In this document: positions 1-64,000 of the stretch, piece after piece | How positions within the stretch are numbered: the stretch's first letter is position 1 | Layout of the letters: the number at the start of each line of letters is the position of its first letter | Source of the DNA: Patescibacteria group bacterium | GTDB lineage: Bacteria > Patescibacteriota > Minisyncoccia > Phycocordibacterales > UBA2100 | DNA length: 64,000 nt | Direction of reading: 5' to 3' | Assembly: GCA_038064535.1 (NCBI GenBank) | Contig: JBBTSX010000009.1 | Span: forward strand, 1,603-65,602 | Made by a program: the position numbers and the translations under genes | The notes under the pieces: model-generated | Told to the model about the DNA's origin: nothing | Databases searched by the model: none | The model's input: the letters and a program-made list of their open reading frames with translations, nothing else

Positions 1-824
1 TGCGCAACAAGCTCAGGATGCATCAACACCTCCAGAATCTTTTCTGCGGGAATGATTATTGCGATACCCGTATTTATTTTGCTTTGGTCCTCTGAAGCAT
101 CGATATCTGCAGAATCGCTTTTTGCAGAATCAACACTCCAATGTCCGTGAATAAGACCTGCGAGGAACAGTCTAGTCCCACCCCCGAGAGACGTACCGGT
201 GCCAGTCAATTTGAAATAGGGTTCCTTAAAGAATACGGGCGAACCACTCAGTCCACCGATAGACCGCGCCTCAATTAAGTGTGCATCTATTTCTGCGTTG
301 TGCCACTTTACTGCGACCTTCTCGTTCTTATCGGTAGTAAGCAATGCAATATTCCCAACGCGCACAATTGGTAGATTTGCAAACTTGCCATGATGCTGTG
401 AAAAAAGACCTACAATCACTGCCTCGTTTGCAACTTGCACGTCACCCTTCTCAATATTCTCCGGTTTTAGAAACAACGAAGTCGGTACTGTTCTGTGAGC
501 GTGCTCTATTGTTCCAAGCGGGAAAGGAATTACCGCAACATCCACATCTGAATCGCTCGGGTGCGTGTACCACTTGGAGCCCTTCATAACATAGTCGAGT
601 CGGCCTCCATCTTTTCCATTCAAACGAACGCTTATATTGTCCAAATTCTCATTTTCGAGGTTGTGTAGTGCGGTGACGAGGTAGATAAAATTCAACTGGT
701 TTTCATTATCGGGAACGCTCACAAAGAAACCTGTACCCTGTGGCGTATATATCTCTTTACCGTTAACAACCTTTTTCTCGCAAAGAAATACCACACATTG
801 ACGGATATTGTCGGGGATTTCCAT
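1..824 (-). pseudogene. Trypsin-like serine protease (S1/Trypsin_2-type), N-terminal part. The gene runs off the window start. The frame is interrupted by two in-frame TGA codons at 450-452 and 441-443.
   Basis: Hand translation of the minus strand from ATG at 824 gives MEIPDNIRQCVVFLCEKK...GTGFFV...YLVTALHNL (His box) ...TSFVVSKTGEY, then TGA, EG, TGA. The same frame stays open to position 1 and encodes ...GVIVGLFSQHHGK...SIGGLSGSPVFF (Ser box GxSGSPV). It is absent from the supplied ORF track. Confidence 0.5.
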
Positions 825-1017
825 GGTCGCCTCACAGTATGCTCATTGGCACGCAAATCAAGCGGTTGCGGGTGAAAATAGTCAATTTGTTATAATGGGA
901 CATATGGCCAAACAACCCAAGAATACAATTTGCCTCTGGTATGAAAAAGATTGACGTCGCCGCTATAGAGGCCGCGTGCCGCGGGTAAGGAGCGGTTTTT
1001 TTGTGATGTGATACCGC

Positions 1018-1818
1018 TCAAAGCTTCCTGTGTTTTTTGAGTAACGTGTCTATTTTTTCGAGCACTTCTCGTAGCGTGAAATTCGCTTTAACGAGGAAAT
1101 CGTCCGCGCCGAGCTCGCGTGCGTCCGCGATCTCCTGTTCCTGACCGAGGTTCGAGAAAATAATCACGATAACGTCCTTGAATCGTTCCTCGGCCCTGAT
1201 TTTTTTGAGCAGATCGAAACCGTTCATGCCCGGCATAATCATATCCAGTAGCACCAGGTCCGGCGTGCGTTTTTGGATGAGCTGCCAGCCTTGCTCTCCG
1301 TCTAGCGCCGAACTAACGGTGTAGCCTTCCTGCGCGATGCGAGTCGTGGCAAGGGACGAGAGAAACGAGTCGTCTTCAACGACGAGAATATGTATCTTCT
1401 TGCGAGCGGATGGTGTACCGGCATCCGTCTCCGGCGTCTGGTCGGCCGAAAGGTATTTATGCATTTTAGATAACACCTCGTCGGGGCTGAACTGGGCTTT
1501 CACGATGTAATCTTTGGCCCCGAGCGCCAAGATGCGCTCGATTTCTACCGGCTGGCCGGAATTTGAAATCACAATGACCGGTATCTTCTTCAGCTCGTCG
1601 TCCTTGCTGATATCCTCTAGCACCTCGTACCCATCCTTTTTCGGCATAACGATATCAAGCAGGATGAGATCGGGCTTGAATTCGCGCACAGCTACGAGCC
1701 CCGCTTGACCATCGAGCTCCCACTTCGCATCGAAGCCCTGGCTACTGAGTTTAGCGAAGAGGATTTCCCCGAGAATTTTCTCGTCCTCAATAAGGAGTAC
1801 TCTTTTTCGTTGTTGCAT
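1018..1818 (-). CDS. Response regulator with two tandem receiver (REC) domains and no output domain
   Basis: Two CheY-like REC modules (LLIEDE...DLILLDIVMP and ILVVEDD...DLVLLDMIMPGMNG...LGADDFLVK). Stop is TGA at 1018-1020, 48 nt downstream of the kinase gene. Confidence 0.85.
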   Translation of the reverse strand: MQQRKRVLLIEDEKILGEILFAKLSSQGFDAKWELDGQAGLVAVREFKPDLILLDIVMPKKDGYEVLEDISKDDELKKIPVIVISNSGQPVEIERILALGAKDYIVKAQFSPDEVLSKMHKYLSADQTPETDAGTPSARKKIHILVVEDDSFLSSLATTRIAQEGYTVSSALDGEQGWQLIQKRTPDLVLLDMIMPGMNGFDLLKKIRAEERFKDVIVIIFSNLGQEQEIADARELGADDFLVKANFTLREVLEKIDTLLKKHRKL

Positions 1819-1865
1819 GAAAGTGTGAGGTGGGGTGGTGTAGCGCTAAGTGTAATACAGATTCA

Positions 1866-3566
1866 TCATGTGCGCGCGGGGTTTGTGGACACCGGGATCG
1901 TAAAGGTGAACGTCGTGCCTTTGCCCTCTTCACTCTCAAAGGTGAGACGCCCTCCGTGCTTTTCGACAATGCTCTTCGCGATAAACAGTCCGAGGCCCGA
2001 TCCGTCTGTTTGTTGCCTCGCCGCATTGTCGGCGCGGAAGAATTTATTAAAGATACTCGATTGCTGGCGTTGGGGAATCCCGATGCCGGTGTCGGTAACG
2101 TTGACTTTCACCATATGGTCGGTCGCACTTGCGCTCAGCCGTATCGAGCCACCCTCGAGTGTATACTGGGCGGAATTTTCGATGAGATTTTGGATGACGT
2201 TACGTATCTGCTCGGAATCGGCTGATATGAACGGTAAGCGCTCTTTCGGCGGATCAAAGGTAAGAGCGATCTTCCGCACATGCGCCTGACTGGCGAAATC
2301 GAGCACCGTGCTCTCGATGAGGTCCTCAATGTGAATGGGGGCAAACGCAAGACGAATCTTGCCCGACTCAATACGAGTCACGACAAGCATTTCATTGATG
2401 AGTTTCAGCATGCGCTCATTACTTTCAAAGCCTTTCATGAGCAGACTTCGTTGCTGAGGGGTAAGATTCTGGGACTGTTCGTCGATGAGAATTCCGAGTG
2501 TCCACTTGATTGCTGAAAGCGGAGTGCGAAGCTGGTGCGCGGCAACCGAGATGAATTCCGATTTTATTTTGTCGAGTTCTTGGAGGCGCGTATTTTTCTC
2601 TAGCAGGTCGATTCCTTGGGCGCTGAGTCGATCGTTGAGCACCGCCTGATGCCAATAGCTCCAGAGTGCGACGATAATAGCAAAGAGTCCGAGTATGAAG
2701 ATGGCGACGGCTAGCCATGTGACGACCGTCGCTTCCCTCAATGCTTCCGACTGCGGCCGCTCTACGAAAAGGCCCCAATTCGCGATTGGTATCGGAATTC
2801 CCACCGCAAACATGCGCACGCCGCGGTCATCTGCGTAAGAATCTTCAGTAGCGAGTCCGTCCACCGCTTGTCCATCCACCGCGACCTTTTGCACTATGGG
2901 CCGATTGAGCAGGTTGTGTCCCCCCGCGGCACGAGAGGAATCGGGATCCAGTATCTCGAGACCTGCGTGGTCCGTGATGTACACCCGCCACGTGTCCGTC
3001 TTCGGCAGACCGACGATTTCCGTAAAGCGCTCCAAGTTGACGTCTACGGCGAGTACGGAGTGTATCCCGCTCGCGCGCACGATGGGAACCGTAACGACAG
3101 ACGTGGGCCTCCCGTCTTCATCTCTCGTTACGTCACCAAAACTCGAAGATCCTGCAAGTGCGAGGTATAACCCGGATAATTTCGAATAGTCTCGCATGTC
3201 GTCTTGGCCGGCATGGAGGTGCGAGCTGACCATCTCCGAACCGTAGTGTTCGACTACGGCGGCATGAGTGAATGATGGATTTCTTTGCAGAAGTCTGTCG
3301 ATAATCATCTTCGAACGATCGGGTTCCGCCTGCATATCCAAGGCAGCATCCTGAACTTTCGCCAGGACGGCTTCGAGTGATGTGCTGATGTCGGAACTTG
3401 CGTTTTCCGCGACCTGCATTGACAGTTCTGATGCGGACGAACGCACGCTTTTCTGCGTGGGAAGCAGCCACAAAAGATCCAGTAGGACCAGCCATAAAAG
3501 GAAGAATAAGAAAATGAAGACGGTACGTCTTCGCGAGAGAAACTCAACAAAAGCAAATATATCCAT
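1866..3566 (-). CDS. Sensor histidine kinase (N-terminal TM and periplasmic sensing region, HisKA and HATPase_c)
   Basis: H-box HQLRTPLSAI, plus N, G1 and G2 boxes (NLIENSAQY, DTGIGIP, GSGLGL). N-terminal hydrophobic segment FIFLFFLLWLVLL. Co-operonic with the SBP and RR genes. Confidence 0.9.
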   Translation of the reverse strand: MDIFAFVEFLSRRRTVFIFLFFLLWLVLLDLLWLLPTQKSVRSSASELSMQVAENASSDISTSLEAVLAKVQDAALDMQAEPDRSKMIIDRLLQRNPSFTHAAVVEHYGSEMVSSHLHAGQDDMRDYSKLSGLYLALAGSSSFGDVTRDEDGRPTSVVTVPIVRASGIHSVLAVDVNLERFTEIVGLPKTDTWRVYITDHAGLEILDPDSSRAAGGHNLLNRPIVQKVAVDGQAVDGLATEDSYADDRGVRMFAVGIPIPIANWGLFVERPQSEALREATVVTWLAVAIFILGLFAIIVALWSYWHQAVLNDRLSAQGIDLLEKNTRLQELDKIKSEFISVAAHQLRTPLSAIKWTLGILIDEQSQNLTPQQRSLLMKGFESNERMLKLINEMLVVTRIESGKIRLAFAPIHIEDLIESTVLDFASQAHVRKIALTFDPPKERLPFISADSEQIRNVIQNLIENSAQYTLEGGSIRLSASATDHMVKVNVTDTGIGIPQRQQSSIFNKFFRADNAARQQTDGSGLGLFIAKSIVEKHGGRLTFESEEGKGTTFTFTIPVSTNPART

Positions 3567-3583
3567 GATACGCGTCGCGGATG

Positions 3584-4606
3584 TTACGGCACCTTGTTCT
3601 GGAGTATGATGTCTGCCTTCTTCAGGAACGAATCACTGAATGACACGCCGATTGCTTTCGCGGTGTCCTGGTTGACGACAAGAATGAGTTTTTCCGGGAC
3701 CTGCACCGGAATAGCGCCGGGGTCCCCGCCCCGAAGAATCTTATTAGCAATATCGGCCGATTGGCGTCCGGAGACGGCGAAATCGGGACCGAGTCCGAAC
3801 AGTGCTCCCGACTCTACCTGTGAACGGCTAAACACGGAAAAGGGAATTTTCTCATCGATTGCCCGCCTAATGTACGTGTCTATACTGCCCCAGACAAGCG
3901 AATCTCCGCCCACTATCATGCCGTCAAAATCCTTGCCGGAGATCCGAGCGGCTACGGCCGCGTTATCCTCCTTTGTTTTCACCGGGAATAGCGAGAGTTC
4001 TATTCCGAGAGCTTGCGCCGTCGCCTTCGCTATCTCGACGGATTTGGTCGCCGCAACGTCGCCGGCCTCTTTCGCGGTGTGCGGCATCGCGACTCGCTTT
4101 ATAGACGGATTGAATTCTTTCAGAAGTTGCAGTCGTTGCGACGTGAGGTCTGTCGAGAGGCTCGCGACCCCTGTCGTATGTCCGCCGGGATGACTAATGG
4201 ACGTTACATCGGGAAGCAGAAGCGGATCGCCAACTGACCCGAATACGATTGGGACGGGCGTACCGGCATCCTTTGTCGCCTGTATTGCCGCTTCGGTTGC
4301 CGGGGTCGAGTAGGTGTGGATCATGTCCGCTCCATCTTTGATAAATTTCTTGGCCACTACCGCCAACTGGTTTTTGTCGGAAATGAGCTGGACATCATAG
4401 GTAACGTTCTTGCCGTCATGGTATCCCAGCTCATCCATGCGCTTCTTGAAACCTGCGACGGCTGCATCATATCCGGAGCCGCGCACCAGGATTCCGATTC
4501 GGTACGTTTTCGCGGGGTTGGCAATCTTTCCTGTCGTCAGATAGTACGCGGCACCCGCGAGCGCAACGATGCCAATGATGATTCCGATAACCCAAAGACG
4601 GTTCAT
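3584..4606 (-). CDS. ABC-transporter-type periplasmic substrate-binding protein (PF04392-like) linked to the two-component system
   Basis: Signal or TM segment MNRLWVIGIIIGIVALAGAAYY. RIGILV...TPATEAAIQATK...IPIVF pattern of the ABC_sub_bind family. Lies 18 nt upstream of the HK gene. Confidence 0.7.
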   Translation of the reverse strand: MNRLWVIGIIIGIVALAGAAYYLTTGKIANPAKTYRIGILVRGSGYDAAVAGFKKRMDELGYHDGKNVTYDVQLISDKNQLAVVAKKFIKDGADMIHTYSTPATEAAIQATKDAGTPVPIVFGSVGDPLLLPDVTSISHPGGHTTGVASLSTDLTSQRLQLLKEFNPSIKRVAMPHTAKEAGDVAATKSVEIAKATAQALGIELSLFPVKTKEDNAAVAARISGKDFDGMIVGGDSLVWGSIDTYIRRAIDEKIPFSVFSRSQVESGALFGLGPDFAVSGRQSADIANKILRGGDPGAIPVQVPEKLILVVNQDTAKAIGVSFSDSFLKKADIILQNKVP

Positions 4607-4769
4607 ACAAGAGTGACAATGAAGCGCATCACTTATGCATTGTAACGGTTGCTGGCTGTTCGACTAGGAGTTTCGGTGGACATCCTCCGATTCGAACACA
4701 ATTACGAAACTCTTGGATAAGCCAAAAGCACGGAGATCATTGTGCCGGCACTTGTTTCGCTGGGGTCTG

Positions 4770-6002
4770 TTACACGCAGTATGTCTTGAGCGGAGCAAAG
4801 CCGTTGAAGCCGACTGATGAGTAGCTCGATGTGTACGCACCCGTGGCATGGATGCGGATGCGGTCGCCGACTTGGAGCGAGAGGGGGAGCCGGTATTGGA
4901 ATTTCTCGTAGAGGATGTCGACTGAGTCGCACGACGGCCCCGCGAGAATCACCGGACCTGTCGCCCCCTTCCTGCCGACGACTTCGATGCGGTATTTTAT
5001 TGCTTCATCGTGCGTTTCCGCCAAGCCGCTGAATTTGCCGATGTCGAGGTATACCCAGCGTGTGTCATCGCCATACGATTTCCTGGAAATGAGGACCACT
5101 TCGGCTTCGATAACACCCGAATCGCCGACGAGCGAGCGGCCCGGTTCGATGATGATTCGCGGGAGATTCTCGCCGAAATGTTCGGTCATAGCCGCTTGGA
5201 TGGCCGAGGCGTACGCTTCGACCGGTTCCACGGAATCGCGGTAGTGGGCGGGAAGTCCGCCGCCGATATTCACCATTTCAAGTGAGATGCCGTCTTGTTT
5301 GAGTGACGCAAAGAGCCCCGCGGTCTTCTCGAGCGCGAATGCCCACTGGTCGGTACGGGTTTGCTGGGAGCCCACGTGGAATGACACACCGTACGGATGC
5401 AGGCCAAGTGCCTTTGCCTTGATGAGCAGGTCGCGGGCCATATCCGCCTCGCAACCGAATTTGCGTGAGAGCGGCCAATCGGCGCCCTCGCAGTTCATGA
5501 GCAAACGGCAGAACACTTTTGCATTGGGGGCGGAGCGGGCGAGTTTGAGAAGCTCCGCCTCGGAGTCGAATGCAAACATACGCACGCCGCGCTTGTAGGC
5601 CATGGCAATGTCGACCTCTTTTTTGATGGTATTGCCGAAGGAGATTTGCTGCGGCTTTGCTCCGGCACCCATCACGAGCTCGATTTCTGCGGGGCTTGCG
5701 ACGTCGAAGAATGAGCCGAGCGAGACGAGTCGTGTGATGACTTCGGGGGCAGGATTTGCTTTGACCGCGTAGTAGACCTCGGCGATGGGCAGTGTGCTGC
5801 GCAGCGCAAGGTAGTTGTCGGCGATGATATCCAAATCGACGACGAGCGCAGGCGTCTGCGGCTGATGCTCTGCGATAAAACGGGAAATCTTATCAAGCTC
5901 CGGTGTCGACCGCTGCTTGCCCGACGAACTTTTCTTTTGGAGACGGTTTGCTGTTCGTGAGGACCCCTCACGCACCGGCAACGTTCCACTGTGTGCTTCC
6001 AT
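4770..6002 (-). CDS. Ornithine/lysine decarboxylase, eukaryote-type (Orn/DAP/Arg decarboxylase family 2, PLP-dependent)
   Basis: Motifs YAVKANP (PLP-Lys), FDVASPAEIELV, GVSFHVGSQ and GGGLP. A ~40-aa N-terminal extension precedes the fold. Confidence 0.85.
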   Translation of the reverse strand: MEAHSGTLPVREGSSRTANRLQKKSSSGKQRSTPELDKISRFIAEHQPQTPALVVDLDIIADNYLALRSTLPIAEVYYAVKANPAPEVITRLVSLGSFFDVASPAEIELVMGAGAKPQQISFGNTIKKEVDIAMAYKRGVRMFAFDSEAELLKLARSAPNAKVFCRLLMNCEGADWPLSRKFGCEADMARDLLIKAKALGLHPYGVSFHVGSQQTRTDQWAFALEKTAGLFASLKQDGISLEMVNIGGGLPAHYRDSVEPVEAYASAIQAAMTEHFGENLPRIIIEPGRSLVGDSGVIEAEVVLISRKSYGDDTRWVYLDIGKFSGLAETHDEAIKYRIEVVGRKGATGPVILAGPSCDSVDILYEKFQYRLPLSLQVGDRIRIHATGAYTSSYSSVGFNGFAPLKTYCV

Positions 6003-6473
6003 TTCTGATGTGCATAACTAATTGGCTGACAATATTTGTATAGTACATCCCTGTGGGGGTAGAGAAGGGTCACGAGGCTTGAGGTGTGCATAAGTCCGCG
6101 TGTAGCGGATTTTCCAAAAAAACTTGCCGGGCCCCCGCATGGGGACCCGGCGTTACGAAATCGAAACTTGGTCGCTTGATCAAAAGACCGGTCGAGCTGG
6201 CGGCGGGACTTCAACCATGCGCCTGCCGTGCGGGCGGTGAGGGTCCGCCTTTTGCTTGTTGCTGCGGTTCTTGCCACCGCGCTTACGGTGTCTTGCTTGC
6301 CAAAGCCCCCCGTTGCACTTCATCTCTTGTTTCTTGCGCCTGCTCCTGCAGCGTGTTTTTGGTCCCATCGCTTCCTCTTTCCATTGCTGTATCCGGCTGC
6401 CCTAGTCCCAGCCGTTTCGCAAAGTAGCACAGGGGCCTCATTTTTGCTACTATCGCCCGTACATAAGGAAGAT

Positions 6474-6545
6474 GCGCTAGTAGTTCAGTGGTAGAACGCT
6501 GTCCTGATAAGACAGAGGTCGAAGGTTCGATTCCTTCCTGGCGCA
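6474..6545 (+). tRNA. tRNA-Ile (anticodon GAT)
   Basis: Hand-folded cloverleaf. Acceptor GCGCTAG/CTGGCGC with one G-U pair. D stem GTTC/GAAC with GG in the D loop. Anticodon stem CTGTC/GACAG, loop CTGATAA (U33, GAT, A37). T stem GAAGG/CCTTC with TTCGATT loop. 72 nt, CCA not encoded. Confidence 0.9.
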
Positions 6546-6742
6546 CAGATTGAGTGAAGCGAAAGATGTGCACCAGGAGCACAGTGCTGAGCACTGTGCG
6601 TAAGGAATCGAACGCCGGAGCGGGCCCCGCGCGACTACGCGCGGGTGCGAGGCGGTGCCTAGCCCGAGTCTGCCGACGGGCGGACGAGAGGCGAGGGAGA
6701 GTCCTTCCTACCCCGCGCACCGAATAAAAGTATAATGCTCTG

Positions 6743-8047
6743 ATGAACTACCGTGTCCAAGGAGGCAAACAACTTTCGGGTACAGTCACGACCAACATCT
6801 CCAAAAACGCCGCTGTGGCTCTGCTCGCGGCGTCGCTCTTGAACCGCGGCGAAACGATTCTCAAGCGCATGCCGCGCATCGAGGAGGTGAAGCGGCTCAT
6901 CGAGGTGATGGAAAGTATCGGCGTGAAAATCGCGTGGGACATCAACGGCGACATGACCATTATGCCGCCAAAGAGATTCGACCTCTCGAACATAAACCGC
7001 GTGTCAGCCGAGAAGACGCGCTCCATCGCGCTTTTCATCGCGCCACTCGCACACATCTTTGAATCATTCGATTTGCCGGCACCGCGGGGATGCGATCTCG
7101 GCAAAAGGAGTCTTGGGGCGCACGTCGACGCGCTTGCAAAGCTGGGGATTACCGTAACGGGGGACGAATCTGCACACACCTACCATGTGGAGAGTAATGG
7201 AAAACATCCCGCGGAGCTCGTGATGTTTGAGGCGAGCAATACGGGCACCGAGAACACGCTCATGGCAGCGGCACGTATTGACGGCGTGAGCACGATTAAA
7301 TTCGCGAGTGCGGATTATATGGTCCAGGACCTCTGTTTCTTTCTTGAGCAATGCGGCGTCAAGGTCGACGGTATCGGCACGTCCACCTTGGTCGTTCACG
7401 GAAAGAAAGATATCGACGCGAGCATAATCGGATATCCGAGCGAAGACCCGATCGAGAGTATGTTCTTTTTCTCGCTCGCGGCGACCACCGGTTCTGAATT
7501 GACGATAGAGCGGTGTCCAATCGATGTGTTGGAGCTGGAGTTGCTCACGCTCGAGAGCATGGGTCTGCACTACGAGCGCGGGATTCCGTACACCGCCGAG
7601 AATGGGAAGACGCGATTGGTAGATATCATGATCAAGCCTTCGAAACTGATTGCACCGCCCGAAAAAATCGCCGCGCGGCCGTTCCCGGGCATCAATACCG
7701 ACAACCTTCCGTTTTTCGTCCCCATCGCGACCCAAGCGGAAGGCGACACGCTCATTCACGACTGGATGTACGATGGCCGCGCTCACTGGTATTTGGAAAT
7801 CAACAAACTTGACGCGCACGCTGAACTTCTCGATCCACATCGCGTTCTAATCAAAGGTCCCACACCGCTCCATGGGGGCGAAATCGAGGCACCTCCCGCA
7901 CTCCGTCCCGCCACCATGCTCTTGATCGGCATGCTTGCCGCAGAAGGTGAATCGATGCTCCGCAATGTGTATCCCATAAACCGCGGCTACGCCAATCTCT
8001 CCGAGCGCCTGAAGACCCTCGGCGCTTCCGTTGAAGCCGTGGAGTAA
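6743..8047 (+). CDS. murA: UDP-N-acetylglucosamine 1-carboxyvinyltransferase
   Basis: N-terminus YRVQGGKQLSGTVTTNISKNAAVALL and C-terminus RGYANLSERLKTLGASVE are colinear with E. coli MurA. Active-site loop PRGCDLGKRSLGAHVDAL carries the catalytic Cys. Confidence 0.93.
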   Translation: MNYRVQGGKQLSGTVTTNISKNAAVALLAASLLNRGETILKRMPRIEEVKRLIEVMESIGVKIAWDINGDMTIMPPKRFDLSNINRVSAEKTRSIALFIAPLAHIFESFDLPAPRGCDLGKRSLGAHVDALAKLGITVTGDESAHTYHVESNGKHPAELVMFEASNTGTENTLMAAARIDGVSTIKFASADYMVQDLCFFLEQCGVKVDGIGTSTLVVHGKKDIDASIIGYPSEDPIESMFFFSLAATTGSELTIERCPIDVLELELLTLESMGLHYERGIPYTAENGKTRLVDIMIKPSKLIAPPEKIAARPFPGINTDNLPFFVPIATQAEGDTLIHDWMYDGRAHWYLEINKLDAHAELLDPHRVLIKGPTPLHGGEIEAPPALRPATMLLIGMLAAEGESMLRNVYPINRGYANLSERLKTLGASVEAVE

Positions 8048-9265
8048 CTAGCCGTTTACGACGCGGATTTTCTTGGCGGCAATAGCCGCCTTTTTTCGTG
8101 CCTCGGCGACGGTTTTGCCGAGCGCGAGGACGACGGCCATGCGGCGATGGCCGGGGGACATGGGCTTGCCGAAGATGCGGACCCACGTTCCTTTTTCTTT
8201 CAATGCGTTCTCGACTCCTGTATAAGTGGGGTTCTCCGTTTTTATATCCGCGAGTATTGCCACCGAGGCTCCGGGTCGGCAGGGGATTTCGGGAATGGGG
8301 AGGTCGAGAATAGCTCGCACGTGGAGTTCCATCTCACTCATGGTCTGTGAGACCATTGTGACCATGCCGGTGTCGTGCGGGCGGGGCGAGAGCTCGGAGA
8401 ACCACACCTTGTCACCTTTCACAAAAAGTTCGACGCCGAAGATGCCGCGGCCATTCTTGCCGCACAAATTATCGACAACCTTCCTCGCGATGTCCTGTGC
8501 TTTTTTGAGCGCTGTTTTCGTCATCGGGTGCGGTTGCCACGATTCGCGGTAGTCGCCGTCTATCTGAATATGTCCGACCGGCTCGCAAAACGAAATGCCC
8601 GCCTCGGCTTCGCCTCGGCGAGACGGGCCGCCCTTGTGAGCAATCGTCAGCAGTGTGATTTCGTAATCAAAGTTTATTTTGCCCTCCACGATGACCATGC
8701 CGGTCTGCGCACGCGTACCCTCCATAGCGAATTTCCAGCACCTCGCCAAATCTTGCGGTTTTTTAGCCACGGATTGGCCATGACCGCTTGAAGACATTGT
8801 CGGTTTGATGAAGCAGGGGAATCCGACTGCCTTTGCGCCCGCCTCGAGTTCTTTGAGCGATGCGGCAAAACGGTACGGCGAAGTCGGCAATTTCAACTTC
8901 TCGGCGGCGAGTTCGCGTATACCGCGGCGGTCCATGGTGAGCCGCACGGCTCGCGCGGTCGGGATAACCCGCCAACCTTCTTTCTCAAGTTTGACGAGTG
9001 TGTCGGTCGCGATGGCTTCTATCTCGGGGACAATATAGTCGGGCTGTTCTTTTTCGATAACCTTGCGCACCATCTTTCCATCGCGCATGTTGAAGACATG
9101 CGAGCGGTGCGCGACTTGCATCGCAGGTGCGTTCTCGTAGCGGTCGCACGCTATCGTCTCAATGCCGAGACGCATGGCTTCGATGACGACCTCTTTGCCG
9201 AGTTCGCCGGAGCCGAGCATGAGGAGCTTGATGGCGGAGGGCTTGAGCGGCGTCCCGAATTTCAT
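8048..9265 (-). CDS. purT: Formate-dependent phosphoribosylglycinamide formyltransferase (GAR transformylase 2)
   Basis: Colinear with E. coli PurT over the whole length: LLMLGSGELGKEV, YIVPEIEAIATD, FPCFIKPTMSSSGHGQS, FDYEITLLT, GDYRESWQPHPM, FSELSPRPHDTGMVT. Its stop abuts the murA stop with 0 nt gap. Confidence 0.93.
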   Translation of the reverse strand: MKFGTPLKPSAIKLLMLGSGELGKEVVIEAMRLGIETIACDRYENAPAMQVAHRSHVFNMRDGKMVRKVIEKEQPDYIVPEIEAIATDTLVKLEKEGWRVIPTARAVRLTMDRRGIRELAAEKLKLPTSPYRFAASLKELEAGAKAVGFPCFIKPTMSSSGHGQSVAKKPQDLARCWKFAMEGTRAQTGMVIVEGKINFDYEITLLTIAHKGGPSRRGEAEAGISFCEPVGHIQIDGDYRESWQPHPMTKTALKKAQDIARKVVDNLCGKNGRGIFGVELFVKGDKVWFSELSPRPHDTGMVTMVSQTMSEMELHVRAILDLPIPEIPCRPGASVAILADIKTENPTYTGVENALKEKGTWVRIFGKPMSPGHRRMAVVLALGKTVAEARKKAAIAAKKIRVVNG

Positions 9266-9383
9266 CCCGTTAGAGGCAGGAAGCGTTGCTTCCCGCGCTG
9301 GTTACGCATGAGTAATCTCGACCACAGTGATTGTCCATATTGAAATCCGATAATCGAAATTGTCTTCCGCAGCCTCTAACGGG
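9266..9383. promoter_or_regulatory. Divergent purT/purN control region bounded by a 12-bp perfect inverted repeat, with a nested palindrome
   Basis: CCCGTTAGAGGC at 9266-9277 is the reverse complement of GCCTCTAACGGG at 9372-9383. An inner palindrome GGAAGC-GTT-GCTTCC lies at 9279-9293. Confidence 0.4.
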
Positions 9384-9422
9384 ATTCATGTACGCAATAT
9401 AGCAGGGTATAGTGTGTCGTCT

Positions 9423-10145
9423 ATGGCTCCGAAATTGATCGTCTTTGCCTCCGGTACTGCAGAGGGCGGGAGCTCGAGTACGACTCCACTTGGATTTTCT
9501 AAGACGATGCATCGTCAAGAAAATCTCGGCGGAGGCTCGGGATTTGAAAACCTCGTCAAAAGCCCGGACCTCAAGGCCGACATCGTCGCAGTCGTTTCCA
9601 ATCACGAACACGGTGGGGTGCGGGCGAGAGCCGAAAGGCTCAATGTTCCTTTTGTGCATTTTCCCGCACCGTGGGACGCAGAGCACTATGCTAGTGTTTT
9701 GCAAAAGACTGCAATAGGAAACGGGTGGGTCGCGCTCTCGGGTTGGTTCAAATTCGTGCACGGATTGAACCCCGCAAAGACATTCAATGTTCACCCGGCA
9801 TTACTTTCTTTCGACAATGGTCGCTTCGGAGGCAGGGCGATGTTCGGGCCGCGTATGCACGAAGCGGTGCGTGAAGCGTTTGAGCGGGGCGAGATCACCG
9901 AAAGCGGTTGCACCATGCATTTCGTTACCGACGAGTACGACCGCGGCCCCGCATTTTTCGAATATCGCGTACCCCTATCAAAAGGTATGGTGCCCGACGA
10001 CATTGCACAAGCTGTGAACAACGTGAAACACGAGTGGCAGCCGCGCATTACCAACATGGTCGTGCACGGCGAAATATCGTGGGACGGCAAAAACCCGCAA
10101 ACGCTGAAAGTGCCCGCGGGTTACGAATACTTCCCGAAACTCTGA
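9423..10145 (+). CDS. purN: Phosphoribosylglycinamide formyltransferase (folate-dependent formyltransferase domain, PurN-like)
   Basis: KLIVFASG..., NVHPALLS (HPSLLP motif), HFVTDEYDRGPAFFE are colinear with PurN. The track starts at a TTG at 9360; the first ATG is 9423, preceded by TATAGT at 9408-9413. Confidence 0.8.
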   Translation: MAPKLIVFASGTAEGGSSSTTPLGFSKTMHRQENLGGGSGFENLVKSPDLKADIVAVVSNHEHGGVRARAERLNVPFVHFPAPWDAEHYASVLQKTAIGNGWVALSGWFKFVHGLNPAKTFNVHPALLSFDNGRFGGRAMFGPRMHEAVREAFERGEITESGCTMHFVTDEYDRGPAFFEYRVPLSKGMVPDDIAQAVNNVKHEWQPRITNMVVHGEISWDGKNPQTLKVPAGYEYFPKL

Positions 10146-10167
10146 AATTGGCTACAATGCGCACCAC

Positions 10168-10249
10168 GGGCATGTGGCGGAACTGGTATACGCGTACGAT
10201 TCAGAATCGTATTCCGCAAGGATTGGGAGTTCGAGTCTCCCCATGCCCA
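10168..10249 (+). tRNA. tRNA-Leu (anticodon CAG), class II with long variable arm
   Basis: Acceptor GGGCATG/CATGCCC. Anticodon stem TACGA/TCGTA, loop TTCAGAA (U33, CAG, A37). 13-nt variable arm hairpin TCC-GCAA-GGA. T arm GGGAG-TTCGAGT-CTCCC. 82 nt, no CCA. Confidence 0.88.
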
Positions 10250-10251
10250 CT

Positions 10252-10971
10252 GTGAAAGTAACACCGGTCAAAACAGGGGTTTTTAAGGAACGCGAAAACC
10301 TCGCGGCTTTTGTGGCGCGTTATATACCGAAGCTTCAGAATGGTTCGATACTCGTTGTCACGTCGAAAATCGTCGCGCTTGCGGAAGGCTCCGTCGTAGC
10401 GGCTACGACGCCGCGCGCGAAGGATGCGCTTATCCGCGCAGAGAGCGATTGGCAACTTCAGGCGAAGGGCGGAAAAATAACTCTCAAAGACGGGTTGTTG
10501 ATGTGGAATGCGGGTATTGATGAGTCGAATGCAAAAGGCAACGTCATCCTCCTGCCAAAAGATAGTTTCAAAGCCGCCGCACGGTTGCGAAAAGCGCTCA
10601 TGCGACAGTTCCATATAAGGAACTGCGGCGTAATAATTTCTGACAGCCGTGTGATGCTGCTACGCGCAGGCGTCGTCGGCATTGCGCTCGGTTACGCCGG
10701 ATTCAAGGGTGTGCGTGATTACCGGGGCCAAAAAGATATGTTCGGTCGCAAACTCAAATTCACACAGACCGATATTGCAGATTCACTCGCGACCGCCGCG
10801 GCGCTCGTCATGGGAGAGGGGAGCGAGCAGCAGCCGCTATGCGTCATCGAAGACGCGCCGGTTGAGTTCGTCAATCGCGTCAACAAAAAGGAGCTTTTGA
10901 TACCGATGAAAGACGACATGTATGCGCCGCTGTTCGGGCGTGTTGTCCGAAGTCGCCGCACGAAAAACTAG
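10252..10971 (+). CDS. CofE-like protein (coenzyme F420-0:gamma-glutamyl ligase family, PF01996)
   Basis: VKVTPVKTGVFKE...ILVVTSKIVALAEGSVV...ISDS resembles CofE. The track ORF starts at 10174 inside the tRNA. Start is probably GTG at 10252, or ATG at 10243, which would overlap the tRNA 3' end by 7 nt. Confidence 0.6.
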   Translation: MKVTPVKTGVFKERENLAAFVARYIPKLQNGSILVVTSKIVALAEGSVVAATTPRAKDALIRAESDWQLQAKGGKITLKDGLLMWNAGIDESNAKGNVILLPKDSFKAAARLRKALMRQFHIRNCGVIISDSRVMLLRAGVVGIALGYAGFKGVRDYRGQKDMFGRKLKFTQTDIADSLATAAALVMGEGSEQQPLCVIEDAPVEFVNRVNKKELLIPMKDDMYAPLFGRVVRSRRTKN

Positions 10972-12587
10972 ATTCCCAGTTTCTTTCGGTACTTGAACCC
11001 AAGCGCGGCGAGGAGAATCAAAAAGGGTACGAGAAGCGTGTATTGCCACGGGTCCGTTGAGTTCACGCTCAGTACCGCGCTCGCCGCTTGTGCATCGGAA
11101 GAGGTGGCGGGGGAACCTGTAGCGGATGACTCGTTAATCGGAGTTTGCGGATTCTCATTGTCTGGAGCGTGTGCTGGAGCCGGTGCCTGAGCCGCGTTCA
11201 CTGCGGGGGATTCAGGCGTGGACGTTGCTGTTTCGGCAGTCGAAGTGGCCGCCGGCGCTGAGGTTGCAGAGGTTGTAACGGGCAGGGGCTTCGCAAATGA
11301 AGAGAGCAGGCTGTCCCACGTCGCACGTCTGATCCCCGGAATGGCATACGCGGTCGCCCACACACGGTCAGCGGTCGACGACGCATGTACGCCGCCGTCG
11401 CTGTCCTGAAGGGTTGCAAGGTAGTAATCGGGTGTGTAGCTGTCCTGTTGCCAATCGGTCGCGGTGCCGTTCATGGCGGCGATTGCCTGAAGCATCCAGC
11501 TTGAGGAATATGGGTCTCCGAAACTGCCGTCCTCGAGTTGCTTGTCGCGCAGGTACCCCGTAGCCTTGCTTATCGCATAGCGCACGTTGCCGCTATCCGG
11601 CATGAGCCTGAGGGCTTGAATAGCGGCGGCAGTGAGGTCGACACTGTCATTCCACAGACCGCTGGTTCCTTGCCTCGAAAGAATGAACGCAGTGGTCGAT
11701 GCGATAACAGGGTCGTTTTTTTCATATCCGGCATGGAGGAGCGGAAAGATTGCGAAGATGTCGTCGTTGACGAGCGACGGGTCGCCGAACTGTGTTCCGT
11801 CGAACGAACGTATAATCGGTTCGATGTAATCAACCGGCGTGCCCGAGTACGGATTTATCCCGAGCGCCTCGAGCGCCATCGCGTGGCGTTCATTCTCCGT
11901 GACGACCGTCGATATCACGGGGTGCGCTGTTTCGTATGCCGTGAGTTTTGCGCGCAACGTCGGGGATTCGCCGACCGCCGACGCAATCGCGACCCAGTCA
12001 TTGAGCATGGGCGACCCGAAAGAGCCGTCGGAATTTTGCACGCTCTCCAGATATTCGAATGCGGCCGGCACGTCGAAGGGCGGATGCATCCAAATGCCGC
12101 CGCTCCCGCCGCCTGCAGTTGTCGCGGCAGGCGGGCTTATCAGCGTGCCGATTTTGAATAGTACGGGAGAGCCGATTGTCGAGTTGTCGGTCCAATCCGT
12201 GAGCTGGAAGCTGAGCTGGTCGCCGCTCACGATAGTCATGGTGCTTAGGCCGGCATCGGAATATGCACCGTTTTTGTAGAGTGCCCAGTATTGGGTTGCC
12301 GAAGGCGCTGTGCCGTTGAGAGTCTGCACGTAAAAGCCGAACGTGTTGTCGTAGGTGAGTTGATACGAGCTTACGGCACCCTGCTCCTGTGCGGCGACCA
12401 GCGCGCAAATACCGAGGAACTGCGAGGTCGAATAAGTATGTGCGGTGCCGCCGCTGTCAGACGCGGTGCAGTGGTCGGCCACATTGACGGATAGTATCGG
12501 AGGAGGAGGCGGTGGCAGTACATCTGCGAGGGAGGCAGGGGGGAGGGCGAATAAAAGAGCGATTCCTATGCGCGCGAACGTTTTCAT
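10968..12587 (-). CDS. Secreted surface protein: signal peptide, DUF4430 (transcobalamin-like) domain, prenyltransferase/terpene-cyclase-like alpha-toroid repeats, S/T/A/P-rich linker and C-terminal TM anchor
   Basis: Signal MKTFARIGIALLFALPPASLA. DUF4430-like LTYDNTFGFYVQTLNG...YWALYKNG...GDQLSF. Repeats QNSDGSFG, QLEDGSFGD and QDSDGGV. C-terminus WQYTLLVPFLILLAALGFKYRKK. Confidence 0.65.
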   Translation of the reverse strand: MKTFARIGIALLFALPPASLADVLPPPPPPILSVNVADHCTASDSGGTAHTYSTSQFLGICALVAAQEQGAVSSYQLTYDNTFGFYVQTLNGTAPSATQYWALYKNGAYSDAGLSTMTIVSGDQLSFQLTDWTDNSTIGSPVLFKIGTLISPPAATTAGGGSGGIWMHPPFDVPAAFEYLESVQNSDGSFGSPMLNDWVAIASAVGESPTLRAKLTAYETAHPVISTVVTENERHAMALEALGINPYSGTPVDYIEPIIRSFDGTQFGDPSLVNDDIFAIFPLLHAGYEKNDPVIASTTAFILSRQGTSGLWNDSVDLTAAAIQALRLMPDSGNVRYAISKATGYLRDKQLEDGSFGDPYSSSWMLQAIAAMNGTATDWQQDSYTPDYYLATLQDSDGGVHASSTADRVWATAYAIPGIRRATWDSLLSSFAKPLPVTTSATSAPAATSTAETATSTPESPAVNAAQAPAPAHAPDNENPQTPINESSATGSPATSSDAQAASAVLSVNSTDPWQYTLLVPFLILLAALGFKYRKKLGI

Positions 12588-12611
12588 ACGGGTAACTGAT
12601 TAGAAATACTA

Positions 12612-13097
12612 TTAATAACTCTTTTCATAGCGCCACTCGACAGTGTCGCCGGCATGAATGGTCGCGTTTGAGGCTCCGAGGTCGGAAGATTTCCCGTTGA
12701 TATACAAAATCCAATACGCTCCGTCGCCGTTCTTTTTGCCGTTGATTGATTCGACGAAGAACCCGAGCGACGGATATTCTTTTCCCGTAAATTTGAAGTC
12801 GGTCGTAGATGCGAGGCTACGCATGAGTGCGAGGACGCTCTCGTTTGACGCGATGTATGTGCCATATATCCGGTCGCCGGCCTTGAACGTAACGTTATTT
12901 GCGGGAGATGGTGCCGCGGAGGTCTGTGATATTGAGGCGGGTGCGTGTCGCGGGGCAGTCTGCGCCGGTTCGGTCGTTGTAGCGACGAGCGGAGTCGCCG
13001 CCGCGCCCCCCGGTTCTGTGTATCCGGTGCGGGACACGGCGAAAATCGCCGCGACCAGCATGATGAGTATTCCGATGGTGATGTAATTTCTTTTCAT
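12612..13097 (-). CDS. DUF4430-domain membrane-anchored protein
   Basis: N-terminal TM IGILIMLVAAIFAV, a low-complexity linker, then FFVESINGKKNGDGAYWILYINGKSSDLGASNATIHAGDTVEWRY, the DUF4430 signature. Confidence 0.7.
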   Translation of the reverse strand: MKRNYITIGILIMLVAAIFAVSRTGYTEPGGAAATPLVATTTEPAQTAPRHAPASISQTSAAPSPANNVTFKAGDRIYGTYIASNESVLALMRSLASTTDFKFTGKEYPSLGFFVESINGKKNGDGAYWILYINGKSSDLGASNATIHAGDTVEWRYEKSY

Positions 13098-13118
13098 GTC
13101 ATAACAAAAATGTTTTGC

Positions 13119-14399
13119 CTATCGTAGCCCGCGCTTGATCGTCTCCTCGATAAGCATTCGCGGCCATCCGTAGGCGAGACGATTCAGCGTCACCACTTTG
13201 TCTTTCATTGGTCCCATTTCCGGTACCGATTCAGGCGGCAGGCTTGCGCCCGAAAATGGCGGACTCGTCTTCCCGTCAATCATGAGCTTGATGTAAAAAT
13301 TAAACCGCGGCAATCCCATGAAATCGGCCTCGGTTATCGGTGCGAACTCTTGGGCAAGAATCTTGGCGTCTTCCGCGCCAACCTCAAAAGAAACGAGAGT
13401 TCCGACATTGCCAAGGACGCTGTCACGGATCTCATCCGGCAACTGCGACAGGTATTGGTTAGTGAGGTGTACCCCTAGTCCGTATTTGCGCGATTCGCTG
13501 AGCAGGCTGATAAAAGTGTCGGTCGCGAAGTTCTGGAATTCGTCGACATAGAGGTAAAAGGGAGTCCGGTGTGTACTCTCTCGATTCGCGCGCTTGAGTA
13601 CCGCAACCTGTAATTTTGATATCAAGATCAACCCGAGCATATGCGCGTTCAGCTCACCGACCTTACCCTTCGACAGGTTCGCAAGCACAATGCTTTTGCC
13701 GTCCATGAGTGCGTCGAAGCTGAAGCTACTCGTGCGTTGACCCATGATGTTGCGCATCATCGCGTTGTTGAGAAACGGTCCGAATTTGGACATGAAGTAG
13801 TTGAGCATTTCGCTCTTGTGGAAGTCCGATGTTCTCGTCATTTGCTTGGCCCAGAAATCGATTACGAGCGGATCAGTCAGCTGCGCCCTCTTTTTCTTCT
13901 CGAATTCACGGTCAACGAACAGCCGCGGAATTTCCAGTATGTTCCCGCCGTCGGGCCCCGCCATGACCGTGAGCGCGGCATTGCGCAGCCAGTGCTCGAA
14001 TTGCGGGCCTATAACGCCGGTCTTTTTTGGGTCGAACAGTTTATAGAAGATCTGGATGCACTCGTTGACGAGGAAGTCTTTCTCAAATTCATCCCGCGCT
14101 TCCAGTATATTCAGTCCGAACGGGAACTCCGTATCACTCGGGTCAAAGAGTACAACATCTTTCAGTCGGTTGCTCGGGATGTGTTCCAAGAGCCAGTCGA
14201 TGGATTCTCCATGCGGATCGACGTAGCATACGCCGTGTCCATTCTTAATATCCTGCAGGCACATGTTCTGAAAGACGGTCGATTTTCCGACGCCAGTTTT
14301 CCCGATCATATACATGTGTCGCAGCCGGTCATCCGGCATATAACCGATGAGCTTTTTGCGGTCGCGCGTTTCGTGTACGCCTATATATACATTTGCCAT
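13119..14399 (-). CDS. VirD4/TraD/TrwB-like P-loop ATPase (type IV coupling-protein-like, FtsK-HerA superfamily). Soluble, with no N-terminal TM.
   Basis: Walker A MIGKTGVGKST and Walker B YLYVDEFQNF, with the TraG-D_C-like region. Paralog of 22425-24287. Confidence 0.65.
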   Translation of the reverse strand: MANVYIGVHETRDRKKLIGYMPDDRLRHMYMIGKTGVGKSTVFQNMCLQDIKNGHGVCYVDPHGESIDWLLEHIPSNRLKDVVLFDPSDTEFPFGLNILEARDEFEKDFLVNECIQIFYKLFDPKKTGVIGPQFEHWLRNAALTVMAGPDGGNILEIPRLFVDREFEKKKRAQLTDPLVIDFWAKQMTRTSDFHKSEMLNYFMSKFGPFLNNAMMRNIMGQRTSSFSFDALMDGKSIVLANLSKGKVGELNAHMLGLILISKLQVAVLKRANRESTHRTPFYLYVDEFQNFATDTFISLLSESRKYGLGVHLTNQYLSQLPDEIRDSVLGNVGTLVSFEVGAEDAKILAQEFAPITEADFMGLPRFNFYIKLMIDGKTSPPFSGASLPPESVPEMGPMKDKVVTLNRLAYGWPRMLIEETIKRGLR

Positions 14400-14403
14400 A
14401 GTG

Positions 14404-14724
14404 TTAAAAGATATCGGTGTCGAGCGGTTTTTTGACGAAATACTCGGTCTTGAGGGTCATGTGTAGTTTCTTGCGCGCATTCGCGGCCCGCGTCTCCGCT
14501 TCGATGTGTATCAGCAATACATCACGCTCGTACTGTATTTTCGTGCGGAGCGCTTCATAGAGGGGCGCACTGATGTCGGTTTCTAGAGAGGACAGCATTG
14601 TTTTGCGCAATTCGCACACCTCTTCCATCTGGATGTACGTCGGGTGCACCTCTGCCAATGTTTCCTGTGTCTCTTCACGAGAAGCAGTGCCCGGATAGCG
14701 TAGATGCTCGTTGGTTCGCGTCAT
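14404..14724 (-). CDS. Hypothetical 106-aa protein, translationally coupled to the upstream Clp ATPase gene (ATGA overlap)
   Basis: The track ORF spans 14404-14772. An internal Met at 14724 gives a 4-nt ATGA overlap with the stop of 14721-16385, and a 4-nt gap to the next gene. Confidence 0.5.
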   Translation of the reverse strand: MTRTNEHLRYPGTASREETQETLAEVHPTYIQMEEVCELRKTMLSSLETDISAPLYEALRTKIQYERDVLLIHIEAETRAANARKKLHMTLKTEYFVKKPLDTDIF

Positions 14725-16385
14725 ACAGAGGGAGAGTGTGTTAGCAATGACTGCGCGAGCAAGGTCTCGCACGTCTCTTCGATGAATCTCTTCACCGGCC
14801 GTGCCCCGAAACGCGGGTCCGATATGCGCTGCACCTGATCTTTCAGGACGCCGGGTTCGATCTCGAATTGCACACGGTGTTTTGCAAGCCGTCTTTCTAT
14901 TTTCTTGACCTCAAGCTGCGCAATCCGTATGAGGCTCGGTACGCCGAGCGGTTTGAATATCAGTATGCTGTCGAAGCGATTGAGGAATTCAAGGCGGAAT
15001 GTCTGCGCGAGGATGGGCATGATTTTCTCGGCGATGAACGATTCATCGTCGATATCACCGGCAGTGTAGGCCTCGAGAATGTGTGCGACGGCGACGTTCG
15101 AGGTCGCCATAATAATCGCATCGCGCGCGTCAACGGTATCGTTCTGTCCCGACGTCAGGCGTCCGTCGTCGAGCACCTGGAGAAAAATATCGAACACTTT
15201 TGGATGAGCTTTCTCTATTTCGTCGAGTAAGATAAGCGAGTGAGGCTCTTTGCGGAGTGCGTTGGTGAGCGCGCCGCCCTCTTCGTACCCGATATATCCG
15301 GCCGGCGCGCCGATGAGACGTTGTACAGTATGATCCTGCTGGAACTCCGACATATCAAAACGCATGAAGCGCTCGCTCGTACCGAACATAATCTCCGCGA
15401 CGCATTTCGCAGTTTCAGTCTTTCCGACACCGGATGGCCCGAGGAGGAGGAATGAGCCGAGCGGCCGGCGGGGGTCTCGTAGCCCGAGCTTCGCGCGCTG
15501 CAGACTTCGCGTGATTTTCGCGATTGCCGCCTCCTGACCGATCACGCGTTCGTTCAATTGCTGTTCGAGCGCACGTACGCCCTGCAGCTCATCTTCGCTC
15601 AGGCGCGCGCGCGGTACGCCTGTCTTGGCCTCGACGACGGTGGCGACCGTCTCATGCGAGAGTATTCTGCGGTTCGTCGAAGCAGAGAGTGAGATACTCT
15701 CATCGAGTAAGCGGATTGCCGAGCGCGGCAATTGGCCGAGCGTCGGGAATCGCTCCGCATACGCGACGATATCTTTCAGGATGTCCTCCGGGATGATGAT
15801 GCGGTGCCGGGCATTGAGCGTTGATACCGATGCGCGCGCAATGCGAACGCATTCGAACGATGTTTGATTCTTCAGGGCGATTGTCTCGAAGGCATTCAGG
15901 AACGAAGAGTGCTCTCGTTCGAGCCATGCGTGCTCATGGGGCGCGAGCGTGAGCACGACGTGTACGTCGGGTCGCCTCAGGATCTGCTTGTAGACACGAT
16001 GGATACGCTGCAAAAGCGGGCTGTTTTGATGCACCTCGTGACCAAAATCGTCGATGAAAAGAATGCACGGGGGAAGATGCGATAGTGCTTCTTGGAACCG
16101 ATCTTCAAGACCGCCGTTGTCATTGAGTGTGTGGAGATGTTCGACACTTATCTGGAGAAGTGCGAGCTGTTTGTTGCGCGCGCGGCTCGCCATGGCGCGC
16201 ATCCAGCCGTATACCATGGTGGACTTTCCGACACCGGCGGGCCCCACAATAACGGCATTGTTGCTGATGCGGCGATCGATCACGCGATCGAGTCGCGCCG
16301 TTTCGTCGCGCCGGCCGATGACGCGCGGGAGCCGACCCGCTACCTCGCGGAGGTCGTAGTATTCGATTTTTTCAGACATTTTCAT
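14721..16385 (-). CDS. Clp/Hsp100-family double AAA+ ATPase (ClpA/B/C-like D1 and D2), compact form lacking N- and M-domains
   Basis: D1 has Walker A GPAGVGKS and Walker B ILFIDDF (DD in place of DE). D2 has GPSGVGKTE, the pore loop RLIGAPAGYIGYEEGG and Walker B LILLDEIEKAH, typical of AAA_2. No IGF-type ClpP loop is obvious. Confidence 0.8.
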   Translation of the reverse strand: MKMSEKIEYYDLREVAGRLPRVIGRRDETARLDRVIDRRISNNAVIVGPAGVGKSTMVYGWMRAMASRARNKQLALLQISVEHLHTLNDNGGLEDRFQEALSHLPPCILFIDDFGHEVHQNSPLLQRIHRVYKQILRRPDVHVVLTLAPHEHAWLEREHSSFLNAFETIALKNQTSFECVRIARASVSTLNARHRIIIPEDILKDIVAYAERFPTLGQLPRSAIRLLDESISLSASTNRRILSHETVATVVEAKTGVPRARLSEDELQGVRALEQQLNERVIGQEAAIAKITRSLQRAKLGLRDPRRPLGSFLLLGPSGVGKTETAKCVAEIMFGTSERFMRFDMSEFQQDHTVQRLIGAPAGYIGYEEGGALTNALRKEPHSLILLDEIEKAHPKVFDIFLQVLDDGRLTSGQNDTVDARDAIIMATSNVAVAHILEAYTAGDIDDESFIAEKIMPILAQTFRLEFLNRFDSILIFKPLGVPSLIRIAQLEVKKIERRLAKHRVQFEIEPGVLKDQVQRISDPRFGARPVKRFIEETCETLLAQSLLTHSPSV

Positions 16386-16401
16386 ACTAAGAAGTCTTTA
16401 T

Positions 16402-18039
16402 TTACGCGGCCCGGCGGAGTGTAATACCATTGAGCTTGTGTGTCCGCTCCGCGCGAGTCGGGTCGCTATCGGTGTTTGGCGGTGGGGACGTGCGGAGCTT
16501 TGACAATGCTTCGGCATACCTGCGTTGGAGGAAAGGCGATACCGGCTGCTCTGCGGCCGCCACAATGCGCGGTCGTTCGACTCGCGGCTCCCGATCGCGC
16601 AGTACCTGTCGCAGAGGCGGTCCGGACTCTCGAGCGTCTGCGCGCGCGGGTTTCTCAGGCGTCTCGCGCACACTCGGGGCAGCTGTATCCGGAGTCGGTG
16701 CAGATTCGATCATGTCCTTGGGACCGTGTGGCCGTGCGTCGCGCTCCAATGGTTCGCTCTGCATATCTGACAGTGTGAGCAGTTCCTCTTTCAAGAATTG
16801 CTCGAGCGAAGCGATATGAACAATGGAGTCGTTGTGCGCCGGCTGCGCCAACTCGTGTATCTCCGATGTGAGGATGCCCGCCGCTTCTGATGTCGTCGGA
16901 GCAATGGACTCGACGCTGGTCGCGTCGATAGGCTCTTCACGTAGCGACTCCCGCGTGGCCGCGATATCAACAGCGAGGGTCTCGTCCGGCGTCCCGATAA
17001 CGGCAAAAAGATTTGCCTCGTGGAGCAGCTGGGTGACAGGCGACTCGGTGCGCTCACGTTGATATGGATCAATCGATGTTCGCTCGAGATTTTCGGAGTG
17101 ACGCCCAGACTCGATTTCTGTTGCCTTGTGGCGCGGCTCGTTTACGTGTTCGGGAACCGGGTGCCACTGTTCTGAGAATTGCGTTCGCACGTCTGAGAGG
17201 GTGGTGTGCTCCTGCGTTACAGACACGGGTGCCGCGACGCTCTCTCTGGAGGGCTCGTCTACGGATGTATGCAATATCCCATCTGACATATCGATTCCGG
17301 AGGCGTGCATGACGCCCGCTGCCTCGACACGGGACACATCGGTATGCAATGTCTCAGAAGTGCCGTTCGCCCCGCCCGTTGATTCTGCCGCTCGTGCGTA
17401 GGCGATTGCCGCGGCCTCTGCCGACAATGTGTCGTTCATGTGTTCTGTGGCTGGCTCTGGATGTTCTACAAAACGACCTCGTGTCTCTTGGTCGTGAGAA
17501 ACCTCGTGCTCGCGAGGCTCGATTTCCTCGGCTTTTCGCGGAACGAAAATCTCCCTGATCTCATACCGCACATTCTTGTCAGGGCCGAGTATAAGGACGG
17601 TGACGGATAGCCTTTCTCCGTCTGGCGTCGTTTCCTTGTGGTCGGGGAGCTGAAATATATGGTCCTTGTCTTGGTTTTCCTGCATCGCTTCGTTCCATTT
17701 CTGGACCATTTCCTGATGGACGAGCTCGTGCTCGGGGCTTCGTTCAACAGTGCCCCAATATGATTCCCCCGTTTGCGGATTAAATATCTCCTTGCCGTCA
17801 AAGACATACCCCTCGCCGCTGTATCGTAGTTCCCAATCCTCGGGCCTCGTACCGCCGATGTACTCGGTCAAGTGATGTGCAACCGGATCGATCGGGGCGG
17901 CCTCTTCCGACGGCCCGCTGTCGAACTGTGGTTGCGGGGTAGCCTCCGCATACGCAGGGGCCGGTTCGTATTCATCGTGCACTTCGAAATCACCGAGTTG
18001 CTCCTCGGTCTCGATAAATTCGTCGGTCTCTGTCGACAT
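16402..18039 (-). CDS. Hypothetical 545-aa highly acidic, low-complexity protein
   Basis: Long, strongly E/D-rich ORF on the coding strand of the operon, 16 nt upstream of the Clp ATPase gene. No recognizable catalytic motifs. Confidence 0.5.
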   Translation of the reverse strand: MSTETDEFIETEEQLGDFEVHDEYEPAPAYAEATPQPQFDSGPSEEAAPIDPVAHHLTEYIGGTRPEDWELRYSGEGYVFDGKEIFNPQTGESYWGTVERSPEHELVHQEMVQKWNEAMQENQDKDHIFQLPDHKETTPDGERLSVTVLILGPDKNVRYEIREIFVPRKAEEIEPREHEVSHDQETRGRFVEHPEPATEHMNDTLSAEAAAIAYARAAESTGGANGTSETLHTDVSRVEAAGVMHASGIDMSDGILHTSVDEPSRESVAAPVSVTQEHTTLSDVRTQFSEQWHPVPEHVNEPRHKATEIESGRHSENLERTSIDPYQRERTESPVTQLLHEANLFAVIGTPDETLAVDIAATRESLREEPIDATSVESIAPTTSEAAGILTSEIHELAQPAHNDSIVHIASLEQFLKEELLTLSDMQSEPLERDARPHGPKDMIESAPTPDTAAPSVRETPEKPARADARESGPPLRQVLRDREPRVERPRIVAAAEQPVSPFLQRRYAEALSKLRTSPPPNTDSDPTRAERTHKLNGITLRRAA

Positions 18040-18455
18040 ATTCTTTCGTTCCCATTCTTGTACGGAATGGACGCACGCACCGAAAACTCCCGGTTCGTGC
18101 CGGGGTCATAAATTACCTGCGAGGTGAAGACCTCTCAGAAGTGACTTGGCGCGAGCCGGATGTAGCCCCAGACAGAGGGGAATGTGTGCGGGACCCGGCT
18201 CTACGGTTACGCGATAGCGAGGGAATTGCGAGGGACTTTCTGAAGTCTCAGCTCACCCTACTTCACCGAACACCTACATGTTTCAATGGCGACTTACATT
18301 GTTGCATACAACAATGTCGTGTATCACGTGAATGGCGGTGGATAAGGAATCACAGAACGGGCTCAAGATAAGTAAAGTAGTCATGTCCATGAGATAAGCC
18401 AATATTAGTCATCGTTTGAGTTACGAAAGTGTATCTCACGGGGTATAGTGGCTCT

Positions 18456-19781
18456 ATGAAATGGTATGAAGAGCCGTTCAAGGGAAAGAAAATCACCGTG
18501 CTGGGTCTCGGGCTTCTCGGGCGTGGGGTCGGCGATGTCGATTTTTTGGCCAAGTGCGGGGCGGAGGTCCTCGTGACCGACAAGAAAAACGGCAGCGAGC
18601 TCGCGGCGTCGGTGGAAAAATTGAAACAATATTCGAATGTGCAGTTCAAGCTCGGTGGTCACGACCCCGAGGATTTTAAACACTGCGACATGGTGCTCAA
18701 GGCTGCGGGCGTGCGACTGGATTCGCCGGAAGTCGCCGTCGCCCGTGCCGCCGGCGCGCAGGTCGCAATGTCGACTGCGCTATTTGCAAAGTATGCGTCG
18801 GAAGCGGGAGTGAAAATTGTCGGTGTCACCGGCACGCGCGGCAAGTCGACCATCACCCACATGATTTACCATTCTCTAATTCGCACGAATAAGAGAACGG
18901 TTCTGGGAGGGAATGTGCGGGGTCTCTCGACGCTCGCACTTCTTCCGGAAGTAAAAGCGGGCGATATCGCGGTGCTTGAACTGGATTCGTGGCAGCTACA
19001 GGGATTCGGCGAGTTGAAAATGAGTCCGCACATCGCGATTTTTTCCAATCTCATGCCCGACCATCAGAATTACTACAAAAATTTGGACGAGTATTTTGCC
19101 GACAAGGCCAACATTTTCCGCTACCAAAAGCCGAGCGACGTGCTTGTTGTGGGGCAGGGTATTGAGGCGCGGGTTCGCCATGCGAACCCACCCGTTGAGC
19201 CGCTCGTACCGGGTGCGCTACCGGCGGATTGGACGCTACAGGTCCCCGGCGAGCACAACAGACACAATGCGGCGCTCGCCGCCGCCGCGCTTCTTTCGCT
19301 CGGCCTCAATTCAGAACAAATTCGCACCGGCCTTGAATCTTTTGAAGGTGTCGAAGGCCGCCTGCAGCTCGTCAGCGAGAAAAACGGCGTGAAGATTTAC
19401 AACGACAACAACGCGACCACGCCGGAGGCGACTGTCGCAGCACTCAAGGCACTGTCCGGCAATTATCGACTTCGTAAGTCGATAATTTTGATTGGGGGTG
19501 GTTCCGACAAAGGACTTGAGTTGGGTAATCTGGCGGCGGAGATATGCGACTCTTGTAAAGCAGTTGTGCTGTTGTCCGGAACAGGTAGCGAGAAATTGGC
19601 ACCCCTGCTTGATTCACGATTCACGATTCACGATTCTCTTTCATCTGCAGTGCAAAGCGCGCTCAAGCTTGCTGACGCCGGCGATATTGTTCTCTTCAGT
19701 CCCGCATTTGCATCGTTCGGCATGTTCAAAAATGAGTACGAGCGCAACGACCAATTCCTCGCACTCATCGCAAAGCTATGA
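18456..19781 (+). CDS. murD: UDP-N-acetylmuramoylalanine--D-glutamate ligase
   Basis: Colinear with E. coli MurD: KKITVLGLGLLG, IVGVTGTRGKSTIT, C-terminal GDIVLFSPAFASFGMFKNEYERNDQFLALIAKL. The track starts at GTG 18429. ATG 18456 is preceded by TATAGT at 18444-18449. Confidence 0.9.
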   Translation: MKWYEEPFKGKKITVLGLGLLGRGVGDVDFLAKCGAEVLVTDKKNGSELAASVEKLKQYSNVQFKLGGHDPEDFKHCDMVLKAAGVRLDSPEVAVARAAGAQVAMSTALFAKYASEAGVKIVGVTGTRGKSTITHMIYHSLIRTNKRTVLGGNVRGLSTLALLPEVKAGDIAVLELDSWQLQGFGELKMSPHIAIFSNLMPDHQNYYKNLDEYFADKANIFRYQKPSDVLVVGQGIEARVRHANPPVEPLVPGALPADWTLQVPGEHNRHNAALAAAALLSLGLNSEQIRTGLESFEGVEGRLQLVSEKNGVKIYNDNNATTPEATVAALKALSGNYRLRKSIILIGGGSDKGLELGNLAAEICDSCKAVVLLSGTGSEKLAPLLDSRFTIHDSLSSAVQSALKLADAGDIVLFSPAFASFGMFKNEYERNDQFLALIAKL

Positions 19782-19822
19782 ACCCCGTTAGATAACACAT
19801 ATAGTCTTTCAACACTGCCATT

Positions 19823-21199
19823 ATGTTTAGCAAACAAACAAAGTTACAACAAACATCCGGTTCGTTATCTAACGGGGTGAAGTTACCCGCGCATGTGTAC
19901 ATGGTAGGGGTTGGAGGTATCGGGATGTCCGCGCTTGCCCAGCTACTCAAACATCGTGGACACACAGTAGAAGGTTCTGACCGCGACGAATCCCCGACGA
20001 CGGAACTGCTCGCACACAAGGGCATATCGGTGACCATCGGGCACCTGCCTGCGCCTGCCGGCGCGAATGCAGGCGGGCAGGCTGGCGACCAGTGCAATAT
20101 TCCCGCCGACACGGAATTACTCATTTACAGCGATGCGGTGCCCTCGACCAATCGCGAACGCACGCGGGCGAAAGAGATGGGCATTCCGGAGATGTCGTAT
20201 TTCGAGGCGCTCGGAGAAGTTTCGGCCGGAGTGCAAACTGTTGCCGTTGCCGGCACGCACGGGAAGACCACGACGACCGGCATGCTTGCGGCGATATTGA
20301 AAGCGGCGGGGCGTGCGCCGACCGCAATTGTCGGCTCCATTGTTCAGGATTTTGGCTCCAATTTTCTTGCCGGTCGGGAGGACCTGTTCGTCGTGGAGGC
20401 GTGCGAGTATCGTGACCACATACTGAAGCTCAACCCGGAAATTCTCGTCATCACAAATATCGAACTCGACCACACTGATTATTTTCCGACCCTTGAATCT
20501 CTCATTGAGACGTTCCGCGCTGCGGTACGCAAGGTTCCACGCGAAGGTTTCATTATTACCGACCCGAATGGGGCCAACATTGCTGCGGCGCTTGATGGTG
20601 CGCAGGCCCGCATCATCGATTACACGCAGACCGACGTGCCGCCGCTTTCTCTCATCGGCGAGTTCAATCGTATGAACGCCCGAGCCGCTTCAGCTGCTGC
20701 TAGGGCCGTGTTCCCCGGTATTCCCGAAAGCGCGATACACGACACGCTCACCAATTTCCACGGCTCGTGGCGACGTTTCGAATACAAAGGCGAGACGCCA
20801 AGCGGCGCTTTGGTCTATGACGACTATGCGCATCATCCGACCGCGATGCGCAAGACGATAGAAGCGGCGCGCGAGAAATTCCCCGGCAAGAAAATCGTCG
20901 TCGCGTTCCATCCGCATCTCTACAGCCGTACGAAGTCGCTTCTCAATGAATTTGCCGCAGCACTCGCCAAGGCCGACAAGGCGATAGTCGTTCCCATATA
21001 TGCGGCACGCGAAGCCCCCGACCCCAGCGTCTCCAATCATATTCTCGCCGCGCTCGCGCGCTATCAGGGCGGCGATGTCTCGGCACTCGACGATTTCAGC
21101 GTCATCCGCGATGCGCTTCTCGAAGAAGATAAAAACTCGCTCATCATCACCATGGGTGCGGGAGATATCTACAAGGTCGCCGAACAAATCGCCGATTGA
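19823..21199 (+). CDS. murC: UDP-N-acetylmuramate--L-alanine ligase
   Basis: VHMVGVGGIGMSALA, VAVAGTHGKTTTTGM, ITNIELDHTDYF and DDYAHHPT are colinear with MurC. Confidence 0.9.
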   Translation: MFSKQTKLQQTSGSLSNGVKLPAHVYMVGVGGIGMSALAQLLKHRGHTVEGSDRDESPTTELLAHKGISVTIGHLPAPAGANAGGQAGDQCNIPADTELLIYSDAVPSTNRERTRAKEMGIPEMSYFEALGEVSAGVQTVAVAGTHGKTTTTGMLAAILKAAGRAPTAIVGSIVQDFGSNFLAGREDLFVVEACEYRDHILKLNPEILVITNIELDHTDYFPTLESLIETFRAAVRKVPREGFIITDPNGANIAAALDGAQARIIDYTQTDVPPLSLIGEFNRMNARAASAAARAVFPGIPESAIHDTLTNFHGSWRRFEYKGETPSGALVYDDYAHHPTAMRKTIEAAREKFPGKKIVVAFHPHLYSRTKSLLNEFAAALAKADKAIVVPIYAAREAPDPSVSNHILAALARYQGGDVSALDDFSVIRDALLEEDKNSLIITMGAGDIYKVAEQIAD

Positions 21200-21234
21200 T
21201 TTTTCATTGAGGTCAAATTGAAATCAAAAAGAGA

Positions 21235-21272
21235 GTACACTATAACAGGCCGACCGGCCTGTTATAGTGTAC
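21235..21272. repeat. 38-nt palindromic element, copy 1 (GTACACTATAACAGGCCG-AC-CGGCCTGTTATAGTGTAC)
   Basis: Near-perfect 16-bp arms. Each arm contains a TGTTATAGT-like extended -10 box facing outward. Related copies lie at 46950-46987 and 47551-47588. Confidence 0.7.
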
Positions 21273-21289
21273 TTATAAGGAGACGGTCT

Positions 21290-21349
21290 ATGGGAGGCGT
21301 TCATAACTCTTTACAGATGCGGCGCCTCGCTTTTTTTATACTCCAGTGA
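21290..21349 (+). CDS. Possible 19-codon upstream ORF/leader peptide (MGGVHNSLQMRRLAFFILQ) with canonical Shine-Dalgarno
   Basis: AAGGAG at 21277-21282 lies 7 nt before ATG 21290. The stop is 15 nt before the rsmI start. It is followed by GCGGCGCC and a T7 run. Confidence 0.25.
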   Translation: MGGVHNSLQMRRLAFFILQ

Positions 21350-21364
21350 TAGCGTCTTCACTAT

Positions 21365-22075
21365 ATGAGCGAAGTTTCGGACTATCCCCACGGCAGACTC
21401 TCTATTGTGGCTACGCCTATCGGCAATCTCGGCGATATGACGTTCCGGGGGCTCTGGACGCTCAAGGAGTGCACGGCTATTTATGCAGAGGATACGCGCG
21501 TGATTTCAAAACTCCTCACACACTACGGACTTCGTACGCCGGTTTTCCGCCTCGATGCGGCGACTGAGACGAAGAAAGCGGGGGAAGTAGTCGAGCGGCT
21601 TGAGCGCGGTGAGCACATTTCATACGTCTCGGACGCGGGTACACCGGGGATTTCCGACCCCGGTGCACGGCTTGTTGCCTATGTCCGTAAGCACCTACCG
21701 GAAGCGACAATAGAGGCGCTACCGGGCCCCTCATCGGTCGCGGCGGCTCTTTCGATTGCAGGAATTTCCGGCGATGCATTTACATTCCTCGGATTCTTGC
21801 CGCACAAAAAGGGCCGGCAGACCGCGCTCAAGAAAATCGCGGCGAGCGAATTTCCTGTCGTGCTTTTCGAATCCCCACACCGCATCATTAAGCTGATGGG
21901 GGAGTTAGAAGTTGCCGCACCGAAATGCAAAGTCACTATTGGGCGGGAACTGACGAAAATGCATGAAGAAGTGGTTGTGGGCTCGCCAAAAGAAGTTGCA
22001 GAAAGTCTTGAAAAAAGAAAAGCCGTCCGCGGCGAATTCGTCGTCATAATTCAGCCACTAGCCACTAGCCACTAG
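21365..22075 (+). CDS. rsmI: 16S rRNA (cytidine1402-2'-O)-methyltransferase
   Basis: IVATPIGNLGDMT, AEDTR, VSDAGTPGISDPG, LPGPSS, GFLP and RELTK are colinear with E. coli RsmI (tetrapyrrole-methylase fold). Confidence 0.88.
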   Translation: MSEVSDYPHGRLSIVATPIGNLGDMTFRGLWTLKECTAIYAEDTRVISKLLTHYGLRTPVFRLDAATETKKAGEVVERLERGEHISYVSDAGTPGISDPGARLVAYVRKHLPEATIEALPGPSSVAAALSIAGISGDAFTFLGFLPHKKGRQTALKKIAASEFPVVLFESPHRIIKLMGELEVAAPKCKVTIGRELTKMHEEVVVGSPKEVAESLEKRKAVRGEFVVIIQPLATSH

Positions 22076-22140
22076 ACACTTTGGGAATGCTATTGATTTA
22101 TTTCCTATTGGCTATACCCTAATGGCTAAGGACTATTTCT

Positions 22141-22383
22141 ATGACACTCGACGCACTCATTATGCTCTCCGGCGGATTCGTGGCCGTACTGCCGTTCCTC
22201 GGGTTCCCCAACAGTTGGGACAGCGTCTTTTTCTTCCTCGCGGGGGTACTCATCATCGGACTCGGTATCGTGGTGCGCCGCCGCGGTCTCGGCCTTGATG
22301 AAGACAAACGAAGAGAACTGCACGATAGAGAGCAAGACTTCCGCACGCCGCAGACTCCTGATACGACCGAGGGAGGGCTCTAA
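22141..22383 (+). CDS. Small (80 aa) membrane protein with two predicted TM helices
   Basis: LIMLSGGFVAVLPFLGF and VFFFLAGVLIIGLGIVV. AAGGA lies 9 nt upstream of the ATG. Confidence 0.45.
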   Translation: MTLDALIMLSGGFVAVLPFLGFPNSWDSVFFFLAGVLIIGLGIVVRRRGLGLDEDKRRELHDREQDFRTPQTPDTTEGGL

Positions 22384-22424
22384 CGGGAGCTACCACGCTC
22401 TCCGTGAAGCGGTATACTGCTCGT

Positions 22425-24287
22425 ATGCACGCCGATCATAAGGACGATGATCGTCGCATTACCTATTTTGCGGCGACACACACGCGCGGCAAGCGTGAGA
22501 TGTTTGGCATTCGCGCGATAGACCGAGGCAAGCACGTATATGTCATCGGCAAGACCGGCATGGGCAAATCGACCATGCTGGAAAATATGGCCATTCAGGA
22601 CATCCAGAACGGGGAAGGCATCTCGTTCATAGACCCGCACGGCTCGACCGCCGAAAAGCTGCTCGACTTCATCCCGCAGGACCGCATCAAAGACGTCGTC
22701 TACTTTGCACCGTTTGATACGGACCACCCCATCGGTTTCAATGTGATGGAGGACGTGGGCTTCGATAAACGCCACCTCGTCGTCTCCGGTCTCATGGGCG
22801 CACTGCGCCGCATTTGGGTGGACGCGTGGAGCGCGAGAATGGAATATATTTTGCAGAACACTTTGCTCGCACTCCTCGAGTATCCCGGTTCGACACTGCT
22901 CGACGTGAACCGCATGCTCACCAACAAGACATTCAGGAACACCGTCATCGAAAAAATAAGCGACCCCATCGTGAAGTCGTTCTGGACCGAAGAGTTCGCC
23001 GGATTCACCGACACATACACGCGCGAGGCGACGCCGGCCATTCAGAACAAAATCGGCCAATTCACCGCCAATCCGCTCATTCGCAACATCGTGGGGCAGG
23101 CGACCTCGTCGTTCGACCTACGCAAAATAATGGACGAGAAGAAAATATTCATCGTCAATCTCTCCAAGGGCCGCATGGGCGAAACGAATGCGTCGCTCCT
23201 CGGCTCGATGCTTACGGTCAAAATTTACCTCGCTGCGATGTCGCGCGCCGACGAGCCGGCCGCGCGCATGGCGAAATTGCCGCGCCACTATTTCTACGTC
23301 GACGAGTTCCAGTCGATGATGAACGAAGCGTTCGCCGATATTCTCTCCGAGTCACGCAAGTATAAACTCGCGCTCACGCTCGCCAACCAGTACATCGAGC
23401 AGATGGAAGAGGAGGTCCGCGACGCCGTGTTCGGCAACATCGGAACGCTCATCGTGTTTCGCGTCGGCCCGTTTGACGCCGAAGTGCTGGAGACCGTATT
23501 CGACCCCACGTTCACGCCTGAAGACCTTGTGGGCTTAGGCATCGGACAGATATATCTCACACTCATGATTGACGGCGTGGGTTCCCCGCCCTTTTCGGCT
23601 GAAACCATTCCGCCAATCGAAGTGCCCGCCATTTCGTATCGCAACGACGTCATTACAAATTCACGGGAGGCATTCGGCAGAGCACGTGCGGACGTGGAAG
23701 CGGCTATCGGCAAAAAACAGACAGATTTCGTCGCACCGCCGCGCGAAAAGAAAGAGCGTAGCGGCAGCACGTACGGAACGCGTCCGCGCTCGCCTGTCGC
23801 GCCCGCGCACACAGGGCAGGCGGGCGATGAAGCGCCCCGGCCCCTTCCGCCCCGCGCTCCCGATACTGCGTCTGCACTCGCCCGTCCGGAGGCGCGTCCT
23901 CCCGTCCCGCGCGTCGTGAGTGAGGCGGTACAACGCAACACACTCCGTGACGCCATAGAAAAAGCAAAAACCGAGGGCGTCGCAAAATCCTCGGGTGCGC
24001 CGGTTCGTTCACCGGCGGATATTCTCCGCGAAAAGCAGGGTAATCGTTCCGCGCCCAAGCCTCCAGCGCCGCCGCACCATAATCCGAAACACGCTCCGCA
24101 TCAGGCGCCGCGTCCGTCCGAGCAGCGCGACCCCCGCAAAAGCCACGCGCAACCCGTCTCGCCCGATGAGCGAGCGAGTCGAGGCGGGCCTCAGCACGCA
24201 GGAAGCGATTCGCACGACGGGGAAGTGTCCCCGCACGTACTGCAGCAGGTCATCAACGGCTCTAAACGGGACACAGACGACCTATAA
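22425..24287 (+). CDS. VirD4/TraD-like P-loop ATPase paralog with a ~200-aa Pro/Arg/Ala-rich disordered C-terminal tail
   Basis: VIGKTGMGKSTML and Walker B YFYVDEFQSM. About 50% identical to 13119-14399 over the ATPase core. The track starts at GTG 22404. ATG 22425 is preceded by TATACT at 22413-22418. Confidence 0.65.
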   Translation: MHADHKDDDRRITYFAATHTRGKREMFGIRAIDRGKHVYVIGKTGMGKSTMLENMAIQDIQNGEGISFIDPHGSTAEKLLDFIPQDRIKDVVYFAPFDTDHPIGFNVMEDVGFDKRHLVVSGLMGALRRIWVDAWSARMEYILQNTLLALLEYPGSTLLDVNRMLTNKTFRNTVIEKISDPIVKSFWTEEFAGFTDTYTREATPAIQNKIGQFTANPLIRNIVGQATSSFDLRKIMDEKKIFIVNLSKGRMGETNASLLGSMLTVKIYLAAMSRADEPAARMAKLPRHYFYVDEFQSMMNEAFADILSESRKYKLALTLANQYIEQMEEEVRDAVFGNIGTLIVFRVGPFDAEVLETVFDPTFTPEDLVGLGIGQIYLTLMIDGVGSPPFSAETIPPIEVPAISYRNDVITNSREAFGRARADVEAAIGKKQTDFVAPPREKKERSGSTYGTRPRSPVAPAHTGQAGDEAPRPLPPRAPDTASALARPEARPPVPRVVSEAVQRNTLRDAIEKAKTEGVAKSSGAPVRSPADILREKQGNRSAPKPPAPPHHNPKHAPHQAPRPSEQRDPRKSHAQPVSPDERASRGGPQHAGSDSHDGEVSPHVLQQVINGSKRDTDDL

Positions 24288-24363
24288 ACTCGGACTTTAC
24301 AAAATCCACATTATTTCCAACAATTCGGCTCTTTGTGCCAAGTTGTGAGGGATAATGGTCTTC

Positions 24364-25752
24364 ATGAAGACTTGGGTCGGGAGGTCAGGCCTCCTTTTCG
24401 TTTTGTTTTTCATCGTACCGCATGCGGTATCGGCGCAGGTAGCAAACGTTGTCTTTACGAGTGATGCACAAACTGTCCCAACGGATACGGTATCAAGTAC
24501 GCTGACTATTCAAACGCAAGATTCGACGGCCGGAAGCGTTTCGTTGCCGCAAACGGGCTGTCTGCAGTTGGAAACAACTTCCGCGAGCGGACAGTTTTCT
24601 TCGAGCGCGACTGGCTGGAATCCCGTGACGGTTTTGACCATGAACAAGAATACGGCCAATAAGAATTTTTACTACAAAGATGCGGCGGCGGGCACGTATA
24701 CGATAAAAGTCAGCCTTGCGCTGAAGCCGGAGACCGTAAGCGCCTCGTGTACTAACTGGCCGACATCGGGGTGGAATACAGAATGGTCCGCGACACAAAC
24801 CATCACTATTGGCGGCGGGCAAACAAACACAAGTACACAAGCGCAGGCAACATCGACTGATACGTCCGCAGGCACGTCATCGACCAACACAGCTCCGGCG
24901 CCCGCGCCCGTCTCTTCGTATGTCGCGCCGCCGGTACCACAGCTGTTTGCAGACGCGGGCGGTGACCGCACTGTCATCGTGGGCGCCGACACGCAATTCA
25001 ACGGCCGTGCATACAACCGGCAGAAGGAAAATGTCGAGCACGTCCGCTTCCTCTGGAATTTCGGTGACGGCTCCACCGCGGACGGCCCCACTGTCGTACA
25101 TCATTATGCATATCCCGGGCGCTATGCGGTGATGCTCACCATCGCTCAAAATCTTGACGCGGTTTCCGACCGCATCGTTGTGACGGCCGAGCCGGCCAAG
25201 CTCGCCTTTGACGTACCGTCCGACGGGAGTGTCGCCATAGAAAATCACGCGGGACGCGACCTCGACCTTTCGGGCTGGATAGTCCGTTCGACCGGTCAGC
25301 TATTCACCTTGCCGGAAGGTTCGGTCATTCTCAGCAATGAAACGATGCGCATCCCGCAGAAGACGCTGAAGTTCTGGAGCGGGACGCAAACGGAACTCGA
25401 TTACCCGAACGGCGTCGTCGTTCTGAGAGCAAATGAAAGTTCGGGAATGGTGGTTCCCGCTCCGGTTTCAGCTCCCTCGCCATCGCCGGTGCCATCCGTC
25501 GCTCCTGTCGCGCGTGCGCAAGCCGCTCCTAGCGGGAAGCCGGCGCAGGAAGACCTTCCTGAGGAAATTACTGCCGAAACCGCGCCGACTGCTTCACCGG
25601 AGGGGCAAACCGCGGCCGCGGCTGCTGCAGTTTCGTCAAACGGCATGTACTGGTGGTTGGGCGCACTCGCGCTCTCTGCACTTGCGGGAGGGGCTGTGTT
25701 TGTCGTCCGCCGCATCAAGGCGGGCGAGTGGGATATCGTTGAGGAAACATAA
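24364..25752 (+). CDS. Secreted surface protein with PKD domain, lamin-tail domain (LTD) and C-terminal TM anchor
   Basis: Signal MKTWVGRSGLLFVLFFIVPHAVSA. PKD motif FLWNFGDGSTADGPTVVHHYAYPGRYAVMLT. LTD-like VAIENHAGRDLDLSGWIVRS. C-terminus WWLGALALSALAGGAVFVV. Confidence 0.65.
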   Translation: MKTWVGRSGLLFVLFFIVPHAVSAQVANVVFTSDAQTVPTDTVSSTLTIQTQDSTAGSVSLPQTGCLQLETTSASGQFSSSATGWNPVTVLTMNKNTANKNFYYKDAAAGTYTIKVSLALKPETVSASCTNWPTSGWNTEWSATQTITIGGGQTNTSTQAQATSTDTSAGTSSTNTAPAPAPVSSYVAPPVPQLFADAGGDRTVIVGADTQFNGRAYNRQKENVEHVRFLWNFGDGSTADGPTVVHHYAYPGRYAVMLTIAQNLDAVSDRIVVTAEPAKLAFDVPSDGSVAIENHAGRDLDLSGWIVRSTGQLFTLPEGSVILSNETMRIPQKTLKFWSGTQTELDYPNGVVVLRANESSGMVVPAPVSAPSPSPVPSVAPVARAQAAPSGKPAQEDLPEEITAETAPTASPEGQTAAAAAAVSSNGMYWWLGALALSALAGGAVFVVRRIKAGEWDIVEET

Positions 25753-25773
25753 GAAGCGGGGTAGTCTTCCTCT

Positions 25774-27252
25774 ATGTCTGCTGAACAGAAGACGATACTC
25801 GTGACCGGCGGTGCCGGATTTATCGGTTCGAGGCTTTGCGCCCGGCTCGTACAAGAGGGTCACCGTGTTATCTCGTTGGATAATTACTTCGCGGGCTCGC
25901 GTGCAAATCACGTCGATGGCGTGGAGTATCGCGAAGGACACACCAAAGACATTGCGCTGTATGTGCCCGAGCATGTCGACCGTATCTACCATCTCGGCGA
26001 ATACGCCCGGGTGGAGCAGAGCATGCTGGAGCCTGATACGGTCCATGACCTCAATGTCATCGGTACAGAGGGGGTGCTGGCGTATTGGCGTGAGAGGAAG
26101 TGCAAACTCGTATATGCGGGGTCATCCACAAAGTTCGGCGACGGCGGGCTTGCGCGCGAAAAAACACCGTATGCATCGACCAAGGCGGCCAATACGGAGA
26201 AAGTAAAAGCACTCGGTGATGCGGAAAAGTTGCCGTATGCAATCACATACTTTTACAACGTGTACGGGCCGGGTGAACGGGCGGGTGTGTACGGAACGGT
26301 CATAGAAGCGTTCAAGCAGATGTATTTGCACGGCTCTCCGATTACCGTGACATCGCCCGGCACACAGCTGCGCAACTTCACCCACGTGGATGACATCGTT
26401 GATGCACTGGTACTCGTCGGGGAGAAGGGTGAGGGCGACGAGTACGGCATCGGCAATGAGCGGGCATATACGGTACTCGACGTCGCGAAACTTTTCCTGC
26501 CTGCGCAGGCAGGCGGCGGCGAAATCATCATGCTGCCGCCGCGCGCGGGTAATCGCATGCAATCGGGACTCGACGTGAATAAGACGCGAAACCTCGGATG
26601 GGTACCGAAGCGCAGTCTAGACGGATATATCGGAGAGTTCGTGCGCTCGCATCCGCGCGGCGTGTTGCGCGAGAAGCGCGTGCTCGTGTTCTCAACGACT
26701 TTTTACCCGGTGCAGGGTCCCGCCGAAGAGACGCTCGTCGAGCTCATGCGTCAGATGCCGGGCGTACAATTCGATATCATCACGACCGCGTTCTCACCGG
26801 AAGGGAGTGTGACGGTGTCCCCGCTTCCGAATGCGCACCTCTATCGCGTCGGCTCGGGTCGCACCGGCGACAAGTATGTACTGCCGGTCTTCGGATTTTG
26901 GGCCGCATATAAATTGCACCGGAAGCACCGGTATCTGTTCGCCTGGTCGCTTATGGCGAGCTATGCGGCGCTTGCCGGTATCTTGCTCAAATACAGTTCG
27001 TCGCTGCCGCTCCTCATCACGCTCGCAGATCAAAAATTGGACGAGGTCGCGCCGTTGGTGCGTTTTGCGCTCAGGCACATTCTTTCCAGCGCAGATCAGG
27101 TGTACGGCGCGAGCCCGGCGCAGGAAAAGCATGCGACGCGGCTGGCTTCCGGAAAATCACTTCGTCATTCAATCGGGGAGGGTGACGCCTTTGCAAACCA
27201 GCTACGCTACGCCTATGCCGAAATATTATTGAATCGCACACCGTCAGTATGA
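25774..27252 (+). CDS. Fusion protein: NAD-dependent sugar epimerase/dehydratase (SDR) plus a glycosyltransferase family 4 N-terminal-half domain
   Basis: N-terminus ILVTGGAGFIGSRL with YASTKAANTEK (YxxxK). The C-terminal ~180 aa (VLVFSTTFYPVQGPAEE...) aligns to the N-terminal domain of the downstream GT4 (ILIFSLAYFPKHVGGAEV...). Confidence 0.7.
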   Translation: MSAEQKTILVTGGAGFIGSRLCARLVQEGHRVISLDNYFAGSRANHVDGVEYREGHTKDIALYVPEHVDRIYHLGEYARVEQSMLEPDTVHDLNVIGTEGVLAYWRERKCKLVYAGSSTKFGDGGLAREKTPYASTKAANTEKVKALGDAEKLPYAITYFYNVYGPGERAGVYGTVIEAFKQMYLHGSPITVTSPGTQLRNFTHVDDIVDALVLVGEKGEGDEYGIGNERAYTVLDVAKLFLPAQAGGGEIIMLPPRAGNRMQSGLDVNKTRNLGWVPKRSLDGYIGEFVRSHPRGVLREKRVLVFSTTFYPVQGPAEETLVELMRQMPGVQFDIITTAFSPEGSVTVSPLPNAHLYRVGSGRTGDKYVLPVFGFWAAYKLHRKHRYLFAWSLMASYAALAGILLKYSSSLPLLITLADQKLDEVAPLVRFALRHILSSADQVYGASPAQEKHATRLASGKSLRHSIGEGDAFANQLRYAYAEILLNRTPSV

Positions 27253-28460
27253 AAAAAATACTCATCTTTTCGCTTGCGTACTTCCCGAAGCATGTCGGTG
27301 GCGCAGAGGTGGCGATTCAGGAGAAAACGAAGCGCATGCCGGACATAGAATTCCACATGGTGACGAACCGGTTTGATTCGACGTTGCCGAAGGTGGAAAA
27401 AGTAGGCAACGTGCTCGTACACCGCATAGGCATCACAAAAAAGAATCCGCTCATGGGCGACTTGCGCAAATGGCCGCTTCATCTCAACAAGTTCCTCTTT
27501 CAATTTCTTGCCGCATGGAAAGCGATACAGTTGCATCGTCAATACAAGTATGACGCCATCTGGGCGATGATGGCGCACTCATGCGGCGTCCCGGCGGCGA
27601 TATTTAAACTTGCGAATCCGCGTGTTCCGTTTGTGCTTGAGCTACAAGAGGGTGACCCGCCGGCGCATATCGAGCGTACGATGCTTCCGCTCTGGCCGTT
27701 TTTCACCCGCGCATTTACAAAAGCCGATATCATATCGGTGATTTCGACATTCCTTGGTCGCTGGGCACGTGCGAGAGGATTCAAAGGTCCGGTGGTGCTC
27801 GTGCCGAATGCGGTGAACACCGCGCATTTCTCGATGCCGGTAGCGCCACGGCGTATACAGGAGATACAAGAGTCACTCGATAAAAACATGGGGGATGTGT
27901 TCGTCATCACGACATCACGTCTCGTCCACAAGAACGCGGTGGACGACATGATACGCGCGCTTGCGTTCCTGCCCGGAAACGTGCACTTCATCGTGCTGGG
28001 CACCGGACCCGACGAATCAATTCTGCGCAAGCTGGCGTCGAAACTCGGCGTGTCGGGGCGGGTCAGGTTTGTCGGGCAGGTGGGGCATGCCGACATGCCC
28101 GCGTACCTCAAAGCGTGCGACATCTTTATCCGCGCCAGCCGGTCCGAAGGCATGGGGAATTCGTTCGTGGAGGCGATGGCAGCCGAATTGCCGGTCATTG
28201 CGACGCAGGAGGGCGGCATCGCGGACTTCCTTTTTGACGAGAAACGCAATCCCGATAAGCCGATAACCGGTTGGGCTGTCGACGCTGATTCGCCGGAGCA
28301 GGTCGCGGGTGCGGTGAAAGAAATCATGTCCCGTCCCGAGAAAGTCAGGAGCGTCGTTGCGACGGCAAAATCGATGGTGATAGAAAAGTATGATTGGGAT
28401 TTGATTGCGCGCGACATGAAAGAAAAAGTGTTCGACCCGCTCTTCACAAAGAGGGGATAA
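27249..28460 (+). CDS. Glycosyltransferase family 4 (GT-B fold)
   Basis: GT4 N- and C-domains. The E-x7-E region is present as FVEAMAAELPVIAT. It overlaps the upstream gene by 4 nt (ATGA). Confidence 0.85.
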   Translation: MKKILIFSLAYFPKHVGGAEVAIQEKTKRMPDIEFHMVTNRFDSTLPKVEKVGNVLVHRIGITKKNPLMGDLRKWPLHLNKFLFQFLAAWKAIQLHRQYKYDAIWAMMAHSCGVPAAIFKLANPRVPFVLELQEGDPPAHIERTMLPLWPFFTRAFTKADIISVISTFLGRWARARGFKGPVVLVPNAVNTAHFSMPVAPRRIQEIQESLDKNMGDVFVITTSRLVHKNAVDDMIRALAFLPGNVHFIVLGTGPDESILRKLASKLGVSGRVRFVGQVGHADMPAYLKACDIFIRASRSEGMGNSFVEAMAAELPVIATQEGGIADFLFDEKRNPDKPITGWAVDADSPEQVAGAVKEIMSRPEKVRSVVATAKSMVIEKYDWDLIARDMKEKVFDPLFTKRG

Positions 28461-28517
28461 CCCGCTAGGTAAAGTCGCTCATTGGGTGTCTGATGTTTAC
28501 AGAGGAGGAACCAAAGA

Positions 28518-28730
28518 ATGTCCAAGCATGTTCCGGGTCCAGCCGCGCAGCTTATTGACTTCGGTTTTGCAGTGAAGCAGCCGCTGTGCCAGGCAGTCGA
28601 CTATGCACTTGGTCTTCAGCAATCAGCGCCCTGGTCTTTGACGGGGTTCCTGGATTTCTGCTATGAGGTGCGTCGCCCGGGCTTTGAGCTTCTGGACACG
28701 CTGTACGGGTTCAGCTCGGTTTCCGACTGA
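28518..28730 (+). CDS. Hypothetical 70-aa protein with canonical SD, inside the GT cluster
   Basis: GGAGGA at 28504-28509 lies 8 nt before the ATG. The gene is followed by an intrinsic terminator. No recognizable motif. Confidence 0.4.
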   Translation: MSKHVPGPAAQLIDFGFAVKQPLCQAVDYALGLQQSAPWSLTGFLDFCYEVRRPGFELLDTLYGFSSVSD

Positions 28731-28759
28731 GACGAGCTGCTAATTCGGTTGGAGGTAAC

Positions 28760-28790
28760 GGGACGCGCCGCTCGCGTCCTGTTTCTCTTT
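28760..28790 (+). terminator. Rho-independent terminator candidate
   Basis: GGGACGCG-ccgct-CGCGTCCT forms an 8-bp GC-rich stem, followed by GTTTCTCTTT. Confidence 0.6.
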
Positions 28791-28806
28791 GCTATACAGT
28801 ACTCGT

Positions 28807-29802
28807 ATGAAGATTGTCATCGCAACGGGCATCTATCCGCCTGATATCGGCGGTCCCGCCTATTACGCCAAGGGTCTCGAGGACGCATTGCGCGCGCTGG
28901 GGCACGGGGTGGAAACGGTGGTCTACGGCGACTTGCGCACATGGCCCATGGGGGCGAGTCATTTGATGTATCTATTCCGCATCTGGCCGCATCTGCGCGG
29001 CGCAGACGCCGTCATAGCGCTCGACACAGCGAGCGTCGCCGTTCCGGCGTGGTTCGCATCGCGCATTCGCGGCGTGCGGCTCATCGTACGCACCGGCGGT
29101 GACTTCGTGTGGGAGCACTACATTGAACGCACGGGAGATTTACTCCCGCTGGTACGTTTTTATAGCGAACACAAACCGCTATCCCTCAAAGAGCGTCTTA
29201 TCTACGCTCTCACGCGTCTCGTCGTCCGCCGCTCGGTACTGGTTTTCAGTACCGAAATGCAACGTGACGTCTGGCTCCGTCCGTACGGACTCAACAAGGA
29301 ACGCACGCACGTCGTCGGCAATGCGATTGATGCGCCGCTTGCCGCGACGGCGCCGGCGCAGAAGAATTTTCTCTGGTATGTGCGTCCCAACGCGATAAAG
29401 AACGGCGCGCATGTGCACTCGGCGTTCGCGAAGGCAAAAGAACGACACCCCGATATCGTGCTTGAGGAGGGCATGGTGCCGCAGGAAAAACTTTTGGAGC
29501 GCATGAAGGGCTGCTATGCGGTAATCCTGCCGTCGGTAACCGAAATCAGTCCCAACTACATTCTCGATGCGCTCAGGTTCAAAAAGCCGTTTATTTTGGA
29601 CAAATATTCCGGCTATGCGAAATGGCTCGCGCCCTACGGTCTTCTCGTCGACCCGCTCGACGAGGACGATATCGCCCGTGCGGTGGGAGAGCTTGCGGAC
29701 GAGAGCGGCTATGCAAAAGCCGTTGCAAAGGCGGCCGCGTTCTCGTTTACGCGCACGTACGAAGAAGTGGCGCGTGACTTTCTTGCGCTCATGAATGACT
29801 GA
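28807..29802 (+). CDS. Glycosyltransferase (GT4-like)
   Basis: MKIVIATGIYPPDIGGPAYYAKGL. TATACA at 28793-28798 lies 8 nt upstream of the ATG. The track TTG start is at 28789. Confidence 0.75.
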   Translation: MKIVIATGIYPPDIGGPAYYAKGLEDALRALGHGVETVVYGDLRTWPMGASHLMYLFRIWPHLRGADAVIALDTASVAVPAWFASRIRGVRLIVRTGGDFVWEHYIERTGDLLPLVRFYSEHKPLSLKERLIYALTRLVVRRSVLVFSTEMQRDVWLRPYGLNKERTHVVGNAIDAPLAATAPAQKNFLWYVRPNAIKNGAHVHSAFAKAKERHPDIVLEEGMVPQEKLLERMKGCYAVILPSVTEISPNYILDALRFKKPFILDKYSGYAKWLAPYGLLVDPLDEDDIARAVGELADESGYAKAVAKAAAFSFTRTYEEVARDFLALMND

Positions 29803-30853
29803 TATGCGCGTACTTTCTATCGGGACTGACAGGGCATTATTCGACGACGGGAGTGCGTCGCGAATACGACATGAGGCATATGCCAAACAGTTCGGTTCAC
29901 TCGACATCATTGTCTTTACAAGCGGAAACAAAACACATGTACGGGCGGGGGCGCTTTCTGTCACTCCCACGAATTCTGTCTCAAGGTTTCTCTACGGTTT
30001 CGACGCGTTGCGCATTGCACGAAAACTTCCCAAGCCGGATGTCGTGACGGTACAGGACCCGTTCGAGACGGGCCTTACCGGCTGGCTTATCGCGCGGCGA
30101 CTCAACGTGCCGCTCCATGTTCAGATTCATACGGATTTCTTTTCTCCCGAATTTGCGAAACTTTCATTCTTGAACCGGACACGCGTGTGGATTGCAGGAT
30201 TCGTGCTTCGGCGTGCTTCGCACATCCGCGTCGTATCGGAAAGAATCAAGAAATCGATTGAGGAAAAATATCATCTCAATGTATCAGTTTCCGTACTCCC
30301 GATTTTTGTTGATGTCGCGAAGTTCCGGAATGCTGAGCCGCTTACCGACTTTAGCGATGACCGGATAACGAACTCCGCCTATAAAATTTTGGTTGTTTCC
30401 CGGGACGCTCCGGAAAAGAACATTCGTCTGGCCGTTGAGGCGTTCAAAAAAGCAGCTCCGGACAATGCCTGTCTTATTCTTATCGGGGACATTGACGTCG
30501 ATAATTTGAGTAGTCGCGAGCGTATCTATGGCATGGGCAGAAGCGATCCGGAGCGATACTACAAGAGCGCTGACCTCGTTCTCGTTCCCTCGAAGTACGA
30601 AGGCTACGGACTCGTCATCATCGAGGCGCTCGCCGCGGGGAAACCGGTGCTCTCGACTGATGTCGGTATTGCGCGGGAAGCGGGTGCCATCGTGACGTCT
30701 CCCGGGGGGTTTGCGGACGCACTTTCGGAGTGGTTTAAAAACGGTCCACGGGAAGGCCACTTGGTCGGCTATCCATACGCGAACTTCGAAGAGTACGTGC
30801 AGAAGTACTGTGCCGACATCGCACGGTGCGTTACACCCGTTGCAGTGGCGTAG
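29795..30853 (+). CDS. Glycosyltransferase family 4
   Basis: C-domain KYEGYGLVIIEALAAGKPVLSTDVG. It overlaps the upstream gene by 8 nt. Confidence 0.8.
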   Translation: MTDMRVLSIGTDRALFDDGSASRIRHEAYAKQFGSLDIIVFTSGNKTHVRAGALSVTPTNSVSRFLYGFDALRIARKLPKPDVVTVQDPFETGLTGWLIARRLNVPLHVQIHTDFFSPEFAKLSFLNRTRVWIAGFVLRRASHIRVVSERIKKSIEEKYHLNVSVSVLPIFVDVAKFRNAEPLTDFSDDRITNSAYKILVVSRDAPEKNIRLAVEAFKKAAPDNACLILIGDIDVDNLSSRERIYGMGRSDPERYYKSADLVLVPSKYEGYGLVIIEALAAGKPVLSTDVGIAREAGAIVTSPGGFADALSEWFKNGPREGHLVGYPYANFEEYVQKYCADIARCVTPVAVA

Positions 30854-30936
30854 CGCACATCGCTCGGATACACATGGATGCCACCAAATCCTTAATCATT
30901 CGCCATGGTGACGGGATAAGGATATACCAAGATGGA

Positions 30937-31515
30937 CTACAAGAGGTTGAAGTGTTTTTTAATCCACGCATCATGTTCGATACTTTCAACGACCACATAC
31001 AATACGTCTTTCCCGATGCGCAGATCCGCTTTGATGAGCGCTATGAGTTCTTCGCAGTCATACGGATATACCCACACACTGTTTTGTAGTCGCAGGAAAC
31101 CATATTCGCGCATGAGTCTCCTCAATCGGTCACGTGTACTCCTCCGGTACTGAGGCACATCAAACATGACGAGCCGGTATCGCTTATCCCATCGCGGCGC
31201 GCGCCTGTGTCGGTGTAAGGCCTTTGCTGTTTCAAGTATGAGCGCGCGCCTACCTTTTTCTGTGATTGTGGCGTAGCGGATTCCGCCACGCTCGACGAAA
31301 CGCAGAAGACCCTTCTTGGCGAGTCGTCCCGAAGCCGTTCTTGCCCGATACCCGAGCTTGTATTTGTCGCCCATGATACGGGGGAGTACTCGAAAGATAT
31401 TCGGAGCGATCATGGTGACGGCGAGAATACCCGCGATGCCAACAGCTCCGAGTACGGCGCTTTGTATGTTCCGTTTCCTCCTGCGCATTCGCGCTTCCGA
31501 TTCTACCAGCCCCAT
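30937..31515 (-). CDS. PaaX-like transcriptional regulator (N-terminal wHTH-like region plus PaaX_C/Cas2-like C-terminal domain)
   Basis: C-domain DKRYRLVMFDVPQYRRSTRDRLRRLMREYGFLRLQNSVWVYP matches the W-DGRW...D(I/V)PE...LQ.SVW pattern. Paralog of 46977-47546. The track start at 31656 is an N-terminal over-extension; the homologous start MGLVESE is at 31515. Confidence 0.6.
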   Translation of the reverse strand: MGLVESEARMRRRKRNIQSAVLGAVGIAGILAVTMIAPNIFRVLPRIMGDKYKLGYRARTASGRLAKKGLLRFVERGGIRYATITEKGRRALILETAKALHRHRRAPRWDKRYRLVMFDVPQYRRSTRDRLRRLMREYGFLRLQNSVWVYPYDCEELIALIKADLRIGKDVLYVVVESIEHDAWIKKHFNLL

Positions 31516-31554
31516 ATCCCTAATGGTACACCATGGCGCAGAGATAGGGATATG
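31513..31554. promoter_or_regulatory. 10-bp inverted repeat CATATCCCTA-N22-TAGGGATATG at the PaaX-like start, in the divergent promoter region
   Basis: Perfect IR arms at 31513-31522 and 31545-31554. Confidence 0.35.
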
Positions 31555-31624
31555 GGCGGATGGGAGATGGTACGGAGCGTGTGTTCTTGCAGGAATCGGG
31601 AAAAGCGGCAATAATGCGCGCACC

Positions 31625-32542
31625 ATGGGACATAAAGCTGGGAACACGGCACTCATCGGATTCGTCGGTCAGGGATTTATCGGCAAGAGCTACGCCGATG
31701 ACTTGGAAAAACGCGGTTATGCGGTTGTGCGATATTCACTCGAAGAGCCGTACAGAGCAAATAAGCACAAGATAGCGGAGTGCGGCATTGTCTTTATCGC
31801 CGTGCCCACGCCGACGACGCCGAAAGGATTTGATTACTCGATCATCCGCGGTTCGCTCGGGCTCGTAAAGCCGGGAGCAAGTGTCGTAATCAAATCTACG
31901 TTACTGCCGGGGACGACCGTCGTACTGCAAAAAGCATTTCCGAAACTCTTCATTATGCATTCGCCGGAATTTCTCGTCGCGAGAAATGCACGCGCCGACG
32001 CGAGTAAGCCGTCCCGCAATATCATCGGTATTCCGAAAAAGTCGGCCTCCTATACCAAACGTGCGCGGGAGATTTTGAAAATTCTACCGAAGGCACCGTT
32101 TGCGCTGGTGTGTTCCTCCGAAGAGGCCGAGATCATCAAGTATGCCGGCAATGCGATGCTGTATCTCAAAGTGCTGTTCGCCAACATGCTCTACGACACG
32201 GCGCGCGGGGCGGGGGCTGATTACGAGGTTATACGGGCCGCCATCGGGGCAGACCCCCGCATTGGGCCGTCGCACCTGCAGGTCGTCCATGACAGCGGGC
32301 ACAAAGGCGCCAAGAAAGGCCGCGGTGCAGGCGGACTGTGCTTCATCAAGGATGTCGCAGCGTTCACAGATTTTTACAGCGCACTCACGGGTGACGAGTA
32401 CGGAGAGGCTTGGTTCAGGGCGGCAATGCGCATGAACGCGAATCTTCTGACGAGCACCGGTAAGGATCTCGACTTACTCCAAGGGGTGCACGGCAAATCG
32501 TTCGTGACGCGGTTTCGTAAGAAGAAACACACAAAAAGATGA
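31625..32542 (+). CDS. UDP-glucose/GDP-mannose dehydrogenase family protein (short form)
   Basis: N-terminal Rossmann ALIGFVGQGFIGKS, IAVPTP, KSTLLPGTT, catalytic Cys in GAGGLCFIKDV. The first in-frame start after the divergent PaaX-like start is ATG 31625. Confidence 0.75.
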   Translation: MGHKAGNTALIGFVGQGFIGKSYADDLEKRGYAVVRYSLEEPYRANKHKIAECGIVFIAVPTPTTPKGFDYSIIRGSLGLVKPGASVVIKSTLLPGTTVVLQKAFPKLFIMHSPEFLVARNARADASKPSRNIIGIPKKSASYTKRAREILKILPKAPFALVCSSEEAEIIKYAGNAMLYLKVLFANMLYDTARGAGADYEVIRAAIGADPRIGPSHLQVVHDSGHKGAKKGRGAGGLCFIKDVAAFTDFYSALTGDEYGEAWFRAAMRMNANLLTSTGKDLDLLQGVHGKSFVTRFRKKKHTKR

Positions 32543-32554
32543 TGTCACGATGTC

Positions 32555-33601
32555 ATGAGGCTTCTCATTGTCACGCAGACGGTCGACAAAAACAGCCAGG
32601 TGCTGGGTTTTTTCCACAGGTGGATCGGGGAGTTCGCAAAACAGTTCGAAAGCATCTCGGTCATTTGCCTTTTTGAAGGGGAACATTCATTGCCCGCGAA
32701 CGTGCGGGTATATTCACTCGGCAAGGAATCAATGTCGGGAAAAAGTATGATATATCATACTTTTTCCCGGCGGATCTCGTATGTGGTCCGTTTCTGGAAG
32801 CTCATCTGGCACCTGCGGCGTGAGTACGATTCCGTGCTTGTTCACATGAATCAGGAGTATGTATTGCTCGGCGTATTCCCGTGGAAACTCATGCGCAAAC
32901 GTATCTACCTGTGGCGCAATCACTACGCAGGCTCTCTGTTCACCCGTCTCGCCGTCGCGTTCTCGCACAAAGTCTTCTGCACGTCGAAGCATTCCTATAC
33001 CGCCCGTTTCAAAAAAACGGTGCTGATGCCCGTCGGCATTGATACCGATGTGTTCAACGAAGACCCGCAGATGCCGCGTGACGCGCGCTCTATTCTCTCG
33101 CTAGGCCGCATCGCACCGTCGAAGCACGTCGATGTTCTCATCGAAGCGCTGCACCTGCTTTCGCGCAGGACTTCCTTCACCGCGGACATATACGGAGATG
33201 CGCTCCCGCAGGACGCCGGATATCTGGAGAAACTGAAGTGCATGGTCGCCGACTACGGACTCGGGAAAAGCGTCATCTTTCACGGCGGCGTCGCAAATCA
33301 CGCGACGCCTGCCGTGTACCGGAGCCATCGTATATTCGTGAACACGTCACAGAGCGGCATGTACGACAAGACCATTTTCGAAGCGGCGGCCTGCGGCTGT
33401 ACCGTCCTCGCTTCGAGCCGTGATTTTGCGGAACTTTTTGGAGCCGGAGGTTATTTTGCGGAAGGAAATAGTGAGGAGTTGGCGCATAAACTTGAGGGGT
33501 ATCTCACGGCGGAGACTTCGGCGGGTGAGAGATACCGCGGCATCGTCTCGAGCCACAGCTTGCGGGAGCTCGGGAAAGCGCTCGCCGAAAGAATGATGTA
33601 A
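32555..33601 (+). CDS. Glycosyltransferase family 4
   Basis: MRLLIVTQ..., C-domain FEAAACGCTVLAS. Confidence 0.8.
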   Translation: MRLLIVTQTVDKNSQVLGFFHRWIGEFAKQFESISVICLFEGEHSLPANVRVYSLGKESMSGKSMIYHTFSRRISYVVRFWKLIWHLRREYDSVLVHMNQEYVLLGVFPWKLMRKRIYLWRNHYAGSLFTRLAVAFSHKVFCTSKHSYTARFKKTVLMPVGIDTDVFNEDPQMPRDARSILSLGRIAPSKHVDVLIEALHLLSRRTSFTADIYGDALPQDAGYLEKLKCMVADYGLGKSVIFHGGVANHATPAVYRSHRIFVNTSQSGMYDKTIFEAAACGCTVLASSRDFAELFGAGGYFAEGNSEELAHKLEGYLTAETSAGERYRGIVSSHSLRELGKALAERMM

Positions 33602-33628
33602 TCTGTCCGTAACCGGCAGCCACTATAT

Positions 33629-34261
33629 ATGACAATACTTCGCAAAGAAGAACACAGGGTGCTGAGAAGCATACGTTTATCCGGTTCCATATTGGATCTC
33701 GGCGGAGATAAACGTTCCGAGTACCAGAAGCTGTTTCCCGGCGAGTACTCCATCAAGACGGCAAATATGAGCGACGAGTCGGAGCCGGATATTCGATGCG
33801 ATCTTGAGAAGCCCCTGCCGGTCAAGGACGCGTCATTCGACGGCGTACTGCTCATCAATGTGCTTGAGCACATCTTCGAGTATCGCCGCTTGCTGGAAGA
33901 GAGTGCGCGCGTATTGAAACCGAATGGCAAAATTGTGGTGGTGGTTCCGTTTCTTTTCCCGTACCATCCGTCACCCAATGACTTTCACCGGTATACGTCA
34001 TCCGCGCTCGAGCGCGCGCTCGAGTCTGCAGGATTTTCTGACATCACCGTCGCGCCGCTCGGCTCCGGAGTTTTTGCCGTGCGGTGGGTCCTGATAGAGC
34101 GCCTCTTACCCGCTCCACTGAGGGCGCTTTCTGTGATTGCCGGCCCGTTCGTCGCTTTTTTCGACCGGGTGCTGGTACGGCTGGCGCGGGCACTCAACAA
34201 GAAATACAATGCGTCCGATTATGCGCTCGGGTATGTCGCAACCGCGACACGCAGGGTATGA
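33629..34261 (+). CDS. Class I SAM-dependent methyltransferase (Methyltransf_11-like)
   Basis: ILDLGGD, FDGVLLINVLEHI, LKPNGKIVVVVP. Confidence 0.75.
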   Translation: MTILRKEEHRVLRSIRLSGSILDLGGDKRSEYQKLFPGEYSIKTANMSDESEPDIRCDLEKPLPVKDASFDGVLLINVLEHIFEYRRLLEESARVLKPNGKIVVVVPFLFPYHPSPNDFHRYTSSALERALESAGFSDITVAPLGSGVFAVRWVLIERLLPAPLRALSVIAGPFVAFFDRVLVRLARALNKKYNASDYALGYVATATRRV

Positions 34262-35133
34262 ACCCTGCCGATACTGTGCCGGGCACCCCGGCACGAAGCG
34301 CCGTGAAGAATCACGCGGACAACAAGGTTCACTGTTCTGTCGGTATCCTTACCTATAATTCGGAGAAAACACTCCGGCGCGCACTGGAGAGTGTAAAAGA
34401 CTTTTCCGACATAATTATTTGCGACGGGGGCTCTACGGACGGGACGCTCGATATCGCCCGTGGATATAACGCTCACATAATTCCGCAGGACAGGGTATTC
34501 AAAGATGAACTGGGCCGCATCGCGGATTTTGCCGGTGTTCGCAATCAGACACTCGACGCCGCGAAAGAGAATTGGTTCCTTTTTATCGATTCGGACGAAT
34601 ACATATCAAAAGAATTGGAGGGAGAGATACGACGCATAATAGCGAAGCAGACTGAGGGCGCTTTCACGCTCTTCCGGAGATACGTGGCGGGTGAAGAAGA
34701 AGTCATGTGTGCCACCGCATACCCGAACAGGTCCATGCGATTTTTCGCGAGGTCGTCCGCAGATAGTTTCATTAAGAAAGTGCATGAACGCATACGACTG
34801 AAGCCGGGAGTTACCGCCGAGAATATGGGAGGCGTTCTCTACGTGCCGGTCGACCCAGCGGAGGGCATCAATGTTGTAAAGATGGATTACTACATCAGTC
34901 TCCAGATTGAGCAATTAAAGACAAGCAACAGCGGGTTTTATGGGACATTCTGGACCATTTTCTGGAGACACGCACGGGTGTCTCTTCTCTACCTGTTGCG
35001 CTTGGTCAGAATCAGGTTATTTTGTACCGGCAAAAAGATGCCCCTGACGCACGAGCTTGGGGCGCACGTCTACCACGCGCGGCTGATGATTGCCATGTGG
35101 CGTCGCCGTGTGGAGTTCGGGCAAAATCAGTGA
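34258..35133 (+). CDS. Glycosyltransferase family 2
   Basis: SVGILTYNSEKTLRRALESV, ICDGGSTDGT, FIDSDEY (DxD). ATGA overlap with the upstream gene; the track ORF starts earlier at 34084. Confidence 0.8.
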   Translation: MNPADTVPGTPARSAVKNHADNKVHCSVGILTYNSEKTLRRALESVKDFSDIIICDGGSTDGTLDIARGYNAHIIPQDRVFKDELGRIADFAGVRNQTLDAAKENWFLFIDSDEYISKELEGEIRRIIAKQTEGAFTLFRRYVAGEEEVMCATAYPNRSMRFFARSSADSFIKKVHERIRLKPGVTAENMGGVLYVPVDPAEGINVVKMDYYISLQIEQLKTSNSGFYGTFWTIFWRHARVSLLYLLRLVRIRLFCTGKKMPLTHELGAHVYHARLMIAMWRRRVEFGQNQ

Positions 35134-35253
35134 CATCGGCACGGATACACAATGATGTCACGCCCCATCGGTCCTGAAATGCCGGAAGTGTAGCCGCTTT
35201 TTCCGGGAGGCGCGTGATTTGGAATATTTCGTCCAAAATGTAATACTGCTCGC

Positions 35254-35556
35254 ATGGCAAGTCCGAAAATAATAATAACAGGGGGGCTCGGGTTCATTTT
35301 CTCCCACGTCACCGAGCATTTTGTTAAAAAAGGGTGGGAAGTAATCGTTGTAGATAATCAATCGGCCGGTAGCCACCCGGAAATTATTGACGATTCTTTT
35401 GAGTACCACAAAAGGAAAATCAATACCTTCCCGGAGAAGCGTCTTGGCATGGACATGAAATACCAGACGGATGCATCGCGTATTCGTGAAGAGCTCGGCT
35501 GGGAGCCCTTGTATTCATTTGACGAAGGATTGAAACAATATTTGCTCGAAGCTTAG
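35254..35556 (+). pseudogene. Internally deleted paralog of the dTDP-glucose 4,6-dehydratase-like gene at 37371-38378. It keeps the first ~50 and last ~30 codons, fused in frame as a 100-aa ORF.
   Basis: The 5' region is a near-identical duplicate (promoter plus start plus first ~95 nt of CDS), at 35214-35345 versus 37332-37462. The C-terminus MDMKYQTDASRIREELGWEPLYSFDEGLKQYL matches MDIKYQMDSTRIRELGWKPLYTFEESLREYL. Confidence 0.7.
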
Positions 35557-35599
35557 TGTTTGCCACCTCGTCTTCGCAGGCACAGTGTGGCCGGATGCA

Positions 35600-36265
35600 T
35601 CATTTCGCATGAGAAAGCTTCTCAATTTGCTCTAGCCATTTCAGCGCGAGCGTTTTTTGCTGGCTATCCGGCTTTGCCTCGATTGCTTTCCGCAGGGTGT
35701 TCTCAAATCTCCTCTGGAGCGGACCCGAGAGCCATCTCACGTCGTCGATATATGCTATCGTGCCGTCTTCTTTTTTAACAAAATTTTCCCCCATTTTATC
35801 CGTGTAAATTCCAACCCGTCTGAGCGTTTTCGCAAGTTTGCGCGCTTCTCGTGCATCGCCAAAAAACCTGAACGCTACGGAAATCGGTTTTCCATCGATT
35901 CGCTGATCCGAGACGGTAAAGGGTTCTGATGTTAACTTGTATCGATTGGGTATATTGTCCGGGAACAGAAAGTGCAGAATCTTTATCACGAAAAATTGCA
36001 TTTTCTGCGAAAGTTCGGTTGGATTTTCCACTACTCCTTCGAGTGCCCGGGGAAGCGGTTCAGGGAACGGCCGGTATACTTTTCTTACCCGTGACGTTTC
36101 GTGACCGGGTTCTTCATACACATCTTTTTGTATCCCAGTGCTGAGAGGCTTTTGTTCAGAGCGCATTCTTTCAACCTTTTGCTCGAACGGAGTTTTTTCT
36201 TTAGGCGGTTCATTCCGAACGGGCGGTTTCTCAAATGTCTTACCAAAGCGTCTGCTTTCTCTCAT
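35600..36265 (-). CDS. Hypothetical protein (221 aa)
   Basis: ORF with basic/acidic N-terminal low-complexity region. No recognizable motif. Confidence 0.4.
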   Translation of the reverse strand: MRESRRFGKTFEKPPVRNEPPKEKTPFEQKVERMRSEQKPLSTGIQKDVYEEPGHETSRVRKVYRPFPEPLPRALEGVVENPTELSQKMQFFVIKILHFLFPDNIPNRYKLTSEPFTVSDQRIDGKPISVAFRFFGDAREARKLAKTLRRVGIYTDKMGENFVKKEDGTIAYIDDVRWLSGPLQRRFENTLRKAIEAKPDSQQKTLALKWLEQIEKLSHAK

Positions 36266-36317
36266 ACGTGTCTTATTATCGCACGCGTATGCGCCCGTAG
36301 TGTGAAGCGGGCAATCC

Positions 36318-37265
36318 CTATAAGGCCAAGCCGTTGAGCCCTAAGTCACGATAATCCCGCTCAGCGTCGTGGATGAATTCATCCACCCGTGTCCGGACAC
36401 TTGCCTCCAGCTCTCTCAACCGTAAGTCGTCAAGGACGCTCTTCGGGTGGTCTGCCGTCGATTCCGGATTGGGTCGCCCACTCAAGAAAGTAAATTCAAA
36501 AGCGGGAATTTCAGGTCGCGATTGACCCGCGGTAATGATGACGGCAATACGGGGGTCTTTCTCGATACTCTGTATCAGTCTTTCCATTCGCTCGCGAAGT
36601 CGCTCTCCCATCGCCTTTGCTTTCGATAGCCGCAATTGCGGCAGGTACTCCTTGATCATTATGCGTAAATCGTCGAGCACGCTTTTTGGCGAATGGTAGG
36701 TTGATCCGGGATTCGGCCTGCCGTTCAAGTGTTCAGATTCAAATGCGGGGATTCCCGGCTGGAACTGCCCCGCGCGGATTACGACCGTGTTCATGAGATT
36801 CACGAGCCGGTCCGCATCCATGAGCGCCATTTGGACAGTGCTCTGGTCTTCCTGATTGAGCTCGTCATGACGGCACGCTGCGGCGTACATTTCGCTGAGC
36901 TCTCCGCTCGAGAAATAGCCTGGCGGAATGTACTTCAGATTCTGCATTATTTCTTCTCCAACTTCGTGCGGACCCTCGGAGACTTTCGCGATTGCAGCGT
37001 ACCGGTCGGTAGAATGCAGCATGCCCGCGCACCACGCCTTCTCCGCGGTGCGCTCGTCGGGGGCGATGTGCGCGGCAAGCTGGGCGACGGTTACATCGTG
37101 GTCCAATCCGTGCCCCCGGTGCTGGCGGACGGATTCGCGGTGGTCGCTGGCAATTGCGTCGTAGAAAGAACGGAATCGCTCGCGATATGCATCGAAACTG
37201 CGTATGCCGGCTTCTTCTCTCAAGGCGTGTGTTTTGTTCGTGCGGTCGGGAACGGCTTCATTCAT
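36318..37265 (-). CDS. HD-domain-like protein with internal ~50-aa tandem duplication
   Basis: HRGHGLDHDVTVAQLAAHIAPDE...AGMLHSTDR (H...HD...H.D). The C-terminal repeats PGIPAFESEHLNGRPNPGSTYHSPKSVLDDLR and PEIPAFEFTFLSGRPNPESTADHPKSVLDDLR are mirrored by a ~125-nt DNA tandem repeat. The track ORF extends to 37769 only by reading antisense through the rmlB-like gene. Confidence 0.45.
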   Translation of the reverse strand: MNEAVPDRTNKTHALREEAGIRSFDAYRERFRSFYDAIASDHRESVRQHRGHGLDHDVTVAQLAAHIAPDERTAEKAWCAGMLHSTDRYAAIAKVSEGPHEVGEEIMQNLKYIPPGYFSSGELSEMYAAACRHDELNQEDQSTVQMALMDADRLVNLMNTVVIRAGQFQPGIPAFESEHLNGRPNPGSTYHSPKSVLDDLRIMIKEYLPQLRLSKAKAMGERLRERMERLIQSIEKDPRIAVIITAGQSRPEIPAFEFTFLSGRPNPESTADHPKSVLDDLRLRELEASVRTRVDEFIHDAERDYRDLGLNGLAL

Positions 37266-37335
37266 ATGGAGAAGTATTTCACATCCTCGCTCACGGAACA
37301 ATCGTTTATCGCAGGAGCAGTGCGGAGTCGGTGAT

Positions 37336-37363
37336 TTGGAATATTTCGTCCGAAATGTAATAC
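37336..37363 (+). promoter_or_regulatory. Sigma70-like promoter TTGGAA-N16-TAATAC. The -10 ends 7 nt before the ATG, implying a leaderless transcript.
   Basis: TTGGAA at 37336-37341 and TAATAC at 37358-37363. The same element is duplicated at 35218-35246, upstream of the truncated paralog. Confidence 0.5.
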
Positions 37364-37370
37364 TGCTCGC

Positions 37371-38378
37371 ATGGCAAGTCCGAGAATAATAATAACAGGG
37401 GGGCTCGGGTTCATTTTCTCCCACGTCACCGAGCATTTTGTTAAGAAAGGGTGGGAAGTCGTGGTTATCGACAATCTTTCGGAAGGTTCTCATCCGGAAA
37501 TAATCGACGGATCTTTTAAACACCACGATGTCCACATGGCAGAACCGGATGTGGTAGGCCTCATCGTTAAAGAAAAGCCCGATTACATCATCCATGCCGC
37601 GGCCATAACCGATGTGGACTATTCGGTACGCGAGCCGTACCGCACGCTCAAGAAAAATGCGCTGGGGACATTTCATGCATTCGAGGCATGTCGTCAACTT
37701 CCTCACCTCAAGAAATTCATGTATGTCTCGACCGACGAAGTGTACGGCGAGTGCGAACATCCCATGCACGAAGATGAGATTATCTTACCGCGCAATCCGT
37801 ACTCGGCCTCCAAGGCGATAGGCTCGCTCCTACGGGTCACGTATGATAATACGTACCCGAATTTGACCGGTAAGACGGTGGAGACGCGTTTCTGCAACGT
37901 GTTCGGTCCTCGGCAAGATAGCCGGAAGATATTGCCGAAAATAAAACAAAGTTTGCAGGAAGGACTTTCGATACCCCTCCACAATGAGGGTAGCGGGTAT
38001 CGCGAGTATATATATGTCAAAGATATTCCTCCTGCGGTCGAGCTTATTTTGGAAAAGGGAGACGGCACATACAATGTCACGCTCAGTGACGGTTTTACGG
38101 TCGCGCAGTTGATAGAAAAAGCAAAAGAGGTCGCGGGCAAGGATATTCCGACGCACACGTCACATCGAGCGGGTATGGACATAAAATATCAGATGGACAG
38201 TACTCGTATCCGCGAGCTCGGGTGGAAGCCCCTGTATACGTTTGAAGAGAGTCTCAGAGAATATTTGCTCGGCGAACACGTGGTGCCGCAAGCTATTTCC
38301 CGAGGAACCCGAACGCTTACCCCATGGAAGCGTTTGTGGAATTTGATTCCGATTAAGCGTATACTGGGACCGCGATAA
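37371..38378 (+). CDS. rmlB: dTDP-glucose 4,6-dehydratase-like NDP-sugar dehydratase (extended SDR)
   Basis: IIITGGLGFIFSH, YVSTDEVYGE (STDEVYG motif), YSASKA. Followed by rmlC. Confidence 0.75.
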   Translation: MASPRIIITGGLGFIFSHVTEHFVKKGWEVVVIDNLSEGSHPEIIDGSFKHHDVHMAEPDVVGLIVKEKPDYIIHAAAITDVDYSVREPYRTLKKNALGTFHAFEACRQLPHLKKFMYVSTDEVYGECEHPMHEDEIILPRNPYSASKAIGSLLRVTYDNTYPNLTGKTVETRFCNVFGPRQDSRKILPKIKQSLQEGLSIPLHNEGSGYREYIYVKDIPPAVELILEKGDGTYNVTLSDGFTVAQLIEKAKEVAGKDIPTHTSHRAGMDIKYQMDSTRIRELGWKPLYTFEESLREYLLGEHVVPQAISRGTRTLTPWKRLWNLIPIKRILGPR

Positions 38379-38425
38379 GATGTGGGATTGAAAGAATATT
38401 TAACCGGGCAATAACTCATGACACA

Positions 38426-38998
38426 ATGCATATGAATATTGAGCCGACATCAATACGCGACGTCTATATCATAACCACGCATGCGCACGAAGATGAGCGC
38501 GGGTTTTTGATGGAAACCTATCGTCAGGATATTTTTGCAAAGGCCGGCATCACCGACGTTTTCGTACAGGACAATCATGTAAAGTCTCACGTACGCAATA
38601 CTGTGCGCGGGTTGCATTTTCAATGGAATTCACCTGCGGCAAAACTCATGCGTGTAAGCAGAGGGAGTGCGTTTCTCGTCGCCGTTGATATTCGTAAGAA
38701 TTCTCCGACCTTAGGGCAGTGGGTGGGCATTGAGGCGAGCGCCGAGAATAAGAAGCAACTCTATGCACCAGCTGGCTGCGCGCGCGCCTACCAAACCTTG
38801 ACTCAGGACTGCGAAGTGCAGTATAAGGCCTCGGCGCTCTACAACCCCGAAGGCCAGGGCGAGATCGCCTGGAACGATCCGAAGATAGCAATCGACTGGC
38901 CCATCAAAGAAACGCCCCTTCTCTCGGCTAGTAGCAAGAATACGGGTTCTCTGCAAGATTGGCTCAAGAGCCCCTTCTCCGAATCCATCGTATATTAG
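38426..38998 (+). CDS. rmlC: dTDP-4-dehydrorhamnose 3,5-epimerase (cupin)
   Basis: HEDERGFLMETY, RGLHFQ, ...QLYAPAGCARAYQ are colinear with RmlC. Confidence 0.88.
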   Translation: MHMNIEPTSIRDVYIITTHAHEDERGFLMETYRQDIFAKAGITDVFVQDNHVKSHVRNTVRGLHFQWNSPAAKLMRVSRGSAFLVAVDIRKNSPTLGQWVGIEASAENKKQLYAPAGCARAYQTLTQDCEVQYKASALYNPEGQGEIAWNDPKIAIDWPIKETPLLSASSKNTGSLQDWLKSPFSESIVY

Positions 38999-39039
38999 TG
39001 TTTCTTGCAAGGGATGTTTTCTATAGTAAGATACCTCGA

Positions 39040-40302
39040 ATGAGCAAAATCAACCATGATGCGAAGCTCGGTAGATTGAGCCATTGTCAGATTACAGGCT
39101 CCCGAAATCTCTTTGAGGCTATCGATCTTGGCCATCAGCCACCTCCCAGCGCGTTGCTGACCGATGCGACTCTCCGTGAGCCGGAAACACACTACCCTTT
39201 GCGACTGATGATTTGTCCCGAATCAGGCCTCGGGCAACTCGACTATGTTGTAGATGGAAAAATTCTCTTTCCCACCGAATATACGTATAGGCCCGGTGTT
39301 ACACCTCCGCTCAGAGATCACCTGAAGGCGCTCTCTAACGAGATTGTTACAAATCTCAACATATCGGCTAAGTCGCTGTGTGTTGATATTGGATCAAACG
39401 ATGGAACCCTACCATCGTTCTTTAAGGCAAATGGTATGCGCGTTTTGGGCGTAGAGCCGACCAACATGGCGAAAGTTGCCTCGAAAGAACTTGGGATTAA
39501 AACCATACAGAAATTTTTTACGGAAGTGGTTGCTAAGGACATCGTAAAAAAACACGGTAGGGCAAAAGTGGTGACTTTTACCAATGTCTTCGCACACATG
39601 GCTACTTTGGGAGAAGTAATGCGAGGAGTCAGTCGTCTTTTAGACAAGGGTGGTGCCGTCGTTACCGAGAGTCAGTATCTTCTTGATATTTTTGAGCGTT
39701 ATCAGTTCGACCAGATATATCACGATCATGTTCGTATCTACAGCTTAAAATCGTTGGTCAAGCTTTTTCCGTATTATGGCATGGAAGTTTTTGATGCGAA
39801 GAGAACGACAACGCGTGAGGGCAGTATTCGGGTCTATGCCGGATGGAAAGGACAACACCCGATTAGTCCTGAAGTTAAAAGACTGGTCCAAGCAGAAGAA
39901 GGTGTAGGCTTGTTCAAGCCTGCAGCGTGGGCGAAGTTTCGGGCAGGAGTACAAAAAAGCAGAGATGAAGTATTTGATTTGGCCTGTAAAGCAAAAAAAG
40001 AAGGCCTTCGATTTGTAGCTGATTCAAGCCCGACGAGGGGTGTGGTTCTCGTAAATTATTATGGGTTGGATAAAAGACTTTTACCGTATAACGCCGATTT
40101 ACCAGGGACTCATAAGGTCGGTAAATACATGCCTGGAACGCATACTCCAATAGTAAGCAACGAAATTCTCCTCAAAGAGAAACCCGAGTATATACTGATT
40201 CTGGCTTGGCATTATGCTGATTTTATTATTAAGAATTGGCATGCAAAGGGACTCAAATCCAAATTCATTATTCCGCTCCCGGAGTTTAAAATTATTGAGT
40301 AA
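39040..40302 (+). CDS. NDP-hexose C-methyltransferase (TylCIII-like; zinc-ribbon N-domain, class I MTase and C-methyltransferase C-terminal domain)
   Basis: N-terminus CQITGSRNLFEAIDLGHQPP, MTase core VDIGSNDGT, C-domain typical of PF08484. Start re-set to ATG 39040 (track 38959). Confidence 0.7.
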   Translation: MSKINHDAKLGRLSHCQITGSRNLFEAIDLGHQPPPSALLTDATLREPETHYPLRLMICPESGLGQLDYVVDGKILFPTEYTYRPGVTPPLRDHLKALSNEIVTNLNISAKSLCVDIGSNDGTLPSFFKANGMRVLGVEPTNMAKVASKELGIKTIQKFFTEVVAKDIVKKHGRAKVVTFTNVFAHMATLGEVMRGVSRLLDKGGAVVTESQYLLDIFERYQFDQIYHDHVRIYSLKSLVKLFPYYGMEVFDAKRTTTREGSIRVYAGWKGQHPISPEVKRLVQAEEGVGLFKPAAWAKFRAGVQKSRDEVFDLACKAKKEGLRFVADSSPTRGVVLVNYYGLDKRLLPYNADLPGTHKVGKYMPGTHTPIVSNEILLKEKPEYILILAWHYADFIIKNWHAKGLKSKFIIPLPEFKIIE

Positions 40303-40334
40303 GGTACAGGTATAGGCCGAAACTATCATACCAG

Positions 40335-41390
40335 ATGAGAAAAATAAGTTTGTTTAAAACATATATCTCACTGCGTTCCATCTGGAATGTTTGTCTTCTC
40401 CTTATCAAATCCAATTACGGAACATATATCGGCGAGGGGCCGGAAGTAAAGGCGTTCGAAAAAGAATTTGCGGAAAAATTCGGATTTGAGAATGTTGCAG
40501 CTGTCAACTCCGGCAGTACAGCGCTTGAATTGGCGTATGAACTTGCGGGCATATGCGAGGGGGATGAAGTTATAGTTCCGGTATTAACGCATCCGGCAAC
40601 GGGCCTTCCCGCAGTCCATAGGAGAGCGAGCGTTGTCTTTGCGGACATAGATCCTGACCTCAATGTTTCAGTAGAAGACGTCAGGAATAAAATTTCACCA
40701 AAGACCAAAGCTCTGGTGTTTGTTCATTTTGGCGGCAATAATAGGGGACTTAAGGAGATTCTCCACATTGCCAAAGAAAAGAACCTGATTTTAATAGAAG
40801 ATGCCGCCCAAGCTGTCGGCTCGGATTTTTGGGGTAAGGCCGATTTCACATGCGTTTCACTGCAAGCTATTAAGGTACTTACTTCAGGTGATGGTGGTTT
40901 CTTGATTTGCAAAGATAAGAATCTGCATGAAAAAGCAAAAAGATTGCGTTGGTTTGGCTATGACAGGGAGCTTAAACAGAAACTTGGAGACACGGACATA
41001 GTTGAAGCGGGCTATAAGTATCATATGAATGATATTACGGCTGCCATAGGCAGAGGTAATCTTAGGACAATAGATAAAATAATTTCTCATCGCAAAAAGC
41101 TTTGTTCTGAATATGCAAAACATGGAGTACAGTCGTCGATATGGTTTGCCCATACACTCTCACCTAAGCGCGATGATCTCATGAAATTCATGCAGGAGAA
41201 CAGGATACACACGGGCGACTACCACTACCGTAATGACAAGTACACTATCTTTGGGGGTAAGAAAAGACTTCCTACGGTGGACAGGCTTGAGAATCAATAT
41301 CTTCTTTTGCCACTGCATCACGGCGTGTCGGTAAAGGATGTCCGAACCATCTGTTCGCTTCTTCGGCAATTTAACGCGTCACAGACATAA
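40335..41390 (+). CDS. DegT/DnrJ/EryC1/StrS-family PLP-dependent sugar aminotransferase
   Basis: GSTALELA, DEVIVP, FGGN, IEDAAQAVGS, catalytic Lys in SLQAIKVLTSGDGG. Confidence 0.8.
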   Translation: MRKISLFKTYISLRSIWNVCLLLIKSNYGTYIGEGPEVKAFEKEFAEKFGFENVAAVNSGSTALELAYELAGICEGDEVIVPVLTHPATGLPAVHRRASVVFADIDPDLNVSVEDVRNKISPKTKALVFVHFGGNNRGLKEILHIAKEKNLILIEDAAQAVGSDFWGKADFTCVSLQAIKVLTSGDGGFLICKDKNLHEKAKRLRWFGYDRELKQKLGDTDIVEAGYKYHMNDITAAIGRGNLRTIDKIISHRKKLCSEYAKHGVQSSIWFAHTLSPKRDDLMKFMQENRIHTGDYHYRNDKYTIFGGKKRLPTVDRLENQYLLLPLHHGVSVKDVRTICSLLRQFNASQT

Positions 41391-41399
41391 AAAAATGTC

Positions 41400-42200
41400 A
41401 TGAATATAGTAAAGAAGCTGAAGCAATTGAATCAAATGCCGTTCCCGGTAACCATACCGTATTACGTCTCATACGGCTTGCTACAGCAGAAATTCAAGGA
41501 CGGTGTCATGCGCTCCGGCGAAAGCTGGCTCGTATTGCGCAACGATCATCCGCACTATCGGATACCAAACTCCCGGGAGGAATGGCTCAAAGAACTCTCG
41601 CTCAATAAGGACGGGCAGGACAAGTGGCTTCAGGAGCGCGTGAGCTCTTTCGCTGCGTTGCTTAAACGCGAACGCATCAACACCGTATACTCCATCGGCT
41701 CGGGTGGCGGGATTTTCGAGTATTACCTCAAGAAGCATTCGCCGGATATCAAGGTAATCGGAACCGAGTGGAAAGCTGAAGGGGCGGAGCGGCTTCGCAG
41801 GGTCTGCACCGAACTGGACGATGTATGGATGTTCGATGCGCTTGACCCAGAACACTGGAAGAAGGTCGCGAATGACCCGTCGAGCGTCGTGTTTATTTAC
41901 CGCAACGAGCGAGAGTTCTCTGATAAACAGTGGAAACAGATATGGGAGAGCATGTACGAGGCCCGCGTCGAGCGCGTGTTTTTAGGGCTTATGTGGACAC
42001 TGACCATACGCGCATTGGTACAGCTGGGAGTGCGGAATCTGCTGAAAAGGCTCCGCGGAGAACGGCTGACCCTTACCGGATATCTGCGTAGCCTCGAGGG
42101 GCTGCGGCGCTTCTCTAGAGGGAAATACAGCGAAAAGGAATCCATCTATTTTCCGACCTGTACAGGGCTCTATTTTACGCGATATACTGCACGCACATGA
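41400..42200 (+). CDS. Hypothetical protein, possibly SAM-MTase-like
   Basis: Glycine-rich VYSIGSGGGIFEYYL. Otherwise no clear motifs. Confidence 0.35.
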   Translation: MNIVKKLKQLNQMPFPVTIPYYVSYGLLQQKFKDGVMRSGESWLVLRNDHPHYRIPNSREEWLKELSLNKDGQDKWLQERVSSFAALLKRERINTVYSIGSGGGIFEYYLKKHSPDIKVIGTEWKAEGAERLRRVCTELDDVWMFDALDPEHWKKVANDPSSVVFIYRNEREFSDKQWKQIWESMYEARVERVFLGLMWTLTIRALVQLGVRNLLKRLRGERLTLTGYLRSLEGLRRFSRGKYSEKESIYFPTCTGLYFTRYTART

Positions 42201-43033
42201 AGAAACTAGCCGTGGTCGCTAGCGGTTGGCATTTCCCGATAGCGTTTTTCGAGCAGATGAAGGGTCAGAAAGTGCCGGAAGGTTGGCAGGTTGATATGTA
42301 TTGTGTCTCTCATCGCGACCCCTCTCATGCGCGTACGGAAAAAAAGGAGATGCTCGCCGGATTGGGGTTCACCAGACGGGAACTGTATGACCGGATTTTG
42401 TACAGGTCTGTCGCATCGGTTGCGGACATAGAGGCGCTGGGCTGGCGGTATGTGCTGGAGCCAAATTCCGTCGGTGACTGGGGGAACAGTAATCAGTGGC
42501 TGGCGAAGAATGATTACAAACAATACGACAAATTTTTGTTCACGCACGACGACAATTTTATTTTGACCGATCAAATGTTTGAAGATTTGCTGCCCCAAAC
42601 TGATTGGCTCATAGCTACCAATTCAACCGGACATGCGCAGAGGCGCTTGCGGCAGTGGCTTCGCTTGCCAAAACCGTTCTTCGCCCGCGGTTCATTCGAA
42701 CTCTTTACTCGTGAAGCAATGGATATAATTGGAGGTAGTTTTGATTTGTCTAGAAAGACACTAACTCGTGAAGGGAAATTTGATTCACCCGCCGATTTTG
42801 GAGAACTCTCGAATTGGAATGAGAACGATAAAGCCGTTAGAGAGTTAGTCGAGAAAAGAGGTCTTCTTCCTAAGATTAAATCTCTCTCCCCATATTATCG
42901 GATGAGCAAATACTGCCTTGAGGGTGAGCGCGGTTATATCCACAAAACCGAGCGGTCCAACACAAGAGAAGAAGAAAAGGGCCTTGACGCCGTAGAGCGC
43001 CACTACGCGTCGAAGAAAGTAACTGAAGTATAA
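42197..43033 (+). CDS. Hypothetical protein (278 aa)
   Basis: Translationally coupled (ATGA) to the upstream gene. No recognizable motif. Confidence 0.4.
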   Translation: MKKLAVVASGWHFPIAFFEQMKGQKVPEGWQVDMYCVSHRDPSHARTEKKEMLAGLGFTRRELYDRILYRSVASVADIEALGWRYVLEPNSVGDWGNSNQWLAKNDYKQYDKFLFTHDDNFILTDQMFEDLLPQTDWLIATNSTGHAQRRLRQWLRLPKPFFARGSFELFTREAMDIIGGSFDLSRKTLTREGKFDSPADFGELSNWNENDKAVRELVEKRGLLPKIKSLSPYYRMSKYCLEGERGYIHKTERSNTREEEKGLDAVERHYASKKVTEV

Positions 43034-43069
43034 AAGAGCCACGCTCTCTCGCCGGCTTGGCGTATTCCC

Positions 43070-43732
43070 TTGCCATTGGGGAATCACTGCGCTTTACGGT
43101 ACTATACACGGGTGAAAAGACCGTGGGACACTTTTTCCGAGGAAAAGATGAGGCGGATATTCTCCGAGAAGCGCCGCGTTATAGACATTGGCGGCGGGCT
43201 GCGCGTTGATCCGGGAAAGAATAACCGGTTCAACGAAGGTCAGGCGGCGTGGTTACGGCCCCTCATCAAACAGGTGGAGTATCTGATACTCGACAAGGTA
43301 CCGGATTTCCACCCGGACATAGTAGGAGACGTGCATGACCTGCCGTTTGCCGACGCGTCGGAGGAGGCCATCCTCTGCATAGCGGTGCTTGAGCATGTAG
43401 AGAACCCGATGCGCGCGATGGATGAGATTTACCGGACGTTGCAACCGGGCGGCTTTGCGTTTATCTACGTTCCGTTTCTCTATTACTATCACGCGCACCA
43501 CGGCTATTACGGCGATTTCTGGCGCTTCACCAAAGACACGCTCGAATTGTTCGGCAAACGTTTTTCAACGTGTGAAATTATGCCTGTACGCGGCGCCATC
43601 GAGACGTGGATACGGCTCAGTCCGCTGGGTCGCCGGAAGCTTTTCTGCGATATCGGGTATATACTGGACCGCGTTACCGGCAAGATACACAGCAATCAAA
43701 CAAGCGGATACCATGTTTTCCTCGTCAAGTAG
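43070..43732 (+). CDS. Class I SAM-dependent methyltransferase (Methyltransf_11-like)
   Basis: VIDIGGG, FADASEEAILCIAVLEHV, LQPGGFAFIYVP. An alternative start is at 43148. Confidence 0.7.
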   Translation: MPLGNHCALRYYTRVKRPWDTFSEEKMRRIFSEKRRVIDIGGGLRVDPGKNNRFNEGQAAWLRPLIKQVEYLILDKVPDFHPDIVGDVHDLPFADASEEAILCIAVLEHVENPMRAMDEIYRTLQPGGFAFIYVPFLYYYHAHHGYYGDFWRFTKDTLELFGKRFSTCEIMPVRGAIETWIRLSPLGRRKLFCDIGYILDRVTGKIHSNQTSGYHVFLVK

Positions 43733-43769
43733 CCCGTCAGTCACGTTCATACTGTCGACATATTGAGGT

Positions 43770-44336
43770 ATGGTTGATCCGGAAAAAATTGCACATATGC
43801 CGCCACGCGTATATACAGAAGACCCCGAGTTTACAATGTCACCGGAGCATCTCCCCGATGACGTGTATGCGCAGGCCATTTCGTCGCTCGTCGTTGTGTG
43901 TGCCGATGTTCTGTTTGCCGATCGTGCAAGGAAAACGGTTTTCCTGGCGCACAGAAAAGTAAAACCCATGATAGGGCTGTGGCTTATCGGCGGTAGGATA
44001 CGGGCGGGAGAGCAGGCAGATGCCGGTATGGCGAGGATTGTACAACGGGAAACATCGCTCACACTTCCCGCCGGACGATTCGAATTTCTGGCGATGCACC
44101 GGTACTTTTTTAAAGACAGGAAACAGCAACCGCAGGAGAAGGGCACAGACGCTCTCGTGTATACATTTCTCGCGGAGGTTACACCGGATGAATTACGCAT
44201 TGCCGCGGCGCATCTCGACCCCGGCGAGTATGAGACCGCGGGTTTTGAAGAATGTAATCGCGATGCACTTGTCGCAGCGGAAGTGCACCCGGCAATCCTT
44301 GACCTGTACGATTCCGCTTTTCCCGAACGCGCATGA
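43770..44336 (+). CDS. Nudix-hydrolase-like protein (degenerate Nudix box)
   Basis: GGRIRAGEQADAGMARIVQRETSL loosely matches GX5EX7REUXEEXGU. Confidence 0.4.
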   Translation: MVDPEKIAHMPPRVYTEDPEFTMSPEHLPDDVYAQAISSLVVVCADVLFADRARKTVFLAHRKVKPMIGLWLIGGRIRAGEQADAGMARIVQRETSLTLPAGRFEFLAMHRYFFKDRKQQPQEKGTDALVYTFLAEVTPDELRIAAAHLDPGEYETAGFEECNRDALVAAEVHPAILDLYDSAFPERA

Positions 44337-45451
44337 ATATTATTTACATAAGCAACGCCAGGATACCGACCGAATGGGCCCACGGTCTCCAAATCATGAA
44401 AACGTGCGAGGCGCTGGCGTTGTCCGGTGCCCGTCTTGAGTTGTGGATTCCGGACAAAAAGATGGATATCCATGAGGACCCGTTTGCATACTACGGTGTC
44501 AAAAAAGCCTTCCCTATAAAACGGTTCTTCACGTTCGACCTGATATGGCTCGGGAAAATAGGCTTCATCATTCAAAGCGTGTCGTTTGCCCTCGCAGTAC
44601 TTCCGTCGCTTAGGCGCACAAAACGCGACACCATTTATTGTCGTGATGAAATAATTGTCGCACTGCTTCTTTTCTTCGGTGTTCGGGACATTGTCTGGGA
44701 GTCACACGACGGGTCGTGGGGGGTGTTTGCACGATATGCCGCGCAAAACGCACGCCGGATGGTCGTCGTGACACAGGGGCTAAAAGATTTCTATTGCGAA
44801 CGCGGCATGGTAGCCGGGGACATATACGTTATCCCGAACGGCATTGACTTGAAGTCATTTGAACATCCCGAATCCGGCGAGAAGGCACGTGCCCGCCTGG
44901 GGCTCCCGCTCGGAAAAAAAATTGCATTGTATATAGGAATGCTCGAGGGCTGGAAGGGTACCGGCACATTGCTGAAGGCTTCGTCATTTGTTTCGAGTGA
45001 CACCGTGATAGTGATAATCGGCGGAGAAAGCGAACAGCAGGTGGCACGTTTGGCGGATGAGTATCCGCGCGTACGTTTTCTCGGCTTCCGGCCCGTGCGG
45101 GAGCTGGCGGACAACCAAGCAGCCGCTGACGTGCTCATTTTACCGAATACCGGTGTCGGCGATATTTCAGTCCGATTCACGTCGCCGCTTAAGCTCCTTT
45201 CGTATATGGCGTCGGGGAGGCCGGTTATTGCGTCCGACCTGCCGTCCATACGGGAAGTTGTCGGTGAAAAAGACGCTTTTCTCGTACCGCCGGATAATCC
45301 GGACGCTTTGGCGAAAATGATTGATACGGTACTCGAGAACCCCCATGATGCGCAGATGCGTGCGCAGGCGGCACGCGAGCGGGTGCAAGAATACACGTGG
45401 GAAAAGAGGGCGCAAAGAATTCTTGATGCTCTGGAAGAGAAAACGGTATGA
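44333..45451 (+). CDS. Glycosyltransferase family 4
   Basis: MNIIYISNARIPTEWAHG, C-domain LLSYMASGRPVIASDLPS. ATGA overlaps with both neighbours. Confidence 0.85.
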   Translation: MNIIYISNARIPTEWAHGLQIMKTCEALALSGARLELWIPDKKMDIHEDPFAYYGVKKAFPIKRFFTFDLIWLGKIGFIIQSVSFALAVLPSLRRTKRDTIYCRDEIIVALLLFFGVRDIVWESHDGSWGVFARYAAQNARRMVVVTQGLKDFYCERGMVAGDIYVIPNGIDLKSFEHPESGEKARARLGLPLGKKIALYIGMLEGWKGTGTLLKASSFVSSDTVIVIIGGESEQQVARLADEYPRVRFLGFRPVRELADNQAAADVLILPNTGVGDISVRFTSPLKLLSYMASGRPVIASDLPSIREVVGEKDAFLVPPDNPDALAKMIDTVLENPHDAQMRAQAARERVQEYTWEKRAQRILDALEEKTV

Positions 45452-46152
45452 CTATGATACGGAATATATTGAAACGCATAGCGCCGCTACGCCGGGCGGT
45501 ATTGCGTCTCAGGCGCGGGAAGCCGTATGTCAAAAGCTACTCGCAACTCGGTGAGGACATAGTCGTTCGTCATGTGTTCCGGAAGCTCGCGATTGCGCAC
45601 CCGACCTACATTGATATCGGCGCAAACGACCCCCTGCGGTTCAACAACACGGCGCTGTTATACGAGACGGGTTCGCGCGGTGTCACCATTGAGCCGGACC
45701 CGGCGGTTTTCAAAGAGATAGTGAGAAGGCGCACGCACGATATCAATCTCAATATAGGAATATCGGATGCGAACGGAGAAGCCGATTTTTATCGTTGCAA
45801 TGACGATAAACTCAGCACGTTCTCAAAGGAAGAGGCCGAGCGCGTGGCCCGCACAACGCCCGCCTTGTCGTTCGAGGTAATGAAAATCCCGACACGTACC
45901 ATAGGTTCCGTCATCACCGAATATTGCGGAGGGGTGTTTCCTGATTTCCTGTCGCTTGATGTAGAAGGTCTGGATTACATGGTGCTCAAATCCATTGATT
46001 ACGCGAAAAGTGCTCCGAAAATCATCTGCGTCGAGACCGCGCATGCCTACGATGAAATCGACAGCCTCCTCACATCAAAGGGATACACCAGACTTTCCAC
46101 AACGTTCCTCAATACAATTTATTGCAATACGGTACTCTGGGAGAGCCGCTGA
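45448..46152 (+). CDS. FkbM-family methyltransferase (Methyltransf_21)
   Basis: YIDIGANDP, ...DFLSLDVEGLDYMVL. Confidence 0.75.
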   Translation: MTMIRNILKRIAPLRRAVLRLRRGKPYVKSYSQLGEDIVVRHVFRKLAIAHPTYIDIGANDPLRFNNTALLYETGSRGVTIEPDPAVFKEIVRRRTHDINLNIGISDANGEADFYRCNDDKLSTFSKEEAERVARTTPALSFEVMKIPTRTIGSVITEYCGGVFPDFLSLDVEGLDYMVLKSIDYAKSAPKIICVETAHAYDEIDSLLTSKGYTRLSTTFLNTIYCNTVLWESR

Positions 46153-46167
46153 TATACGCGGTTGTTT

Positions 46168-46812
46168 ATGGAACACGAACTTTCGTCACAAATAAATCCG
46201 GACCACTACGTCCACGGGTACGACCACCAGCCGCGCTGGCTCGCGTATTTCTACCAGATAGAGAATGTCCTGAAGCTGGGCAAACGCTCGATTCTGGAAG
46301 TGGGGCCCGGCAACGGGACTGTTTCCAATTATCTGAAGATGAGCGGCATGGATGTCACGACGGCGGATATCGACCCGGCGCACGGACCTACCGTCGTCGC
46401 CTCGATTCTCGACTTGCCGTTGCCGGACAATCAGTACGATGTTTCCATGGCGTGCGAAGTTCTCGAACACATTCCGTTTGAAGAACTTCACGTCGCCGTT
46501 TCCGAGCTTGCCCGCGTGTCCAAGGAGTATGTGATTATCTCGGTTCCGGATGTGCGCCGGACGCTCCTGTATCTGGTCTTGAAGCTCCCGTTTCTGCCGG
46601 AGGTGGCGTTGCGTATCCGCATGATGACGAGGAAAATACACGTATTTAACGTCGGACACTTTTGGGAGATAGGAAAACTGGAGTATCCTCCGTCCCGCGT
46701 GCGCGCCGTCATAGAAAGTTGCGGTCTGACGGTAATTGACGAGTTCGCCCCGCACGACGCGCCGTTTTTCCATTTTTTCATCATGCGCAAATCTAAAATA
46801 CAAAAGACATAG
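46168..46812 (+). CDS. Class I SAM-dependent methyltransferase
   Basis: ILEVGPGNGT, YDVSMACEVLEHIP. The track TTG start is at 46162; the first ATG is 46168. Confidence 0.75.
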   Translation: MEHELSSQINPDHYVHGYDHQPRWLAYFYQIENVLKLGKRSILEVGPGNGTVSNYLKMSGMDVTTADIDPAHGPTVVASILDLPLPDNQYDVSMACEVLEHIPFEELHVAVSELARVSKEYVIISVPDVRRTLLYLVLKLPFLPEVALRIRMMTRKIHVFNVGHFWEIGKLEYPPSRVRAVIESCGLTVIDEFAPHDAPFFHFFIMRKSKIQKT

Positions 46813-46949
46813 AAAGCGGTGGCCGGTATGTTACGGCACAAAACCGATTTAAAAATCGACTAAATCTCGCACTTTAACACCCAGTGCTTTGAGTTTCTCT
46901 TTCCAAAACACATAGGAACCATTGGATGATTACTTCTAGCCCTTGTGCA

Positions 46950-46987
46950 GTACACTATAAGAAGCCGGTCGGCCGCTTATAATGTAC
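46950..46987. repeat. 38-nt palindromic element, copy 2, overlapping the stop codon of the PaaX-like gene
   Basis: GTACACTATAAGAAGCCGGTCGGCCGCTTATAATGTAC. The gene's last codons STL and its TAA stop are encoded by the right arm. Confidence 0.7.
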
Positions 46988-47546
46988 TCTCTTTTAGACC
47001 GAAATGCCGGCGAAGACGCAGGTCGTTCTCAATGCTGTCAGCGATGATATAGAGAACTTCTCTGCCGAGACGATAATCTGCCTTGAGAAGAACGAGGATT
47101 TCCTCGGAGTCGAACGGGTGGACCCACACACTATCTTGTAATTTGACATACCCTATTTGAAATAGGGTGTCGCGCAGTCGCTGTCGCAATAATCGCTTTG
47201 ACTCTGGGATATCAAAAATGACGATGCGCCACCTGCCATCCCATTTGGTTGATTTGGGTGTTGAGCCCATTCGTGTTGCCAAAAAGACTTTGCCACGCTC
47301 CGTGAGTTGAATAAATCGCTTCCCAGACTTGGTCTCAACTGTAATGAGCCCGGCTCGTATCAAACGGCCAACGGCACCGCGCGCACTGTTTATATTCTTT
47401 TTAGTGATAGCTCTCCCTAATACTGAAAGGGTGTTGGGTGCAAGTGCGGTGAGAGCAATAATGCCGCCCAGTTGCAGAGTCGTAAGGATTGCTTCCCGTA
47501 TTTTCGTCCTACGCAACCTTCTCGCAGAGTCTTTTTCAATGCTCAT
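46977..47546 (-). CDS. PaaX-like transcriptional regulator, paralog 2
   Basis: WDGRWRIVIFDIPESKRLLRQRLRDTLFQIGYVKLQDSVWVHP (PaaX_C pattern). About 45% identical to 30937-31515. Confidence 0.6.
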   Translation of the reverse strand: MSIEKDSARRLRRTKIREAILTTLQLGGIIALTALAPNTLSVLGRAITKKNINSARGAVGRLIRAGLITVETKSGKRFIQLTERGKVFLATRMGSTPKSTKWDGRWRIVIFDIPESKRLLRQRLRDTLFQIGYVKLQDSVWVHPFDSEEILVLLKADYRLGREVLYIIADSIENDLRLRRHFGLKESTL

Positions 47547-47550
47547 TCCG

Positions 47551-47588
47551 GTACATTATAACAGGCCGGTCGGCTCGTTATAATGTAC
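47551..47588. repeat. 38-nt palindromic element, copy 3, immediately upstream of the PaaX-like start codon
   Basis: GTACATTATAACAGGCCGGTCGGCTCGTTATAATGTAC. On the gene's strand it reads TGTTATAATGTAC-cgga-ATG, i.e. an extended -10 box 8 nt before the start. Confidence 0.7.
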
Positions 47589-47626
47589 CGGGTGTAGTGG
47601 GGATAAGTTGACGGAAATTAGCGTGG

Positions 47627-48298
47627 GTGTGGGATACTATTTCGCATATGCAAGACGCCGGAGGGTCGGGCACCGTTAGTCGTTTCGTCAAAATATGGCG
47701 CCGCGTCCGCTGGCCGCTCGGTATCATTGTGATTGTATATATCGCCCTCGTCATCTTGCGCATTCCTGCGGTGCTGGAGCAACGGCGGACGGCGGAAACA
47801 GTCGACAGGATTCATGCGCAAAGGCTCACGCTCGAAAATGTCGACGGCAAACATCTCCCGCCGCCGCCCGACCCTGCGCAAGTAGACGCGACGATTGAGG
47901 GTGTGGATGCAAACGCAAACGGCATTCGCGACGACGTGGAGCTCGCGATTTTCGAGAAGTATCCCAGCTCCCCGTATACCCGTGCGGCCGAACTGCAGTA
48001 TGCAATGGCGCTACAGATGTATTTGACCGAGGTTTTCAACTCGGAGACGTGGGTTGCGGTAGCAATTCGTTCGGGAAAAGGCTATGGCTGTCTATACGAC
48101 ACGGTACCGAGAGTGAAACTGTCGGATAGTGACGAAGTAATACAACAGACTTTTGAAATAGTCCAAAAACGAATTGATGAAACGGAAAATCTAGTTTTCA
48201 ACACATCAAAGCGAAAGCATGTATACGATGAGGTAAACAGAAAGTTTACAACATCTTTTGGTGGGTCAGCGGACAAAAGCTGCGACTTATCATTGTAG
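47627..48298 (+). CDS. Hypothetical membrane-anchored protein
   Basis: N-terminal TM WPLGIIVIVYIALVILRIPAVL. Otherwise no recognizable motif. Confidence 0.4.
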   Translation: MWDTISHMQDAGGSGTVSRFVKIWRRVRWPLGIIVIVYIALVILRIPAVLEQRRTAETVDRIHAQRLTLENVDGKHLPPPPDPAQVDATIEGVDANANGIRDDVELAIFEKYPSSPYTRAAELQYAMALQMYLTEVFNSETWVAVAIRSGKGYGCLYDTVPRVKLSDSDEVIQQTFEIVQKRIDETENLVFNTSKRKHVYDEVNRKFTTSFGGSADKSCDLSL

Positions 48299-48308
48299 AC
48301 ATCAAGCC

Positions 48309-50135
48309 ATGAGGAAGGTTTTTGTTTTTATCTTGCTCATCGTTTTTCTACCGAACGGAGTGATGGCATTGGGCTGCTCACTAAACGGGTATTCTGTGGT
48401 TTTCGTGAATGGAGTTTTAAACGATCAAGAAAAAGCGCAGGTTGGTAAGGCTGCATTGGAGGAAAAGTATAAGTTTCTTTCAAAGCGGAATGATGTTTCC
48501 TTTTATTTAGGACACAATCAATCGCACATTGCGGGGCTAGGCGACTTTGCTCAGTCTGTCGGACAGATTTTTGATAACCCGATTTCGTACTACGACCGAG
48601 ATACGATTCTTCGGGAAATGCATTCGAAGATTACAACTCGAAAGGTGCTGCTGGTCGGGCATTCGCAAGGCACGTTTTATACAAACGAGATATATAGCTA
48701 CTTAGTCGAGCACGGAGTACCGAGAGAATCAGTCGCCGTCTACAACCTCGCTACACCGGCGAGCCGCGTCGCGGGAGAGGGTGGCTACCTCACGTCCGCG
48801 AACGACCAACTCGTACTGCGAGTCCGGCAATACGCCGCAGCAGCAGGAGCCCCGGAGCCTTTGCAATCGAACATCCTTATTCCGATACGTGCTGAAGAGT
48901 CAACAAAATTATTCGGTGGGCACTCATTTAGCGGTGCTTATCTAACAGGAGCCGCCGCGAGAATCGTAGGAGATATCGAAAAAGCGCTCTCCGAGCTCAG
49001 AGCGTCGGAAGTATCTGAGTCCGATGGTTGTTTCACTCCACCTTCGGCGACGGTGACCTACAAAGTCCAAAAGCTTGGATTTGCCGCACTGGACCCGCTG
49101 GCCAACAAGAGCGTCAACGCCGCCGCGGGGACAGGGAAGGCGATTGCCGCCGCTACGCAAAAAGCATATGCCGCCGCCGCGGCTCTTGCCCGGACCATCA
49201 AGAGCGCGGTTGCCAACTTTACAGGAAACACTCAAGTGAGCGCGGCAACACAAGGCGCCGCGGCGGCGTCGGCACTGCCGGCGAGTCCGTCTCCCGTGCC
49301 CCGGGCGGCGGTCTCCGCCAACACCGCGCCGCCCACCGCTTTGGTAGTAGCTCCGGCTCCGCCTGTTCCCAATCCGCCAACGCCTACGCAGACTGAACCG
49401 CAGCCAATCCCACCGCCGGCACCTGCTCCCGCGGCAATACCCGCGCCCTCGCTTTTTCCCATTTCACCAGGCTTTGGCGGCGACGGCGGGGCCTCGGCCC
49501 CGAGTGTAGCGGCTGAGGTCGAAGAGCCGCAACCGGCGCCGGTCGTTTTTGTGCCCTTGGCGGTCACCGCGCCGGCCGATGCTTCGCTCTTCGTCACCTC
49601 GTCGGTCACAGTTGCCGGCACCACGACTCCTGGTTTGCTCGTCGTGTTTTCATATGGGACAGATACTGCCAGCACGACCGCCGACACGAACGGAGACTGG
49701 TCGGCAGTCCTCGTGCTTCCGGAAGGAGCGACGGCGCTGGGGATCGTCGCATCGGACGCCGACGGCAACACCTCCGATGCATTGACGCGCAGTATCACCA
49801 TCGACACGACGGCACCTGCTACGCCCGTGTCGGCCATTACCGAATGCGCCGCGTTCGGCTCCGGCTACTGCGAGATAGCGACCACGACGGTGAACGTGTC
49901 ATGGAGCCCCATCGCAGACGCTATCTATTACGCGCTCACAAAAGACGCAGCAGTCACCGCAACCACCACGGCAACGAGTGTGCAGTTTGTTATCGACAAC
50001 AATGCCACGACGACCTTTTCCGTCGCGGCATACGACATGATTGGTAACGGCGCAACGTCGACCGATGTAAGTGTGTACGTGCACATTCCCGCGCCCCCGC
50101 CGCCACCGTTACCTCCTCCGCCCATGATGATGTGA
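48309..50135 (+). CDS. Secreted alpha/beta-hydrolase (cutinase/lipase-like GHSQG nucleophile elbow) with Ala/Pro-rich linker and C-terminal Ig-like/beta-sandwich repeats
   Basis: Signal MRKVFVFILLIVFLPNGVMA. VLLVGHSQGT resembles the cutinase GYSQG. Long A/P-rich region, T-rich beta-strand repeats and a poly-Pro tail. Confidence 0.55.
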   Translation: MRKVFVFILLIVFLPNGVMALGCSLNGYSVVFVNGVLNDQEKAQVGKAALEEKYKFLSKRNDVSFYLGHNQSHIAGLGDFAQSVGQIFDNPISYYDRDTILREMHSKITTRKVLLVGHSQGTFYTNEIYSYLVEHGVPRESVAVYNLATPASRVAGEGGYLTSANDQLVLRVRQYAAAAGAPEPLQSNILIPIRAEESTKLFGGHSFSGAYLTGAAARIVGDIEKALSELRASEVSESDGCFTPPSATVTYKVQKLGFAALDPLANKSVNAAAGTGKAIAAATQKAYAAAAALARTIKSAVANFTGNTQVSAATQGAAAASALPASPSPVPRAAVSANTAPPTALVVAPAPPVPNPPTPTQTEPQPIPPPAPAPAAIPAPSLFPISPGFGGDGGASAPSVAAEVEEPQPAPVVFVPLAVTAPADASLFVTSSVTVAGTTTPGLLVVFSYGTDTASTTADTNGDWSAVLVLPEGATALGIVASDADGNTSDALTRSITIDTTAPATPVSAITECAAFGSGYCEIATTTVNVSWSPIADAIYYALTKDAAVTATTTATSVQFVIDNNATTTFSVAAYDMIGNGATSTDVSVYVHIPAPPPPPLPPPPMMM

Positions 50136-50146
50136 GTTGGGAGGTC

Positions 50147-50180
50147 TGTACGCGAAAACATGTACGCGAAAACATTCGTA
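50147..50180. repeat. Tandem direct repeat (GTACGCGAAAACAT)x2 plus a partial third unit, upstream of gmd
   Basis: Units at 50147-50160 and 50161-50174, then GTAC at 50177-50180. Confidence 0.6.
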
Positions 50181-50246
50181 CTATGGGCTCCTTGTGTTAT
50201 GCTGGCCGACACTATGGCAAAACAGGCCAAGAAAAGACCAAGGACC

Positions 50247-51251
50247 ATGCCGCGCAAGAAAAAGACGGCCATTATCACCGGTATCACCGGCCAGGACGGT
50301 TCGTATTTGGCGGAACTCCTGCTCTCCAAGGGGTATGAAGTGCACGGTCTCATGCGCCGCGTTTCATCGTTCGCCTCCACCAGCAGGATTGATCATTTGT
50401 TGGAGAATCCCGATTTTTATAAGCATTACGGCGACCTGGACGACAGCCCATCCATCAATGCGCTCATTGCCCGCATACAGCCGGACGAATTTTATAATCT
50501 CGCCGCCATGTCGCAGGTCGGCATCTCGTTTGAGATTCCACGCTACACCATCGTGGCGAATACACTCGGCGTGCTCACCATCCTGGAGACTATCCGCCGC
50601 TTCTCGCCGCACACGAGATTTTACCAGGCATCGAGTTCCGAGATGTTCGGGATCCCGGGAGTGCCCACCCCCTACAACGAGAAGACGCCGATGAATCCAC
50701 GGAGTCCGTACGGTGTCTCAAAGCTCGCCTCGTACCATCTGACGAAACAGTATCGCGACGGATACGGCCTCTTCGCGACCACCGGCATCCTCTTTAACCA
50801 TGAGAGCCCCCGTCGTGGCGAGAACTTTGTCACAAAAAAGGTGACGCAAGCGGTTGCCCGCATCAAGCACGGCCTGCAGAAGACACTCGAACTCGGGAAC
50901 CTCGAAGCGAAGCGGGACTGGGGCTGGTCTCCGGAATTTGTCGAAGCAATCTACCGGATCGTGCAGCACGACAAACCGGACGACTTCGTCGTCGCGACGG
51001 GAGAGACACATACCGTCGGAGAATTCGTCAAAGAAGCGTTCTCGTGCGCCGGTCTCGACTGGAAGAAATATGTAAAACACTCCGATAAACTGACGCGACC
51101 GAACGAGGTACCGCTCCTCCTCGGTGATGCGACGAAGATTAAGAAGACGCTCGGGTGGAAGCCGACGATGAAGTTTAAAGACATTGTGCGGGCGATGGTT
51201 GAACACGATTTGGAGCACCTCGGCAGCTTCCATCAGAAGCGCAACCTATGA
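50247..51251 (+). CDS. gmd: GDP-mannose 4,6-dehydratase
   Basis: TAIITGITGQDGSYLAELLLSKGYEVHGLMRR, TRFYQASSSEMFG, NPRSPYGVSKL and ILFNHESPRRGENFVT are near-identical to Gmd signatures. The start is ambiguous between 50214 and 50247; the track gives 50160. Confidence 0.9.
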   Translation: MPRKKKTAIITGITGQDGSYLAELLLSKGYEVHGLMRRVSSFASTSRIDHLLENPDFYKHYGDLDDSPSINALIARIQPDEFYNLAAMSQVGISFEIPRYTIVANTLGVLTILETIRRFSPHTRFYQASSSEMFGIPGVPTPYNEKTPMNPRSPYGVSKLASYHLTKQYRDGYGLFATTGILFNHESPRRGENFVTKKVTQAVARIKHGLQKTLELGNLEAKRDWGWSPEFVEAIYRIVQHDKPDDFVVATGETHTVGEFVKEAFSCAGLDWKKYVKHSDKLTRPNEVPLLLGDATKIKKTLGWKPTMKFKDIVRAMVEHDLEHLGSFHQKRNL

Positions 51252-51640
51252 TCCAAGAGATTGCCTCGGAGGGTACGGTCTTCGCGATTATCGCGGACAC
51301 AGCCGGCATGTCTGACGGGATACACCCGCTGACCGACCCTGCATTACCGCTCCAAGTGCTCATGCGCAAGCACGGGAAGGGACACCGGATTGGAAAGCAC
51401 GCACACAAGGCACTCGAGAGGACAGCGACACATCTGAACGAGGGCCTGGTCGTTATCAGAGGGGGGCTCCGTGCCCGTATTTTTGACGCCGGAGGAAAAG
51501 ACATCGGTACGTATGATGTCGCACCGGGACAGTGTTTGCTGATGCTCGGCGGCGGGCACGAGCTGGAGATGACGGCGGATACCGTCGTATTCGAATTCAA
51601 AAACGGACCGTATCGTGACGACAAGATCCCGCTTGTATAA
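51248..51640 (+). CDS. Small cupin-like protein, possibly a sugar ketoisomerase of the FdtA/WxcM type
   Basis: 130 aa with a beta-rich HGKGHRIGKHAH...LLMLGGGHELE pattern. ATGA-coupled to gmd. Confidence 0.35.
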   Translation: MIQEIASEGTVFAIIADTAGMSDGIHPLTDPALPLQVLMRKHGKGHRIGKHAHKALERTATHLNEGLVVIRGGLRARIFDAGGKDIGTYDVAPGQCLLMLGGGHELEMTADTVVFEFKNGPYRDDKIPLV

Positions 51641-51650
51641 ACAATATTCT

Positions 51651-52856
51651 ATGGACGCCGCGCGTAAACGGAAAATCGCGATCGTGACTCCCTATGGTGC
51701 GCAGTCGCGTTTCGATAACTACGCCGAATTTATCCTCGGGCAGACTCTCCAAGAGAGGAATTGGCGTGTGCGCTTCTATACGTACGCGGTGTGGAGCGTC
51801 CCCGCATACCGGCACAGCACCACCTACAAAGGTCTCTCCGTCATCCGTTGCAGACAGCGCGTGGGGATTTCTCCGCATCTTTTCTTTGACATACTGTTCA
51901 CCCGGCCCGACGTGGTCATCTGCTTCCATCCGAAGAGTTTTCTGAACTTCACCGCATATATGGCGGCGCGACTGGTCGGCGCAAAGTTTGTTGCGGATAT
52001 CGTGGGAATCTTGCACGACCCGTACATAGTGAATGACACCGACTCGCCGGAAGACAACTTCAAATCTCCGATTCACCTTGTCACAGACTTCAGGGCGTTG
52101 TTGAAAGATGTGTCCGCACGCCGGCTTAAGGGTCTGTGGACGAATTACGTGTGTCACATGCCGACCAAGCACGCGGATGCCATCGTCTCCATGAACACCG
52201 ATGAGAAGAAGTTTGTGCAGATGATATACAATCGCCCGTCGGAACTTATCTACTGGAGCACGCCGCGATACATGGACTATACCGAGTCGAAGCCGGACGC
52301 GGATATCCCGGAACGTTTCTTTCTGTTCATAGGCCAGATCAAACTGCGCAAAGGATGGGACACGGCACTCGAGGCGATGGCCCGTCTGAAGAAAGAAGGG
52401 AAAGACGATGTGCATCTCGTGTTCGTGACACCCTTCAAAGACATGAGCGAGCCGATTGCCTACGCCCGCAAGCTCGACATTCTGTCTTCGGTGACGTTCC
52501 TGTCGGCGGTTTCAAACGAAGAGAAGGGTTGGCTCCTTACCCATTGCACGTACGTACTGATTCCGAGCCGGTACGAGGGATTCGGGCTGGTCGTATTCGA
52601 GGCGTTTTTGGCCAAGAAGCCGGTGTGTGCGACGACAATCAGGAGCTTCCTCGAATTCTTGGAGGACCGGAAGAATGCCATGCTCTATGCCCCGGGAGAC
52701 AGCGAGGGGCTCGCGCGCGCCGTCATCACACTCGATGCCGATACGGGGCTTCAAAAGACGCTGGTGGAAGAGGGTACGCGCACGGCGGAACGTTTTAACT
52801 ACAACCGCATGGTTGACGCATACGTGAACCTTTTCGATTCATTGGGAAGGTCTTGA
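51651..52856 (+). CDS. Glycosyltransferase family 4
   Basis: IAIVTPYG... and C-domain SRYEGFGLVVFEAFLAKKPV. Start taken at ATG 51651, just after the upstream stop; the track gives 51615. Confidence 0.8.
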   Translation: MDAARKRKIAIVTPYGAQSRFDNYAEFILGQTLQERNWRVRFYTYAVWSVPAYRHSTTYKGLSVIRCRQRVGISPHLFFDILFTRPDVVICFHPKSFLNFTAYMAARLVGAKFVADIVGILHDPYIVNDTDSPEDNFKSPIHLVTDFRALLKDVSARRLKGLWTNYVCHMPTKHADAIVSMNTDEKKFVQMIYNRPSELIYWSTPRYMDYTESKPDADIPERFFLFIGQIKLRKGWDTALEAMARLKKEGKDDVHLVFVTPFKDMSEPIAYARKLDILSSVTFLSAVSNEEKGWLLTHCTYVLIPSRYEGFGLVVFEAFLAKKPVCATTIRSFLEFLEDRKNAMLYAPGDSEGLARAVITLDADTGLQKTLVEEGTRTAERFNYNRMVDAYVNLFDSLGRS

Positions 52857-52877
52857 TGTATCTAGTAAGATAGCTGC

Positions 52878-53771
52878 ATGTCGAAGTCTAATGTACTTAT
52901 AACCGGAGCGGCGGGCATGCTTGGCAGTGCGTTTTCCGACGAATTCAGTACAGCGGAGTATGATGTCCGCGCACTTTCTCATGAGGAGCTTGATGTCACC
53001 GACAGAGATGCGGTACTGAAGGAAGCCGCTTTCGCGCCGGATATCGTCGTGCACACCGCCGGCATAGTAGATGCCGATTATTGCGAAGTGCATCGCGACG
53101 AGTGTTTCGCCGTTCACGCGGGCGGCACGGGGAACATCATCGAGCTGTGCCGGAAGACGGGGGCCAAGCTACTGTATCCGCAGTCGTTTCTTATCTTTGA
53201 CGGGAAGGAGCAGCCGATAACCGAAGAGACGGAGCCGCGCCCGCTGTCCGTCTACGGAGAGGCCAAGTGGGCTGCGGAGCAGGCGATACGGGATGCTCTT
53301 CCCGACGCACTCATCATCCGCATGGGAGGTTTTTTCGGCGGGTTTGAAAAAGACAAGAATTTTGTCGGCATGTTTGCGCGCTTCATGAAAAAGAATATCG
53401 ATGCGGGGAATCGCTCTCTCGTCGGCACGTCGCGGGTGTGGCAGCCCACGTCGACCGTGGCGCTGGCACACAATGCCCGTATTCTCATTGAGGCCGGCAA
53501 GTCCGGTGTCTATGCGATGGCGAGTCAGGGCAGTGCGTCGTTTTTTGATGTGGCGCGGGCGATGGTGGAGATCATGCATCTCGAAAATCGCATGACTATC
53601 ACCGAAGTCCCGTCGAATCATTTCAAGGAGAAGTGCAGGCGTCCGGAAAACGGGACAATGGAGAACCGGCGCTTGAAAGAGGAGGGGCTTGATATGATGT
53701 CTGAGTGGCGCGACAGTCTCGCGAAGTACCTCTCTGAACCCTACTTTACAGACCTTTTTTCATCATCATGA
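52878..53771 (+). CDS. RmlD-family NDP-4-keto-6-deoxyhexose reductase (dTDP-4-dehydrorhamnose reductase-like)
   Basis: VLITGAAGMLGSAF, LDVTDRDAV, PDIVVHTAGIVDADYCE, YGEAKWAAE (YxxxK). Confidence 0.7.
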   Translation: MSKSNVLITGAAGMLGSAFSDEFSTAEYDVRALSHEELDVTDRDAVLKEAAFAPDIVVHTAGIVDADYCEVHRDECFAVHAGGTGNIIELCRKTGAKLLYPQSFLIFDGKEQPITEETEPRPLSVYGEAKWAAEQAIRDALPDALIIRMGGFFGGFEKDKNFVGMFARFMKKNIDAGNRSLVGTSRVWQPTSTVALAHNARILIEAGKSGVYAMASQGSASFFDVARAMVEIMHLENRMTITEVPSNHFKEKCRRPENGTMENRRLKEEGLDMMSEWRDSLAKYLSEPYFTDLFSSS

Positions 53772-54811
53772 GCGAGTACACGTTTCTGACACCGTTCGAG
53801 AAGGAAGGACTTTCTCTTAAGAATCATCTCGCCATGACGGCGATGACGAGAAACTTCGCCGACGAAAACCATTGCGCCACGGATTTGATGCGGGAGTACT
53901 ACGAGCGCCGCGCGAAAGGGGGAGTGGGACTTATCCTGACCGAAGGCACGGTCATTCATCCCAACGCCGACGGATATCCGGATGTGCCATACATCTATAC
54001 CGATGAACAGATGGAAAGTTGGAAAAAAGTGGTGGCCGCCGTGCAGGCGCAGAACACCAAGATGTTCTGCCAGCTCTGGCACTGCGGACGCATCTCCGAC
54101 CCGGTGTATTTGAACGGAGGGATTCCCGTCTCTGCATCGGACCTGCCCGGTATAGGTGTGCACAGCAGGACCAAGAAACCGTTTGTCGCGCCGCGGGCAC
54201 TCCAGACAGTGGAGATTCCTGATATTGTCGACATGTTCGCCCACTCGACAAAGCAGGCGCTACGCGCGGGGTTTGACGGCGTCGAGGTACATGCCGGTCA
54301 CGGGTACCTCCTTGACGGCTTTTTTGACAGTAACGTGAATAACCGGACGGACGAGTACGGGGGTTCCGTAGAAAACCGCTGTCGCTTCCCGCTGATGGTC
54401 TTCAAGAGGGTGCTGGAGATTGCGGGACCTGTGCGCACGGCCGTGCGCATCTCCCCGTCGCGGGAAATGAACGGCTTGTACGAATGGCCGGATATTGAGG
54501 AGATGCTCGCCTATTTGATTCCCGAGCTTGACGGTATGGGATTGAAAATTCTCGACGTCAGCAGCGCCAGCAGCGATTATTGGAAGACATCGGGCCGCAT
54601 GGTGCGGGCCATACGACCGATGTGGCCGCACGTGCTCATCGCGGGAGCGAGTCTTCCGCCCGAAAAGGCCGACGAAGAGATACAAAGCGGCCTCGTCGAT
54701 ATCGTCACGTACGGAAGGTTTATCCTTGCAAATCCCGATTTTGTGGAAAAGATAACGAAAGGGGAAGAACTCGCGCCCTATTCCAAAGAGCTTCTGAAGA
54801 CTTTGTACTGA
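53768..54811 (+). CDS. Old Yellow Enzyme-family NAD(P)H:flavin oxidoreductase (FMN ene-reductase)
   Basis: NHLAMTAMTRN, GGVGLILTEGT, FDGVEVHAGHGYLLDGFFD...NRTDEYGGS. ATGA-coupled to the RmlD-like gene. Confidence 0.8.
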   Translation: MSEYTFLTPFEKEGLSLKNHLAMTAMTRNFADENHCATDLMREYYERRAKGGVGLILTEGTVIHPNADGYPDVPYIYTDEQMESWKKVVAAVQAQNTKMFCQLWHCGRISDPVYLNGGIPVSASDLPGIGVHSRTKKPFVAPRALQTVEIPDIVDMFAHSTKQALRAGFDGVEVHAGHGYLLDGFFDSNVNNRTDEYGGSVENRCRFPLMVFKRVLEIAGPVRTAVRISPSREMNGLYEWPDIEEMLAYLIPELDGMGLKILDVSSASSDYWKTSGRMVRAIRPMWPHVLIAGASLPPEKADEEIQSGLVDIVTYGRFILANPDFVEKITKGEELAPYSKELLKTLY

Positions 54812-54966
54812 CTGGGGCATGTTTGACCTCCACTTCAGGGCGAGCCTCCCTGCGGTCGCTGTCTGCACCTGCTGGTGCAGCGCTCAATCTCGGCGTCGTC
54901 ACGCCTGCGAAGACCGCAGGGAGGCTCGCCCCTCGCTCCGGTTAAACGTTTTCAAACATGCGCTAG

Positions 54967-56742
54967 CTAGATAGACGGCAGTGCATAGAGAATAATGCTT
55001 CCTTTTTTGCTGATTTGTTCAAGCGGCGCGAGCGGCGACAGGTCCCACTCGGGGTAGTAGTCGGTATCCCACAGTACGTACCGGACGCCGCTTGCTATCA
55101 GTTTCGCCCGTAGCGCTCCCTTTGGCGCGATGGTCTCACGGTATTCTTTGCCAAGCAGCGGGAGAAGTGCGGTGCGTTGCTGGAGCAGCGCCAGGTCGTC
55201 GGTGCGCACTTTTGCTCTGTACGTTGCATAATCAAAGCCGGATGAGAATCCTTCGATATCCTGATAGAGCCGGAGGTACGGAGAATCTGCCTTCGTTTCG
55301 GTCAATGTGCCGAGATATTGTACCGGATCAACCCTGCTGTCCTTGTTGAGCGCCAAGTAGACAAGTAGCATCTCCCGCATTTTCTCCAGCGGTACGTGGA
55401 ATACAAGCGCCGAAGGTGTGAAGTACAAATCGTCGGATGTGTACGACGTGACGAGAAGAGGATGCGGTTCGATGCCGTGTCCGGCGAGGACCACCCCGTA
55501 CGGGAGGGTATTGAGTGCGTGCAATGCTTCCGCGTACGACTGGTCGTGCAATTTTTCCGGCACGGTCGTGAAGAACGACATGTATTGCCCGCCGATGCTG
55601 TTGACGCTTGCCACAAGGATAAGCAGGCCCGCGAACCACACACGCATCTTTTTTGGCATGAGCGCGGAGACCATGTAGATGCCGACCACGATGGCAAGAG
55701 GGACGATAAAGTACCAATAGTAGTGGCCGTATTCTATGGAGCGGCCGGTGAGCATTTGCTGTTCGAGCGCTACCCACCCCGCAAGTATGACGGCAAGAAT
55801 AAACGGATTATTGGTGTCTTCCGGTCTGCGCCACGCATACAGACAAAAGAGGGCAAGCGTTGCAAGCCCCAGTGCGCTCATTACGAATTCATGAGAACGT
55901 TCCGCGTGAAGGAAATATGCGATTTGCGCGCCGTCGCCGGAGGCGAAGAAGTGGTAAAAGGAGAGCAAAAACGGGATAGCGATGGCCGCGGCGACGGCGC
56001 CGATGCCGGCGACGGTCGCAAGTGCCCTCCAGTTTTTTGTGGTAAGCGAGATGAGGAAAAGCGAGCCGAGCACGGCCGCCGCGAATGTCCATGCGTAGAA
56101 ATAGTCGTAAAAGAGAAACCCGAAACACGCTCCGGCGCCGAGTGCGGTCAGATAGCCCCGTTTTTCCACCACGGCTTTGTACAGCAGAATGAGATACGCA
56201 AAGAACGGGACCGACGCGGCATACGGGAAGATTGAACGGCCGTACACATTGAAACTGTCGTAGAAGAGAGTTTTGTAGAAGATGAGAGTGTGACCGCCGA
56301 TGACAAACAATGCGATTGTAAATGCGAGGAGCCGGTTCTTAGACAGAGAAAACGCAAGTGCGTACAGCAGAAGCGTCAGCACAAACACCCCCAGAGCGTT
56401 CGCCACGTTGTACCAGGTAACCACATCCACTTTGTCGCGGATACCGAGAGCGATTGCGGGTAACAGAACAACGTTCTCTATTTTGTAAAACGTCGGGTCG
56501 GTAAATTCTTTCCCTTCGGAAAGGAACGGCTGACCCAAGCGGTGCCCCTCCAAGACATCTTTTGCGCGCGTGAGGTAGTAATCCTCATCCGTGCCGTAGT
56601 GGTTGATATTGATACCGCGGTATTCGTCTCCCGCGTAGAAAGGGAACGCGGCGAGCGGAGCGATAATGAAGAGTGTGCTCAAGAGGGCGGCGAGCATGCC
56701 CGCCCAATGGAAACGCATAAGTGAGAGTGTCCGCGGAATCAT
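54967..56742 (-). CDS. Large polytopic membrane protein with extracytoplasmic C-terminal domain (putative GT-C-type glycosyltransferase/polymerase)
   Basis: At least 10 hydrophobic segments. Start set at MIPRTLSL (56742), which gives an ATGA overlap with the flippase gene; the track gives 56901. Confidence 0.45.
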   Translation of the reverse strand: MIPRTLSLMRFHWAGMLAALLSTLFIIAPLAAFPFYAGDEYRGININHYGTDEDYYLTRAKDVLEGHRLGQPFLSEGKEFTDPTFYKIENVVLLPAIALGIRDKVDVVTWYNVANALGVFVLTLLLYALAFSLSKNRLLAFTIALFVIGGHTLIFYKTLFYDSFNVYGRSIFPYAASVPFFAYLILLYKAVVEKRGYLTALGAGACFGFLFYDYFYAWTFAAAVLGSLFLISLTTKNWRALATVAGIGAVAAAIAIPFLLSFYHFFASGDGAQIAYFLHAERSHEFVMSALGLATLALFCLYAWRRPEDTNNPFILAVILAGWVALEQQMLTGRSIEYGHYYWYFIVPLAIVVGIYMVSALMPKKMRVWFAGLLILVASVNSIGGQYMSFFTTVPEKLHDQSYAEALHALNTLPYGVVLAGHGIEPHPLLVTSYTSDDLYFTPSALVFHVPLEKMREMLLVYLALNKDSRVDPVQYLGTLTETKADSPYLRLYQDIEGFSSGFDYATYRAKVRTDDLALLQQRTALLPLLGKEYRETIAPKGALRAKLIASGVRYVLWDTDYYPEWDLSPLAPLEQISKKGSIILYALPSI

Positions 56743-58040
56743 GGTGTCAAGTTTCCAACTCCGGGCTCCGCTGACACTTTCCGGTAGAGGACATAGGAGA
56801 GTCCGCCGATGATAAAGCGACTCGCGACGCGCGCGACGATAATACCCCACAGGCCCCACCAGATGACGCCGACGGCAAGCAGGAGTATCTGCGTCAGCCA
56901 TCCGACGACGCTGCTGATGTATTGTTCGCGGATTTTTTTCTTGGCAACGAGATACGAACCCGCCGGGCCGAATGCGAGTCCGAGGAGTGAAAGCGCATAT
57001 AGTTGTGAATACGGCACCGCTTCAATATAGGCGGGGAAGAGAATGAGGTACAAGAACGGAGCTATGAGTATGTATGCCGCCACGACAAGCGCGATAGAGA
57101 GAAAGAGCCATAAAAATTTATTCGACATACTCTGCCGTATGTGCAGGTCTTGATGATTCGCAAACCGGGCCTGCGTCATTGTGTCGAGATTTTTCAGCGG
57201 CCCTTTGACCTGGTCGAGGATTGACGTGGAAAAGACATAAATTGCGACTTCCGCCGCGCCGACATAATGGAACAAGAGCACCTGGTCGATACTGGTCGCG
57301 ATGCCTCCAAGTATCCCGATAGCGCTTAAGTGTTTCGCATAGGAGAGCATGCCGGCGTCTTTCTTTGCCGGGTCGGGACGGTATACGGCGAGAGTACGTA
57401 TATAAAAGTAGAGACTCGCGGCGGTGTTCGTGACGCAATAGATGAGTATGAGCCACAGAGGGTCTTGCGTTACAAAGATAGTGGCGACGAGTACAAGTAT
57501 CGGAAGGCCGTTCCCGATGCTCCCGAAGTAGAAGGATTGGCGGAAGAAGTCCTTCTTGCCCGCCAGAAATGAGCTTGCAAGATTCGCGCTGGAAAGGAAC
57601 GGCGAGAGGCTTCCCGCGATAAGCATCCCGATGGCAAGTGTCGTGTTGTCGTGGGCGAAATACCAGACCGAGGCCGCGAGCGCTCCCGCAAACACGAGGG
57701 CTCCCCAGCGCAGGTTTATCCAGAACCCCTCGTGTAGCGCCCCGTCATATCCGCGTGCAGTTGATTGGAAGACAGCAGCCCCCACATTATTCAGTGAAAA
57801 AGTGGACAGAAAGGCGACGGCAGAAAAGATGTATTTGTAGGTACCGTATGTCTCTTTGGGGAGATAGCGGCTGACAACGTACGCAAGTGCGAGCGAAATA
57901 AGCATGCTCACGAGTTGAGCCAGTATGGACCAAAAGCTCCCCGAGATGAGATATCGCGTGTCGATTTTGAAGTATCTTGCGCTCCAGTCGAGAAGTCTGG
58001 AGAGCCGTCCTGGCAGAGGTACCGTTGGCATTCCGCCCAT
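56739..58040 (-). CDS. Wzx-type oligosaccharide flippase (polysaccharide biosynthesis protein, MOP superfamily)
   Basis: About 12 TM helices, typical PST-family size and topology. Confidence 0.7.
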   Translation of the reverse strand: MGGMPTVPLPGRLSRLLDWSARYFKIDTRYLISGSFWSILAQLVSMLISLALAYVVSRYLPKETYGTYKYIFSAVAFLSTFSLNNVGAAVFQSTARGYDGALHEGFWINLRWGALVFAGALAASVWYFAHDNTTLAIGMLIAGSLSPFLSSANLASSFLAGKKDFFRQSFYFGSIGNGLPILVLVATIFVTQDPLWLILIYCVTNTAASLYFYIRTLAVYRPDPAKKDAGMLSYAKHLSAIGILGGIATSIDQVLLFHYVGAAEVAIYVFSTSILDQVKGPLKNLDTMTQARFANHQDLHIRQSMSNKFLWLFLSIALVVAAYILIAPFLYLILFPAYIEAVPYSQLYALSLLGLAFGPAGSYLVAKKKIREQYISSVVGWLTQILLLAVGVIWWGLWGIIVARVASRFIIGGLSYVLYRKVSAEPGVGNLTP

Positions 58041-58089
58041 AGTAGCGAATCAAGGCACCGATGGCCAGCTAAGGTAACGCTCTACGGCG

Positions 58090-58566
58090 TTACCGGTAAT
58101 CAATACCACCGGGTTCGCGAATGGGCGCACCGGACGGAGGAGTCGGTTTCTCCTCTGCAAACACGAGATGCTGGTATCCGACGTAACTGATGAGAGCAAC
58201 GACAATTCCCGCAAGCACTTGCGCAACGAGGTACCAGACAGTAAACCACTCGACAAAAACATACATAAGAAGCGTATTCACCATCAGGCTGAAAAGTATG
58301 ACCGCGCTGTATTTCGCGAACTGGAAATGCAAGCCGCTCATCCGGCGGTCACTAAATGTCCAGAATTTCTGTAAGGTAAAACTGGTCGCCGTAGAGAGAA
58401 TGAATGCCAAGACCGAAGCGGGGAGGTAGTGGACGTTTCCGAAGCGGACAAGTACAAAAAGAATACCGAGGTTGCAGGCCATTGCCGTTACTCCCGAAAT
58501 AACAAAACGGGCGATTTTCAACATCTGCGGAGAAAGAAGCTCCCCGATTATTCCTATTCCGCGCAT
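58090..58566 (-). CDS. GtrA-family small membrane protein (flippase-like component for polyprenyl-phosphate sugars)
   Basis: MRGIGIIGELLSPQMLKIARFVISGVTAMACNLGILFVLV...QKFWTF (GtrA pattern), 4 TM helices. The track ORF is over-extended to 58938. Confidence 0.65.
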   Translation of the reverse strand: MRGIGIIGELLSPQMLKIARFVISGVTAMACNLGILFVLVRFGNVHYLPASVLAFILSTATSFTLQKFWTFSDRRMSGLHFQFAKYSAVILFSLMVNTLLMYVFVEWFTVWYLVAQVLAGIVVALISYVGYQHLVFAEEKPTPPSGAPIREPGGIDYR

Positions 58567-58593
58567 ACCGCCATTGTAGCAGGCACCAAGGTT

Positions 58594-58621
58594 CAAACCC
58601 CGGGGCTTGCCCCGGGGTTTG
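58594..58621. promoter_or_regulatory. Perfect 13-bp inverted repeat CAAACCCCGGGGC-tt-GCCCCGGGGTTTG in the 76-bp divergent GtrA/GT-C promoter region
   Basis: The arms are exact reverse complements. It is centred about 36 nt upstream of the GT-C ATG (58643), overlapping the presumed -35. A CATACT -10 lies at 58630-58635. Confidence 0.5.
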
Positions 58622-58642
58622 ATACACTTCATACTTGATTGC

Positions 58643-60112
58643 ATGAAGCGCAGTGTTGCCGACTTTATAAAAAATGAGTGGATTTTTATAGTGCTACTGA
58701 TACTGGTGGGAGGCTTTTCGCTGTATGACCTCACCGAGGCGCCCCGCACGTGGTACGACGAGGGAATGATTATGCAATTGGCGCAAAATTTGGCTACGTA
58801 CGGAACGATGGGAACGCAAATCGCACCGGGTGAATTTGTATCTGCGGCGTACACGTCGACCGGATATCCGCTCGTCGCTCCGATTGCAGGTGCGTTCGCG
58901 CTTTTCGGGGAATCGCTCGCGGTAGCGCGTCTCGTCATGGTGGCTTTTATTCTGCTCCTGTTTTCCGCCTCGTATGTTTTTGTGCGGCGATTGGCGGGCA
59001 GAACGTACGCTCTTGCCGCCGCCGCTCTGTTGGCGACCTTTTCGACGCTCTACGGCGACGGAAAGAATGTACTGGGAGAGGTCCCGGGTCTTTTTTTCTT
59101 TGTTATGTTCGCAATCTATGCGCACCGGATATTCGACGAGGGAGTGATTACAAAAAAGAATGCCGTCCTGGCGGGACTGTTTTTGGGGTTGTGTGCCGCA
59201 ACGAAACCGACATTTCTCGTGCTTGGCGGGGCGGTGTGCGTCGGGCTTATATACGCGTGGATCCGGAAGGGGGCAACAATCCCGCTCCATATCGCGCTCC
59301 TGGCTACGGGTGCGACACTGCTACCCGTACTGCTATGGCTTATCACGCAGTTTAGTCTCAGCGATTCTCCCGCCCGCGTATTGTCATTTTATGCCAACCC
59401 CTACCTCCTGCAGGACTTCTCGCAGGTCATGTCACACAATGCGCTTCGATTCCTTACCGAGCAGACGCCGATGTATTTGCTCGGCATGGTTGCGGTGTGG
59501 GGCGCCGCTGTAGTTGTCCGCCTTGTCAGAAAAGAGCGCATACCGTTCGTGGAAGTGGTGGCCATCTCGTTCACAGGACTCATTCTCATGGCATACCTAC
59601 GTACCCCCGGCTGGTACCGGTATCTCTTTCCGGCGCAGATTGTGTCCATGATTTTCTTTCCGGTTGCCCTCATGCACTATGTGCGATGGTTGTCGGCGTG
59701 GCGATTCGCGCGCGCGGCCCGCATAGGAGCCGTCGTCCTTTGTGCGGCACTGATTGGTCTCCAAACGTACGTACTGCTTTTCTCATCATGGGTCGGCACA
59801 TATTACGGAGCAACCACTACGGCACAAATGGGACAATATTTTCACGGGCTGAATCCGGACAGCATTTTCTTTGTCTATGATATTCCGGAAGTTGTTATCT
59901 TTCTTCCGCGCGGCGCTCCGTACTATCAGTACCTCTCGGTGAACGGCAGCGGGTACTGGGGAATCGGCAAGGAGGAGCTTGCGGTTATCAGCGCAAGAAT
60001 CCCGGACGTGCTCATCATTCCGTCGGAACTGGCGGAAGGCACGACGCCACTGTTTCCCGGGTATGCGAAGAAAACGCAAATCGCAGGCATAAGCGTGCTT
60101 GAGCGGGAATAA
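58643..60112 (+). CDS. GT-C fold glycosyltransferase (ArnT/PMT-like, GT39/GT83 type)
   Basis: First TM, then the loop motif RTWYDEG (DE/DD motif), and more than 10 TM helices. The track TTG start is at 58607. Confidence 0.7.
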   Translation: MKRSVADFIKNEWIFIVLLILVGGFSLYDLTEAPRTWYDEGMIMQLAQNLATYGTMGTQIAPGEFVSAAYTSTGYPLVAPIAGAFALFGESLAVARLVMVAFILLLFSASYVFVRRLAGRTYALAAAALLATFSTLYGDGKNVLGEVPGLFFFVMFAIYAHRIFDEGVITKKNAVLAGLFLGLCAATKPTFLVLGGAVCVGLIYAWIRKGATIPLHIALLATGATLLPVLLWLITQFSLSDSPARVLSFYANPYLLQDFSQVMSHNALRFLTEQTPMYLLGMVAVWGAAVVVRLVRKERIPFVEVVAISFTGLILMAYLRTPGWYRYLFPAQIVSMIFFPVALMHYVRWLSAWRFARAARIGAVVLCAALIGLQTYVLLFSSWVGTYYGATTTAQMGQYFHGLNPDSIFFVYDIPEVVIFLPRGAPYYQYLSVNGSGYWGIGKEELAVISARIPDVLIIPSELAEGTTPLFPGYAKKTQIAGISVLERE

Positions 60113-60145
60113 GGGTTCCGTGTTACCCTGTCGGAGAACATACCA

Positions 60146-60877
60146 ATGGAGTCACACAAGACACAAGGCGCACTGCGTTCGGTGGTGGTCCCCGCTCACA
60201 ACGAGTCGGAGAACTTGGTGGTACTGATACCGCTTCTTACCGGGGCACTGCGTGCGGCAGGTGGACGATTCGAGCTCATTATTGTCAACAATGCGTCGAA
60301 CGACACAACGGCGCAAAAAGTGCCGGAATTTCAAAGGACCATTCCCGAGCTTCGTATGGTCGACGAGCCGGTGCTGGGGTACGGGCGGGCGGTGCTCGCG
60401 GGCCTACGGTCTGCGCGCGGCGATAGTATCGGCATCATGCGGGCGGATAATCAGGAGAAGCCGGAGGATTTGTGCCGCATGTTCGCGGACCTTACGGAGC
60501 GTAACCTGTCTTTCTACAAGGCGGTCCGCAAACACCGCATGGGCGACGGCCTCCTGCGGGTAGTGACCAGTCTTTTCTACAACACTCTCTTCAGGATTCT
60601 GTTCCGGTTGCGTTCACGGGATTTGAATGCGACGCCGAAAGTTTTTACCCGCGAGTTTATGGATGCCGCGCATCTCGTCTCGACCGATTGGTTTATTGAT
60701 GCGGAGATGGTAATCAAAGCGGAGCACATGGGGTACCGTGTCGGCGAGACGGAGATAGAGTACCTTCCGCGCCTCAAAGGGAAGTCGACCGTGCGCGTGC
60801 GGCACGTCTTTGAATTCCTTCGCAATATGATATCGTGGTTCTTTCGAATAAGAAATGGAAAACTTCTGGAACAATAA
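60146..60877 (+). CDS. GT2 polyprenyl-phosphate sugar synthase (DPM1/ArnC/GtrB-like)
   Basis: VVVPAHNESENL, IIVNNASNDTT, ...DNQEKPEDL. Confidence 0.8.
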   Translation: MESHKTQGALRSVVVPAHNESENLVVLIPLLTGALRAAGGRFELIIVNNASNDTTAQKVPEFQRTIPELRMVDEPVLGYGRAVLAGLRSARGDSIGIMRADNQEKPEDLCRMFADLTERNLSFYKAVRKHRMGDGLLRVVTSLFYNTLFRILFRLRSRDLNATPKVFTREFMDAAHLVSTDWFIDAEMVIKAEHMGYRVGETEIEYLPRLKGKSTVRVRHVFEFLRNMISWFFRIRNGKLLEQ

Positions 60878-61859
60878 GAAGGTTTTTATCACGGGGGCGA
60901 ACGGTTTTCTGGGAAGCCATCTGGTCCGGGAGCTGGTACAGCACGGCGCCCGCCCGGTTGTTTTGGTGTACGAGGAAAATCCGGGGGGGATTTTTGAAAC
61001 GGAAGGTCTCGCCGCTCAGACGACCGTCGTACGCGGTGACGTCCGCGACCTTAAGCAGATGAACGAGATTGTGAACTCTCACGGTATAGATACCATATAT
61101 CACCTCGCGGCTCAGGCCCTCATCGACCAGGCAATTGACGACCCTATTGCGACATTTGAGGCGAATATTCAGGGTACATGGAATATTCTGGAAGCCGCGA
61201 AAAAGAGTCCGCAGGTCAAGAGGATAATCGTCGCGTCGTCCGACAAAGCCTATGGAATGCACGAAAACCTCCCGTACCGCGAACACGTGCACCACCTACG
61301 GGCGGGTTACCCGTATGAGGTATCCAAGACGTGTGCCGACCTTATCGCCCAGAGTTTCTACAAGGCATTTCACTTGCCGGTTGTGATAACGCGTTGCGGC
61401 AATCTGTACGGCCCCGGTGACCTGAAGTTGAACCGCCTCGTGCCGCACACAATCTGTCAGCTGTATCACGACCGGCCTCCAATCATCAGGGATACGGGCA
61501 CGTCGGTGCGCGATTATGTCTACATAGGCGATGTGGCGGAAGGGTACCGTCTGCTCGCGGAAAAGATGGATGCCACCTTTTACGGGGAAGCGTTTAATAT
61601 ATCGACAGGCACGCCGCTTTCCGTAGCCGAAGTGATTGCTATGATTTCAACAGAAATGGGAAAGGACATCGAGCCGCAGGTCATCTCGACGCACGGACTG
61701 GAGATACCGCACCAATATGCCTCGTATGATAAAGCAAAAAAGACGTTCGGATGGGAACCCAAGCATTCTTTTGTAGAGGGACTCAAAAAGACTATTCAGT
61801 GGTATGTCGCACACTTCGAGCATGAAAAAACAAAACGGACAATCGCCGTACAGAAATAA
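60855..61859 (+). CDS. NDP-sugar 4,6-dehydratase, CDP-glucose 4,6-dehydratase-like (extended SDR)
   Basis: KVFITGANGFLGSHL, SSDKAYG (the CDP-glucose dehydratase-type SDK motif), YEVSK. It overlaps the upstream gene by 23 nt. Confidence 0.7.
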   Translation: MENFWNNKKVFITGANGFLGSHLVRELVQHGARPVVLVYEENPGGIFETEGLAAQTTVVRGDVRDLKQMNEIVNSHGIDTIYHLAAQALIDQAIDDPIATFEANIQGTWNILEAAKKSPQVKRIIVASSDKAYGMHENLPYREHVHHLRAGYPYEVSKTCADLIAQSFYKAFHLPVVITRCGNLYGPGDLKLNRLVPHTICQLYHDRPPIIRDTGTSVRDYVYIGDVAEGYRLLAEKMDATFYGEAFNISTGTPLSVAEVIAMISTEMGKDIEPQVISTHGLEIPHQYASYDKAKKTFGWEPKHSFVEGLKKTIQWYVAHFEHEKTKRTIAVQK

Positions 61860-61863
61860 GCGC

Positions 61864-62796
61864 GTGCTCGTCACGGGCGCGGACGGATTCATCGGTTCGC
61901 ATCTTGCGGCCCGTCTCGTGCATGTGGGAGCAAACGTGAGCGCTTCGGTACATTCCGCAAAAGATAATTGGAGGCTCGCGTCCGTCGAGGAACAGATACA
62001 GGTGCATGCGGGTGACCTCAGCGATAAGGATACTGCACGTAGAATACTGAAAACGAGCAAGCCCGAAATCGTTTTCAATGTAGCGGGGTCGGTAAATACC
62101 AAGCGCGACCTCAGTGTCATGGACGACGTTCTTCTCAATACGTATGGTCTTACGCATGCAACGCTTCTTGCCTCGCTCGAGGCCGGCGTGGAAAACTTCG
62201 TGCAGTTCGGGACATACGAAGAGTATGGGGCGGCCAAAGCTCCATTCGCCGAATCCGCGCACGAAGAAGCCGTTTCACCCTATTCTCTCGGTAAGCTCAT
62301 GTCTACCAACGAGGTGCGTGTCGTCGCGCGCCTGAAGGGTATACGCGCAACTATCGTGCGACCCGCTGCTACCTTCGGCCCGATGCAGGGTTTCGGCATG
62401 CTGATCCCCAATCTCATACAATCCGGACTCAGGGGGAGTGATTTCGATATGAACGGGGGAGAACAAATCCGTGATTTTGTGTACATCAATGATCTCGTAG
62501 ACGGAGTTATTCTCGCGGGAGCGGCAGAGGGCGCCGCGGGCGAAATTGTCAATCTCGGCGGCAATCGCGGAATCAGAATCAGAGACGTGGCGGAGATGGT
62601 GAACGAGGCGATGGGGAATCCGATAACAATACATTTTGGAGCCTTACCGTACCGCGACCCCGGCAGTAAGGAATTTTATATGGACTCGACGAAGGCAAAG
62701 AAAATACTCGGTTGGTCGGCGAAAACACCGCTCAAAGACGCTATCAGTGAAACGGTGGCGTGGTACCGGGAGCATCTCAACGAAATGTTGTCGTGA
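61864..62796 (+). CDS. NAD-dependent NDP-sugar epimerase/reductase (SDR)
   Basis: VLVTGADGFIGSHL, YSLGKLMS (YxxxK). The start is ambiguous: GTG 61864 lies 4 nt after the upstream stop, while ATG 61822 or 61804 would overlap the upstream gene. Confidence 0.65.
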   Translation: MLVTGADGFIGSHLAARLVHVGANVSASVHSAKDNWRLASVEEQIQVHAGDLSDKDTARRILKTSKPEIVFNVAGSVNTKRDLSVMDDVLLNTYGLTHATLLASLEAGVENFVQFGTYEEYGAAKAPFAESAHEEAVSPYSLGKLMSTNEVRVVARLKGIRATIVRPAATFGPMQGFGMLIPNLIQSGLRGSDFDMNGGEQIRDFVYINDLVDGVILAGAAEGAAGEIVNLGGNRGIRIRDVAEMVNEAMGNPITIHFGALPYRDPGSKEFYMDSTKAKKILGWSAKTPLKDAISETVAWYREHLNEMLS

Positions 62797-62923
62797 TGGC
62801 GCGGTTCTGGCTTGGTGCCGGCCCGAATCCGCTGGCAATGTTGTTCTGCGTTTTCGTCGCACCCCACGTGGCCAGGCTCAAAGGTATTTTCCTTATAAAC
62901 CAGCTGTGTTAGAGTGTCTCGTG

Positions 62924-64000
62924 ATGAAAAAAAGCAGACAAAAGCCGGAAATACGCGTTTCGTACGCACAGGCGGTGTACGGCAAAGAAGAGATAGACGC
63001 GGTCGTTAAGGTGCTCGGAAACCCGAGTAAAATCTCCCCGGGGGCGGCGGTGACCGAGTTTGAAAATAAAATAGCGAAACTGTTCGGAAAGAAGTACGGC
63101 ATCATGGTCAATTCCGGCTCGTCGGCCAATCTGATTGCGTTTGCGGCTTTGGATTTGCCGCCGGGCTCAGAAGTTATTACGCCGGTCCTCACATTCTCGA
63201 CGACCGTTGCGCCGCTTGTGCAGAGAGGTCTGGTGCCGGTGTTCGTGGATGTGGTGGAAGGAGCGCATATAATAGACATCGACAAGGTGGAGGCCGCGAT
63301 AACGAAAAAGACGCGCGCGCTCATGATTCCGTCGCTTTTCGGCAACATCCCGGACTTTCCACGCCTGAAGAAAATTGCCCGTAAGCACAAGCTCGTTCTT
63401 ATAGAAGATTCCTGCGACACACTGGGTGCACAGTGGAACGGAAAGTCTACGGGAATTCACACTGACATCTCGACGACATCGTTCTATGCGACACATGCCA
63501 TCACGGCGGCCGGCGCGGGAGGTATGGTGTGCTTCAACGACCCCAAGCTCGCAAGGCGCGCACGCGTTATGGCGTCGTGGGGGAGACAGTCGACGCTCTT
63601 CGGCGCGTTCGAGAAATCGGAAGATATCAAACGGCGTTTTGCCGGCAGGATAGACGGAGAAGTGTACGATGCAAAATTCCTTTTTACGGAAGTGGGGTAC
63701 AACATGCAGTCGACCGAGCTCAACGGCGCGTTCGGTCTCGTACAACTCACGCGTCTTTCCGGCTTCACGAAACTCCGTCAGCACCGCTTCAAGCAGATTT
63801 ACGATTTTGTAAAGAAGTACGGGCACCTCTTCATTCTTCCGGTACAGGATAGACGTGCTCACACAAGCTGGATGTCGTTCCCGCTCATCATCCGGTCCGG
63901 TGCGCCTTTCACGCGCGCGGAGATAACGAAGTATCTGGAGGAGAGGAATATCCAGACGAGACCGCTTTTCACCGGCAATATTACGCGTCAGCCTGCGTAT
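62924..64000 (+). CDS. PMP-dependent NDP-4-keto-6-deoxyhexose 3-dehydrase (E1/ColD-type, DegT fold with His replacing the Schiff-base Lys). 3'-truncated by the window end.
   Basis: Hand translation MKKSRQKPEIRVSYAQAVYGKEE... In SFYATHAITAAGAGG the His sits exactly where DegT aminotransferases carry Lys (SFHxxK). Not in the ORF track, because there is no stop in the window. Confidence 0.7.
   Translation, partial: MKKSRQKPEIRVSYAQAVYGKEEIDAVVKVLGNPSKISPGAAVTEFENKIAKLFGKKYGIMVNSGSSANLIAFAALDLPPGSEVITPVLTFSTTVAPLVQRGLVPVFVDVVEGAHIIDIDKVEAAITKKTRALMIPSLFGNIPDFPRLKKIARKHKLVLIEDSCDTLGAQWNGKSTGIHTDISTTSFYATHAITAAGAGGMVCFNDPKLARRARVMASWGRQSTLFGAFEKSEDIKRRFAGRIDGEVYDAKFLFTEVGYNMQSTELNGAFGLVQLTRLSGFTKLRQHRFKQIYDFVKKYGHLFILPVQDRRAHTSWMSFPLIIRSGAPFTRAEITKYLEERNIQTRPLFTGNITRQPAY

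Follow-up and report, generated by a model that had tools for sequence, protein, structure and literature searches.

Within a 64,000-nt stretch of DNA from an ultra-small groundwater bacterium (hereafter "the window"), a gene for a short PaaX-like protein lies between two copies of a 38-nt palindrome, and a third copy lies elsewhere in the same stretch. The question raised by this locus is what the palindromes do. A first-pass annotation had offered three readings: an autoregulatory operator overlapping the −10 box, a bidirectional promoter/terminator insulator, or the terminal inverted repeats of a small regulator cassette. Comparing the locus with its relatives, we consider it reasonably probable that the palindromes are operators of the protein that they bracket, with the upstream copy serving in autorepression and the downstream copy as an auxiliary site.

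Two Palindrome-Bracketed Genes in the Window

A pattern search of the window for the 38-nt palindrome returned exactly three matches, and dinucleotide-preserving shuffles returned none (0 of 100), for a chance expectation of none. The coordinates and sequences first given for the three copies were thus borne out (Table 1). Copy 1 is a perfect 19 + 19 inverted repeat except for the central dinucleotide, and the arms pair at 16 of 19 positions in copy 3 and at 15 of 19 in copy 2. The −10 boxes that had been read in the arms are present as TATAAT or TATAGT in all six, but the extended −10 "TG" occurs in only three (both arms of copy 1 and the gene-facing arm of copy 3). As originally described, copy 3 ends 4 nt from the ATG of the bracketed gene, reading TGTTATAAT-GTACCGGA-ATG on the gene's strand, copy 2 overlaps the last four codons and the TAA stop of that gene, and copy 1 is flanked by a Mur ligase gene (19823–21199) and rsmI (21365–22075). 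On its other side, copy 3 faces a divergent operon. With three copies in 64 kb, two of which flank the gene, the element does not behave as a common REP-like repeat scattered at random, the case that the first-pass annotation had weighed against its own proposal.

A second bracketed paralog, missed in the first reading, was found at 30887–31552 (cassette B). Its palindromes differ from the A type, and two B-type copies are present in the 64 kb.

Table 1. Coordinates of the cassettes and associated features in the 64,000-nt window.
Feature	Position	Strand	Description
Orphan A-type palindrome (copy 1)	21235..21272		murC-rsmI intergenic; candidate extra binding site
Downstream palindrome, cassette B	30887..30924		12 nt past stop; same arm type and CCATGG core
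Gene B, 192-aa paralog	30937..31515	-	38% identical to gene A; PaaX_M E 3e-17
Upstream palindrome, cassette B	31515..31552		TATCCCTA...CCATGG...TAGGGATA; last base is the A of ATG
Downstream palindrome, cassette A (copy 2)	46950..46987		Proposed auxiliary operator
Gene A, bracketed ORF, 189 aa	46977..47546	-	Winged helix and PaaX_M/Cas2-like domain; no PaaX C-terminal domain
Upstream palindrome, cassette A (copy 3)	47551..47588		Proposed primary operator; over the gene's predicted −10 box and transcription start
Extended −10 (TGTTATAAT) in gene-proximal arm	47555..47563	-	TATAAT end to ATG, 8 nt
Divergent two-gene unit	47648..50135	+	216-aa membrane-anchored and 625-aa secreted protein

A Short PaaX Relative With a Cas2-Like Domain

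The identification of gene A as PaaX-like was upheld by a match to PaaX_M (PF20803, E = 8e-21), and the protein has both the N-terminal winged helix and the central PaaX_M (Cas2-like) domain that mark PaaX-family repressors. Its chain ends at residue 189, no match to the PaaX_C domain was obtained, and it scored 44.8 bits against the PaaX equivalog model TIGR02277 (cutoff 264.55), below which all 26 of the 26 members fell. The best relative of known structure is E. coli PaaX (PDB 8A39). The predicted recognition helix spans reference positions 49–64 (H49-64).

The C-terminal domain carries the shared motif FDIPE..R..LR..L..GF.RLQ.SVW and an invariant Cas2-type aspartate (D112) at the end of strand β-1, and Cas2 models were matched by 26 of 26 members tested. 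For gene A, the match to TIGR01573 (27.4 bits, cutoff 24.5) is limited to profile positions 2–47; against PF09827 (CRISPR_Cas2, cutoff 23.8), gene A scored below the cutoff (15.8 bits) and gene B above it (26.9 bits). Neither an HUH motif, an HUH/Tyr transposase or any transposase domain, nor a recombinase domain, was found in the protein, and a PHROGs search gave no meaningful match to phage families. The family is large, comprising 574 clusters at 50% identity (E ≤ 1e-30), is confined as sampled to Patescibacteria/CPR metagenomes, and is mostly annotated in public databases as "Cas2" or "PaaX."

Conservation of the Site-Gene-Site Layout

Among 85 non-redundant homologs (37–58% identity), a 38-nt core-centered palindrome was present upstream of the gene in 73 (86%) and palindromes were present on both sides in 61 (72%); the downstream palindrome, counted over 86 family members, was found in 69 (80%). 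Random 105-nt windows contained such a palindrome in 27 of 980 cases (2.8%), corresponding to an enrichment of about 30-fold at the PaaX-like gene. The palindrome length is constant at 38 bp across the family. The downstream site overlaps the 3′ end of the coding sequence in 16 of the 69 cases and otherwise lies just past the coding end, with a median centre-to-centre distance to the upstream site of 641 bp. The two sites are only weakly phased on the DNA helix (R = 0.23 for a period of 10.5 bp, uncorrected p ∼ 0.02, with three periods tried). Because the conserved unit is site-gene-site, the earlier description of a cassette with terminal inverted repeats is apt as a description, but we found no evidence that the cassette is mobile. 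The layout across ∼85 distant relatives seems not to have been described before, and literature searches for PaaX in Patescibacteria, or for PaaX tied to Cas2, Cas2-like or winged helix, returned no matching paper.

The two copies at a single gene are far more alike than copies at different genes, sharing 31 of 38 bases vs. 15.5 of 38, and their core classes agree in 61 of 61 cases. The central hexamer is always C-N-R-Y-N′-G and is common to all lineages, with GT, AC, GC, and AT all found as central R-Y variants; this degeneracy is two-fold symmetric only as duplex DNA and was therefore counted in favor of a double-stranded operator. Symmetry is bipartite, at ∼1.0 in the core, 0.53–0.72 at positions 5–10, and 0.81–0.97 at positions 11–18. 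Outer-arm types track protein clades, and paralogs within one genome carry unlike arm types (A vs. B in the window, and likewise in loci L022 and L046). Covariation between protein residues and outer half-site bases, an analysis confounded by shared ancestry, was strongest at reference positions 50, 51, 53, 54, and 57, columns with which the predicted recognition helix begins. A search for a residue separating the core classes CGRYCG, CTATAG, and CCATGG identified none, the top mutual information (0.54, in a variable linker) standing barely above the permutation null (0.45).

These patterns bear on whether some other factor binds the palindromes, or whether they are generic promoter/insulator punctuation whose link with the PaaX-like gene is incidental to its stand-alone status. 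The hexamer shared by every lineage would fit such a scenario, as would the family-type palindromes that flank other small units, namely tRNA-Leu (L076), tRNA-Tyr (L059), a toxin-antitoxin pair (L039), and a 216-aa gene (L060). Arm types at such nearby units, however, are those of the adjoining regulator, as in a local regulon, and together with arm types that differ between paralogs of one genome and mirror the PaaX-like protein's phylogeny, the covariation peak in its recognition helix, and the enrichment at its gene, this makes either alternative unlikely.

Predicted Promoter Position and Leaderless Start

A TANNNT motif ends 5–9 nt from the ATG in 64 of 85 family genes, compared with 28% of other ORFs, and an SD-like motif precedes 8 of 85 (other ORFs, 10%). 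The end of the palindrome falls between −4 and +10 nt relative to the ATG in 43 genes, which have TANNNT 6–8 nt upstream; for most of the others it lies 13–45 nt upstream of the ATG, so that the palindrome would cover the −35 and spacer. A leaderless mRNA is probable, since the −10 box overlapped by the upstream copy is 6–8 nt from the ATG; at gene A, the spacing predicts a transcript that is leaderless or nearly so. A standard sigma-70 promoter scan called nothing at the palindromes because a −35 match is lacking, and the promoter assignment therefore relies on the −10-to-ATG distance statistics.

The same palindromes could instead act in the transcript, as hairpins that serve as terminators, 5′/3′ stabilizers, or processing sites freeing a monocistronic mRNA. 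In keeping with this, the A-type copies fold very stably (−23 to −33 kcal/mol, z = −6 to −11), and sites lie at the edges of stand-alone transcription units, tRNA genes included. Copy 1 even matches the terminator pattern on the minus strand, but no gene ends on that strand, and copies 2 and 3 have no U-tract and were not called as terminators, so a GC-rich hairpin with a U-tract on the strand of the ending gene, which defines an intrinsic terminator, was not found at any of them. Across the family, stem positions 5–10 are only 53–72% complementary, and sense-strand G·U pairs are not favored over A·C (57 vs. 54 upstream, 64 vs. 47 downstream). When folded, the downstream B-type copy is no more stable than shuffled sequence (z = −1.0), and an Rfam scan of positions 20000–49000 at E ≤ 1 gave no match. 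If the −10 box does lie inside the arm, the upstream hairpin would be left untranscribed. Symmetry of the A-type variable triplet (positions 12–14) in three of seven cases, against ∼28% expected by a hand estimate of triplet frequencies, is not significant and was thus not used as hairpin evidence. Given the missing U-tracts at copies 2 and 3, the non-uniform stem, the lack of a G·U excess, and the unremarkable folding of the downstream B-type copy, the terminator or insulator proposed earlier is not supported as an RNA hairpin, and we regard an RNA-level element of any of these kinds as improbable. The downstream copy may have an insulator role mediated by protein.

Neighborhood, Orphan Sites, and Strain Comparison

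Gene A is surrounded by glycosyltransferases, methyltransferases, and surface proteins, no paa genes lie within ±10 kb, and no aryl-CoA metabolism is encoded nearby. From the arrangement of the locus, the divergent two-gene unit is likely co-regulated from the upstream site of cassette A; in locus L016, a 57%-identical ortholog adjoins the same divergent pair (47% and 43% identity). The label "lipase-like" for the 625-aa divergent protein found no Pfam support and was rejected, and the protein gave no BLAST match to the alpha/beta-hydrolase-like divergent gene of L018. Across the family, the upstream neighbor runs in the same direction as the gene 43 times and diverges from it 22 times; the downstream neighbor converges on it 40 times and is co-directional 32 times. 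With no fixed pattern in neighbor orientation, the downstream copy is not explained as a promoter of the following gene.

Of 20 family-type sites located away from the gene, 19 are intergenic, in DNA that is ∼89% coding. One such orphan occurs in the 64-kb window; a 139-kb Kaiserbacteria contig has two, and ∼780 kb of loci have 20. The orphan copy 1 is missing from the orthologous junction in two relatives (RsmI 86% and 92% identical), and copy 2 is kept in a strain whose gene A protein is 94% identical. The uvrB-kinase junction of the Kaiserbacteria contig is not comparable, as the kinase homolog in the window has another gene upstream of it. The cassette keeps part of its synteny among relatives. 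Wherever a contig extends across the upstream side, gene A faces the same upstream neighbor in the same orientation, and a strain-specific breakpoint lies 68 nt past the palindrome rather than at it. In loci L039 and L095, the palindromes carry longer repeated flanks, and L039 has multi-copy local arrays.

A selfish, REPtron-like system, in which a wHTH-Cas2-like nuclease recognizes, nicks, disperses, or maintains REP-like palindromes and the orphans are products of dispersal, would account for several of these observations. Palindromes of its own type flank the gene and occur again in intergenic DNA, and the orphan is absent from the two relatives' junctions; yet the copies are few (three A-type and two B-type in 64 kb), the cassettes keep part of their synteny in relatives, and the strain-specific breakpoint falls outside the palindrome. 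The concerted evolution of upstream and downstream copies seen in their core classes and the local arrays with repeated flanks in L039 also fit, but the bipartite symmetry is not stem-like, the length is fixed at 38 bp, and the upstream copy is precisely placed on the promoter and ATG. Finally, the match of Cas2 models to every member tested and the invariant β-1 aspartate agree with a nuclease, against which stands a protein with no HUH/Tyr transposase or HUH motif. On balance, we give this explanation a low probability.

A related conjecture is that the protein is more than a repressor, its Cas2-type active site nicking or processing the flanking palindromes in a self-contained repeat-associated nuclease cassette. 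The invariant Cas2-type aspartate makes a catalytic role conceivable, and nuclease activity would produce both the concerted evolution of the flanking copies and the dispersal of orphans, but we judge the conjecture quite improbable. If it were true, the cassette would be a non-HUH analogue of REPtrons or a relative of the repeat-recognizing ancestry of CRISPR adaptation modules. A site-specific recombination cassette, with two lox-like sites permitting excision or inversion of the regulator gene, is very improbable: arms around a 6-bp core with an asymmetric center do recall recombinase core sites, and there is a mild mirror-image bias (upstream, 21 AC vs. 11 GT; downstream, 25 GT vs. 12 AC), but the protein has no recombinase domain, relative core orientation is mixed (17 direct vs. 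11 inverted), and no inverted or excised arrangement occurs among the sampled contigs.

Proposed Mechanism and Significance

Among the readings first offered for the locus, the autoregulatory operator over the −10 box is the one best supported by the comparative data, because of the family-wide promoter site, the arm types that track protein clades, the PaaX-like geometry, and the dimer-type symmetry. The anatomy of the cassettes, their conservation, and the co-variation of site with protein are observed directly; from these we infer binding, repression, a leaderless start, and a role for the downstream copy. The 38-bp palindromes would be double-stranded DNA sites for a dimeric winged-helix/Cas2-like regulator of the PaaX family, with the recognition helix of each monomer contacting one outer 8-bp half-site, 11–18 bp from the dyad, and the central hexamer contacted symmetrically at the dyad. 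Since the upstream site covers both the −10 box of a predicted leaderless promoter and its start, we propose that the protein represses its own synthesis, and the mirror-image arm of this site would probably control the divergent operon too. The downstream site would be an auxiliary operator at the first non-coding position after a short gene, most likely acting through co-operative looping with the upstream site or as a protein roadblock against neighboring transcription. The orphan murC-rsmI copy may be an additional target site of recent evolutionary origin.

Several observations weigh against operators of this kind. An operator just past the stop codon is unusual for an autoregulated repressor; the orphan is not conserved at orthologous junctions, which fits a mobile repeat or a fast-evolving regulon equally; and the repeated flanks in L039 and L095 look more repeat-like than operator-like. 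The weak helical phasing, the missing −35 match, the failure to find a residue accounting for the core class, and the invariant aspartate also count against this reading.

Few Patescibacteria (CPR) have been cultured, they possess very few regulators, and how they control transcription is almost unknown. The present analysis corrects a likely mis-annotation of the family's genes as CRISPR Cas2. For every member it also supplies a predicted 38-bp site, a promoter predicted to be leaderless and autoregulated, and a conserved second site at the gene's 3′ end. The resulting combinations of protein and site, some of them involving orthogonal paralogs from a single genome, can be tested without culturing. 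Why a repeat-flanked DNA-binding protein should have kept a Cas2-type domain with its conserved aspartate is a further question that the analysis brings up.

Comparison With Known Systems

The C-terminal domain matches Cas2 models, and the associated repeats are, like those of CRISPR systems, partly palindromic and ∼38 bp long. The alignment nevertheless covers only the N-terminal half of the Cas2 profile (residues 2–47), in a domain fused to a winged helix, and there are just two repeats, the "spacer" between them being the gene itself. Neither Cas1 nor any other Cas family was listed among the genes of the window locus or of the homolog loci, and no regularly spaced repeat array was found in the inverted-repeat scan of the window or the palindrome scan of the loci, so that by these scans the domain has neither cas1 nor a CRISPR array alongside in the examined loci.

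In REPtrons, RAYT transposases act on the REPs that flank them. The cassettes share with these systems the flanking palindromes of their own type, extra intergenic copies, and one repeat type per paralog. They differ in that the protein is not an HUH/Y1 transposase, copies are few per 64 kb, symmetry is bipartite, and one palindrome overlaps the promoter; flanking palindromes are thus present, and the transposase that defines a REPtron is not.

The lac O1/O2 and gal OE/OI systems have auxiliary operators that act with DNA looping. As in those systems, a promoter site is joined by a second site of the same type a few hundred base pairs downstream. In contrast, the second site in the present cassettes is at the 3′ end of the regulator's own gene throughout the family, and with weak phasing, looping is conjectural.

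A close parallel in protein and predicted site is PaaX of E. coli and Pseudomonas, which has a homologous winged helix and central Cas2-like PaaX_M domain. The E. coli PaaX operator, TGATTC(N27)GAATCA, consists of short inverted repeats ending a ∼39-bp site, and PaaX represses its own Px promoter through RNA polymerase occlusion (PMC9493321). The predicted 38-bp sites, with symmetric half-sites 11–18 bp from the dyad, match this geometry, and by sequence the upstream site overlaps the −10 box and the ATG of the regulator's own gene. The protein is shorter (189 vs. ∼316 aa) and lacks PaaX_C, and with no paa genes near gene A there is no sign of control over phenylacetate catabolic genes, a trait of PaaX, whose effector is phenylacetyl-CoA. 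What sets the site apart is that its central hexamer is conserved, that it recurs at the gene's 3′ end, and that the promoter appears to be leaderless.

Two Bracketed Paralogs and a Family of Bracketed Genes

The three 38-nt elements of the window lie exactly where the first-pass annotation had placed them, and a search with a degenerate consensus (≤3 mismatches) returned these copies and no others, with 0 matches in 100 dinucleotide-preserving shuffles searched with the same consensus. Copy 1 is a perfect 19+19 inverted repeat around a 2-nt centre; the arms pair at 16/19 positions in copy 3 and 15/19 in copy 2. The surroundings also held up: copy 3 ends 4 nt before the ATG of gene A (the PaaX-like gene between copies 2 and 3), the stop codon of this gene sits within copy 2, and copy 1 is flanked by a Mur ligase gene and rsmI. 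The −10 boxes claimed for the arms stood in part, with TATAAT or TATAGT in 6/6 arms but the TG of an extended −10 in only 3/6. A second PaaX-like paralog, missed by that annotation (gene B; PaaX_M E 3e-17, Cas2 score above cutoff), has palindromes of its own with the pattern TATCC(C/T)TA...CCATGG...TA(A/G)GGAT(A/T) and is divergent from a UDP-glucose dehydrogenase-like gene.

Among the distant homologs fetched first (48–58% identity), the gene again lay between two palindromes (34–48 nt), alike each other and unlike the window's element. The survey covered 80 further loci with each gene scored, giving 85 non-redundant genes. An upstream 38-nt palindrome with a recognizable centre was found within 100 nt of 73/85 genes, a downstream palindrome within ~100 nt of 69/86, and palindromes on both sides of 61/85; the same test was passed by 27/980 105-nt windows drawn at random from these loci. 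Paired copies at one gene share a mean of 31/38 bases, vs. 15.5 between genes. The bracket is real, and its reach goes far beyond what could be seen from the window. Three independent short-read contigs (L005, L006, and L008) begin 34 nt upstream of the ATG, within the upstream palindrome, most likely because the de Bruijn graph breaks at a palindrome, a warning for the assembly of palindrome-bearing loci.

The reading we consider probable, by a modest measure, takes the palindromes as the cognate operators of short PaaX/Cas2-like winged-helix regulators that form a CPR-wide subfamily, with the upstream copy autoregulating a leaderless promoter and the downstream copy serving as a conserved auxiliary site.

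Coordinates of features in the window and, where an L-number is given, in loci fetched from other contigs
Feature	Location	Strand	Description
Copy 1	21235-21272		Orphan palindrome
Segment past copy 1	21280-21364		AAGGAG ribosome-binding site, 19-codon ORF (ATG 21291)
Cassette B	30887-31552		Gene B with its palindromes
Cassette B sites	31515-31552 and 30887-30924		TATCCCTA...CCATGG...TAGGGATA, flanking gene B
Gene B	30937-31515	-	192 aa, 38% identical to gene A
UDP-glucose dehydrogenase-like gene	31622-32542
Other palindrome	32736-32769		Perfect 17+17, CGGGAAAAAGTATGATA / TATCATACTTTTTCCCG, not family type; apparently inside 348-aa ORF 32555-33601(+)
Shared segment	46882-46949		The ~68 nt just beyond copy 2, also kept in one strain (L010 1459-1526)
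Copy 2	46950-46987		Downstream of gene A
Gene A	46977-47546	-	189 aa, between copies 2 and 3
Copy 3	47551-47588		Upstream of gene A
Bracketed neighbouring unit	L039		RelE-like/antitoxin pair
Palindrome cluster	L039 800-3100		Five copies of one type (TAGCAATAAYTMTGCTATAGCA...), some in ~200-nt repeated modules
Bracketed unit	L059 3367-4349		tRNA-Tyr between family-type palindromes
Bracketed neighbouring unit	L060		216-aa gene
Bracketed neighbouring unit	L076 1002-1450		tRNA-Leu between family-type palindromes; arm type of adjacent regulator's sites
Palindrome pair	L095 17728-18456		Two near-identical 44-nt CTATAG-core palindromes 685 bp apart, repeated downstream flanks on each

Anatomy of the Palindromes

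Site length (38 bp) and register are constant across the family. The central hexamer is always C-N-R-Y-N'-G, most frequently CGRYCG, then CTATAG, and rarely CCATGG; its central dinucleotide may be GT, AC, GC, or AT, a degeneracy that is two-fold symmetric on duplex DNA only. Both copies at a gene have the same core class (61/61), even though close relatives carry a mixture of classes; core class changes from one such relative to another and never between paired copies. In CGRYCG sites the asymmetric centre is mildly biased in its orientation to the gene, in mirror image on the two sides (upstream AC 21, GT 11; downstream GT 25, AC 12).

A stem under selection for base pairing would show uniform complementarity. 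Arm-to-arm complementarity here is instead bipartite from the dyad outward, at ~1.0 in the core, 0.53–0.72 at positions 5–10, and 0.81–0.97 at positions 11–18, which is exactly the pattern expected of a dimer that reads the dyad and an outer half-site on either side of it. RNA hairpins are an unlikely explanation in spite of the very stable folds predicted for the A-type copies (those of the arm type of copies 1–3; −23 to −33 kcal/mol). Sense-strand mismatches show no G.T excess over A.C (upstream 57 vs. 54, downstream 64 vs. 47) and the downstream copy of cassette B folds no better than shuffled sequence, so what is conserved is not hairpin formation.

The outer arms track the phylogeny of the protein, falling into clades that include TATCC..., TGTTGYTT..., ATGTACTTA..., and GTATGAA.... 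After entropy correction, the protein columns most informative on the outer half-site bases were reference positions 50, 51, 53, 54, and 57, where the predicted recognition helix begins; of the top five reference-mapped columns, four fall within that helix (p ~0.003, a hand hypergeometric estimate confounded by shared ancestry). Binding by another factor, or a role as generic punctuation, has a small probability.

A Short PaaX/Cas2-Like Protein

The window's source is a Kaiserbacteria-like organism of Hainich groundwater. The gene A protein belongs to the PaaX_M superfamily (Pfam "PaaX central Cas2-like domain," residues 100–173, E 8e-21). Its AlphaFold model (pLDDT 73) has an N-terminal winged helix (helices 3–27, 32–42, and 49–64; beta-hairpin wing 68–81) and a beta-alpha-beta-beta-alpha-beta domain (residues 106–169). 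More than 1000 homologs of ~190 aa were found, all named ones being Patescibacteria/CPR, and a full profile search gave 574 clusters (50% identity) at E≤1e-30. Against NCBIfam it scored far below the PaaX equivalog cutoff (44.8 bits vs. 264.55) and just above that of cas2 (27.4 vs. 24.5); Cas2 models matched 26/26 aligned members, in each case along the profile's first half. It is not a true PaaX, having neither the C-terminal domain nor a paa context, nor a CRISPR Cas2, with no cas1 and no array seen at the loci examined. D112, the Asp ending beta-1 (motif FDIPE), is invariant in the alignment. We give little credence to a nuclease cassette like a REPtron, in which a RAYT transposase is flanked by REP repeats.

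Predicted Promoter, Start Codon, and Downstream Copy

A TANNNT hexamer ends 5–9 nt (mostly 6–8) before the ATG in 64/85 family genes and only 8/85 have an SD-like motif, compared with 28% and 10%, respectively, for a further 570 long ORFs at these loci; the regulator mRNAs are thus predicted to be leaderless. Across all loci (~780 kb), only ~10% of long ORFs are preceded by SD-like motifs and ~28% have a −10-like hexamer 5–9 nt before the first ATG (crude start calls), a hint that these CPR genomes often initiate translation without a leader.

For 43 genes, the palindrome's end falls between −4 and +10 nt of the ATG; 29 of them have it touching or overlapping the ATG, which places the −10 inside the proximal arm (in the window, TGTTATAAT-GTACCGGA-ATG). 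In most remaining genes it ends 13–45 nt upstream and, we infer from these distances, would cover the −35 and spacer region. Either position is a classic repressor location. A generic sigma-70 scan called no promoter at the palindromes because −35 matches are lacking, and the promoter is deduced from the −10/ATG statistics. The autoregulatory operator proposed in the first-pass annotation, which the regulator would bind to control its own predicted leaderless promoter, is the best-supported mechanism (upstream copy on the promoter, family-wide, PaaX-like geometry).

The position of the downstream copy ranges from 15 nt inside the coding sequence to some tens of nt past the stop (median ~9 nt). 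It is not the next gene's promoter, since neighbouring genes have no fixed orientation and the regulator always stands alone (median spacer to each neighbour 110–160 nt); nor is copy 2 the intrinsic terminator once suggested, as it has no U-tract. Symmetry at the presumed protein-contact positions and a core class shared with the upstream copy indicate selection on this copy, and an auxiliary operator is our best guess. It might loop to the promoter site (median centre-to-centre distance 641 bp, weak helical phasing); alternatively, when protein-bound, it might act as a roadblock that shields this leaderless, weakly expressed gene from transcription next to it.

Copies Away From the Regulator Gene

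Family-type palindromes not beside a PaaX-like gene were intergenic in 19/20 cases, though ~89% of the DNA is coding, and several flank a neighbouring unit on both sides with arms of the same type as the adjacent regulator's. In L039, five copies surround the toxin-antitoxin pair and the PaaX-like gene, and the pair is also flanked by short hairpins (CTTCAAGGTCGAACCTTGAAG). No convincing ORF was found between the two L095 palindromes. A Kaiserbacteria genome has two A-type elements, each between co-directional genes, and a Saccharibacteria contig has the A-type outer arms with a different interior.

The murC-rsmI gap is 9 nt in a relative whose RsmI is 86% identical, and no copy of the element occurs there within 20 kb; a relative with 92%-identical RsmI retains a promoter-like segment near rsmI and lacks the palindrome. 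Copy 1 is thus not ancestral; a fast-changing regulon and a mobile repeat would account for this equally well. The 19-codon ORF past copy 1 is followed by GCGGCGCCTCGCTTTTTTTATACT, conserved upstream of rsmI in a palindrome-less relative (L103 121-150); rsmI probably has its own promoter or leader in this segment.

In a strain whose protein is 94% identical, the two flanking copies and the divergent gene are retained next to a different downstream neighbour, and the breakpoint is 68 nt outside the palindrome instead of at its edge; the glycan gene cluster thus has a strain-specific breakpoint just outside cassette A. After the shared 68 nt, the next gene is an epimerase in the L010 strain vs. 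a methyltransferase in the window. The divergent two-gene unit next to cassette A (216 aa + 625 aa) is kept beside the 57% ortholog (L016), and downstream synteny is common to three further relatives. Recombination sites are very improbable, as no inverted or excised cassette was found among the sampled contigs.

Comparison With E. coli PaaX

In our literature search, no paper connected PaaX to Patescibacteria or to Cas2. The E. coli PaaX operator, TGATTC(N27)GAATCA (PMC9493321), has the same geometry as the 38-bp family site, and E. coli PaaX represses its own promoter through exclusion of RNA polymerase (PMC9493321). By analogy, the regulator would work at its operator as PaaX does, yet is not a PaaX.
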